From positions 1 through 47,107 of IMG/VR virus record IMGVR_UViG_3300033069_001366: a stretch of DNA of 47,107 nt; one strand, written 5' to 3'. A model generated the notes under the pieces. That model did not search any database. It saw only the letters and a program-made list of their open reading frames with translations, and had not been told where the DNA came from. This DNA is from a virus. Its lineage: Duplodnaviria; Heunggongvirae; Uroviricota; Caudoviricetes. Of this stretch, positions 1-47,107 are shown piece by piece (the stretch's first letter is position 1; every line of letters begins with the position of its first letter). The translations under genes were made by a program, and so were the position numbers.

Positions 1-2
1 CT

Positions 3-98
3 GGAAAATTATATAAAGGGTTGTACTTTAGATATACAGATTTTCCAAATCTGAGATCTACAAGTGATGAACCTTTTATAACCATAAGTTCACCTTAA
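3..98 (+). CDS. C-terminal fragment of an intron-borne ORF, probably a homing endonuclease with a NUMOD1-like tail
   Basis: Open from the window edge: GKLYKGLYFRYTDFPNLRSTSDEPFITISSP*, with TAA at 96-98 just before intron P3. GKLYKGxYFxY resembles the ends of NUMOD1/HTH domains of HNH and GIY-YIG endonucleases. Confidence 0.45.
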   Translation, partial: GKLYKGLYFRYTDFPNLRSTSDEPFITISSP

Positions 99-223
99 AT
101 TCCGTTAAACGGGGAAACTCCATAGTGAAATGGACAATCCCGTGCTAAATTGAATAGGAATATTCATAAATGCCTAACGACTAGTAAAATCATATTTTAG
201 TACATCAGTAAATAATTACAAAG

Positions 224-904
224 ATGGAAGAATTGAATAAAGAGCAAATTTTAGTTTTAAATCTTTGTTTAGGAGATGGACATTTAAAAAAAGATTACAC
301 AATTTCTTTTGTACACTCTCCTAAGCAGTTGGATTATCTTAATTACAAAAAAGAACTATTAGAAAAAACAGAGTCGTTTAAACGAGCAACTGGAAAAAAG
401 ACAATTGGGATTAAATCCTATATTACAAATTTTGAAGGTAAATCGTTTTTACAATATAGGTACTCTCTTACTAAGGTAAGTATTGTAAAACCTGTTTATA
501 ATCTATTAGTAAAAAATGGTAAAAAGACAATCTCAGAGAATATAATTAAATACTTCAATTTACAAACATTAGTCTTTTTGATGTTTGATGATGGAGGAGA
601 AGTACGAGCCAAAAAAAGAAGGTATTCAATTAAAAGGAATATTGAATATATTTATAATGAACCACCTTCTTACAGGCTTAACACTCACTCTTTCTCAAGA
701 GAAGAAAATGTGTTAATCATTCAATGGTTAAAAGATATGTTCCAAATTGAAGGAAAATTGTATTTAAATAAAGAAAGGTTTATTATTAGATTTAATTCTA
801 AGGAAAGTTTGAAAATTTGGAATCTTATTAAAAGTGAAGTTTCCAAAATTGATAGTATGAAAATCAAATTTTCTTGGAGTATTCAAAAATATGGTTTGCA
901 GTGA
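224..904 (+). CDS. Intron-encoded LAGLIDADG homing endonuclease
   Basis: Two degenerate LAGLIDADG helices (LNLCLGDGHL; LVFLMFDDGG), then LNTHSFSREEN..LIIQWL. Located between intron R and P3'/S elements. Confidence 0.88.
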   Translation: MEELNKEQILVLNLCLGDGHLKKDYTISFVHSPKQLDYLNYKKELLEKTESFKRATGKKTIGIKSYITNFEGKSFLQYRYSLTKVSIVKPVYNLLVKNGKKTISENIIKYFNLQTLVFLMFDDGGEVRAKKRRYSIKRNIEYIYNEPPSYRLNTHSFSREENVLIIQWLKDMFQIEGKLYLNKERFIIRFNSKESLKIWNLIKSEVSKIDSMKIKFSWSIQKYGLQ

Positions 905-1028
905 GTCCAAAAAGGACAATAATTCTACCACGAAAGCGGGACACAGAAATGTGAAGAGATAGTCTAAACTGTAGATATAGATAAAACTACAGAGCTGAGG
1001 ATAAAGAGCCTCAGGTTAATACAAATTG

Positions 1029-1861
1029 ATTATGGTAAACTTGGTCAACCAGGATCTTTTCTTGAATATCCAGAAGGTCTATTAAAAGTTTGTATAGGTA
1101 ATCAAATTGAGATTCTTATGCTTATCGAAATGATGGAAATGAATGGTATTCAGGTAGTTAGTGGGAATACTGATGGTATTGTTTGTATGTTTCCTAAAGA
1201 GAAAGAAGAAACTTACAATAGATTATGTATAGAATGGGAGAACAAAGTTGGTAACCACGATATGGGAAAACTTGAGTATACTGATTTTAAATCTTTGTAT
1301 CAAGAAGGTGTAAACTCATATCTGGGTATCAAAATAGATGGTTCTGTAAAGAAGAAAGGTAGGTTTGTTACTGAATTTGAACTTAATAAAAACAAGAGTG
1401 GTAGAATTGTACAGATAGCTTGTGAAAAATACTTTGCAGAAGGTATTGATCCTGAGATATTTATTAAGAATCACAAGAATATATTTGATTTCTGTATAGC
1501 TAAAAAAGCTGTTGGAAAAATGTATTATGAAGAGATTCTTAGTGAAACAGAAGTAAAAAAACATAAAAAACTAGTAAGATACTATATTTCTGAAAATGGA
1601 AATGTTTTTAAGAAAAGAGGTACTAACTCTAAAGATGATGAAGTAGATGCTTATTGTGAAGCATCTCATAAAGATTTCTTTTGGTTAGGAGAACCTAAAC
1701 TTACTTACTTTAATCAGGCTTACAAATCTGATAATTACAATATAGATTATAAATTCTATATAGTTGATGCTCTTGAAAGAATTGATAAAATAGAAAAAAC
1801 AAAAAAAGCGAAAAATTATGCGGAAAGTTTTAAACAACGTACTCAAGGTAGTCTTTTTTAG
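1029..1861 (+). CDS. polB: Family B DNA polymerase, 3' exon; begins upstream of the called ATG 1118
   Basis: Frame is open from 1031: YGKLGQPGSFLEYPEGLLKVCIGNQIEILM...GNTDGIVC...NSYLG...KKKG. These are PolB region III (YG) and region I (NTDG). Confidence 0.9.
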
Positions 1862-1952
1862 TCTAATCTTGTATTCTTGTAGGACTACTACAGTTACTAC
1901 AGGTCATGGTAAACATAAGAAAACAGTTACAAAAACTAAATTCATATTTTAA
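1818..1952 (+). CDS. Small putative lipoprotein (44 aa), absent from the ORF track
   Basis: MRKVLNNVLKVVFFSLILYS-C-RTTTVTTGHGKHKKTVTKTKFIF*: basic N-region, hydrophobic core and lipobox LYSC. Stop overlaps the next ATG (TAATG at 1950-1954). Confidence 0.6.
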   Translation: MRKVLNNVLKVVFFSLILYSCRTTTVTTGHGKHKKTVTKTKFIF

Positions 1953-2275
1953 TGAACTATCCAGTAAATATAACATTAACAAAGTTAAAAACTTTAAAAG
2001 ATGCTCCTTATCCTCAAGAAGATAAGTATCCAAGTCAAAGTACTGTTATAAAAGGATTAATGTTTGAACATACTATTCCTGAAATAGGTAGATCTTTTAG
2101 TGTACATATCTCTAAACTTGCTTTTATTTTTCATACTTCTATAATAACAAGAATTAAAAAAGTTAGTGATAATGAGATGATATTAACAACCTTAAACAGT
2201 AAATATAAACTAGAAATCAATGAAGAAACATCCTGGCCGATGAGGTTGTCTTCCAGTTCCGCCACCTATCTATAA
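1952..2275 (+). CDS. Hypothetical protein
   Basis: 107-aa ORF coupled to the previous stop; no recognised family. Confidence 0.6.
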   Translation: MNYPVNITLTKLKTLKDAPYPQEDKYPSQSTVIKGLMFEHTIPEIGRSFSVHISKLAFIFHTSIITRIKKVSDNEMILTTLNSKYKLEINEETSWPMRLSSSSATYL

Positions 2276-2334
2276 AGATGGACAGTTCTACAATCAAACA
2301 ACATTTAAAGAAATAAGAGAAAAAATCAAATTTT

Positions 2335-2514
2335 ATGCAACTAGCGACAATTTACAAAGTAGTAGGATTTAAAACAAACAAGGCAGAAAGAGTTACAGTA
2401 AGTGGTATTGGTCAGGAACCAATTACATATTTAAGAAAAGAATATCCAAAATTTACTAAGTTTATTTTGGAAGGCTTTTCAATAAATGGTAAATTTGTAA
2501 GGGCTAAGATATGA
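2335..2514 (+). CDS. Hypothetical 59-aa protein (below ORF-track cutoff)
   Basis: MQLATIYKVVGFKTNKAERVTVSGIGQEPITYLRKEYPKFTKFILEGFSINGKFVRAKI*; ATGA overlap with ORF 2511. Confidence 0.65.
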   Translation: MQLATIYKVVGFKTNKAERVTVSGIGQEPITYLRKEYPKFTKFILEGFSINGKFVRAKI

Positions 2515-3089
2515 TAACAAATGAAAAATATGACGAAGTACTTGATAGTGGTCTTTTATTAGACCACTATTTTGTACTTGACTATATTTGTAAAGGAATA
2601 CCTCTTTCCAAGAATAAAAGGATTCAAGGTTTTATAAATCTATTAAGTAAAAAAGGTTATTTAGAAGAAGGTAAGCCTACTAAGAAGGCAGAAAGGTTAG
2701 TTGGTAAAGTTCAGATTATGATAAAAACAGGAGATATTTCTGTTTTTTCTAAAGAATTACATCAAAAATGTAAGGATAAACTTGAAAAATTAACTGGAAA
2801 ACCTCAGGTTATTGACAAGATTAATAATAAACCTTACTCTTTTTTACCCAATGCTGTTGATTTACAAAGAACCTTAGTAAGATTTGTTAAAGAATATAAG
2901 GTATATGACTTTGAAAAAATTGAAAAAGCTATTCTTTCCTACATAGAAAGATGCAATGACGCAAGATCATGGTTTCCTGTTTTACAATACTATATTATGA
3001 AAAATAGCCAGTCTCCACTAATGACTGATATTGAATCTGATAATAATCAGGAACCTGTAAACTTTAAAAGTTCACAACAATTATTATGA
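2511..3089 (+). CDS. Hypothetical replication-associated protein (possible helicase partner)
   Basis: 192 aa with ATGA overlap to the helicase gene; function inferred from position only. Confidence 0.5.
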   Translation: MITNEKYDEVLDSGLLLDHYFVLDYICKGIPLSKNKRIQGFINLLSKKGYLEEGKPTKKAERLVGKVQIMIKTGDISVFSKELHQKCKDKLEKLTGKPQVIDKINNKPYSFLPNAVDLQRTLVRFVKEYKVYDFEKIEKAILSYIERCNDARSWFPVLQYYIMKNSQSPLMTDIESDNNQEPVNFKSSQQLL

Positions 3090-5023
3090 GTAAATTTAAA
3101 ACAATCCATGAGGCGATTGATGAAACTTTGCAGTATGCAAAAGGTAGAATGGAAGGAAGCATCACATCTCTTAAAACTGGTTTCCCAAAACTAGATAAAG
3201 CAATGATTGATGGGATTGAATGGAATTCTACTATTACTATTGGAGGTAGACCTTCTGTAGGTAAATGTCTTGGAAAAGGTACTTCTATTATAATGTTTGA
3301 TGGAAGTATAAAAAAAGTCGAAGATGTAAAAATAGGAGATCTTTTAATGAGTCCATACTCAACTCCAGTCAAAGTAATTTCTACTATAAAAGGAAAAGAT
3401 CAGATGTATAAAGTAGAACAATTAAGAGGGGTTACATATAGAGTTAATAGTTCGCACATTCTTTCTCTGAAAAGAGGAAAAACTGAAAAAAAACAGAAAC
3501 ATGGTAAAATAAAAAATATATCAGTTGAAGATTATATAAAACTTTCTGAATCTACTAAAATTAAATGGAAAGGATATATATCAGATTTTATAGAATTTCC
3601 TGAAGTAAATCTTGTTATTGATCCTTATATGGTAGGATTATGGTTAGGAGATGGGACTTCTTGTAAAACTGCAATTACAACAATAGATTCAGAAATAATT
3701 TCTTTTATTGAAAGTTTTTCAGTTGATAATAACTTAAAAGTTAGAAAAGAGGGAAAGTATGGGTATATTATGAAAGGTAAAGAATGTAAAAAAAATAAAT
3801 TTTTAGAATTTTTAAGAAATGAAGATATGTTTTGTAACAAACATATTCCAAAAAAATATATTCTAAATTCTAGAAAAAATAGATTGTCTTTACTTGCTGG
3901 ATTAATTGATAGTGATGGTTATATAAATAATAGTTCTACAATTGAAATTACATTAAAACAAGAAACTATTATAAAAGATCTATCTTTTTTGTGTAATAGT
4001 TTAGGTTTTAGAACTTCTATAAAAACAAAAAAAGGAACTTTTAAAAGAAAAGATGGAACAATATTTTCTAATACATATTACAGATTAATGATAAGTGGAG
4101 ATTTATCAATTATACCACTTAAAATAAAAAGAAAAAAAGAAAAACTAAGAAATTCTAGCAGAAATTCTAAAATGACAAAAATTAGTGTTATAAAAGATAC
4201 ATATGATGAATATTTTGGTTTTGAGTTAGAAGGAGGAAATCTTTTCTTGTTAGAGGATTTTACTGTTACTCATAATAGTGCAGTTAGTGACTGTATTATT
4301 GATGGTTGTTTTGCAAGTAATGATATAGATGATTTCCACTTACTTGATTTTAACTGGGAATTATCATCAAGAGTAATTCTCTTAAGAAGACTCTCTGCAA
4401 AACTTAAAAAGTCATATAAACACATTATTTCTGCAGAAAAGAATAAACTTACAAAAGAAGAGTACCTTGAAATAGTTCAGTATTTAACGGAATATTATGG
4501 TAATCTTCCAATTACATATTGTGAAGAACCTTTAAGTGTAAGAGAGTTTTCTGATACAGTAGAAAGATTCTATAGAGAAGTAAAAAAGAAGCTTCTTGTA
4601 AGAATTGATCATACTTTATTAACAAAAATGACAGCTAATGATGGAGGACAAGTCCAAATGTTACTGAACCTATTAATGGCTGCAAATACACTTAAAAAGA
4701 AATACCCTATAATATTCCTATTTCTGACTCAAATAAATAGAGAGTTTGAAGATAGACAGATGGATGGAACAGATGGAGCTTTTCCAAGACAAGGTGATGT
4801 TTATGGTGGAGATGCTGCAGCTATGTTTAGTGAGACTATTATATTACTTAATAAGCCGTCTAAATACGGTATAAGACAGTATGGTAGAAGAGGTGGAGCT
4901 ATTAGTCTACCTATTGAAGATAATGATTTATTTGCACATGTAGTTAAGAATAGAAACTCTCAACCAGATTTAATACTGCATTATAAAGAAGATTTTAAAA
5001 ACATGACAATTAAAGAATACTAA
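3086..5023 (+). CDS. dnaB: DnaB-like (SF4) replicative helicase containing an intein; 308 aa after splicing
   Basis: TGFPKLD, Walker A GGRPSVGK|S, Walker B IDH, QINRE, KNRN motifs. Confidence 0.88.
   Translation: MSKFKTIHEAIDETLQYAKGRMEGSITSLKTGFPKLDKAMIDGIEWNSTITIGGRPSVGKCLGKGTSIIMFDGSIKKVEDVKIGDLLMSPYSTPVKVISTIKGKDQMYKVEQLRGVTYRVNSSHILSLKRGKTEKKQKHGKIKNISVEDYIKLSESTKIKWKGYISDFIEFPEVNLVIDPYMVGLWLGDGTSCKTAITTIDSEIISFIESFSVDNNLKVRKEGKYGYIMKGKECKKNKFLEFLRNEDMFCNKHIPKKYILNSRKNRLSLLAGLIDSDGYINNSSTIEITLKQETIIKDLSFLCNSLGFRTSIKTKKGTFKRKDGTIFSNTYYRLMISGDLSIIPLKIKRKKEKLRNSSRNSKMTKISVIKDTYDEYFGFELEGGNLFLLEDFTVTHNSAVSDCIIDGCFASNDIDDFHLLDFNWELSSRVILLRRLSAKLKKSYKHIISAEKNKLTKEEYLEIVQYLTEYYGNLPITYCEEPLSVREFSDTVERFYREVKKKLLVRIDHTLLTKMTANDGGQVQMLLNLLMAANTLKKKYPIIFLFLTQINREFEDRQMDGTDGAFPRQGDVYGGDAAAMFSETIILLNKPSKYGIRQYGRRGGAISLPIEDNDLFAHVVKNRNSQPDLILHYKEDFKNMTIKEY
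3266..4276 (+). mobile_element. Intein (337 aa) with LAGLIDADG endonuclease, inserted in the helicase P-loop
   Basis: Begins CLGKGT right after GK; ends VTHN followed by Ser (+1). Internal MVGLWLGDG and LLAGLIDSDG motifs. Confidence 0.95.
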
Positions 5024-5205
5024 TGATGAAAATATTACCACTTCCTATAATGGGTTGTGCCAGCTTTTTTACAGCTACTATAGTAAAGTCTATATTTTTT
5101 ATGATGTTTTTTAAAGCACTTGCTTTTATTTGCTTAATTACATTTATTGTTGAAATTTTAATATTATGGATAAACAGGAAACAATACAAAAACTCAAAGA
5201 ATTAG
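5023..5205 (+). CDS. Small membrane protein
   Basis: 60 aa, strongly hydrophobic with a basic C-terminus; TAATG overlap with helicase. Confidence 0.55.
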   Translation: MMKILPLPIMGCASFFTATIVKSIFFMMFFKALAFICLITFIVEILILWINRKQYKNSKN

Positions 5206-5579
5206 GTATAGACACAAAGAATGTTTATAATAAAAAGACATTCTTAGACCAAGGAATTGTCGTAGTTGCCATGTTTGAAAGTGAGGTAAAAGAAGACTTT
5301 TTCTTTTGGAATGAAAGAGATTCAAAAATCTATAAGCTTCCTTCTGTAAAGAATATAAAGAAATACACTTTTGAAGCAGCAACAAATAAGTATCTTATCA
5401 CAAATAAGTATCTTATCCCTTTAACTGAATTTACAGTATTTTGGGAAGATAAACCTTATGAAGAACACCCTGACAAACCTTTTAGTCAAATGACTTTGAG
5501 AGAATACGCATGTATTCACTTAAAAGTAGCTGAATCAGGATGTGCTTGGTTAGATGTTTTAATTAAAAATTCAAAATGA
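5166..5579 (+). CDS. Hypothetical protein
   Basis: 137-aa ORF; ATGA overlap with the next gene. Confidence 0.65.
   Translation: MDKQETIQKLKELGIDTKNVYNKKTFLDQGIVVVAMFESEVKEDFFFWNERDSKIYKLPSVKNIKKYTFEAATNKYLITNKYLIPLTEFTVFWEDKPYEEHPDKPFSQMTLREYACIHLKVAESGCAWLDVLIKNSK
5382..5417 (+). repeat. Perfect 18-bp tandem duplication, in frame (TNKYLI x2)
   Basis: ACAAATAAGTATCTTATC at 5382-5399 and 5400-5417. Confidence 0.95.
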
Positions 5580-6658
5580 CATTAAGAGACAAGAGACAAG
5601 AAGAATTTGCTCAAGAATATGTTGATTCTAAGAAAAGTGGTATACTTTACTTATGTCCAAGATTTGGAAAAATTAGAACCTCTCTTCTTATAATAGAGAA
5701 GTTAAAACCAAGAAGTGTACTTATAGCTTATCCTGATAAAAATATTCAGGAATCTTGGGAAAATGATTTTAATTTCTTTGGAAAGCCTGAATGTGATATA
5801 GAATGGACTACTCATAGAAGTATAGAGAAAAGAGTTAAGGAAAGTTTTGATCTTATTATAATAGATGAGATTCATTTACTATCTGATAATCAAATATATA
5901 ACTCAAGAAAACTTAATGGTAGGATTTTAGGTTTAACAGGAACAATGTCAGCTTTTACAGAGAAATGGCTTAAAACACAACTTAAGTTAGACGTTATAAG
6001 TAGATACCCTATTCAACAAGCTATAGATGAGAAAGTAATTACTGATTACCAAATTACAGTTGTTCACTGCAAACTTGATACACAAATAAAGAAAGCTACA
6101 TCAAAAGGTCTCAGAACTGAGAAAGTTATGTTTGATGCACTTGGTTATGTAGTTAATACTCTTACTCAGGAAGGGAAAGATAGTATGTTTTTAAGACTTA
6201 AAAGAGCAGCTATAATTCAAAGAAGTATTGGAAAGAAAAATACTACTAAAAAACTTCTTGACAAGTTTAAAGATGAAAGAATTCTTGTTTTTTGTGGTCT
6301 CACTGAAATTGCTGATGATTTAGGAATTTTATCTTATCATAATAAGGTAAAAGAAAAAAATGTCCTTTCTGATTTTGCAGAAGGAAAAGGTTCGAAATTA
6401 GCTGTAGTTAAACTTGGTAATACAGGGATTACTTACAAACCTTTGAATAAGGTAATAATTAATTACACTGACTCAAACTCTGAAAATATAACCCAAAAAA
6501 TACTCAGAGCTATGGCTGTAGAATATGACAATTTAGAGAAAAAAGCAGACATATGGATAGTATGTTCTGATGAAGAAGTTGAGAAAGAATGGCTTAATAA
6601 AGCATTAGAATTTTTTGATAAAAATAAGATAAAATACTTGTCAGATAAAGATATTTGA
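5576..6658 (+). CDS. Superfamily 2 (DExH) helicase
   Basis: CPRFGKI (motif I), IIIDEIH (motif II), GLTGT (motif III), C-terminal RecA-like lobe. Confidence 0.85.
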   Translation: MTLRDKRQEEFAQEYVDSKKSGILYLCPRFGKIRTSLLIIEKLKPRSVLIAYPDKNIQESWENDFNFFGKPECDIEWTTHRSIEKRVKESFDLIIIDEIHLLSDNQIYNSRKLNGRILGLTGTMSAFTEKWLKTQLKLDVISRYPIQQAIDEKVITDYQITVVHCKLDTQIKKATSKGLRTEKVMFDALGYVVNTLTQEGKDSMFLRLKRAAIIQRSIGKKNTTKKLLDKFKDERILVFCGLTEIADDLGILSYHNKVKEKNVLSDFAEGKGSKLAVVKLGNTGITYKPLNKVIINYTDSNSENITQKILRAMAVEYDNLEKKADIWIVCSDEEVEKEWLNKALEFFDKNKIKYLSDKDI

Positions 6659-6687
6659 CGTATCTTTACAGACTAAAAAAATTAATT

Positions 6688-7476
6688 ATGCAAGAAAAAA
6701 TTATCTATCCTAGTAAGCCTCATGAACCAAAAGTAAACATGGAAAGTTGTATCCTATTTGGTCGAGAGAAGTGTGGAAAAAGTACGTTTCTCTCACAATT
6801 AGAGAATGCTCTATTTGTTGATACTGAATATGGTGCAAACCACTTACCTGTAAAAGCAATTCAACCACCATCAGATAAAGGTCCTGTTGGAAAGATGCAA
6901 TGGTTAAAAGCATTAGGTCAACAACTTATTGATGATGGTAAACCATTTGATTATGTGATTATAGATACTTTAAGTGAAGTAAATGAGTGGTCCGAGTGGT
7001 CTGGTACTTATAAGTACATGAATTCAGTTCAAGGTAAGTCTTTTAATAGAGTAAAAGATAAAAATGGAAATCCTATCAAGGATGGTCAAATGTTAACTCC
7101 TGATGATCCTGATTATCAATCAGTTCATTCTATTCCTGAAGGATATGGTTATAGATGGTCAAGAGATGAGATGATTGATATATTCAATCTATTCTTAAAA
7201 GTTGCAAAGAAATGTGTTATATTTGTTTGTCATGTTGAAGACAAATATATAGCTCAAAAAGAAGTAACTGATACAGTTGCTCCAAAACAATTAGCTCTTA
7301 CAGGAAAAGTAAGAGAGATTTTTCCTAGAAAGGTAGATGCAATAGGTTATATCTATAATGAAAAAGGTACTCTTAAAATCAATTTTACTGGTTCTGAAGA
7401 AAGAGTAGGTGGTACAAGAGCAAAACATCTTATTGGATATAATGATGTTGCAGATTGGTCAAAAATATTTATTTAA
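6688..7476 (+). CDS. Phage AAA/NTP-binding protein, Sak4-like; probable start 6688
   Basis: GREKCGKST Walker A, FVDTEYG, VIIDTLS, FVCHVE, VDAIGY; adjacent to a putative SSB. Confidence 0.7.
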   Translation: MQEKIIYPSKPHEPKVNMESCILFGREKCGKSTFLSQLENALFVDTEYGANHLPVKAIQPPSDKGPVGKMQWLKALGQQLIDDGKPFDYVIIDTLSEVNEWSEWSGTYKYMNSVQGKSFNRVKDKNGNPIKDGQMLTPDDPDYQSVHSIPEGYGYRWSRDEMIDIFNLFLKVAKKCVIFVCHVEDKYIAQKEVTDTVAPKQLALTGKVREIFPRKVDAIGYIYNEKGTLKINFTGSEERVGGTRAKHLIGYNDVADWSKIFI

Positions 7477-7495
7477 AAACTAAAAACTAAAATAT

Positions 7496-8353
7496 ATGAT
7501 AAAAGGTAATCAAAAAGTACAAACTGGTGGTGTTTCTAAAAAGTATGTAGGTTTTACTAAAGTAGAAGTAAAAGCTGTTAATCCAACAAGGTCTCAACTT
7601 AATGAACTATTAGGTATTGAAGATACTGATGATGATAAACCTCTGGACTACATAGGTGAAGACAGAGATGGTAATAAAAGAGTACGTCTAAGTTTCTGGA
7701 TGTATAGTGAAGCATTAGATAAGTATTTTAACTATTCTATAAATGTTACAGACAAAATAAGAAAAAGTAAAGATGAGCAAAAGACTCAATTTATTAATTC
7801 TGTCTGTATTACAGCATGGAGTGATGTTGAAGCAAACTTACCTGTTTGGTTTACAAAATTTACAGATAGACAGAAGAATGAGATTGGAGATAAAGAATTC
7901 CGTCCTGCATTATCAGGTGAAGAAGAATTAGGAACTCTATTAAGAGCATGGTTAGGTCGCCTTGATTGGAATGACCCTGATACAAATGCTATGATTGATA
8001 GCAAAGAATTCTTAAATGAGAACTTTAAAAGCTTACAAGAGCAGATTGGTGGTAATTATGATATGCCATTTATGGTATTACTTGGTGTAAGAACAGATGA
8101 TGAAGATAGTACTAAACAATACCAGACTGTTTGGAAGAATTTCCTTCCTGCAGGATTTGAAGGGTATATCAAAAGTATGAACTTTAAGTCTGATTATGCA
8201 AGAAAAACATGGGCTAGATTTACTGAAGATGTAGAAGGTGAATATGGGTTTACTTCCTCATATGAACTATGTGAAGCAAAAGAGTATGATCCAAATGAAG
8301 ATCCTTCTCAACATGTTCAGGAGACACCAACTCCATCCAATTCAAAGTATTAA
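7496..8353 (+). CDS. Putative single-stranded DNA-binding protein
   Basis: Lies between the Sak4-like ATPase and primase; beta-rich with an acidic C-terminal region, as in crAss-like gene order. Confidence 0.45.
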   Translation: MIKGNQKVQTGGVSKKYVGFTKVEVKAVNPTRSQLNELLGIEDTDDDKPLDYIGEDRDGNKRVRLSFWMYSEALDKYFNYSINVTDKIRKSKDEQKTQFINSVCITAWSDVEANLPVWFTKFTDRQKNEIGDKEFRPALSGEEELGTLLRAWLGRLDWNDPDTNAMIDSKEFLNENFKSLQEQIGGNYDMPFMVLLGVRTDDEDSTKQYQTVWKNFLPAGFEGYIKSMNFKSDYARKTWARFTEDVEGEYGFTSSYELCEAKEYDPNEDPSQHVQETPTPSNSKY

Positions 8354-8359
8354 CAATTA

Positions 8360-8393
8360 AAGTGCCCTAGACAAAACTAGGGCACTTCTTTTT
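8360..8393 (+). terminator. Intrinsic terminator
   Basis: AAGTGCCCTAG-ACAAAA-CTAGGGCACTT followed by CTTTTT. Confidence 0.85.
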
Positions 8394-9401
8394 ATGGTAA
8401 AAGGAAAAATAAAAAAAGAACTTCCATCAGTAGAAACTATTCTTAGTAGAACAACAAGAGGATATGATGTTTTTAAGTACTACCTTGGTAATGTAAGTAG
8501 AATTATGTCAAGACCTTGGGGAAGAAAAGAAAAGCATAACTCATGGGGATTATTTTACAAGAGTAATTGTTGGTTCTATAAAGACCAAGCTAATGAAGAA
8601 GTAGGTACATGTATTCACTTCGTACAAAAGTATTTTGGTCTAGATTATCCTGATGCTGTAAGAAAAATAGCTTGGGATTTTGGAATTGAACAAGGACAAA
8701 AAATCAACGCTACTCCTGTAAAGATAACCTGGGATAAACCAGATATAGAGAATGATTATTGTGATATTAATCCAATTACTAGTCGTTTTGAGCAAAGACA
8801 TCATTCTTTTTGGAATATTTTAGAAGTAAATGAGGATCATTGTAAGAAAATGAACTGTTTTGCTATAAAAAAGTTAGCTATCAAGAATAGAATAGTTCCT
8901 ATAAGGTCTACAGAAGCAGTATTTGGTTATTGGTGTGAAGAAGAAAAAGGTTGGAAGATTTACTTCCCTGATAGAGATAAATCTAAAAGATTTAAGAATA
9001 ATGTATCTGGTAGTTATTTATGGAATTATTCTAATATGAAGGAGTGTGATGACCTTATTGTACAAAAATCAAATAAGGACTTAATTGTCACTACAATGAT
9101 AACTCCTTGTGTAGTTGCTACCCAAAATGAGTCTGTTGGTATATTTGATACTGAAATGGTTAGAAAAATAAATAAGATAAGTAAATCACCTTGGATTTGG
9201 TATGGTTCTGACCCTGATGGTGTAACAAAATGTACTAAAATTACAGGTATGAATAAATGGAAGTATATAAATACCCCAAAGAATATGTTACCAGATGTAA
9301 ATGATGCAGCAGAATTTGTAAAATGGCATAATTTACAGAAAATGGGTACTGGTCTTCGAGAACTCGAAAATTTTATGAAATCTAAAAAACTAATAAAATG
9401 A
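8394..9401 (+). CDS. DnaG-like (Toprim) primase, crAss-type
   Basis: N-terminal ZBD-like region lacking most Cys/His ligands (..YKD..G.C..F..K.FGL.Y.DAV..I), KIYFP, KSNKD and GSDPDG Toprim motifs. Confidence 0.7.
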   Translation: MVKGKIKKELPSVETILSRTTRGYDVFKYYLGNVSRIMSRPWGRKEKHNSWGLFYKSNCWFYKDQANEEVGTCIHFVQKYFGLDYPDAVRKIAWDFGIEQGQKINATPVKITWDKPDIENDYCDINPITSRFEQRHHSFWNILEVNEDHCKKMNCFAIKKLAIKNRIVPIRSTEAVFGYWCEEEKGWKIYFPDRDKSKRFKNNVSGSYLWNYSNMKECDDLIVQKSNKDLIVTTMITPCVVATQNESVGIFDTEMVRKINKISKSPWIWYGSDPDGVTKCTKITGMNKWKYINTPKNMLPDVNDAAEFVKWHNLQKMGTGLRELENFMKSKKLIK

Positions 9402-9580
9402 GTGATGAAATTTTAGAACTAACTACAGTTACTGACTATGTTAATGAAATCGAAAGAATGTTTGATAATAAACCAGATAAAAGAACTAAAGAATACAAGA
9501 ATTGGAAAGAGAATATAAATTCTCTAATAGAAAAATTAAACAAAATCTCAAAAGTAAAACTATACTCAAAAGTCATATGA
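9398..9580 (+). CDS. Hypothetical 60-aa protein
   Basis: ATGA overlaps at both ends. Confidence 0.6.
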   Translation: MSDEILELTTVTDYVNEIERMFDNKPDKRTKEYKNWKENINSLIEKLNKISKVKLYSKVI

Positions 9581-10260
9581 ATTACAAAATAATAACAGAT
9601 GAAAAACTTTTAAAAGACTTTATAGAATGGCTACCTGAACTAAAACAGGATGAGAAATACTATTTTTGTCTTTTTGCAAGAAATAAATATTGTAAAGAAC
9701 TTACACATATTAAGTCTGATAAAGCACAACTAAAAAGATTTGTGTCAGATAAGGATAGACTTTTCTGGAAAATAAAACAACTTGAATGTGAGATAGATTC
9801 TTATAGACAAAAAGAAATACCTGTTCCTCAGGAAGCTCTTGCTTTGTACATGACTGTAAATCCAAGAAGTATGCTTAAGGCTACTGTAAATACAATGGTA
9901 AAACTTGCTCAAAGCATAAGAGATCAGAATATAAATATGAATGCTCACCAAGAAGCGTTAAGTGAGATACAAAAAGCAAAATCAAGAACTTGTTTTGTAG
10001 ATTTTGACGTAGATAATAAAGATTCATTAAAAGAAATATCAGAACAACTTGATAATCAATTTAATGAGTATCATATCTTAGAAAGTAGAGGAGGTTACCA
10101 TGTTATGGTAAATCCTGAAAAGGTAAAACAGGAGTTTAAAAATTCTTGGTACAATACTTTTAAAAGGTATTCTGATCAGACTGGAGATATAATGATACCT
10201 GTTGTTGGTACTTATCAAGGAGGATTTACACCTAAATTTATAAAAAATGTTAGATTATAA
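9577..10260 (+). CDS. AEP (archaeo-eukaryotic primase) superfamily-like protein; probable start 9577
   Basis: FVDFDVD (motif I DxD), ESRGGYH (motif II SxxGxH), GDIMIP (motif III). Confidence 0.55.
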   Translation: MNYKIITDEKLLKDFIEWLPELKQDEKYYFCLFARNKYCKELTHIKSDKAQLKRFVSDKDRLFWKIKQLECEIDSYRQKEIPVPQEALALYMTVNPRSMLKATVNTMVKLAQSIRDQNINMNAHQEALSEIQKAKSRTCFVDFDVDNKDSLKEISEQLDNQFNEYHILESRGGYHVMVNPEKVKQEFKNSWYNTFKRYSDQTGDIMIPVVGTYQGGFTPKFIKNVRL

Positions 10261-10277
10261 TGAAAATAAAATAGGAA

Positions 10278-10545
10278 ATGCAAACAGAAAGATTAAACTA
10301 TGAGGAATTTTGTGTCCTCTTTGGAGAATGGGCTGAAAGATTTAAACCTTTTATAGAAGGTAAAGAGATGTTTGATATATATCAAAAACTAAAGTCTGAT
10401 AGTCAAAAAGAAAGAATAGTTCCTAATAGTAATAATACCTTTAGGGCTTTTTCTACTTGCTCTCCAAATAATTTAAAGGTCATATTTTATATGATGGACC
10501 CTTACGCAAAAAGGTATAAGAATAAGGCATACCAAGCAACTGGAT
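10278..10545 (+). CDS. ung: Uracil-DNA glycosylase (family 1-like), exon 1
   Basis: KVIFYMMDPY (GQDPY equivalent), ending YQATG. Confidence 0.85.
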
Positions 10546-10558
10546 TGATGTAAATTTA

Positions 10559-10590
10559 TTTGGATTGTTGCAATAAATTTTGTATATTTG
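10559..10590 (+). promoter_or_regulatory. Bacteroidota primary-sigma promoter inside the intron, upstream of the endonuclease
   Basis: TTTG (10559-62), 20-nt spacer, TATATTTG (10583-90); ATG 4 nt downstream at 10595. Confidence 0.7.
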
Positions 10591-10594
10591 TTTC

Positions 10595-11188
10595 ATGAAA
10601 ATATGTAATAGATGTAAAGTATCCAAAAATTTGGAAGACTTTAAAAATAAAAACTCTAAAACTTGTATTTCCTGTAGAGAAATAGCTAAAAAGAGCTATA
10701 GATTAAAAAAGCAAGGAAAGTTACCAAAATATGCAGAAGTTCAAGAGATTTTGCAAAAAGCTTACTTAAAAGGAAATTTTGTTTGTAAGATTTGCAATAG
10801 TGAAAAACCTCTGCATAATTTTGGAAAACATAAAAATAACAATAAATATGGTATATCAAGAGTTTGTAAAGAATGTAATAGAGAATTAAATAAATTTTCT
10901 AAAATTTCTAAATATGGTATATCAAAAGAAGAGTTTATTAAAAAATTAATTAATCAAAATTACAAATGTGAAATATGTAAAGTAGATATAAAATATTTGT
11001 CAAGATATAATAACAAATATAAATCTGCTTGTATAGATCATGATCATGAAACAGGAAAAGTACGAGGTTTATTATGCAGTTCTTGTAATAGAGCACTAAG
11101 TTTGTTTAAAGATAATTACAACATATTGCAAAATGCAACCAAATATCTAGTTCAGTATAAATCGGATAAATTGCTGGAAAATCCATAG
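10595..11188 (+). CDS. Intron-encoded HNH endonuclease, Endonuclease VII-like; probable start 10595
   Basis: Multiple CxxC pairs; C-terminal CEIC...CIDHDHETGKVRGLLCSSCNRAL. The 3' end overlaps the intron core. Confidence 0.88.
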   Translation: MKICNRCKVSKNLEDFKNKNSKTCISCREIAKKSYRLKKQGKLPKYAEVQEILQKAYLKGNFVCKICNSEKPLHNFGKHKNNNKYGISRVCKECNRELNKFSKISKYGISKEEFIKKLINQNYKCEICKVDIKYLSRYNNKYKSACIDHDHETGKVRGLLCSSCNRALSLFKDNYNILQNATKYLVQYKSDKLLENP

Positions 11189-11383
11189 TGAAATGGACAA
11201 TCAGCAGCCAATACAGAATTTAAATGGTTCTGGAAGGTTCAGAGACTAACTCTTGAAACTGGAAACAGAATATAATAGAGACACGAACATCCGACACTAG
11301 AAATAGTGATGATATAGTCCGAACTATGAGTATATATAAAGTCATAGATTTTAAGGATAAAGAGCCTTAAAGATAACACGTTG

Positions 11384-11865
11384 TAGCTTTAGATTGTTCA
11401 AATAGTCCTGATGGAGAATTACAACCATCTTTAGAGTTATTTTATAAAGGAATTGAGAATGATTTAGATATGAAAGTAGATAAATCTCCTTCTTTATTAT
11501 ATCTTCAGGATCAAGGAGTTATGATGCTCAATACAGACCTTACCTGTAAATTAAACAAAACAGCTTCCCATAAGAAATTATGGGAACCTTTTCAAAAGTT
11601 CTTTTTAGAAGAGATAATGTTTGGCTATACAGGTATAATTTATATTCTTTCTGGTGATGAATCGAAAAGAATGAAAAGGTACATAAATCCTTTAGGTAAT
11701 TATATTTTTGAAATAGAGCATCCTGTAGCTGCTAGTTATGCTCATAGAGATTGGAATCATCAAAACATTTTCAGAAAGATTAATAGAATTCTAAAAGAGA
11801 ATAACAATTTTTCTATAGAATGGGACAATAAGAAATATCAAGAACTTTCAAAACCACCCTTTTAA
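11384..11865 (+). CDS. ung: Uracil-DNA glycosylase, exon 2 (spliced product 249 aa)
   Basis: ALDCSNSPDGELQPSL...QGVMMLNTDLT...SG...EHPVAAS...F.KINRIL, matching the UDG PPSL, LLLNxxLT and HPSP equivalents. Confidence 0.88.
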
Positions 11866-11867
11866 TT

Positions 11868-12149
11868 ATGCAAAATTTACAAAAAGGCGATTTAATAGTT
11901 GTAGCCTATAATAACTATTTACTGTATTCTGTTTATATTAAAACACCTAAAAACCATCCTCATTATTATATAATATCTGATTGGATAGTAAAAGCAATTA
12001 ATGATGGGAAAAGACCTAGAGTTGATTATATGAACAGAGACCAAGATAAACTACCATCTTTTATAAAGGTAGACCCTGACTTACTTGATAAAACTACAAG
12101 AGACAAATATGAATTTATTAAAAATTATGTAATAAATGATTTCAAATAA
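11868..12149 (+). CDS. Hypothetical protein
   Basis: 93-aa ORF in operon context. Confidence 0.6.
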   Translation: MQNLQKGDLIVVAYNNYLLYSVYIKTPKNHPHYYIISDWIVKAINDGKRPRVDYMNRDQDKLPSFIKVDPDLLDKTTRDKYEFIKNYVINDFK

Positions 12150-12378
12150 GATAAAAAGACTTAGGATTAAATTAGAACTTCTGGATAAGGAGGGATGCAA
12201 CTCCCTTCTTATAGACATGATAGATTTACTACAAAGGTCCTCAGTAAGACTAGAAAATGAGTATGATAAGTTAGATATTATAAAAGAGCTAAAATTTAAC
12301 TACAAAGAAGAATTACAAAATCTAACACCAAAAGATTCCAAACAACAAAATTTATTTGATAATGATTCAACAAGCTGA
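12136..12378 (+). CDS. Hypothetical protein (start could be 12217)
   Basis: 80-aa ORF containing an 11-bp-stem hairpin at 12185-12212. Confidence 0.5.
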   Translation: MISNKIKRLRIKLELLDKEGCNSLLIDMIDLLQRSSVRLENEYDKLDIIKELKFNYKEELQNLTPKDSKQQNLFDNDSTS

Positions 12379-14548
12379 TTTTATAAAAAATGATGTTTTT
12401 GTAGAGAACTCCGCAGATGAGACAATTCATATGTCGATTGATACCGAAAGTGTATCTCACTTAATGATGGTTTTATCATCAAATCTCTACCAAAATTCGA
12501 TTGGTTCTATTGTTAGAGAATATGTCTCTAATGCTGTAGATGCAAATATTGAAGTCAAATCTTCAGACCCTGTTATAGTAAAATTAACAGATGTAGAATT
12601 TAGTGTCCAGGATTTTGGTCCTGGTCTTGACGACAAAGACTTTAGAAATATTATTTCTAAGTATGGTAAATCAACAAAAAGAGATAAAACTGACCAACTT
12701 GGTTATTATGGTCTTGGAACAAAGTCTGCATTTTCATATACAAAAACTTTCTACTTTACCTGTAGAAAGGATAATGTAGAAAGGAAATACTTACTTTATA
12801 AGGGAGAATTTGGTTTTAATATAGACCTTTTGTTTGAGAAACCAACAAACGAAAAGAATGGAGTAACAGTAACTATTCCTGTTACAGGGTATGATTTCTC
12901 AAAGTTTTTAACAGAAATTAAGAATCAACTCTGTTATTTTGATAATGTATACTTTGATGTAAAAACAGTTGATTTAAATCAGGGATTTAGCATTTTTACT
13001 GAAGAACTTATACAGAGGTCTACTTTACGAGCAGATAAAGAGATGCATATATGTCTTGGTAGAGTCTGTTACCCTATTGATTGGAAATTAATAGGTGAGC
13101 AAACTATTAATCTACCAATAGGTCTGAAATTTGACTTATCATCTGGTATATTTCCTACACCTAATAGAGAGTCAGTTATATGGAATGAGAGTACTAAAAA
13201 ACTTGTAAAAGATAGAATATATCAAGTATGTGCAGACCTTATTACAAGGTATAATAATAAAGTAAAGGAAGTTGATAATCTTTATGAAGCTTTGTCTTTA
13301 ATGAATGATTGGACTAGACCTCTTGATGTACTAGGTACTACACTTGATATAAGTAGTATTGGAAAATTTGGAAGTATAAATGATGTAAAGTTAAAAGGTA
13401 TTAAGAAAAAAGCCTCTTTTTATAAGTCAAAGTTAGCTTTTATGCTTGATGACTACAGATTAGTTGCTGAGTTAAATTATAATAATACATTTAGGTCTAA
13501 AAGACTATATAGATCTTTATCTAATAGGGATTGTTTAAAAACAAATGTAGTAGTTTTAAATGAAAGCGACAAGTTATCTGGTTATTTTGCTGATTTCTTA
13601 AAATCTAAGAAAGTTACATACTTTGCTAAAAATGTACTATTTTCAGAAATTATTCAAAAAAATAGAGCATATTATGATACTTTGTTTGGTCCTGGTTATA
13701 CAAAAGATGATTTAGATGAATATCTGAAAGTAAAAAATGATTTTCTTAAAGCTTATCTTATTGACGGTACTAGCTGGTCAAAAAGTAAAGAGTTTGAACA
13801 GTTTAAACTTGATAATAAAGTAAAAAGAAAAACTACATATGTTTCTAAGAGAATAAATAAAGGAAGTGGGCAAATTACTATAAGTGAGAGTTATAAAATT
13901 GCTGATAGAAGAGGATTTGCTTTTAAAAAGAGTGCAACTGATATTAGTAATTTATCAAAATCTCCATTCTTAAGAGTAATAGTTGAAGAAAATGACACTT
14001 CATTTTGTTCGGAATATATGGAACTTTTTCAATTACAAGCAGTAAGGTTTGTAAAAATAGGAAAATTAGATTATAAAAAGATAGCAAACTTAAAAATTCA
14101 TAACATGATAAAATTTAAAGATTTAGAGAAAGCAAAATCATTTGAGAGAATAGCAACAAGTTTAAAAATAGAACGTCTATTAGAGTCTTTTGATAAACTT
14201 CATGACGGTAAACTAAAGATTGTAAAAGAGTGTATGATAAAAGTTAATAATTGTTATAAAGAGCTAGAAGCTTATAAATCAAAGAACAAGACACATTTTG
14301 CACCTAGTTCTCTGGAAAAAACTATAATCGCTGCTGCAGAACAAGGTAATTTGTGGGATAAAACTATATATGATAAAGTTTTACAATTTGAGAAATATAT
14401 AGGTGAATTCGACTTTATTAACTATCTTCGTAAGCCTGATTATAATGAAGATCCAAAAGATTTTACCAATCTTATACATACTTTATTATTAATGAAAAAA
14501 TTAAAATTTAATGCTCCTGCTGCAATGGAGTTAGTAGTAAAACAATAA
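12356..14548 (+). CDS. rIIA: rIIA-like protein with N-terminal GHKL ATPase
   Basis: REYVSNAVDA, DFGPGL, KYGKSTK, GYYGLGTKS, NGVTV; followed by an rIIB-like gene. Confidence 0.8.
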   Translation: MIMIQQADFIKNDVFVENSADETIHMSIDTESVSHLMMVLSSNLYQNSIGSIVREYVSNAVDANIEVKSSDPVIVKLTDVEFSVQDFGPGLDDKDFRNIISKYGKSTKRDKTDQLGYYGLGTKSAFSYTKTFYFTCRKDNVERKYLLYKGEFGFNIDLLFEKPTNEKNGVTVTIPVTGYDFSKFLTEIKNQLCYFDNVYFDVKTVDLNQGFSIFTEELIQRSTLRADKEMHICLGRVCYPIDWKLIGEQTINLPIGLKFDLSSGIFPTPNRESVIWNESTKKLVKDRIYQVCADLITRYNNKVKEVDNLYEALSLMNDWTRPLDVLGTTLDISSIGKFGSINDVKLKGIKKKASFYKSKLAFMLDDYRLVAELNYNNTFRSKRLYRSLSNRDCLKTNVVVLNESDKLSGYFADFLKSKKVTYFAKNVLFSEIIQKNRAYYDTLFGPGYTKDDLDEYLKVKNDFLKAYLIDGTSWSKSKEFEQFKLDNKVKRKTTYVSKRINKGSGQITISESYKIADRRGFAFKKSATDISNLSKSPFLRVIVEENDTSFCSEYMELFQLQAVRFVKIGKLDYKKIANLKIHNMIKFKDLEKAKSFERIATSLKIERLLESFDKLHDGKLKIVKECMIKVNNCYKELEAYKSKNKTHFAPSSLEKTIIAAAEQGNLWDKTIYDKVLQFEKYIGEFDFINYLRKPDYNEDPKDFTNLIHTLLLMKKLKFNAPAAMELVVKQ

Positions 14549-14559
14549 AAACTAAAATT

Positions 14560-15921
14560 ATGAAATTCTTCAAATTTAACTGGTTTTCTAGTAAAGAACG
14601 TGAACTGCTTTTAAAAGAAAAAGCAGAAATTGAATCTAAAGCAGAATCTTTAGCTGCACAAAATAGGCAGTTATCTTCTGAGTTAATGTATGAGAAAGGA
14701 TTAAACGAGTATAGGGAGCTTCCTAAAGCCCCAGATAAACCTTACAAGAACTTGTATTATACTGATGGTTCTCTTACTATTGTCTCTCATGAAGGTGATG
14801 TAATATGCAAAACTGGTATTCCTCAAGCTGCACTTGATTTAATCAAAAAAGCTGCTTCCTTTGATAATATATTGTCATTATTATCAGAAAAAGTAACTGA
14901 TAAAGGTAATGAAGAGGGACAAGATATAATTCAAAAAAATGCCTCTATCTTAGATACATGCGATGATTTTGTTCATATGGTAGATGGTTATATTATGAAA
15001 GGTGTAAATCTTGTTATACCACCTGTTGTGTTGGCTAGTTTTATAGAGATTCTAGAAAAGAGAAATCATGGTTCAAATGGTAACTTAGATGATGAATATC
15101 AAGCACTTAAGATGTTTTGGTTGAAACTTGCATTAAATGGAATGGAACAAAGTAGAAATGATCTTTTAAACTTTGTTAAGAAAAATGATGTAAAGATAAC
15201 TAAAAACGGTAATTTAATTCTTTACAGAAGAATTGTTTCCAAGTCTAGAAAATCTAAGGGTTTAACAAAATTTGTTTCTTTAACCTATTATAACACAAAG
15301 AAAATAAGCAAAAAATCACCAAAAGATTTTGATGTTTATCAACATCCAGATAATGGATTCTTTCTTAAACACATTGGCTCTGTAAAACAAGTACAGGGTA
15401 CAAGAATTGGTAATTTAGCTGAATTGTACAAAAATCCAGATCTTAATAATGAGAATGTATTTACTTCATGGCATAGTAGGGATAAACATACCATTAAAGT
15501 TGGCTCAGTTTATCAAATAAATGAGAATGAGATAAATACAAATAATGGACTTTGTGCTGCAGGAGGATTACATGCTGCTGCAGTTAATTATGATTATAGT
15601 GGATTTGGAGATACACCTGTTGTGGTATTAGTTAGTCCAAGCAAAACAATTACTGTTCCTAAAGAGGAAACAGGAAAGTTAAGAACAACAGAAATGTTCA
15701 TTGCTTGTATTAATGATAAACCTCATGGTATTCACTTTGATGAAAAGACAATAGCAGCATTTGACGAAGAGTATAATAACTTTACAATTAATGAGTTAGA
15801 AGAAGCTCTTAGAGATAAGAGTTTTAGTGTAGCCTCTGTAGAGTCTTATATTTCTCCAATCAAATTTACTGATATTCAAACTATCAAAGACTTGTTGAAA
15901 CAAAGAGTAGTAAAGTCCTGA
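14560..15921 (+). CDS. rIIB: rIIB-like protein
   Basis: FWLKLALN..SRNDLLNF....ITKNGNLILYRR and CAAGGLHAA...VVVLVSP motifs; downstream of rIIA. Confidence 0.75.
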   Translation: MKFFKFNWFSSKERELLLKEKAEIESKAESLAAQNRQLSSELMYEKGLNEYRELPKAPDKPYKNLYYTDGSLTIVSHEGDVICKTGIPQAALDLIKKAASFDNILSLLSEKVTDKGNEEGQDIIQKNASILDTCDDFVHMVDGYIMKGVNLVIPPVVLASFIEILEKRNHGSNGNLDDEYQALKMFWLKLALNGMEQSRNDLLNFVKKNDVKITKNGNLILYRRIVSKSRKSKGLTKFVSLTYYNTKKISKKSPKDFDVYQHPDNGFFLKHIGSVKQVQGTRIGNLAELYKNPDLNNENVFTSWHSRDKHTIKVGSVYQINENEINTNNGLCAAGGLHAAAVNYDYSGFGDTPVVVLVSPSKTITVPKEETGKLRTTEMFIACINDKPHGIHFDEKTIAAFDEEYNNFTINELEEALRDKSFSVASVESYISPIKFTDIQTIKDLLKQRVVKS

Positions 15922-15929
15922 TTTTTAAT

Positions 15930-15964
15930 GAATCCCCTATAGACTAATATAGGGGATTCTTTTT
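15930..15964 (+). terminator. Intrinsic terminator
   Basis: GAATCCCCTATA-GACTAA-TATAGGGGATTC followed by TTTTT. Confidence 0.88.
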
Positions 15965-15991
15965 CTATTATAAATATATAAAAATAATAAT

Positions 15992-17089
15992 ATGAACGAT
16001 ACACTTCCTAAATTATATAAGTATAGTACTACAGGAAAAGCTCAACAATGGGAAATTGTTATATCTGGAAATACCTTTTACACGATTGAAGGTCAAGTTG
16101 GTGGTAAATTAACTACTTCATTACCGACAGTTTGTAAAGGTAAGAATATAGGTAAAGCAAATGAAACTACTGATGAACAACAGGCTTTATTGGAAGCAAA
16201 AGCCAAGTGGCAAAAGAAAGTAGATAAAGGTTATAGTGAAGTTATATCTACAGAAAAGAAGTTCTTTGAGCCAATGCTGGCAAATGATGCCCACAAAAGT
16301 AAAGATCTTTTTACAAAAAGAACATTTGTGCAGCCAAAACTAGATGGGTTAAGAGCTATTAATCAAAATAATACTCTTATGTCCAGAAATGGTAAACCTT
16401 ATGTATCAACTCCCCATCTGTATCAGGATAAATGGATTCTTGATGGTGAACTTTATACTCATGAGTATAAGGATGATTTTAATAAAATAGTTAGTCTTTG
16501 TAAAAAAACAAAACCTGAACCTGAAGATTTAAAAGAATCTGCAGAAAAGGTACAATTTTGGTGTTACGATATTCCTTCTGTTGATGGACCTTTTAGTAAA
16601 AGATATGAACATCTCAAAATTTTAAGCTTACAGTTTGGTGATAGTTTTGTACTAGTTCCTACCTATGAAGTTAAATCTTGGGATGATATTAAAAAGTATC
16701 ATGAACAATTCTTAGGAGAAGGTTACGAAGGTACTATTATTCGTATTGACTTAGGTCCTTATGAAAATAAAAGGAGTAAACAACTTCTTAAGTATAAAGA
16801 TTTTGTAGATGAAGAATTTAAAATTGTAGGTTTTGAAGAAGGTACTGGCAATAGAGTTGGAACTATTGGCTTCTTTATTTTACAACATGATAAAAACCCT
16901 GAACAAACTTTCAAATCAAATATCAAAGGAGATTTTGATTTTCTGAAACAAGTTTGGCAAGATAGACAGTCTTATATAGGAGCTACAGCTACTGTAAAAT
17001 ATTTTAATAGAACACCAAAAACAGAAGATGGAGGTGATGTGCCAAGATTTCCGTTTGTAATTAAGTTAGCAAGAGAAACCTTTGAATAA
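15992..17089 (+). CDS. lig: ATP-dependent DNA ligase with N-terminal WGR-like domain
   Basis: PMLA, QPKLDG (K at 16337), DGEL, EGTIIR, KYKDF, C-terminal PRFP. N-terminus W..I.G....EGQVGGK...KK.DKGY. Confidence 0.9.
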   Translation: MNDTLPKLYKYSTTGKAQQWEIVISGNTFYTIEGQVGGKLTTSLPTVCKGKNIGKANETTDEQQALLEAKAKWQKKVDKGYSEVISTEKKFFEPMLANDAHKSKDLFTKRTFVQPKLDGLRAINQNNTLMSRNGKPYVSTPHLYQDKWILDGELYTHEYKDDFNKIVSLCKKTKPEPEDLKESAEKVQFWCYDIPSVDGPFSKRYEHLKILSLQFGDSFVLVPTYEVKSWDDIKKYHEQFLGEGYEGTIIRIDLGPYENKRSKQLLKYKDFVDEEFKIVGFEEGTGNRVGTIGFFILQHDKNPEQTFKSNIKGDFDFLKQVWQDRQSYIGATATVKYFNRTPKTEDGGDVPRFPFVIKLARETFE

Positions 17090-17119
17090 ATTTGAATATG
17101 TTATTAAAAAGAGAAGAAT

Positions 17120-17329
17120 ATGAATAATAAAAGATTAGTCCAAATTTTAGGAGATATGTGGGAAGAATTATGGTACTTCCCACAAGATGTTACAGATGAA
17201 CAAATTAAAGAATCTTTTCAAAGATATAGAGATTCAGATTATGAAACATTTGAAGAGTACTTAGATGAAGAAAATCCACAAATGGATGGAGAAAGAGTAT
17301 TTGTTGATGAAATTCTAATAACTTATTAA
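17120..17329 (+). CDS. Small acidic hypothetical protein
   Basis: 69 aa, D/E-rich; lies between ligase and PARP. Confidence 0.65.
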   Translation: MNNKRLVQILGDMWEELWYFPQDVTDEQIKESFQRYRDSDYETFEEYLDEENPQMDGERVFVDEILITY

Positions 17330-17330
17330 T

Positions 17331-18497
17331 ATGAATAAATATGCCAAACTTATAATGGTAACGACTGAAAACAATAATAAATTTTACGAGATGACCTACG
17401 AAGGTGGGTCATCTTTTAATGTAAAATATGGTAGAGTAGAATCTACCATACAAACTGCCTCATACTCCTTATCTCAATGGAATAGTAAATATAATGAAAA
17501 GATAAGAAAGGGTTATAAAGATGTAACTCATACTGTTGCTGTAGAAGTAAAACAGGTAGAAGATGTAAAATATACTAACTCTGGTTCTCCAGAGGAAGAG
17601 TTTTTATTTTTAATGAAGAAATATACAGATGGTCTTGTTTCTAAGACATATACTGTTAAGGCTCAAAGTGTTACACAAAAACAAGTAAATAATGCACAAG
17701 GGTACTTAGATCAGTTAGTAAAACTTCCAAAAACCAAGACTACTGAAATAAATAATCTCTTACTGCAGCTTTATATGGAAATCCCAAGAAGGATGGGAAA
17801 TGTAAGAGATTATCTTCTTCCTAATATCAATTTAGAAAAAGTTCTTCAACAAGAACAGGATAATCTTGATGCTATAGCTTCTCAGGTATCTATGATTTCT
17901 ACAGACAAAAAGAAGAAGACTAAAAAGAATGAATCTGATCTATTATCCACTCTTGGTATTAAGATGAAGAAAATAAATGGTCATCCTGATATACAATATC
18001 TTGTGGATCAATTAAGTAAAAATAAAATAAAAGCTATATTTGAGATTCAAAAGCATGAACATGATAAACTTTTTGAAGATTGGATGAAAAAGCAAAAGAA
18101 TACTCAAAAAAGGCATTTATTACATGGTACAAAATGTACAAGTGTTATCCCAATTATTGAACAAGGTTTGAAAATAAGACCTTCAGGAAACTATCAGTTC
18201 TCTGGTAAAGTTTATGGTGAAGGGAACTATTTTAGTGAAACTTGTTCAAAATCATTGAATTATACAGGATATGATCCAGATCAAGTACTACTTGTTTACG
18301 AAGTTCATACAGGTAATCCTTTCGTTTATGATGGATGGTATAGAGGAAATTCTTTTACTTTAAACTATAAAAATTTGCAAGAAAGAGGATTTGATAGTAC
18401 CTTTGTAAAAGCTGGCGGTGGTTTATTAAATACAGAAATCATTGCTTACAAAGAAGAACAAGCAAGAATCAAATATATAATTCACTTAAAAAGATAA
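17331..18497 (+). CDS. PARP-family ADP-ribosyltransferase (WGR, helical regulatory and catalytic domains)
   Basis: WGR: NNNKFY..YGRV..KIRKGY. Helical domain: VTQKQVNNAQGYL..LYMEIPRRMG. Catalytic H-Y-E: LLHGT (18123), GKVYGEGNYF..SKSLNY (18228), LLNTEIIAY..Q..IKY (18435). Confidence 0.92.
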   Translation: MNKYAKLIMVTTENNNKFYEMTYEGGSSFNVKYGRVESTIQTASYSLSQWNSKYNEKIRKGYKDVTHTVAVEVKQVEDVKYTNSGSPEEEFLFLMKKYTDGLVSKTYTVKAQSVTQKQVNNAQGYLDQLVKLPKTKTTEINNLLLQLYMEIPRRMGNVRDYLLPNINLEKVLQQEQDNLDAIASQVSMISTDKKKKTKKNESDLLSTLGIKMKKINGHPDIQYLVDQLSKNKIKAIFEIQKHEHDKLFEDWMKKQKNTQKRHLLHGTKCTSVIPIIEQGLKIRPSGNYQFSGKVYGEGNYFSETCSKSLNYTGYDPDQVLLVYEVHTGNPFVYDGWYRGNSFTLNYKNLQERGFDSTFVKAGGGLLNTEIIAYKEEQARIKYIIHLKR

Positions 18498-18500
18498 CAA

Positions 18501-19256
18501 ATGTTAGAACCAGGAACAAAAGTAAGAATTACAGACAGTACAGGTCATGTCTTTAAAAAAGGTGCTATATGTACACTACTAGGTTTTTATGGAAATGGAT
18601 ATTATAAACTTAGAGGTATATATACCTATAATGGAAGAAGGGCTAAAGTAACACAATCTGTAAACGAAAAATCATTTGAAATAATTAAAAACGAAAAAGA
18701 CATGGTAACCAAATTAGATGTGCTCTATGCAGCAAACCAATTATGTATTGCTAACAATACAGTAACTACTTTAGAAATTAAGAATTATCTGAGAAAGAAA
18801 TTCCCTAATAAAAGATGTACTCAAGACTTTGTTTCAAAAACAATGATTGACTATGCTAATGAGGGAAGATTTACATTTAATGATAATGGAACATATAGAG
18901 TTTACTCAAGCAAATTATCAGGTACAGTTCAGGCAGGTAGTGCAATAACAGTATCTAATTCTCAAACATCAAAAACCAATAAAAACATGAACACAAAAAG
19001 AATCTCAAGAACAACAGCTATTAACCTTATGAGGAATAGTAAAGGTCAGTTTTTCACAGTTGAATTCCAAAAACAAGATGGTACATTGCGTACACTCAAT
19101 GGTCAGTATATGAAAGACCAAAAGTTAAACAGCTCTTATGTTTTAGTTAAAGAGTCTGGAAAACTTAAAACAGGAAGTAATCCAATCAGAAATGTAAATC
19201 CTGATACACTTAAAGTTCTTAAAATAGGTGGTGAAACTTATAGGATTAGAAAATAA
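18501..19256 (+). CDS. Three-module protein: SH3-like, winged-helix-like and WYL_2/Sm-like C-terminus
   Basis: C-terminal FTVEFQKQDGTLRTLNG resembles the phage WYL_2 family; internal Met at 18702 and 18987 mark module boundaries. Confidence 0.5.
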   Translation: MLEPGTKVRITDSTGHVFKKGAICTLLGFYGNGYYKLRGIYTYNGRRAKVTQSVNEKSFEIIKNEKDMVTKLDVLYAANQLCIANNTVTTLEIKNYLRKKFPNKRCTQDFVSKTMIDYANEGRFTFNDNGTYRVYSSKLSGTVQAGSAITVSNSQTSKTNKNMNTKRISRTTAINLMRNSKGQFFTVEFQKQDGTLRTLNGQYMKDQKLNSSYVLVKESGKLKTGSNPIRNVNPDTLKVLKIGGETYRIRK

Positions 19257-19274
19257 TTTTTTTAAAAACTATGA

Positions 19275-19305
19275 AAGAAGGGTAGGTATTCTACCCTTCT
19301 TTTTT
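19275..19305 (+). terminator. Intrinsic terminator
   Basis: AAGAAGGGTAG-GTATT-CTACCCTTCTT followed by TTTT. Confidence 0.85.
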
Positions 19306-19315
19306 ATTTAATAAT

Positions 19316-19480
19316 ATGATACAAGCACTACAAAAAATATTACCTTTTAACTATAAAGGTTTATTGGTTTACAAAACAAAAAATGGTTATAAATGGGGGA
19401 ATAAAGAGTTTGAGACTTTAAAAAAGTTAGACGATAGTATAGATGATATTTTGAAAAAATTAAAAAAGTCTATTATATGA
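19316..19480 (+). CDS. Hypothetical 54-aa protein (below cutoff)
   Basis: MIQALQKILPFNYKGLLVYKTKNGYKWGNKEFETLKKLDDSIDDILKKLKKSII*; ATGA overlap with the next gene. Confidence 0.65.
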   Translation: MIQALQKILPFNYKGLLVYKTKNGYKWGNKEFETLKKLDDSIDDILKKLKKSII

Positions 19481-20175
19481 AGAAATTATTAGCTGATGGT
19501 AGCACAAATAAAAAAATGGCTAAGAATACGACCAAAACATATGGTTTATCTTTACTACCGCACACTTTAAATTCAAAAGGTGAAAACTTATGTAGATTTT
19601 CTACAAGGGAGTGTAGAACAGTATGTCTAAATACTGCAGGAATGGGGAAATTCAACTCTGTACAAAAAGCAAGACTTGAAAAAGCTAATTTCTTTGTGGA
19701 TAGAAGAAGCGACTTTATAAAGCAATTGCATGGAGAATTAGATAAAATAAATAAGAAAGGTAAGGCTGCAGTAAGGTTAAATGTAATAACAGATATTGAT
19801 TGGGAAACAGAATTTGCAAAAGAAGGTTATAATCTTGCTAATTTTACAAATATTATATTTTATTCATATACGAAAAATCCATATATGATAGAACTTAATA
19901 CCAATCCAAATCATCATTTTACATTCTCTTTTTCTGGTGGAAACTGGAAATGGTGCGAAAAATTCCTCAAAGAAAACAAGGCAAATGTTGCAGTTGTATT
20001 TAAAGACTCTTTACCTGACTTTTACAAGGGTTATAAAGTAATTGATGGTGATATAAGTGATGAGAGATTTTTGGACCCTAAAGGGGTTATAGTAGGCTTA
20101 AAGTATAAAAGAACTACTGGTAATATTAATAATGCTCCTAAATTTGTAATAGATGGAAAAATGTTGGATATATAA
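19477..20175 (+). CDS. Gp88-like phage protein (Cys triad, radical-SAM-like fold suspected)
   Basis: CRFSTRECRTVC, VRLNVITDIDWE, FYSYTK, FTFSFSG, VAVVF, DGDISDERFLDPKGVIVGLKYK. Confidence 0.65.
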   Translation: MKKLLADGSTNKKMAKNTTKTYGLSLLPHTLNSKGENLCRFSTRECRTVCLNTAGMGKFNSVQKARLEKANFFVDRRSDFIKQLHGELDKINKKGKAAVRLNVITDIDWETEFAKEGYNLANFTNIIFYSYTKNPYMIELNTNPNHHFTFSFSGGNWKWCEKFLKENKANVAVVFKDSLPDFYKGYKVIDGDISDERFLDPKGVIVGLKYKRTTGNINNAPKFVIDGKMLDI

Positions 20176-20575
20176 AGGAAAATGTCTATATGATCCCCCT
20201 GAAGGATTTTATGGGTATATTTATGTAATTACAGATAATACTGGCAAAAAATACTATGGTAAAAAGGCATTTACTCATAGAAAGAAAACCAAATTATCAA
20301 AAAAGGCAAGGGTTGGAACAAGAAAAAGAATTAAAATATCTTCTGTTGATTCTGGTTGGTTAGATTATTGGGGTTCTTCTAAACCTTTATTGGAGTATAT
20401 TGAAAAAAATACAACAAAAGGATTTAAAAGAGAAATTCTTAAACTATGTAAAGATAAACAGTCATGGTCTTATTGGGAACTTGCTATACTTATAGAGCAA
20501 AAAGTTCTTTTTAGGGAAGACTGTTGGAATGGAAATGTTGCAGGTAAATATTATAAAAATAAAATACATGAATAG
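20153..20575 (+). CDS. Free-standing GIY-YIG endonuclease (Seg-like)
   Basis: GYIYVIT..TGKKYYGKK, YWGSS, REIL..C, E motif. Confidence 0.75.
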   Translation: MEKCWIYKGKCLYDPPEGFYGYIYVITDNTGKKYYGKKAFTHRKKTKLSKKARVGTRKRIKISSVDSGWLDYWGSSKPLLEYIEKNTTKGFKREILKLCKDKQSWSYWELAILIEQKVLFREDCWNGNVAGKYYKNKIHE

Positions 20576-20744
20576 TCCATATACAAGAATATCTGAGATA
20601 AGAGAAGAATTAAGAACTGTTACAAATGAACAATTTACAGCAGAAGAACTGGCTCAATACTTAAGAGACAGGCTTGAAAAAACTTTGAAAAATGGGCTAG
20701 AATTACTACCTTTGCTAGATTCAGAAATTAAATTAAATTACTAG
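20529..20744 (+). CDS. Hypothetical protein (probable start 20568)
   Basis: Short helical ORF in operon context. Confidence 0.5.
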   Translation: MEMLQVNIIKIKYMNSPYTRISEIREELRTVTNEQFTAEELAQYLRDRLEKTLKNGLELLPLLDSEIKLNY

Positions 20745-20748
20745 CAAT

Positions 20749-21837
20749 ATGATAACAGGAAGACAATTAGTTCAGATTCAAAGAGTTGAAAAAAACTACA
20801 GGGAACTTGATGCATTAAATTGTTCAATGATTAAAATGTTTGATACAGACCCTGTAAAATTCTTTGAACAATTCAAATTAGGTAAAACTAAAAAAGATAT
20901 AAAGAGTACAGCCTTGATTATAGGTGACCTTGTAGACTTTTATCTTTTAGAATGTAGAGCTGATGACCAATCTTTTGAAGATAGAGTAGAAGAAAAATTT
21001 GCTTTATATAAAGAAGTAAAGCCAAAAGGACAAGTTGGTGATCTTGCAGATAAGGTAATTGAAGTAACTAAAGAACAAATTCAGGAAAATGGTACTTTAC
21101 CTACTTCATTTGAAACAAGATTTGCAGAAGCTCTCAGGAGAGTTCAGGATGATGGAAAATATAAGAATGCTACAGTAGATAAAGCTCTGGCTAATTTTAC
21201 TGATAAGGCTCTTGATTATTTCAAGTTCTGTATGGATAATATGGATAAAACAATTGTTGATATATCTTTACTTGATAAATCAAGAACTGTTGCAAAAATC
21301 CTTAAAAATGATGAGTTTATAAAGGATGTATTTCAAGAACATGAAGATATAGAACTTTATCCAAAATTTATTATTGAGTGGAAATATAAAGATATATCTT
21401 GTAAATCAGAGATTGACTTACTTATAATTGACCATAAACATAAAATCATAAGTCCAAAAGACTTAAAAACAACTTATGATAATGAAAACTTTGAATATGG
21501 CTATTTAAAATACAGATATGATTTACAAGCAGCTTTTTATCATCTTGCTGTAGAATGGTGGAAAAAAGAAGAAGGTCTTGAAAAGTATAAAGTAGAACCT
21601 ATGGAGTTTATAGTAGGAGATACCTCTTATAATAACAGAAGACCTGTTAGATTTCCTCTTTCTCAAAGAGATTTAGATGCTGCTTTAAATGGATACTCTT
21701 TATATGGAAAACAATATAAAGGTATTATTCCACTTATAGAGGAAATCTTATGGGCAGACTCAAATAACATTTGGGATGCAAGTAAGGAACTTATTGAAAA
21801 TAAAGGTATTTTAAAATTAAATTTAAATTATGATTGA
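20749..21837 (+). CDS. PD-(D/E)XK exonuclease-like protein
   Basis: CKSEIDLL...DLKTT...YDLQAAFY (RecE/ExoVIII-like signature). Confidence 0.75.
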   Translation: MITGRQLVQIQRVEKNYRELDALNCSMIKMFDTDPVKFFEQFKLGKTKKDIKSTALIIGDLVDFYLLECRADDQSFEDRVEEKFALYKEVKPKGQVGDLADKVIEVTKEQIQENGTLPTSFETRFAEALRRVQDDGKYKNATVDKALANFTDKALDYFKFCMDNMDKTIVDISLLDKSRTVAKILKNDEFIKDVFQEHEDIELYPKFIIEWKYKDISCKSEIDLLIIDHKHKIISPKDLKTTYDNENFEYGYLKYRYDLQAAFYHLAVEWWKKEEGLEKYKVEPMEFIVGDTSYNNRRPVRFPLSQRDLDAALNGYSLYGKQYKGIIPLIEEILWADSNNIWDASKELIENKGILKLNLNYD

Positions 21838-22027
21838 GGCAAAAGTAGTGGCTGATAGTGTTAATCCACAAGGTGATAGTTCTCCTAATAAAAAATTATC
21901 TGAAGAAATAGTTTTTAATATTAGACAAGAGTTACAAGAAGGTAAAAAAGGGAAAGTTCTTTCTAAAAAATATAGTATAAGTGAAGGGATGATTTCATTA
22001 ATTAAACACAATAAAAATTGGGTATGA
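21830..22027 (+). pseudogene. Chimeric remnant: ThyX-like N-terminus fused to HNH-endonuclease C-terminal HTH
   Basis: MIEAKVVADSVNPQGD matches the usual start of phage ThyX-like proteins. SSPNKKLSEEIVFNIR..G..LSKKYSISEGMISLIKHNKNW matches the HTH tail of HNH endonucleases. Confidence 0.6.
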
Positions 22028-22725
22028 TAATAGGTATATCGGGCTACATGGGTTCGGGCAAAAATTTAATTTGTAAAATAATTCAAGGACTAAGTGTAGC
22101 CAAAGAAAATAATATTGAAAATGCTAATTATGAATGGATCGAAAGATTTCATTTGAATTCTGAATGGAAACAAAAAGCTTTTGCAGGAAAACTTAAACAG
22201 ATCGCATCTCTCATGACAGGAATCCCTGTAGAAAAGTTTGAAGATCAAGAGTTTAAGAAAACTTATTTAGGAGAAGAGTGGACTAATTTTGATTTTGAAA
22301 GTGTAGATGATATATTATTATGGGGAGATACAGGTAAACCTATGACTGTAAGAGAGTTTTTGCAAAAACTTGGTACAGAAGCTATTAGAGATAATTTACA
22401 CCCTGATTCTTGGGTAAATGCTCTTATGGTTGATTATAAAGAATATAAGGATATACAGGCAGGTTCTATGTATCCAGTAATTAATAAATTACCAAATTGG
22501 ATTATAACAGATTTACGTTTTCCAAATGAAGCTAGAGTTATAAAACAACATCAAGGTATTACATTAAGAGTTAATAGAGAGACGCATAAAGTTGCATCTT
22601 TAGTTCATGAATCTGAAATAGCTTTGAACGATTATGAATTTGATTATGTTATAGATAATAATGGAACAATTGATGAGCTAATAGAAAAAGTAAGAGAATT
22701 TCTTAATAAATTTAATATATTATGA
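22024..22725 (+). CDS. Deoxynucleoside monophosphate kinase
   Basis: IIGISGYMGSGK, FAGKLK, REFLQKLGTE, ITDLRFPNE, HESE. Confidence 0.85.
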   Translation: MIIGISGYMGSGKNLICKIIQGLSVAKENNIENANYEWIERFHLNSEWKQKAFAGKLKQIASLMTGIPVEKFEDQEFKKTYLGEEWTNFDFESVDDILLWGDTGKPMTVREFLQKLGTEAIRDNLHPDSWVNALMVDYKEYKDIQAGSMYPVINKLPNWIITDLRFPNEARVIKQHQGITLRVNRETHKVASLVHESEIALNDYEFDYVIDNNGTIDELIEKVREFLNKFNIL

Positions 22726-22865
22726 AAGAATTAATTAATAATCTTGAGACAAAAGAAGCAATAATTTCATTAATTTTGCAAATAATGAAAGATAATCCTA
22801 ATGATGAAGAATTAGGAAAAAAGATAAGAAGTACTTTTAAAAATTATTTTGACGAAGAAGAATAA
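22722..22865 (+). CDS. Hypothetical 47-aa protein (below cutoff)
   Basis: MKELINNLETKEAIISLILQIMKDNPNDEELGKKIRSTFKNYFDEEE*; overlaps the kinase stop. Confidence 0.65.
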   Translation: MKELINNLETKEAIISLILQIMKDNPNDEELGKKIRSTFKNYFDEEE

Positions 22866-22884
22866 AGTTGTATATTAATAGACC

Positions 22885-22915
22885 AAGTCGGGGAGCAAAA
22901 ACTTCCCGACTTTTT
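22885..22915 (+). terminator. Terminator-like hairpin just upstream of the RNR start
   Basis: AAGTCGGGGA-GCAAAAAC-TTCCCGACTT followed by TTT. Confidence 0.7.
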
Positions 22916-22936
22916 AATCTAAAAAATATTAAATAT

Positions 22937-25198
22937 ATGGATAAAGGTAGAAAATTTTTAAGTGATTTAAAGCTTCACTCTGATTATTTTAAATGGAAAG
23001 ACGAATTAAATAGATACGAAAACTGGGAAGAAGTATGTGAAGATATAATAGAAGGACATAGAAAAAAGTATGGATATATTACTGAACTTGAACCCTATTT
23101 ACAGTCTTCACTAAATTCTTTAAAAGAGATGGGTATATTAGCGTCTCAAAGAAATTTACAGTATAGATATGATCAAATTAAAAGATCAAATTTAAGAATG
23201 TATAATTGTACATCAACTCATGCAATGAGAAATACTGTTTTTCAAGAAGTTTTCTTTTTAGCATTAAATGGATGCGGTGTAGGTGTAGGTTTGTTATTAC
23301 CTTTTGTTAATAATATATCATCTATTAAAAAAAGAAATCTTGGTAGTAAGACATATGTAATAGAAGATAGTATAGAAGGATGGGCAGATTCATTAGGTGT
23401 TTTAATGTCTTCTTATTTTGAAGAAAAACAACCATTTCCTGAATATGCAGGATACAATGTAAGATTTGATTTCTCTAGAATCAGAGAAAAAGGTTCTTAT
23501 TTATCAGGTGGATTTAAGGCTCCAGGTCCAGAACCTTTAAAAATAGCTTTAGAAAAAATAGAGCAGTTTTTAGAAAACTGGATTACAAATGAAGGTAATA
23601 AATTAAGACCAATTGCAGTTGGGGATATTATTTGCCATGTATCAAATGCTGTTTTAAGTGGAGGGGTAAGAAGAGCAGCTTTAGATTTTATAGTTGATCC
23701 AAATGATGAGGAAATGATAATGTCAAAAACAGGTAATTGGAGAACTATAAATAAACAAAGAGAAAGAACTAACAATAGTGTAATATTATTAAGAAGTCAG
23801 GTAACAAAAGAACAATTTGAAAAGATAGTTAATATTAATAATGGTACAAATGATATAGGTTTTGTCTTTGCAAACAGTTGGTTTGATATGTTTAATCCTT
23901 GTTTTGAAATTTCAAAACTTCCAGTTCTTTATAATGGTGATTTATCTAAAATAGATTATGAGGATATATCAGAATTTGTGAAAGTAAACGAAAATTTATT
24001 TGGTGTACAAGGATGTAATTTAAATGAAATAGTTGCTCAGAATATTAAGAACTTAGAACAATTTTTAATTTACTGTGAAGATGCTGCTATTATGGGTACT
24101 TTACAAGCTGGATATACTGACATGCCATACTTAGGTGAAATAAGTAAAAAAATCTTTGAAAAAGAAGCCTTACTAGGTATTAGTATTATAGGTTGGATGA
24201 ATAACCCTAAACTTTTTAATCCTGATTGGTTAAGAAAAGGAGCAGAAGTTGTAAAAGAAACAAATAAAATAATTTCTAAAATTATAGGTATAAATCAATC
24301 AGCAAGAACAACTTGTGTAAAACCAGGTGGAAATTCTAGCGTTGTAGCAATGACAGTTGGTGGGATGTCAGCAGAAGAAGATAGACAGTATTTTAGAATA
24401 ATGCAAATAAATAAAGAAAATGATGTTGCAAAATGGGTAGTCGAAAATATGCCTTTTATAATTGAAGAAAGCGTTCATAATGATAATAAAACAGATTATG
24501 TTATTTATGTTCCAATAAATGCTCCAAAAGAAGCTATCTTAAAAAAAGATATACTTGGTATAAAACATTTGGAATATATCAAATTAGTTCAGGAAAACTG
24601 GGTAATACCAGGAACAAATGAAGAATTATGTGGATATAAAGGAATTAATCATAATGTATCTTGTACTGTTTCTTTTGAAGGTGACAAACAACCTATGATA
24701 GATTATATCTGGGAAAATAAAAACTCTTTTACTGCTATATCATTCTTAGAAAATTATGGAAGTAGAGGATGGAATCAAGCACCTTTAACACAAATTGTAC
24801 CTATGGAAGATATAGTTAGTAAGTATGGTGTTGGTTCTTTATTTGCAGCAGGGTTAATTGTTGATGCATTACATTACTTTAATGAAGATTTATGGATGGC
24901 ATGTGATTCAGTTTTAGATAGAAATAAACCTATTACAGGAACCCGTGAACAAGTATTACTTAAAAAATATTGGTTAGATAGAGCAAAAAAGTTTGCAAAA
25001 AATTATTTTAAAAATGATACTGATCAGATGATACTTTGTTTAAAAGATGTTCACATTTTACATAAATGGGAAACCATTAACAAAAAGTTTAAACATGTAG
25101 ACCTATCAAAAATCTTAAAAAAACCTGAATATAAAGACATAAGTGATTATGCATCAGTTGCTTGTGCAGGTGGGGCTTGTGAGATAACAAGAATATAA
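22937..25198 (+). CDS. nrdJ: Ribonucleotide reductase, probably class II (NrdJ/RTPR-like); probable start 22937
   Basis: YNCT, GCGVG, GGVRRAA, NPCFEI (thiyl Cys), GCNLNEI, TCVKPGG, C-terminal CAGGAC; no nrdB in the window. Confidence 0.78.
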   Translation: MDKGRKFLSDLKLHSDYFKWKDELNRYENWEEVCEDIIEGHRKKYGYITELEPYLQSSLNSLKEMGILASQRNLQYRYDQIKRSNLRMYNCTSTHAMRNTVFQEVFFLALNGCGVGVGLLLPFVNNISSIKKRNLGSKTYVIEDSIEGWADSLGVLMSSYFEEKQPFPEYAGYNVRFDFSRIREKGSYLSGGFKAPGPEPLKIALEKIEQFLENWITNEGNKLRPIAVGDIICHVSNAVLSGGVRRAALDFIVDPNDEEMIMSKTGNWRTINKQRERTNNSVILLRSQVTKEQFEKIVNINNGTNDIGFVFANSWFDMFNPCFEISKLPVLYNGDLSKIDYEDISEFVKVNENLFGVQGCNLNEIVAQNIKNLEQFLIYCEDAAIMGTLQAGYTDMPYLGEISKKIFEKEALLGISIIGWMNNPKLFNPDWLRKGAEVVKETNKIISKIIGINQSARTTCVKPGGNSSVVAMTVGGMSAEEDRQYFRIMQINKENDVAKWVVENMPFIIEESVHNDNKTDYVIYVPINAPKEAILKKDILGIKHLEYIKLVQENWVIPGTNEELCGYKGINHNVSCTVSFEGDKQPMIDYIWENKNSFTAISFLENYGSRGWNQAPLTQIVPMEDIVSKYGVGSLFAAGLIVDALHYFNEDLWMACDSVLDRNKPITGTREQVLLKKYWLDRAKKFAKNYFKNDTDQMILCLKDVHILHKWETINKKFKHVDLSKILKKPEYKDISDYASVACAGGACEITRI

Positions 25199-25201
25199 TT
25201 C

Positions 25202-25232
25202 TTTTCTTTTTCAAATAAATTTAGTAAATTTG
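25202..25232 (+). promoter_or_regulatory. Putative Bacteroidota-type promoter (-7 box)
   Basis: TAAATTTG at 25225-25232 with ATG 4 nt downstream; the -33 position reads TTTT, not TTTG. Confidence 0.5.
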
Positions 25233-25236
25233 TAGT

Positions 25237-25515
25237 ATGGAAATATTCAAAAAGATGGCAGATAATTTTGACGAAGAAAGATTAACTCTTAAAGTAGTAG
25301 AAGAATTATCTGAACTGAGTGAAGTTTTAGTAAAAAGACTAACTAGAAAAGAAGGACAAAAACCAAGTGTTGAAAAAATTATAGAGGAGATAGGTGATGT
25401 TCATTTTAGAACTCGTTGCTTAATTGAAAAACTTGGAATTTCAGAACAGGTTGAGGCAAGAATTCTACAAAAAGGTATACAAGTAGAAAAATGGTATTTC
25501 GAAAATAATATTTAA
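25237..25515 (+). CDS. MazG-like nucleotide pyrophosphohydrolase
   Basis: VEELSEL...EEIGDV. Confidence 0.78.
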   Translation: MEIFKKMADNFDEERLTLKVVEELSELSEVLVKRLTRKEGQKPSVEKIIEEIGDVHFRTRCLIEKLGISEQVEARILQKGIQVEKWYFENNI

Positions 25516-25519
25516 TTAT

Positions 25520-26548
25520 ATGGCAGAAAAACAAAAACTAGAAGACGTATTAAAAAGTCTTGAAAAAGATTATGGTAAAGGTGCAGTTCTACATGGTCAT
25601 GTTCCATCATCAGAAGTAGAAGTTATTGATACTGGATCAATTGGATTAAATAGTGCATTAGGTGTAGGAGGTGTTCCAGTAGGTAAGATAATTGAAATCT
25701 TTGGGTGGGAATCATCTGGAAAAAGCACTCTTTGTCAAACAATCGTAGGTAATGCTCAAAGAAAAGGCATTAAATGTATTTATGTAGATGCTGAGAATAG
25801 TATTGATGCAAGCTATTCGAAAGCACTTGGTATGAATCTGGATGACCTTTATATGATTCAAATGGACGAAAGTGCTGGAGAAGGAGCATATAATAAAGTT
25901 GATAGACTTGTAGAAACAGGAGAATTTGGACTTGTTATTTATGATAGTTATAATGCTTTACAACCAAAATCAGTAGTAGAAGGTGAGGTTGGTGACTCAG
26001 CTATTGGTAAACATGCAAGAATGTTAGGTCAAGCTGTAATGAAAGCCAATTATCTTGCTTCTAAACATAATTGTACTTTTATATTTATTGGACAACTTAG
26101 AGAAAAGATAGGTGTAATGTATGGTTCTCCTCAAACTACTCAAGGTGGAAATGCTCTTAAGTTTTATTCTCACGTACGAATGGAAATTGTAAGAAGTACA
26201 ACTAAAGATAATTCTATAATGAATGGTGACCAAAAACTTGGAAATAAAGTTACTATTAAAGTAATAAAGAATAAGATGGGTGCACCTTTTACTTCTGCAG
26301 AAATAGATGTTATCTATGGAGTAGGTTTTGATAAAATAGGTGAACTTGTAGACATGGCAAAAGAAGAAGGTATCATAAAATTAAGAGCTGGAGTTGTTAC
26401 TTATAAAGAAACTAAATATCCAGAAAGTGATTTTAGAAAGATTCTTGAAGATAATCCTGAATTTTTGGCAGAAATTAAAAAAGAAATATATGAAAGTGAA
26501 AATAAAGAAGCTGAACAAATTGGCTCAGATACCACAATATCAAACTAA
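25520..26548 (+). CDS. recA: RecA recombinase
   Basis: IDTGSIGLNSALGVGGVP.G.IIEIFGWESSGKST, YDS, ARMLGQ, IGQLREKIGVMYGSPQTTQGGNALKFY, KNKMGAPF. Confidence 0.95.
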   Translation: MAEKQKLEDVLKSLEKDYGKGAVLHGHVPSSEVEVIDTGSIGLNSALGVGGVPVGKIIEIFGWESSGKSTLCQTIVGNAQRKGIKCIYVDAENSIDASYSKALGMNLDDLYMIQMDESAGEGAYNKVDRLVETGEFGLVIYDSYNALQPKSVVEGEVGDSAIGKHARMLGQAVMKANYLASKHNCTFIFIGQLREKIGVMYGSPQTTQGGNALKFYSHVRMEIVRSTTKDNSIMNGDQKLGNKVTIKVIKNKMGAPFTSAEIDVIYGVGFDKIGELVDMAKEEGIIKLRAGVVTYKETKYPESDFRKILEDNPEFLAEIKKEIYESENKEAEQIGSDTTISN

Positions 26549-26918
26549 AGGAGCATCTGGGTTTGATTTTCACTCTATAGAAGAAATTGAAATTAAACCC
26601 AAACAAACTGTTCTTATTCCAACAGGATTGGCTTTTAAAATACCTGAAGGTTATGAAATGCAAATTAGACCTAGAAGTGGAGTAAGTTTTAAAACAGGCT
26701 TAAGAGTTGTAAACTCACCGGGAACTTTAGATTCAGATTATACTGGTGAGGCAAAAATAATTATGCAAAATACAGGAGATGAAACTTTTTTAATTAACTT
26801 TGGAGATAGAATAGCTCAAGGAGTAATTTGTCCAGTAATACAAGTTAAGTTTGATGAAACGGAAAATTTGGAAGAAACAGAAAGGGGAGAAAAAGGATTT
26901 GGAAGTACAAATGCCTGA
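26490..26918 (+). CDS. dut: Trimeric dUTPase; probable start 26490
   Basis: ASGFD, QIRPRSG, NSPGTLDSDYTGE, GDRIAQG, RGEKGFGST. Confidence 0.93.
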   Translation: MKVKIKKLNKLAQIPQYQTKGASGFDFHSIEEIEIKPKQTVLIPTGLAFKIPEGYEMQIRPRSGVSFKTGLRVVNSPGTLDSDYTGEAKIIMQNTGDETFLINFGDRIAQGVICPVIQVKFDETENLEETERGEKGFGSTNA

Positions 26919-27189
26919 TTTTTTTAGATCTATTTGGGATAAAAGAGAAGATGAAACAGGAAGTTGTTACTGCTATGAAACTGGCAGGGAACTTCCTGGT
27001 TTCATTTTTAGGAGTAATAGCACATGTTATCACCATGTATTACCTAAAAATAAATACCCTGAATTTGCATTTGAAGAATGGAATATCGTAATTTTACACC
27101 CAGAGGTTCATATGCAAGTAGAGTCAAATTTGGATAAATGTCCAAAAGTAAAAGAATTAACAAAAAAATTAAAGAATGAAAGATGTTGA
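26911..27189 (+). CDS. Small HNH-like (His-Me finger) protein; probable start 26911
   Basis: CYETG...HHVLPK..YP......N...L....H. Confidence 0.55.
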   Translation: MPDFFRSIWDKREDETGSCYCYETGRELPGFIFRSNSTCYHHVLPKNKYPEFAFEEWNIVILHPEVHMQVESNLDKCPKVKELTKKLKNERC

Positions 27190-27751
27190 ATTAATACCAA
27201 AAGAGTATAGAAGTAAATCAGATTTATTCCTATTACCTCTTACAGGACTACCAAAGAGTAGTGATATAAAATCGTATATGTTTTGGGAAGATTATTCTAT
27301 TGATAATTTCCAGCTCATTATTGAGATAAGAAATATGATGGATAAGATTCCTGATATTATAAAGATTTTAGATAAAAACGCACCAATTATAGAATGCTAT
27401 GAGGAAGATAATGTAATGTACTTTATTGTAGACTTATCTGAGTGGGCACTAGATATTGAGATGATTATATCAGCAAAGTACTCAAAAATGTCTAAATTGG
27501 CAAAAGGAGCATGTGAAAACTATCATACTCATAATGGAAGATCTACAATAAGAGCCAACATATACGGAATACTGTACCCTCATCAAGAATTAGAGGTATT
27601 AGGAGGAAAGTCATCTATTGACTATTTGATTGATAGTTATGCTCTTGATAGACAAGAAGTCATAAAAATAGGAGAAATTGGCAGTATTTATGACAAAGAG
27701 AAAGAAACTCTTAATAAAAAAATAGAGAGGAACAAGATTTGTGAAATATAA
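27176..27751 (+). CDS. Hypothetical protein
   Basis: 191-aa ORF in operon context. Confidence 0.65.
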   Translation: MKDVELIPKEYRSKSDLFLLPLTGLPKSSDIKSYMFWEDYSIDNFQLIIEIRNMMDKIPDIIKILDKNAPIIECYEEDNVMYFIVDLSEWALDIEMIISAKYSKMSKLAKGACENYHTHNGRSTIRANIYGILYPHQELEVLGGKSSIDYLIDSYALDRQEVIKIGEIGSIYDKEKETLNKKIERNKICEI

Positions 27752-27768
27752 TGTAAAATTTTATAGAT

Positions 27769-28101
27769 ATGAAAGATATGTTTTCAAGAATTTTTGAAAG
27801 AGAAGTTTCTAATCTCTTCAACTCTTTTGGTGGTTGGCAAAATGAACCATTGGAAAAGAAGTCTCTGCAGAAGGAGACATTTGAAATCACAAAAGGTGAT
27901 TACACTACGATTGCAAATCTTTATTTTGACAAGAATGGATTTTTGGTGAGTGTTGAAAGCTCAAGTAAAATAGTTCCTGCAAAATTAGAGGAGCAAATTA
28001 AAAAACTAGAATCCTTGAGGGATGCTGCAGCTAGCAAACAAGATTATCTTGCTGCACATAGATTCCAGCAGGATATAGAAGAAAAGAAAAAGTTGTTATG
28101 A
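27769..28101 (+). CDS. Hypothetical protein with C-terminal UVR (UvrB/C)-like coiled coil
   Basis: LEEQIKKLESLRDAAASKQDYLAAHRFQQDI. Confidence 0.55.
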   Translation: MKDMFSRIFEREVSNLFNSFGGWQNEPLEKKSLQKETFEITKGDYTTIANLYFDKNGFLVSVESSSKIVPAKLEEQIKKLESLRDAAASKQDYLAAHRFQQDIEEKKKLL

Positions 28102-28394
28102 ATGTTAACAGAACACAAATTTTAACTAAAAAATTCTTTTACCCAAAAGGATTCATAAAACTTAATTATACAAAGCATTTCCTAGAAAGACTATCTGAGA
28201 GAAGAGTAGGTATAGATTGTATACCTACTCTCTTAAGGATAACAGAAGATAATATACATTCAGGTAAAACTAAGAATGGAAAATCATTAATTTCTGTTGT
28301 TGTAAGATTAGCCTACAAAACAAATTTGCACATGTATATATGTTTTAACCCTTTTGATGGAGGAGCAAAAACAATATGGTTTGAAAAAAAGTAG
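28098..28394 (+). CDS. Hypothetical protein
   Basis: 98-aa ORF with ATGA overlap. Confidence 0.6.
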   Translation: MNVNRTQILTKKFFYPKGFIKLNYTKHFLERLSERRVGIDCIPTLLRITEDNIHSGKTKNGKSLISVVVRLAYKTNLHMYICFNPFDGGAKTIWFEKK

Positions 28395-28659
28395 TATTGA
28401 TTTATTATCTTATTTAGCCAATAAGCAATTTAGCATGATTGGGGTAAATCTAAAATATGAAGATTTACCAGAAGATGGAACTATTGTATTTAATGGAAAA
28501 AAGAAAAAATGGTGGGATTGCTATAAGTTTGAAACGCAAGACCAATATTTAAAATGGAAAAAATTGGCTATTGAGCAATTAAAAAAAGAAGGATATGACG
28601 AATCTTATTTCAATGAGATTGACATGGTAATAGGTTTAAATGTAAAACAGGGAAGTTAA
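28354..28659 (+). CDS. Hypothetical protein, last gene of the + arm
   Basis: 101-aa ORF; start uncertain; stop lies in the terminator loop. Confidence 0.5.
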   Translation: MMEEQKQYGLKKSSIDLLSYLANKQFSMIGVNLKYEDLPEDGTIVFNGKKKKWWDCYKFETQDQYLKWKKLAIEQLKKEGYDESYFNEIDMVIGLNVKQGS

Positions 28660-28678
28660 TCTTCCCTGTTTTCTTTTT
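28644..28678. terminator. Terminator at the convergent junction, possibly bidirectional
   Basis: AAAACAGGGAAG-TTAAT-CTTCCCTGTTTT followed by CTTTTT; lies between + and - arms. Confidence 0.85.
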
Positions 28679-28681
28679 ACC

Positions 28682-28921
28682 TTAAGGTATTGGAACCCAA
28701 CTTGTTCCGTCAAATCTTACAATCTGACCTTGACTTAAATCCCAAGCAACTGGTTGTTTGTCATCTCCAGAAGCTTCATCGCAACATGGATCTGAGAAAA
28801 CAACATTTAATTTTTTAAGGTAAGTCCAGAACAATTTCCTAAATCCAAACATTCCTTTGAATACAGGGCTAGATGTTTCGTACTTTTTAACTAGACCTTT
28901 GTCAATTCCTAAGTCTTTCAT
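28682..28921 (-). CDS. Hypothetical protein
   Basis: 79 aa; ends with VRFDGTSWVP, a motif also seen at tail-protein ends. Confidence 0.6.
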   Translation of the reverse strand: MKDLGIDKGLVKKYETSSPVFKGMFGFRKLFWTYLKKLNVVFSDPCCDEASGDDKQPVAWDLSQGQIVRFDGTSWVPIP

Positions 28922-28962
28922 ATTTTAAGCACCCATTTATATTCCTAATGGGAGAAGGTTTA

Positions 28963-29553
28963 CTATTTTTTTAATCTTATTAAGAATATTCTTTGTAAAG
29001 AAGCTTTTATATCTAAAATATCTTCCTCAGATAAATCATGATCATTTTCAGTATACACACAACTTATAACCCCATCAACAAGCGTTTTTCCGAGTTTAAA
29101 ATTATAAGCTTTTTTAACACCAAACATTCTATATGTTATAGCTGTTTCTGAATCACCTTGATCAGTAACAACTATATAATTCTTTTTAGATTCTTCTAAT
29201 TTCACAAGCATATCTGCTACAATAGAACATGGTATATTTTGAAACTCTGATATTAAAGGTCTAGTTCTTATATCAATTACTTCATTTCTCATTGAAGCAT
29301 TCTTAAAACTCAATCCTTTAAAATTTTCTGTACCATTATGATAATCAATAAGAGATACTCTGTTAAATCCAAACTTATCTCTTATTGTAGATAACTCTTG
29401 ATTTATTTTAGCACTTACTTGTACAGATTGAGTAAACATTCTATTAGCTTTTCTTTTTTTAACGTATTCATATACAGTGTCAAAAAGTTTCTTACCTAAG
29501 AATAATAATGCTGCTCCTGTAGCATAACCAACTGCCTGAAATAATTGTTCCAT
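28963..29553 (-). CDS. Membrane protein with N-terminal TM and GAF-like domain (possible T4 T-like holin)
   Basis: One N-terminal hydrophobic helix, basic patch, then RVSLIDYHNG...; in the lysis cassette. Confidence 0.45.
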   Translation of the reverse strand: MEQLFQAVGYATGAALLFLGKKLFDTVYEYVKKRKANRMFTQSVQVSAKINQELSTIRDKFGFNRVSLIDYHNGTENFKGLSFKNASMRNEVIDIRTRPLISEFQNIPCSIVADMLVKLEESKKNYIVVTDQGDSETAITYRMFGVKKAYNFKLGKTLVDGVISCVYTENDHDLSEEDILDIKASLQRIFLIRLKK

Positions 29554-29560
29554 CTATATT

Positions 29561-30085
29561 TTAATTTGCTGTTTCAAAATGCATCCCGTTTTTTAGACTT
29601 CTTTTTTGTTTTATAGAAAGTGATATAACTCCCTCTCCAAGACCTAATTCTTTCTCTGCTTGATTCATTGATCCATAAGTCTTACCATTTGAACATATTA
29701 TAGATTTTGATCTATTGTGTAAAAATCTCTTTTTTCCTTTATAGTGAAGAGGTCTATACTTTTTAAGACCTGTATCATAAGCATGTTTTATATTTTCAGA
29801 TCGTGTACACCATTCTAAATTATCTACTCTATTATCATTTTTGATTCCATTTCTATGATTTACTTCATCTTTTACATTTTCTAAAAAAGTTATAGCTATT
29901 AATCTATGAACTAATCTGGTTCGAATTAATCCAGAATCAAAATGAATTCGACAACATAAGTAACCTTTACTATAAGATTTAGTCTCAAATTGTTTAAGAA
30001 GTCTACTGTTCTTTTTTAATCTAATATTTCCTTGATTTGAAGCCTCATATTTAGAAGCATTTGGTATTTCTTTCCAGATTTCCAT
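29561..30085 (-). CDS. Free-standing NUMOD4-HNH homing endonuclease
   Basis: EIWKEIP..SKYEASNQGNIR (NUMOD4); VHRLIA..F..VNHRNGIKNDNRVDNLEWCTRSENIKHA (HNH). Confidence 0.92.
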   Translation of the reverse strand: MEIWKEIPNASKYEASNQGNIRLKKNSRLLKQFETKSYSKGYLCCRIHFDSGLIRTRLVHRLIAITFLENVKDEVNHRNGIKNDNRVDNLEWCTRSENIKHAYDTGLKKYRPLHYKGKKRFLHNRSKSIICSNGKTYGSMNQAEKELGLGEGVISLSIKQKRSLKNGMHFETAN

Positions 30086-30097
30086 AGAATTTTAAAA

Positions 30098-30565
30098 TTA
30101 AGATGCTACCTCCCAGTGCATCCAGTCCATATTTCTTTCTATACCATAACTTAAAAACCCATTCCTATAAAATATATCAATCATTGGTTTATATTCAGGT
30201 CTTGCAAAAACCGCAGTTTTATTATCCTGTTTTAGTTGATTTCTTTCTGGATCTAAATCAATAGCAATTGCCCAAGAATGTCTTGACCAATCTGATCCAC
30301 CTCTCATTTTCCTAAAATTATAGCATCCACCATAAAGGTCAATACCTAATTCTACGATTTTAGGATAACCATAGACTTCCAAAATCTGGTTAAAGATATT
30401 TGAAAGTTTTGTAGCTACTAACTTATGACACCTTAGTTTAGTTATCTTGACAGATTTATCCCAAGCAACACGCATTGGGTACGGTAAAGTAATTACCGTA
30501 AACTGACTTTCATCTCCAGGTTGTCCATATTTTCTGATTATCTCAGGTGTCGTTAATCTACGCAT
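30098..30565 (-). CDS. Endolysin, peptidase M15 family
   Basis: YNFRKMRGG..SRHSWAIAIDL...DWMHWE (SxHxxxxAxD plus downstream His). Confidence 0.88.
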   Translation of the reverse strand: MRRLTTPEIIRKYGQPGDESQFTVITLPYPMRVAWDKSVKITKLRCHKLVATKLSNIFNQILEVYGYPKIVELGIDLYGGCYNFRKMRGGSDWSRHSWAIAIDLDPERNQLKQDNKTAVFARPEYKPMIDIFYRNGFLSYGIERNMDWMHWEVAS

Positions 30566-30996
30566 TATCCTATTAATTCTCCGTTAGTATCTTGTTTTAT
30601 TTCTCCTTTTGGAATATCTAGGTTAGGCACGTTAATATCCTGACCAAGTCCATAATCCATTCCATACCCAAATCCCATATTTTTTTGTCTACTTCTTGTA
30701 AGTGATGTTAAAGAGGATGATAAAGCACTTGCAAATTGAGGAGCTGTAATATATCCAAGTCCACCAATCACTACCATAAATTCATAATACATTATATCTC
30801 TTAAAAGTTCAGTTAATTCTGCAAGAGCTTTTATATTTATAGATTGTGTTTTTGTTGTTGATAAAAACATAAATATTAAAAGCGTAATTACTGTAACACA
30901 ACTCATTAAGAATATACCCGCTGTAATTACAGTTACTAATCTTTTAGAAGAAAAAGATCCATTTTCTGATAATATACCTTTCCAAAAATTATTCAT
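30565..30996 (-). CDS. Two-TM membrane protein, holin candidate
   Basis: SSKR followed by two hydrophobic segments; coupled (TAATG) to the endolysin. Confidence 0.55.
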   Translation of the reverse strand: MNNFWKGILSENGSFSSKRLVTVITAGIFLMSCVTVITLLIFMFLSTTKTQSINIKALAELTELLRDIMYYEFMVVIGGLGYITAPQFASALSSSLTSLTRSRQKNMGFGYGMDYGLGQDINVPNLDIPKGEIKQDTNGELIG

Positions 30997-31399
30997 AATT
31001 TATTATTCTTATACATGTAGTAACTCCTATAAAAACATTTGATAGATTAAACCCATCTTTTGTAAAATATGAGTGAAAATGTATAGTTTTAGAATCTCCT
31101 TCTAATAAAGACTTTACAAAAATAAAGGCTCCTTGTCCAGTTATACTATCTGAAAAAACAGGTTGAATTTCCAAAACAGTTTTTTCATTTAAATTTATAC
31201 CTCTTGGAAAATTTATTGTATACTCACCTTCATTAACGTTTGATAATGTTATTTGATCATCTATTGTACCAAAATCATTAACTTTAACTTCTATTTCCAT
31301 AAACGCATCTTCTGAAAAAGTAACATATCCTATAAATTCATTATATCCTTTTTCTGTATTTTTATATCCTCTATGAGTCCCTTTTTTTGCTTTATACAT
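30989..31399 (-). CDS. Hypothetical protein
   Basis: 136-aa beta-rich ORF. Confidence 0.55.
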   Translation of the reverse strand: MYKAKKGTHRGYKNTEKGYNEFIGYVTFSEDAFMEIEVKVNDFGTIDDQITLSNVNEGEYTINFPRGINLNEKTVLEIQPVFSDSITGQGAFIFVKSLLEGDSKTIHFHSYFTKDGFNLSNVFIGVTTCIRIINYE

Positions 31400-31441
31400 A
31401 ATATACTGATTTTTATTGTTTTATAAAAATAACTTTTAAAA

Positions 31442-32389
31442 TTATTCTACTTCATTGATTGCCAAAACATACATTCTTGAAGCTTTGTTTTTTGGAGGAA
31501 GAGGTAGATTTTTTCCTATTGGTGAAGCTGTTATCCACTTTCCTTTATAAAATACACCTTCTGTATTATTTGGTAAAGCACCTGCATTATGAAATATAGG
31601 TTTCTTTTCAAAGGTTTCCATTGAATCAGTAGCCCATGAAAAATCAAGCTCTTTTGTTATATTTGTTTCCTGACCTCTTTTCCATTGAGCAAAATTAAGT
31701 GCCCACATATCAGCACACCAAGATTGAAATCCTGCATTTTCATTTGGAAAGAATCTTGAATTTATAGAATCTGGTTGTCCATAAGTAAAAGATTTTCTTA
31801 TTTCGAGACACATATCTTCAACATCTTGCCAAAATTGGGAATCTATATTACGAAGGATTGTCTGAGCACCTCCTGTCTTTTTATCATATTTCTCTATAGT
31901 ATCTACAGAGATAGATCCTATTTCTGCCAACTTTTTTATAGCTAAATTATCTGGGATTTTTCCTTCTTGTTCTTTTTTAGAAAGATAGGAATAGTCCAAA
32001 TAATGAGAGCAGTCTGATTGCCAACATATTTTTCCTTTACTTAGTTGATTAAAATCTGGTAAGTAATTAAAAATTATATCAGAATCATGGTAAAAAATTA
32101 CCTCGTTTTTTAATTCTGGATATGCCTCAAAATGCTTTTTTAAAGTATGAGGTCTTAATTGGGGGATATATAACCCTAAATTAACTCCACTATCTTCATA
32201 ACAAACAATTTTTACTTCTGGATATTTTCTCTGTATTTCTTTCCATTTTGGTAATTCCTGACTTCCTTTTGGATACCATACACATATATGCATATTTTGT
32301 GATATCTCAAATTTTCTAAAGTTTACTATTTGTACTTCTATTTGCCATTGAAAATATAAATCATGAGGCACTGCTTGTAAAAATATCAT
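31442..32389 (-). CDS. GT-A fold glycosyltransferase, resembling HPAT/SERGT peptide O-glycosyltransferases
   Basis: WQ.EV...F, YIPQLRP..LKKHF, IFYHDSDIIF (DxD), GGAQ, WCADMWA, IFH. Confidence 0.6.
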   Translation of the reverse strand: MIFLQAVPHDLYFQWQIEVQIVNFRKFEISQNMHICVWYPKGSQELPKWKEIQRKYPEVKIVCYEDSGVNLGLYIPQLRPHTLKKHFEAYPELKNEVIFYHDSDIIFNYLPDFNQLSKGKICWQSDCSHYLDYSYLSKKEQEGKIPDNLAIKKLAEIGSISVDTIEKYDKKTGGAQTILRNIDSQFWQDVEDMCLEIRKSFTYGQPDSINSRFFPNENAGFQSWCADMWALNFAQWKRGQETNITKELDFSWATDSMETFEKKPIFHNAGALPNNTEGVFYKGKWITASPIGKNLPLPPKNKASRMYVLAINEVE

Positions 32390-33117
32390 AAATAATACTT
32401 TTCTATTATATCAAGAGATAAAGGAGTTAATATTCCATCCCCATGATCTTTACTTGATTTTTTATAATTATTAAAATTCTCAGGGTTATTTGGGTCCCCT
32501 GATGTCTTCCATATAGGCTGTTGGTGATTCCAGTCATAAATAAATGTAGCTTGTCCTGTTGGGTCTACAAATAACTGATCACTATTAATTAAAGGTTGCA
32601 ACCATTTATGATGAAGATCTACACTTCTTTGGAAGTATCCATATTCTTTTAAGTGCTCATAATTTACAAAGATTGATGGTTCTAATACATTTTCTGCCAG
32701 CACTGTTCCATTTATGTCTCTGTAATATGACTTTTGAGGTTTATATGCAAGTTTTCCACCTCTAATATAACCCTTGACTCCTTCAGATATATGATTTTTT
32801 AAATATATATCATCATCATCCATATGATTAACTATGTCAGGTTTTAATCCAAGCTTTTCTATATAATCTAAACAATCCATATAAATCTCTCCAAGATTAT
32901 TATATGGCATTCTTGTTGTTTTGGACTTGTAGTTATTAATAAGAATGACCTCCTTATTAGTAGGAAGGTCATTTAATTGTAAATCTAAACTAACTTCTGC
33001 ATTATTATAAATAAGCAAAGTTTGAAGACCATCATAGTCCTGATTTAAAAACATTCCAAGTGTCCTTTCCATACACCAATGTCTACCAGAGGTGGCTGTT
33101 ATTCCTAAAAATTTCAT
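32386..33117 (-). CDS. GT2-like glycosyltransferase
   Basis: LGITATSGR..M..TL.MFLNQDY..LLIYNN; NHMDDDDIYL. Confidence 0.75.
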   Translation of the reverse strand: MKFLGITATSGRHWCMERTLGMFLNQDYDGLQTLLIYNNAEVSLDLQLNDLPTNKEVILINNYKSKTTRMPYNNLGEIYMDCLDYIEKLGLKPDIVNHMDDDDIYLKNHISEGVKGYIRGGKLAYKPQKSYYRDINGTVLAENVLEPSIFVNYEHLKEYGYFQRSVDLHHKWLQPLINSDQLFVDPTGQATFIYDWNHQQPIWKTSGDPNNPENFNNYKKSSKDHGDGILTPLSLDIIEKYYL

Positions 33118-35378
33118 TAATGTACTATTTGTAAAACGTCACCATTTCTATATACTCTTCCTTGAGTTAATCCTGCTCCTAATGCTGCAGTATTATCTAC
33201 ATAATTTGGTAAATCACCTAAATATAGAATTAATTCATTTGATAAACTTGAACCCTGTTTCAAAGATATAAATGATGAAATATTGTGTTTTAATGCTAAT
33301 TCATTTGGATTTATTTCTATTAATGTACTTACAGTAATATCACTGTTATCGCTAGCTTCAATTTGAATACCATCTTGCATGTAAAAAAGTAAATCATGTA
33401 TTCCACCACTTGTATCAGTGTTATTTATTTGAATTTCAAAAACATCAGGTCCAGAACCAACATGTTTAAAATATCCTGATGTACTTTCCCATGCATAGTG
33501 TGTACCAACTAAAGGAGTAGTAAAAGAAGGATTGTAATAAAAACCTCTTACAATAGGAGTTCCTCCAGATTGATTGAATATTGGATTAATGTTAAATATA
33601 TTAACAGCCCCTGTACCAGAAGAATGTAAAAATCTTGAATTAATTCCAAAACCATTTTTTATTCCTGATGTATTTAATATATCACCCATATACATCATAC
33701 CTTCTGTTGTACCTAGAGGTGTATTACCGCCAACTGTACCAAAAGAAAATCTTGTACTTGAAGCACTATCTATATGTAAACGTGATCCTGAGTATAATCT
33801 ATTTTCTGATGTACCTAATGTATTATATTGAAATACAATATTTCCACCAAGTAATCTAAATATATCTGATTGAGATGCTCCAAACTGAGCTGTTCCAGCT
33901 ACATGTAATTTATAAGAAGGTATAATTCCAATACCCACATTTCCAGTATTTGTATTATATATATCATTTCCTGATGGTAACCAAGGATTGGAAGAGGCTA
34001 CGTTTGATATAATTCCTGCTTGTAATCTAATATCATCAATAAAGAATCCTATTGTTCCAGCATTTCCTACAACTGTTATTTCAAGAGTTGTTATATTTGC
34101 ATTAATAGCAAATTCAGATAATGGGATAGTTATAATTTGTTCTATAGGATCTGCTGAATTAAATCCATAATTACCATTACCTACGATTACACTTTGTCCA
34201 ATAACTGTACCTGTATCTTTAAATCTAAGATTAAGTTTTTTATCATTTGACCAAAATCCTTTAGAGACTATCTTAAAAGATAAAGTATTATAAATAGAGA
34301 TATCTGTTGAAGAAGTATCAAAAGTTATGTATTCTCCTATACTTGCACTTGTTGCTTCAATTGATACTGATCCATTAATAGGAGATGACACAGATGTTGC
34401 ATCAATAGCTATTGATGATGCAGTAGTCCACTCAGTATTTTCTTCATATATAAATTCTTCAACTATAGTTGGACTTGTTGTTGCAGCTCCTACAAGTACA
34501 GTACCTATCTGAAGTTGTGTTAAAACATCAGCAGAAGGAGGTGCAGGAGTAATAGAAGGAGTTCCCTCAAGAACAGAAGCACTTGCAAATACGTCTACTA
34601 CAAAAGTGTCAATTCTATCATCATCTGGATCTGATGGACTTAGTGTAATATTTGTACTTGGGGAATAATAAGTCTGACCATTTATAACATATGTTCCTGC
34701 ACTTATATTATATTCATAATCTTGTAACCAAGTTACAATACATCCTGATATTACTCCATTAGATACTACAGGAATAGGTAAATTTATATTACCAAATTGG
34801 TCAGCAACTATGTTATTTACAGATGTAGCTAGATAACCTGAAGAGAATGGAAAAGTTTGTAATTCACTTGTTACTCCATTGTATTGTTCTAAAGTTACAC
34901 CTACAGAAGTAACATCAAATTTTCTATAAAAAACGTCATCTTGAGCATAAGATCTAATTACATCAGGTAAAATATCATATGCAGTAGTATATAAACCCAT
35001 ATTTGCAGTAAGTGATACTGATGTATTATCAATAAACCAACTTGCATATGTATCACTAAGTAAATCTTGAGAAAAAATCTCAAAATTATACCCCTCCATA
35101 TCTATTTCTCTATCTTGAGATCCAAGATTATCCTCGATTCCAAATCTTCCAGATGTTGTATTATTTACAACACTTAAAACACCTGTTGTTGGATTTATAA
35201 TAAGTCCATCACCTACTTTAATTCCACCTAGTATAGTATCACTTGCAATAGGTAATTCATAAGATGACTGATTTAAAGTAAGTTCACATACTTTTGAGAA
35301 TAAGAATTCTAGTCTTTTATTTAGACCTACTTCATCGCATGTTTTTACATTTGTATATTTACAGATATCAAGTTGCAT
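33117..35378 (-). CDS. Tail fibre / virion protein with carbohydrate-binding-like module
   Basis: LPIASDTILGGIKVGDGL fibre repeat, GNVGIG..PSYKLHVAG motif, beta-sandwich-like middle region. Confidence 0.6.
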   Translation of the reverse strand: MQLDICKYTNVKTCDEVGLNKRLEFLFSKVCELTLNQSSYELPIASDTILGGIKVGDGLIINPTTGVLSVVNNTTSGRFGIEDNLGSQDREIDMEGYNFEIFSQDLLSDTYASWFIDNTSVSLTANMGLYTTAYDILPDVIRSYAQDDVFYRKFDVTSVGVTLEQYNGVTSELQTFPFSSGYLATSVNNIVADQFGNINLPIPVVSNGVISGCIVTWLQDYEYNISAGTYVINGQTYYSPSTNITLSPSDPDDDRIDTFVVDVFASASVLEGTPSITPAPPSADVLTQLQIGTVLVGAATTSPTIVEEFIYEENTEWTTASSIAIDATSVSSPINGSVSIEATSASIGEYITFDTSSTDISIYNTLSFKIVSKGFWSNDKKLNLRFKDTGTVIGQSVIVGNGNYGFNSADPIEQIITIPLSEFAINANITTLEITVVGNAGTIGFFIDDIRLQAGIISNVASSNPWLPSGNDIYNTNTGNVGIGIIPSYKLHVAGTAQFGASQSDIFRLLGGNIVFQYNTLGTSENRLYSGSRLHIDSASSTRFSFGTVGGNTPLGTTEGMMYMGDILNTSGIKNGFGINSRFLHSSGTGAVNIFNINPIFNQSGGTPIVRGFYYNPSFTTPLVGTHYAWESTSGYFKHVGSGPDVFEIQINNTDTSGGIHDLLFYMQDGIQIEASDNSDITVSTLIEINPNELALKHNISSFISLKQGSSLSNELILYLGDLPNYVDNTAALGAGLTQGRVYRNGDVLQIVH

Positions 35379-35388
35379 TGTTTATGTT

Positions 35389-36708
35389 TTAAAATTGTAT
35401 CCAAGTAGAACCATTCCAGTATTCTAATTGATTAAGGTTAGTATTAAAACCCATTTCACCTTCCTCTGGAGAAGAAGGTCTATTTATAGTCAGCCATCTA
35501 GCAGGTATCATACCTCTTGTAGATGTTCTTTGGTCTATAGCACCATAGAATTTAACAGTACCTGTTTTATAAACCTTTAAAGCATCAGATCTATGTTCAA
35601 TAGGAGGATTTGGGGAATCATCTTCCTCATATCCACCAGCAACTGTAAAACATACTTTTTCTGTATAAGTATCACCACCTAATTCATCAATATCATCAGG
35701 ATTTACTATATTATTAAAGTTACCAATAATAATATGATTATCTACTTGATTATTAGTTAGTAATAAGTTTTTTAATCCTTTACCTATAAGATGAGAATGG
35801 AGAGCATCTGTTTCGTTATCATATCCAATACCACCTGAATAATTTCCACCAATGATATTATAAACACCTATACCATAACCTACACCTGCCTTTAATTGGT
35901 TTCCAATTCCTGCTGCAAAACTTGCACCTTCTGTTCCTGATGTTCCTGAATCAACAACAATAGAATGTCCAAAACCAAATGCTCCAGAGTAGGGTTGATT
36001 AATTGTACTATTTTTACCTACACCAAAAGAATAAATACCTGTAGTATTTATAGAAATTGTATCTCCCGCAGCAAAAGAATAATCACCAGAAACTAGTGTA
36101 TTTCTACCAAATGCTGCAGAACCAATTCCTATATTAAAATTGTTCCATTGAGTTCCTGTTGTAATACCTGCTCTAAATGCACTTTTATCATAATTCCAAA
36201 GGTGATGTGTACCAGCTCCATCTTCTATAGCCACAAGTCTAGCATTTCCTGGAGATGAGTACTCTATTCCTCTATCAAAAGTTATAGCTTGGGAAGGAAT
36301 ATATAATCCATCAGGTCTTATCTCTATTCCTGGAATTTGTCCAGAATCACCACTTAATTGAAGTTCCGCTTGTAAAGGATCAATATCTGATCCTGTACCT
36401 AGAAAATGAATAGAAAAGGTATTTTCTACAGAGATATTCCCAGAATCAATAATTGAACATAACTTATTGATAATCAACTGCATTTTATCATACCATGATA
36501 AATTTTCCCACTCTTGTAAAGTAGTAGTTAAACAGAGAGGATTTAATGTTCCCATCTCATCACTTATACATGTAATAATATCTCTACAAGGAAATTCTTG
36601 ACTTTCCATATAGATACATATTACATTAATTATTTGTTCTCTCCATTTTGAAGGAACATCACACAATAGAACCTCAAGTTCTTTTCTACAGTTATTACAG
36701 TTTTTCAT
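35389..36708 (-). CDS. Tail fibre / adhesin-like protein; probable start 36708
   Basis: YadA-head-like repeats (SAAFG, SFAAG, SFGVG, SGAFG); C-terminal EGEMGFNTNLNQLEYWNGSTW. Confidence 0.6.
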   Translation of the reverse strand: MKNCNNCRKELEVLLCDVPSKWREQIINVICIYMESQEFPCRDIITCISDEMGTLNPLCLTTTLQEWENLSWYDKMQLIINKLCSIIDSGNISVENTFSIHFLGTGSDIDPLQAELQLSGDSGQIPGIEIRPDGLYIPSQAITFDRGIEYSSPGNARLVAIEDGAGTHHLWNYDKSAFRAGITTGTQWNNFNIGIGSAAFGRNTLVSGDYSFAAGDTISINTTGIYSFGVGKNSTINQPYSGAFGFGHSIVVDSGTSGTEGASFAAGIGNQLKAGVGYGIGVYNIIGGNYSGGIGYDNETDALHSHLIGKGLKNLLLTNNQVDNHIIIGNFNNIVNPDDIDELGGDTYTEKVCFTVAGGYEEDDSPNPPIEHRSDALKVYKTGTVKFYGAIDQRTSTRGMIPARWLTINRPSSPEEGEMGFNTNLNQLEYWNGSTWIQF

Positions 36709-36758
36709 GATATTAAATATACTAATTTTTAAGCTCTTTTCAAAAATAATCTCTAGTG

Positions 36759-37169
36759 TTAAATTAACTTCTTCCACCACAACCATCCAAGAAGTCTAAC
36801 AAATACATATCTTAAATAATTATCAAACTTGTTTCCATTAATTTTATTACTCCAAATAAGCATTTCTTTATCTACTTGTGCTCTTGTTAAATTATGAGCC
36901 TCTTGATGTATATACAAATAATCGTGTATTAAGGTAGCTAGTAATGCATCATTAAATGGTCTTATTAATGACCATAATAATTTTGGTATAGTTGCCATAT
37001 CATAATAAAAACCATATGGTACTGTAATTACCTCCTTATTGGAAAGTAATATATGTATGGATTTTATAATCTTCCAATACTTTTTAGACTTATAACTATA
37101 CACATGTGACTGTTGAATAACATCATCTTTTAATAGTTTTTCAACACAATTTTGTAATGTTACTACCAT
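36759..37169 (-). CDS. DUF1353-like protein
   Basis: ITVPYGFYYDMATIPKLLW...ATLIHDYLY...R.QVD......Y..VR..G. Confidence 0.75.
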   Translation of the reverse strand: MVVTLQNCVEKLLKDDVIQQSHVYSYKSKKYWKIIKSIHILLSNKEVITVPYGFYYDMATIPKLLWSLIRPFNDALLATLIHDYLYIHQEAHNLTRAQVDKEMLIWSNKINGNKFDNYLRYVFVRLLGWLWWKKLI

Positions 37170-37633
37170 TATAACTGATCTATTAATTGTTTACCGTAAG
37201 TTATTGCTGCATCTCTAGCTGTGAAATTTTCATTTCGTCTTGCTGTTATACCTGCTGCGACTGTTTGCCATAATGCATTTTCTGGTAAATTACCATCTAA
37301 ATCTGGTAAAATACCATTCATCATTTCTGATGTAATACCTGCAACCATTTGTGGTTGTAATAAATCCATCATTTCTGCATTTATCATTGTCGCCTGACCT
37401 TCTGGAAGATTTGTAAGAATTGAAAATATATCAATTATTTCCCAAGGATGTACATCTATGTCAAACATAGCATCCATATCTAAATTATTCTGCAGTTGTG
37501 TTTTAATACGATTTGTTAATTTATAATATTGCTCAATAGATTTATTTCTTAAATAATAAGCAATATAATAATAATGTTTTGCTTTAAGTTGAATCGTTAT
37601 CATATTTAATAATTTTAGTAAATTGCTGCCCAA
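37169..37633 (-). CDS. Hypothetical protein (probable start 37603)
   Basis: 154-aa ORF between tail genes. Confidence 0.55.
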   Translation of the reverse strand: MGSNLLKLLNMITIQLKAKHYYYIAYYLRNKSIEQYYKLTNRIKTQLQNNLDMDAMFDIDVHPWEIIDIFSILTNLPEGQATMINAEMMDLLQPQMVAGITSEMMNGILPDLDGNLPENALWQTVAAGITARRNENFTARDAAITYGKQLIDQL

Positions 37634-40500
37634 TATTGTTGCTGAACTTGTGTATATGTTGATGCAGTTATACTCGAAGGAAGTGCTACAACTGTTGTTT
37701 TAACTAACTGTAAACCTAAACCATTAGAAAAATCACCAGATTGTACATTAGAGTTTACAACATTTGAACTAATGCCTATTGTTGGGGCTGTAGTAACTGC
37801 ACTATTACTATATAACAACCCTATATAATATAAACCAGGAGAAGCGGCATATGTTGAAGAAAATGCTTTTGCACCAAAAGTATTACTTGCTACAGTTTGC
37901 CACAAATTACCATCGTTTGCACAGGATGCAACAAGAGTTAATGTTCCACCAGAAACTGTATACAATCCCACTCTATTTTCATTATTTGCTGTATAAGATC
38001 CCAATGTTCCTTGATACCATTTTACACCTGTAATTGTTTGAGGTGTTTCGAGATATATTGCAATTAATGTAAGCCTACTATTATTTGTAGCACCAATTGT
38101 TGCAGCACTACCAATATTATGCATACCCATTCCAAGAGATTGAGCTTTTACTGTAGAACCCATTGCTGCATAAGCTCTTATTAAATGATTCTCTCTACCT
38201 GAATCAAATTGAGTTTGTATAGCACTAGTTACACCTTTTACATAACTTAATTCTGTAAGAGATGGATATGTAGCAGTTGTTAATGTGCTTATTGTATTTG
38301 TACCTGACCAATAAGTTAATTCATTTGTAGTTCCTGTACCAAGTGGAAGTGTTCCAGAAATATTTGGAAGTGTATAGATTCTATCTGCAGTATTTGCTGT
38401 TCCATCAAATGTTCTAATATAACCATTTTGACCTATCCAACTAAAAGCATGTGAACTATTAGCAAATAATCTAAAACCACTAACTGGTGTAGGAGGATTA
38501 GAACTTTGTGCAATTGCACCAAAAAATCCAGCACCAGCAGTTCCTGTTAAAGAACCACCAACTAAAGGAAATGCATCTGTTATACCATATCCGCTTAACG
38601 TAGTAGGTGTTCCTGTTATTTTAGACCAAGCTAAAGAAGTAATCCAAGAAGGATTTGCGTATGAACCAGATGTTGAAACGTCACCAGTTGGAATAGATTG
38701 TGTAGATAACTGACCTGTTGCACTTGCAGTTACCATTCTGGTCCCTACACCTGCAAGATTTCCAAATACAATATCACCAGATGTATTCTCCCATGCTCTA
38801 TGTGTTGATCCATTTAAACTTGTGAGTATAGGGTTATAATAAACACCTCTTAGTATTCCAGAACCAAAAGTACTTTGTATATACTGGGGATCAATTAAAA
38901 GTTGCGTAAAATTAACAGTATTTGCAACTAAACTAGATTGTACTGTTGCTGCAATTCTAAATGATGCAACAGAATCAGAACCTCCAATAGCGCGTCCAAG
39001 TCCTTGTGTAAAAACATAATTTGTGATCCCAGCAGCCCCACCACCCAAATTAAATTGGGCAATATTTCCATTACCAGCCCAAAATTGTAATTGATTACTT
39101 CCGGGATAAATACCTGTTTTATTACCTACACCGGTACCACTAGCGATTCTAATACCACCATTTGCAAGTACTTCTCCATTTACATCTAGTGGAAAATTCG
39201 GAGTCGCTCGATTAATTCCTACATTTGTACCATTATCAAATATTTGACTATCTGTTAGTGAACTTGCTCCAGACCATTTAGGAAGATAATTTGTTGTACC
39301 TGAACCACTTAATGTAGATGGGGCACTATTAGTAATAGTAAAGTTAGGGTATGTACCAGTTACAGACACTCCTGTTCCTGCTGTTAGAGAAACAGTTTGA
39401 TCTGGTGCAGAGTTAGTAATAACTCCTGTTAAGTTGTTATAAGATATACCTGTTCCTGCTGAAAAAGAAGAAAGTGTGGTATATCCAGCATCGTTTGTAA
39501 AAATAGAAACATTAGGAGGAGTGGATAACCAAGCGCTAAATACTGGATCACTTTCAACTGTTAAATACCCAGCTAAAGAGTGGTCACCCCAAGAAAATGC
39601 AGCGTCCCAATCAGAAGAGTTATTAGTAGTTGAAAACCAACTACTTGCTGTATAAATAGGATCTGTTTCTGAAATAGGTGCAAAAGTTAGAGTTCCAAAA
39701 CCATCTGTAGTTAGTACATATCCATTAGAACCATCTGACGAAGGATATAATAGTCCATTTATTACAACTCCGTTATCCCAAGTAATGACATTATTTAATA
39801 AAGGATCAATTAATCTTCTATTATACCAGTCTACTGATGTTCCATATATTCCATCAATTAATTCCCTAGTTTCCCAATTTACTGATGATGAAGCATTTGA
39901 TGTTTTTAAAATTCTATTAGTTATATCAATAGCTGTATCTGAGTTGCTAGGACCTATTGAAGGTATATTTATTATACCTATATTTCCACCATCGTTATTA
40001 ACAGTTAAAACATCTCCTAATCCTACTGATATCAGATAACCAACATCATTATTAAATTCTGAAAGATTAGGAACTCCAGATAACCATGCTGTAAATACAG
40101 GGTCACTTTCTGGTCCACCACCACCTCCTCCTATTGTTTGGGGTTCCCACTCTGTTCCGTTCCACACAGGTACTTGTCCTGTAGTGGCATTGCTTTGAGT
40201 TAAATCTAATAAACTATGAGTGTGAGAGATAGGTGCATATAATCCTGCATGGTCACCCCATGAATATGCTAAATCCCAATTTGTTATATCTGCAGCAGTA
40301 ATATCGTGGGCTACAGAATTCCTAAAATAGGGATCTGTTTCCTCTGTTTTTATTTTGGAGAGATAACTACACATTTTTTTAATAACAGTAGATAAATTCT
40401 CCCCTTTTCCAACAGGGAAACAGAAACCTGTTTCACAATCATTTACAACCTGAGAAAAAGGTGTTTCACCTTTATTCAGAATTAGATACTTGTTGCTCAT
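37615..40500 (-). CDS. Tail fibre protein (961 aa), G/S/T-rich
   Basis: E(T/S)DP repeats, WDxAxSWGDH repeats, GTTNYLPKW, NVGINRATP..PLDVNG, AWSKITGTPTTLSGYGITD fibre motifs. Confidence 0.7.
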   Translation of the reverse strand: MSNKYLILNKGETPFSQVVNDCETGFCFPVGKGENLSTVIKKMCSYLSKIKTEETDPYFRNSVAHDITAADITNWDLAYSWGDHAGLYAPISHTHSLLDLTQSNATTGQVPVWNGTEWEPQTIGGGGGGPESDPVFTAWLSGVPNLSEFNNDVGYLISVGLGDVLTVNNDGGNIGIINIPSIGPSNSDTAIDITNRILKTSNASSSVNWETRELIDGIYGTSVDWYNRRLIDPLLNNVITWDNGVVINGLLYPSSDGSNGYVLTTDGFGTLTFAPISETDPIYTASSWFSTTNNSSDWDAAFSWGDHSLAGYLTVESDPVFSAWLSTPPNVSIFTNDAGYTTLSSFSAGTGISYNNLTGVITNSAPDQTVSLTAGTGVSVTGTYPNFTITNSAPSTLSGSGTTNYLPKWSGASSLTDSQIFDNGTNVGINRATPNFPLDVNGEVLANGGIRIASGTGVGNKTGIYPGSNQLQFWAGNGNIAQFNLGGGAAGITNYVFTQGLGRAIGGSDSVASFRIAATVQSSLVANTVNFTQLLIDPQYIQSTFGSGILRGVYYNPILTSLNGSTHRAWENTSGDIVFGNLAGVGTRMVTASATGQLSTQSIPTGDVSTSGSYANPSWITSLAWSKITGTPTTLSGYGITDAFPLVGGSLTGTAGAGFFGAIAQSSNPPTPVSGFRLFANSSHAFSWIGQNGYIRTFDGTANTADRIYTLPNISGTLPLGTGTTNELTYWSGTNTISTLTTATYPSLTELSYVKGVTSAIQTQFDSGRENHLIRAYAAMGSTVKAQSLGMGMHNIGSAATIGATNNSRLTLIAIYLETPQTITGVKWYQGTLGSYTANNENRVGLYTVSGGTLTLVASCANDGNLWQTVASNTFGAKAFSSTYAASPGLYYIGLLYSNSAVTTAPTIGISSNVVNSNVQSGDFSNGLGLQLVKTTVVALPSSITASTYTQVQQQYWAAIY
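39470..40345 (-). repeat. Degenerate internal repeats in the tail fibre
   Basis: ETDPYF..WDLAYSWGDH; ESDPVFTAWLSGVPNLSEFNNDVGY; ETDPIY..WDAAFSWGDH; ESDPVFSAWLSTPPNVSIFTNDAGY. Confidence 0.85.
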
Positions 40501-40651
40501 CTTTGTTTTCTTTTACTGGAGGCATTTGTGCTCTCCTATTAAGTTCCTCATTTATAGTCCTTAGGACTTGTTGTGATCTCTCAATAGAGGTCAATTGGTC
40601 ATAGGCAATAGCCTTTAGTTCAGTAATACTGTACTCATTTAACTGTTTCAT
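40472..40651 (-). CDS. 59-aa coiled-coil protein (below cutoff), possible fibre chaperone
   Basis: MKQLNEYSITELKAIAYDQLTSIERSQQVLRTINEELNRRAQMPPVKENKDEQQVSNSE*; A-rich leader AAAAACCAAATATATG. Confidence 0.65.
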   Translation of the reverse strand: MKQLNEYSITELKAIAYDQLTSIERSQQVLRTINEELNRRAQMPPVKENKDEQQVSNSE

Positions 40652-40666
40652 ATATTTGGTTTTTGT

Positions 40667-40864
40667 TTACTCTTCTATAATAGGTTCTTCATAGTTAACT
40701 CTACCTTTTTCTGCAGACCCATGCCAAGGATCTTCGATAAAGGAACCTAGATTATCAGCTATACACTCTTGATAAAAAGAGTACATGTCTTCATCTTTTA
40801 AGACAAAGAGGTAATCATAATAAGAGATACTAATCGTCATCCCTGTTGGTAATTGAATATTCAT
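40667..40864 (-). CDS. Small acidic hypothetical protein; probable start 40864
   Basis: ATG directly after the stop of the giant protein. Confidence 0.55.
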   Translation of the reverse strand: MNIQLPTGMTISISYYDYLFVLKDEDMYSFYQECIADNLGSFIEDPWHGSAEKGRVNYEEPIIEE

Positions 40865-40865
40865 A

Positions 40866-43800
40866 TTATTTAAGTCTAGCTTGTAATGATTCAAAGTTTC
40901 TAATATAGTATGCAGGGTCTGCCATTGATCCAGTATAACCTAAAGATTTTAGCAGATAATTTACAGCTTTACTATTTATCTTATCTTCATCTGTACCAAA
41001 CCAATATGAACCCATATTTTTCTGGTAAAAAATTGTTTTTTCATTAATTGGTAATCCTAGATAATAACCAATTGTAGCTAATCCAAGAATTCCAAATCCA
41101 ATACCTCCAAGTACTGTATTTTTAGGTAAAGCTAAAGGGTCTAGTACGTTTCTTGTTAACTCTGTTAATCCTAATCCTGCAACAGGTAAAGGTATAAAAG
41201 CTGTATGTTCTGCATACGAACGAAGCATAATAAGAATCATTATGTTTTTTAACCATGAATTATCTTTAAGTTTTTTGTTCCTATCAGGATCATCATAACC
41301 TAGTCCAAATTCAATTAAAAACAAAAACATAAAAGCAAATCCTATATCTATAGCTCCTCTTAACATATTTCTTTTTTGTAGATCAGATGCTGTAGCATAT
41401 ACAGCAACACCTTTCATAGCTTCTTTTAGACTTCTTTGGGAATTAAGTTCCATAAAGAATATTCCTGCAGATTTAGCAAGAGTAGTATAGTACCCTTGAG
41501 TCATTTCCTCAAGTACAACATCATAACTCTCTCTACCCATTCTTCTAGTAAAATAAGACACAAACCATCTTTTCATATTCTCAGCAAGTTTACCTACTGC
41601 ATATCTAGATGCTTCAGTTTGTGAAATTTTAGCATAGTTACCATGAAGCTCATAATTAATATTATGTATTTTTGCTTTTATTCCATTAAAAGCACTACCG
41701 TTTCTTTGAACTACTAACTGAGTTCTTTTATTATCATTATCATAAAACTCCTCAATTATTTGTTTTCCATTAGCATTTATTTCATAAGGATACCATTTTT
41801 CAATCCTTTCTTGCTGTTTTCCATTCTCATCAATATATCTTACAATTTGCTCTTCATAAAATCCATCTTTTAAAACTAAGGTATCCCCTTCTTTTTTATA
41901 GATGTCATATAAAGGATACATTTTTCCATCTATTTGATTTTTAACTTTGATTCTATCCATTATACCCAGTGCCATAGCTGATTGAGCCTGAACCTCACCT
42001 GTTGTTCTAAAAGAAATAGCTATTCTAGAAAAGTTACTAATAATAGCCTTTGGAGATGTTCTTCCTGCAATACCTTCAACAAATTCACCATGTACAAAAT
42101 CATAATAGTATGATAGAAGGGTAAGATAGTTAAAATTAGATGTTTTAGTTAAATCATCTGCTAACTCAATAATAAGTTTATCAGCTTTTAACCATCCATT
42201 TAAATAGTTTGTTTTACCAAGATGAGCACGACTAAAAGACTCAATTATATTATTGACATTAGCCTGAATGTAGTTAATTGCACCACCAATAGGGTCAATC
42301 ATTAATTTTAATGCAGTCATTTTAGTTACGAAATTAACTGCTCTTTTAAAGAATTGATGATTAGTAATGTTATCAGGAGATTCTTCTAGAATCATTTGTT
42401 TATATAACTTATCAACTAAATCTGTCATTTGATGTTTTTTGTTTACACCAACTTGATAAGATTTCATAACATCTCTAAGCGATTTTACAAATGGTTCTAA
42501 ATCTTGTCTAGCATCAAAGTCTGAAGAATTATAAATGTACATGCTTAAAGCATGCATTACATCTCTATTAACTTTATCAACATTAGTTTTTCTAGACATT
42601 CCTAATTTTATTACAGGGTCTAGATTTTGTATTTTTCTTTGTGTATATTCGTCTACATCATATTTATTGTCAAGCTCATCTGCAATTTCCTCATCAGCTT
42701 CTTTATTTTTTCTAAAAATATCTAACAACTGATCTGCTTTAAGTTTAACCTGACTTGGTGTTTGCATTAATTTTTGGTAAGAATCCAAATGAGTTACAGG
42801 AAGATTCAAGAAAGTTTTTATTCTATCTGGTTTCGATTCCTGTTCTTGTAGATAAAATTTTACGGATTTATTAAGATAATCCATTAGTAATTTATCTTTA
42901 GGGTCTTGCGAATTTCTTAATTTATAATATTCCTCATTTACATATTTAAAATCTGTAGAGCCTTTTGCAATAAGTTGTTCTTTAGATAAAGGTAGAAAAT
43001 CATCTTCACGATTTGACATAGTCCACTTGGTCATGTCATCTTCTGTTTTATAATTAACCTGTTTATTAAGATACTCGTCTTTAACCTTATACTGTCTGTA
43101 CTTTTTATTTGGAATAAGTTGTCTATATTTAGGATCTGTTGGAATTTTACTATTTGTTATAGCTTTTCTACTCATTCTTAAAGCAGATGCTTTTATAAAA
43201 TCAGGACCGTCCACAGTATCAACTTTAAAACCTTTTACAAAAAGATTCTCTTCATTTATATCATATTTTTTGTAATGGTAAAATAAAGAAAACATACTTT
43301 TTAAATCCTGACTGGCTTTATCATCAGGAAATATATTTTCATTTTGCATAAAATCAACTAAATCTAAAGAAGAAGAATCAAAGTTTAATTTTCCATTTTC
43401 ATCAGCATAAAAACCATTTGATATAGCATCTACTAAAGATAAATTTCTAGAAGCTACTGCAGAAATAAATCCTTTTCCGTATACATCTCCTTTGGAATTT
43501 TTACCATATAGAAAAGCACCTAGCGTTTGTTTTAATTCCTTTGTTAAACCTTTAGAATCACTATTATAAAACTGTTCTAATTTTTCTGAAATTGAATCTA
43601 AGAAATCTATATATTCATTAGTACCTATATCTGTTTTCATTTCAGAAACAGATATAATTTTATCCATAATTTGTTTATACTCAGGGAGGAATGCACCTAT
43701 CTCATTTAGATTCCAATACATTTCCTTAATTATATAAGTTTGATCAGCAATTATCTCAAGGTCAGCTTGACTATAACCTATATTTTTGTCTAAATGTGAT

Positions 43801-46800
43801 TTAACTTTATTGACTACTGCTTCACAAGTCTTCTCATATTCGGCAAAATCTGATGAACCTCCTATAATATTAGGTCTTCCTTTTTGGGATTTTACTTTTG
43901 AAAGTATTGCAATTGATTCTTCAACAAGTTCAATTCTATCAAAAAGGTCATCTTTATTTATGAATTCATGAATATTTAATTCTCCATCTTGATTTGTCTT
44001 TGACCATTTTATTTTATATAGTTCTTTATATAATTCAGTTCTAAGCTCATCTACTTTAGTAAGTCCAACTTTTGACTTTAAAGCATCCATTTCATCACCA
44101 ATCTTTTTTAAAGCCTCTTTAAATTTTTCGTTACCAACTTCTATTATATTTCTAGAGTCCCATCTCCTCATTATAAAATCAATAATGTCCTCTCTATAAT
44201 CTTCATCTTCATCTATATCATATTTTTCTGTTAGACGAGCTTCTGCATTAGTTATATCTTTATAAATTGCAACTAATTTAAAGTTGGAGTTTAATTCAAC
44301 ATTTATATATTTTTCTAACTCACTAATAGTTTTTTCAGTTTGACTACTATTAATAAAATTTTCAATAGTATTGACAACCTGATTTTTAAACCTAACACCT
44401 GCTGTATTAACAAGTCTCATAGATTTATCAAGGTCTATCTCAAAATATGTATTTCTTTCCTCAAAGTATTCTCTTAAAATTGGATTGTCATCTACAAGTT
44501 TTTTTCTTTCTAATAAAATTTTACTTAAAGCATCACTATCCTCACTACTAAGTGATTGATTACTTCTAGTAAATCTATGAATTTCTATTGAAAAATTATC
44601 ATATTCAGTCTTTATCTTTTGAAACTCTTCATTTTTTTCCCATTTATTTTCAAAAGCTTCAAATCTTGAATCATAAAGCCCATTAAAGTATTTTTTCATA
44701 AGTACTCTAAATTCTTTCTTTAATTCTTTTAAAGCTTTATAATTTTCATCTGATTTATCATCATTATATTTTAATTGTGCCTCTTGTAGTTTTTCAGATA
44801 GTTTAGCTTTATCAATATATATCTGATTCAGATAAGGTTTTTGTAAAGTTACAATAGCTCTTTTAAAACCATCCTTTTCTTTACCATCTGCTTTATCATA
44901 CACATAGTCAATCATTGTAATACTTTCTCCTGCCTTGTAATTATCAATGTTGTATTTTTTTAGTTCAGATAAAACCTTGTCTAATTCATATCTTACATTA
45001 AGCATTTTAGCTGCAGCAGTTGTTTCTGCTAAAGTTCTTCTTTTATATATGTGTGCAGCTACTTGTGCAAGAGTAGTATTATAGTTTTTATGTGCTGCTT
45101 GGAAAAGATATGTAAATCCAGAAACTGCATCAATATCATCTTTTCCTGTAATATAATTGTATACTTTCTGTCTTTCTACAAAAAATAAATCAAATTTCTT
45201 AAAGAAATCTTTCACAACTACTTTATCATAAGTAGCTTTATTTACCTTTAACTCTTTTAATCTTTCTTTAAGTAAATCAAGAGCATCTGCTTTACTCATT
45301 GGTTTTTTTACATATACACCTTTTTCTTTTACTCCAATAAGGTCTTCTGTAAATTTTGTAAAAGCAGCTTTAATTAATTCACTATCAGGGTCTTTATTAT
45401 ATTTAATAAATGTGTGAGCTAATGCCTCTGCATAATGTTTAGAAACTACAGCATTTTGAACAGAGTGCATATCATTAATAACATTAGTTAGTTTACTAGT
45501 AAGTTTTCCAATTAATATTGTCTCAAGTGAATTTAGTTTATTTACGGTTGTAGTTATAGTAGTTACAACTAATAGATTCTCATTCATTGGATCACTTTCC
45601 AATATATCATTTAGAAACTGTAAAAGATCTCTATTAATTATTCCAGAAAGGGCGTTATTTAAATCCCTATATGCGGATATTTCTTCAATACTATCAAAAT
45701 CTGTTTTACCTGATTGTTGTACTACTTCATAAATACTATCTGCAAAATCAGATAATTCTACTAAAGCAAAAAGAAATGATGATACTGATTCTGCTAAATT
45801 TTTAGCTTCAGCTTGTATAAGCTCTGGACTTCTATTTGATTTTTCTGGTGAAAAGTCTTCTAATCTTCTTGATATAGCTCTAATTTGGTCAAATATACTA
45901 GTTAATTTTTGATAACCTGTTTCCCCAGTCTCTTTATTTTCATACTCTTTTAAAGCTCTTAATTTATCTTCTCCTACTAATTCTTTTAAATAATTATTAA
46001 GATTCTTATTAAACTTTATTATAACATCTTTTAATTTATTAGCCTTTTCTGTACTTCTAGATTTCATTAAAGCTTCTTTAATTCTTCTAGTAGACTCAAG
46101 AATATCCATATTTCTTTCTTTACTAAAGAAAACATTATTTTTTAATGAACCATCTACTGCTTGTCTCAGATTAAGAAGTTTTGTCTCTCCCTCTAAGATA
46201 GATTTTGCAAAAGATTGATATATCTCATCTATAGACGCATCATCTATACCCTGTAATCTTTTAATTAAATTCTTTACCCATTGAATAACTCTTTGAATTA
46301 AAGAATCTCCTTTCTTTGCTTTGGTTAATAATTCTATTCTTGAGTAGTCATTATTTGCTATAGCAAATATATATTCTCCTATAAGTTGGGCTACAGCTTC
46401 TCTTTTAATTTGTTCAGTACTAGGATATACATCTTTATATTTTTGAAATACAACAGAGTATATTGGGTAATCTACAATTCTTTTAAGAACTGCTTCTTTA
46501 AGAGGAGAATCTTCATCTAATAATTCAAAAAAGAAGTGAGAAACTTCCTCAGGCATTGCCTGTAGTTTCTTGCCTTCTTTAAGTTTTATTAACATGTCGG
46601 TAATATAAGCAATACCATTTTCGCTCATATTATTATCAAATTGAATCTTTGCTTCAGGTGAGATATTTTTAAAGAATGTTTCCAGAATACTATAAGTTGC
46701 AGGGGATACAGAGGGTTTTTGGAAAATTATATCCATCTCTTCATCTGTAAATGAAAAGTCATTTAATAGTTTAGACATTTCACTTATATCTATCTCTGTA

Positions 46801-47107
46801 TCACTTACTTGTTTATAGGATTCACTATCTGACTTTGTCACCTCAGAATAAGGTAATATTTTACTATTTACTATAGGTTGGTCAGTATTATATTTTATAA
46901 AAGTAACTGATTTAGAAGGGATTATATCTATAATTTCATCATAATAATAGTTTAAAGTATCAATCATCTGCTTCAAATAAGAAGCCTTAAAGTTCATTAA
47001 ACCATCTTTCTTATTATTTACAAATTGAGAACCATCTCTTTCTGAGATAGCACCTGTTGATTTTAATGCTCTGTTTATCTCATAAAAGCTTGAAAAATTA
47101 ATACCAA
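40866..47107 (-). CDS. Giant virion/ejected-type protein, at least 2079 aa, 5'-truncated by the window
   Basis: Frame stays open from ATG 46997 to the window edge (GINFSSFYEINRALKSTGAISERDGSQFVNNKKDGL-MNFK). PEEVSH..E zincin-like motif (46536-46550), long helical body, hydrophobic C-terminal segments. Confidence 0.75.
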   Translation of the reverse strand, partial: GINFSSFYEINRALKSTGAISERDGSQFVNNKKDGLMNFKASYLKQMIDTLNYYYDEIIDIIPSKSVTFIKYNTDQPIVNSKILPYSEVTKSDSESYKQVSDTEIDISEMSKLLNDFSFTDEEMDIIFQKPSVSPATYSILETFFKNISPEAKIQFDNNMSENGIAYITDMLIKLKEGKKLQAMPEEVSHFFFELLDEDSPLKEAVLKRIVDYPIYSVVFQKYKDVYPSTEQIKREAVAQLIGEYIFAIANNDYSRIELLTKAKKGDSLIQRVIQWVKNLIKRLQGIDDASIDEIYQSFAKSILEGETKLLNLRQAVDGSLKNNVFFSKERNMDILESTRRIKEALMKSRSTEKANKLKDVIIKFNKNLNNYLKELVGEDKLRALKEYENKETGETGYQKLTSIFDQIRAISRRLEDFSPEKSNRSPELIQAEAKNLAESVSSFLFALVELSDFADSIYEVVQQSGKTDFDSIEEISAYRDLNNALSGIINRDLLQFLNDILESDPMNENLLVVTTITTTVNKLNSLETILIGKLTSKLTNVINDMHSVQNAVVSKHYAEALAHTFIKYNKDPDSELIKAAFTKFTEDLIGVKEKGVYVKKPMSKADALDLLKERLKELKVNKATYDKVVVKDFFKKFDLFFVERQKVYNYITGKDDIDAVSGFTYLFQAAHKNYNTTLAQVAAHIYKRRTLAETTAAAKMLNVRYELDKVLSELKKYNIDNYKAGESITMIDYVYDKADGKEKDGFKRAIVTLQKPYLNQIYIDKAKLSEKLQEAQLKYNDDKSDENYKALKELKKEFRVLMKKYFNGLYDSRFEAFENKWEKNEEFQKIKTEYDNFSIEIHRFTRSNQSLSSEDSDALSKILLERKKLVDDNPILREYFEERNTYFEIDLDKSMRLVNTAGVRFKNQVVNTIENFINSSQTEKTISELEKYINVELNSNFKLVAIYKDITNAEARLTEKYDIDEDEDYREDIIDFIMRRWDSRNIIEVGNEKFKEALKKIGDEMDALKSKVGLTKVDELRTELYKELYKIKWSKTNQDGELNIHEFINKDDLFDRIELVEESIAILSKVKSQKGRPNIIGGSSDFAEYEKTCEAVVNKVKSHLDKNIGYSQADLEIIADQTYIIKEMYWNLNEIGAFLPEYKQIMDKIISVSEMKTDIGTNEYIDFLDSISEKLEQFYNSDSKGLTKELKQTLGAFLYGKNSKGDVYGKGFISAVASRNLSLVDAISNGFYADENGKLNFDSSSLDLVDFMQNENIFPDDKASQDLKSMFSLFYHYKKYDINEENLFVKGFKVDTVDGPDFIKASALRMSRKAITNSKIPTDPKYRQLIPNKKYRQYKVKDEYLNKQVNYKTEDDMTKWTMSNREDDFLPLSKEQLIAKGSTDFKYVNEEYYKLRNSQDPKDKLLMDYLNKSVKFYLQEQESKPDRIKTFLNLPVTHLDSYQKLMQTPSQVKLKADQLLDIFRKNKEADEEIADELDNKYDVDEYTQRKIQNLDPVIKLGMSRKTNVDKVNRDVMHALSMYIYNSSDFDARQDLEPFVKSLRDVMKSYQVGVNKKHQMTDLVDKLYKQMILEESPDNITNHQFFKRAVNFVTKMTALKLMIDPIGGAINYIQANVNNIIESFSRAHLGKTNYLNGWLKADKLIIELADDLTKTSNFNYLTLLSYYYDFVHGEFVEGIAGRTSPKAIISNFSRIAISFRTTGEVQAQSAMALGIMDRIKVKNQIDGKMYPLYDIYKKEGDTLVLKDGFYEEQIVRYIDENGKQQERIEKWYPYEINANGKQIIEEFYDNDNKRTQLVVQRNGSAFNGIKAKIHNINYELHGNYAKISQTEASRYAVGKLAENMKRWFVSYFTRRMGRESYDVVLEEMTQGYYTTLAKSAGIFFMELNSQRSLKEAMKGVAVYATASDLQKRNMLRGAIDIGFAFMFLFLIEFGLGYDDPDRNKKLKDNSWLKNIMILIMLRSYAEHTAFIPLPVAGLGLTELTRNVLDPLALPKNTVLGGIGFGILGLATIGYYLGLPINEKTIFYQKNMGSYWFGTDEDKINSKAVNYLLKSLGYTGSMADPAYYIRNFESLQARLK

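Follow-up and report, generated by a model that had tools for sequence, protein, structure and literature searches.

The conserved unit in this phage genome is a PARP gene together with the winged-helix domain of the gene that follows it. The window analysed comprises 47,107 nucleotides of a 122-kb virus record that is 66% complete and has 29% GC. The pair closes a four-gene stretch on the plus strand, which has the following features.

15930–15966, +: intrinsic terminator-like hairpin and T run, 3′ of rIIB (z −5.2; 0/200 shuffles as good)
15992–17089, +: ATP-dependent DNA ligase of the AsfvLIG/PHROG 114 type, 365 aa, KxDG lysine K116
15992–16279, +: ligase N-terminal DNA-binding domain, WGR fold, homologous to AsfvLIG NTD
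17120–17329, +: acidic protein, 69 aa, member of a small mobile phage family
17331–18497, +: PARP, 388 aa, with WGR (~3–67), helical (~114–190) and ART (~230–388) domains; codons for H265 at 18123, V294 at 18210, Y300 at 18228, K307 at 18249 and E369 at 18435–18437 (GAA)
18501–19256, +: partner gene, 251 aa, with SH3/KOW, winged helix and WYL_2-like barrel; homologue of phi4:1 gp030
18699–18920, +: winged-helix domain with TTLEIK motif, shared with bacterial PARP operons
19273–19305, +: intrinsic terminator-like hairpin and T run (z −5.5; 0/200 shuffles as good)

ORF calling and hairpin folding against shuffled sequences place all four ORFs and both terminator-like hairpins, at 15930–15959 and 19273–19303, where the initial annotation had put them, and a hairpin is found again at the position of the second one in many relatives. 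The stretch is part of a DNA-metabolism arm, flanked by rIIA/rIIB on one side and by gp88, a SegE-like nuclease and an exonuclease VIII-like gene on the other. A scan for sigma-70 promoters gave hits at chance level (57 vs 59.5). As a promoter candidate, the Bacteroidota-type TAnnTTTG box at 17087 was rejected; such a motif turns up roughly once in every kb and lies upstream of the PARP in only 1 of 27 relatives.

Domains and acceptor site of the PARP

By its sequence, the phage PARP is a real relative of the human break sensors PARP1–3. It matches PF00644 (E 2e-20), its WGR domain scores just below the cut-off (E 7e-4), and its helical domain aligns to PARP1/2 structures. A profile built from 67 sequences matches PARP2 at E 8e-32, from the WGR through the helical to the catalytic domain. 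The order WGR-helical-ART, which is that of the DNA-dependent (clade 1) PARPs, and the intact H-Y-E triad (H265-Y300-E369) bear out the initial annotation of the enzyme, and the donor-site residues G266, S308 and Y311 are also present. Among the 67 homologues, H265, Y300 and Y311 are invariant, E369 is kept in 64, and the YGR and KKGY motifs are invariant or nearly so. Purifying selection acts on the gene: pN/pS is 0.155/0.507 in comparison with the near relative L018, and of the 16 population variants at 17645–17948, 15 fall on third codon positions.

PARP homologues number 768 in the protein database, and 14 annotated phage records carry one, including gp031 of Cellulophaga phage phi4:1. Iyer et al. 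2022 (PMC9503650) list phage PARPs with the ARTs that are common in viruses, and our literature search found no assay of any of them. The enzyme is real, intact and of a kind already catalogued. The phi4:1 protein (poly(ADP-ribose) polymerase, PHROG 23333) is 34% identical to it over 99% of the length, is sister to its clade in a quick tree, and is followed by a winged-helix-WYL gene, gp030. It likewise has Val where PARP1 has M890. In phi4:1, however, the neighbouring ligase is of the T4 type and lies downstream, whereas here it is of the WGR type and lies upstream, and phi4:1 has no acidic ORF.

The same three domains, with YGR for WGR and the H-Y-E triad, are found in the bacterial WGR-PARP_reg-PARP_cat enzymes HaPARP and CdPARP and in the Cytophagales clade 1.1 (PMC5966428), and DNA-activated automodification is on record for HaPARP and CdPARP. 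By analogy, the phage PARP is probably break-activated. Compared with the human PARPs, to which it is about 25% identical, it lacks the N-terminal tail, zinc fingers, BRCT and HPF1, and has instead a separate winged-helix partner.

The acceptor site is altered. Specifically, PARP1 M890 aligns to V294 of the phage enzyme, and this position is V, A or I in 27/27 aligned sequences of the phage clade (a group of 30 rows, supported at 98% SH-aLRT by a quick tree), as against M in 39/40 distant sequences. In addition, the N987 position is S or T in the phage clade, and about nine residues are missing from the loop that follows the SLNY motif. Bacteroidota homologues, which are 30–36% identical to the phage PARP and have the partner gene in common with it, keep Met 890, Asn 987 and the longer acceptor loop that the phage clade lacks. 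In the alignment, the polymer-type acceptor site (M890, Y986, N987 and the H826 loop) is replaced here by V294, N367, T368 and a deletion of the H826 loop. The equivalents of K903 and E988 are retained as K307 and E369; in three relatives (L141, L145 and L146) these are gone as well, with the partner kept.

In PARP1, the M890V substitution lowers activity more than 200-fold via acceptor displacement, and PARP3 has Arg at this position (PMC6486540). PARP4, where Asn replaces M890 and Thr replaces K903, is mono-active (PMC10711553). Among human PARP2, PARP3 and PARP4, it is the mono-active PARP3 and PARP4 that the altered phage site resembles. We infer from these sequences that chain elongation is not under selection any more in the phage clade. 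Synthesis of poly(ADP-ribose), which the initial annotation had held possible, is doubtful because the acceptor site has been remodelled (V294, N367, T368 and the shorter loop). As the M890 position is V, A or I throughout the aligned phage clade and the acceptor loop is shortened, a break-activated mono-ADP-ribosyltransferase appears more likely than a polymerase. The M890V data are from human PARP1 and may not transfer to the phage enzyme, and Val at this position could mark a weak enzyme instead of a mono-transferase. The acceptor-site change and the tests of the ligase described below are the new contribution of this analysis.

Searches of the 122-kb record, at 66% completeness, returned no match to Macro, NADAR, PARG, ARH, Nudix or NAMPT families, and the Pfam Macro model overlooks divergent phage macro genes. 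A search of the same record for the UDG family was blank and gave no confirmation of the UDG link suggested in the initial annotation. The missing PARG fits a loss of chain elongation, in a record that is incomplete.

The winged-helix partner

We gathered about 190 PARP loci from collections of viral, metagenomic and genomic sequence and clustered the neighbouring genes. The dominant neighbour is the winged helix, a 72-residue domain encoded in the central part of the last gene. It follows the PARP in 30 of 31 non-redundant loci at 45% identity or more, in 73 of 94 loci at 30–42% identity, which are mostly Bacteroidota chromosomes, and in one of six loci that are more distant. The initial annotation had treated this gene as an accessory; by its adjacency it is the conserved partner. 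Anchoring on the partner gives the same picture: 18 of 19 viral loci contain a PARP and the 19th is truncated, a figure obtained with a winged-helix alignment of the phage clade and thus biased towards that clade. Of 301 Cytophagales genomes, the PARP is present in 36, the winged helix in 41 and the two together in 35, where about five would be expected by chance, with the proviso that related genomes are not independent. Five Microscilla-type genomes in which the two are not adjacent have the partner elsewhere in the genome. Pairwise identities of PARP and partner correlate (rho 0.58 in phages and 0.68 in bacteria, values inflated by kinship), and in two phage loci, L029 and L030, similar hairpin elements bracket only these two genes.

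The pairing is not obligate, since the partner is not detectable in several phage PARP lineages (Klebsiella, Xanthomonas and clostridial phages, and L040–L043) and three of the four informative distant winged-helix homologues have no PARP alongside. Our literature searches, which left most subscription journals outside their coverage, found no described PARP-winged-helix pair, and the available part of PMC5966428 makes no mention of the partner.

The predicted model of the partner (pLDDT 88) consists of an SH3/KOW module (1–62), a winged helix (68–140) and a WYL_2-like Sm barrel (165–249), in agreement with the three-module, WYL-like protein originally proposed. The WYL_2 assignment comes from the fold, the sequence score being 16.9 bits against a cut-off of 26.7. 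The winged-helix family has about 1,300 clusters and no Pfam name, and searches of Pfam, PDB sequences and the Atlas returned no consistent family for the domain. It occurs alone or fused to WYL_2 (phages), to WGR (many Bacteroidota, E 3e-6) or to another small domain. This exchange among nucleic-acid-binding domains suggests that the winged helix serves DNA targeting.

Alternatively, the last gene could encode a WYL-type regulator whose winged helix binds an operator and whose WYL domain senses single-stranded DNA, so that the PARP is induced after damage and works alone. Published work describes WYL regulators as ssDNA sensors in responses to damage and in defence. The best Foldseek matches, weak as they are (E 0.003–0.02), are the regulators CapW, BrxR, DriD and PafBC, in which a winged helix precedes a WYL-like Sm barrel as it does here, and a winged helix followed by a WYL_2-like barrel suits a transcription factor just as well. 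However, the phage protein stops at the Sm barrel and has no WCX domain, is only 7–11% identical to these regulators, carries an extra SH3/KOW module and is encoded downstream, in the PARP's own unit. Bacterial partners lack WYL altogether, 29 bacterial loci come with a WYL-WCX regulator of their own, and no shared operator is obvious upstream of the PARPs. We consider a regulator of this type improbable.

The ligase and the acidic gene

The initial annotation had described a dedicated four-gene PARP-ligase system, and this finds no support. The ligase (PF01068, E 1e-16) finds its best PDB sequence match and closest solved relative in AsfvLIG, NTD included (E 5e-32), and has the AsfvLIG-type architecture of a mixed alpha/beta N-terminal DNA-binding domain followed by adenylation and OB domains. 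Its N-terminal ~85 residues end in KKVDKGY, and their predicted fold matches AsfvLIG NTD (Z 10.2), 2ra8 (Z 9.7; rmsd 2.6, 73 aligned) and the WGR domains of PARP1/PARP3 (Z 7.1–7.6), with the next unrelated row at 5.4. A WGR-like N-terminal domain, as first claimed, is thus upheld at fold level. The sequence signal is weak: no PF05406 match, a profile-profile probability of 0.3 and an HMM score of 10 bits.

The NTD of AsfvLIG is required for nick binding and ligation, and its fold was termed novel (PMC6344480); here it aligns with WGR domains. By analogy, the WGR-fold domain of the phage ligase would most simply be the ligase's own DNA clamp. Bacterial ATP ligases fused to WGR have been described (PMC7470946). 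A link between AsfvLIG NTD, WGR domains and hundreds of phage ligases would join a supposedly unique fold to a known family. Error-prone ligation is not implied for the phage enzyme, because it has the canonical KxDG aspartate (QPKLDG) where AsfvLIG has Asn153.

Linkage of the ligase to the PARP is partial. The ligase N-terminal domain occurs in 784 phage records as against 14 with a PARP, counts obtained at different thresholds, and only four of 59 ligase-anchored loci with adequate flanks contain a PARP. Conversely, a ligase lies within 2.6 kb of the PARP in 11 of 21 phage-clade loci and in two of 76 distant ones, so that the conserved linkage on which the original proposal depended is seen in about half of the phage clade and is rare beyond it. 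Most linked cases share one common gene order. Three near-complete phages carry this ligase type 15–45 kb from the PARP, and in the syntenic relative L146 rIIB directly precedes the PARP. On the other hand, about five arrangements involving two unrelated ligase types (the main group, L142/L144, phi4:1, L040 and L108) bring a ligase close to the PARP, somewhat more commonly than expected from random placement. These recurring arrangements leave room for a loose functional coupling, though none for a fixed module.

These counts weigh on the reading of the stretch as a dedicated repair kit, in whose strongest form the PARP caps a 5′-phosphate with ADP-ribose and the WGR-ligase seals it, even without ATP. 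The one chemical route that would still lead to it is that of PARP3, which ADP-ribosylates 5′-phosphate ends to give modified gapped DNA that T4 and other ligases join without ATP (PMC5843604). The WGR-fold domains on both proteins and the recurring proximity also speak for it. The scarcity of the PARP at ligase loci, the distance of the ligase in near-complete relatives and its rarity near distant PARPs argue against it, and both genes belong to a DNA-metabolism region anyway. We regard a dedicated kit as unlikely; the ligase is probably the phage's general ligase and no dedicated PARP partner.

The acidic protein (pI 4.05, 19 D+E) is one of 22 members of its family. Its gene adjoins the PARP only in the near relatives L018, L150 and L316, and all four of the more distant homologues examined are in unrelated places, beside DnaB, NT5C or genes of no known function. 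A role as DNA mimic or ADP-ribose acceptor was rejected; the protein has no family assignment, no Atlas match above 0.78 and no PARP linkage. The acidic ORF is a passenger, and it and the ligase would share a transcript with the pair here via gene order only.

A candidate two-protein system

The evidence above points, at about even odds, to a compact PARP2/3-like enzyme and its winged-helix partner as the functional unit. By analogy with PARP1–3, HaPARP and CdPARP, it is quite likely that the WGR domain would bind DNA nicks or ends and that the helical domain would then free the NAD+ site. The enzyme would, somewhat more probably than otherwise, transfer mostly single ADP-ribose units, its chain-accepting site being altered in sequence. 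The partner's winged helix, with the WYL barrel in phages and WGR in many bacteria, may or may not act in trans in DNA binding or targeting; co-occurrence of the two genes makes it an evenly balanced proposition that it would take the place of the PARP1 zinc fingers. More tentatively, the ADP-ribose product could, while the phage replicates, mark or cap the ends of its broken DNA or proteins close by, which would then be protected or passed on to the recombination enzymes and the general ligase of the phage. The full version, a two-component prokaryotic PARP system with the winged helix as trans DNA-targeting subunit, whose phage form has turned from polymerase to mono-transferase and caps ends against host nucleases while leaving them ligatable by the WGR-fold ligase, is unlikely.

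The gene neighbourhoods also bear on a different use of the pair, in conflict: the PARP would modify host defence or repair proteins or drain NAD+, and the winged-helix protein would be its antitoxin, substrate or brake. Viral ARTs mostly act in conflicts (PMC9503650), and the pair behaves as a mobile cassette of two genes that recurs in many different neighbourhoods. The PARP operons of Spirosoma, Fibrella and Larkinella contain pPIWI_RE_Z genes and have a WYL-WCX regulator facing them, and the phage copies in L028–L030 adjoin NAD+-rebuilding and macro-like genes. However, a PADLOC search gave no match for PARP or partner, the autoinhibitory helical domain is intact, and here a virion-gene context is absent and the 66%-complete record has no NAD salvage gene. 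We give this reading, which would mean counter-defence or superinfection exclusion in phages and abortive defence in bacteria, roughly one chance in four.

A small two-protein system of a break-activated enzyme and a DNA-targeting partner would offer a handle on the function of bacterial and phage PARPs. If the partner is required, this would explain the scant biology obtained from recombinant bacterial PARPs. The acceptor site predicts that bacterial members, with Met890, make chains and that phage members, with Val or Ala, make none, a natural experiment in poly- versus mono-ADP-ribosylation.

The same DNA is present in 20 sequencing runs from eight studies, mostly of wastewater, sludge, bioreactor and soil, and the relatives (Cellulophaga phages and Cytophagales) point to a host among the Bacteroidota.

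The small acidic gene and an ORF at 9502-10260

The acidic protein encoded immediately upstream of the PARP in the window (17120-17329, + strand, 69 aa) is 98.5% identical to its counterpart in the homologous locus L018 (positions 212-421), with a pS of 0.06, while the flanking PARPs of the same two loci share 78% identity, with a pS of 0.51. This difference points to a recent exchange of the small acidic gene.

The initial annotation had also invoked a UDG, by which the following ORF may have been meant:
9502-10260 (window): ORF of 252 aa, assigned to PHROG 14949 and conserved among relatives
The Pfam UDG model gave no match to this ORF.

Divergent PARP copies and neighbors of the PARP pair

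In three loci of a sub-lineage near the window's PARP (L141, L145 and L146), the PARP C-terminus has lost the equivalents of both K903 and E988 (human PARP1 numbering); H, Y and the WGR domain are retained, as is the winged-helix partner gene. A 42%-identical PARP, lacking the winged-helix partner, is encoded in a record of 212,482 bp whose genes include some resembling those of iridoviruses (L011/L039); there it is split:
6001-7257 (L011 coordinates): PARP ORF interrupted by a stop, leaving parts of 234 and 181 codons
A phage origin has already been proposed for the PARP of invertebrate iridescent virus 6 (IIV-6; PMC9503650).

Macro-like genes adjoin the PARP pair, upstream of the PARP, in five loci (L028, L029, L030, L019 and L140); a Pfam Macro search of the L030 genome did not match the macro-like gene there. 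A NAMPT/Namat-like gene also adjoins the pair in L030 (PF04095, E 6e-25). Phage-encoded GroES/GroEL-like genes lie immediately 5′ of the pair in L019 and L025, and HNH-like endonuclease genes are inserted between PARP and partner in L020 and L027, without separating the pair further.

Winged-helix fusions and bacterial arrays

P0153, P0194, P0203, P0246 and similar proteins show a further fusion of the winged helix, to a domain of ~60 aa that has no name and bears a TRDxVR-like motif. One of these fusion genes, in L318, has no PARP in its vicinity.

In Spirosomataceae (L073, L084, L107, L121 and ~25 more loci), PARP and winged helix lie in a shared gene array. It begins with a divergent WYL-WCX regulator and one or more pPIWI_RE_Z-domain genes, continues with the PARP and then the winged helix, and often ends with another RE_Z gene. 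This array is a candidate damage-induced or defence operon. Four Microscilla-type genomes (G001, G002, G004 and G168) carry a second PARP of ~775 aa, together with several additional winged-helix genes of ~200 aa.
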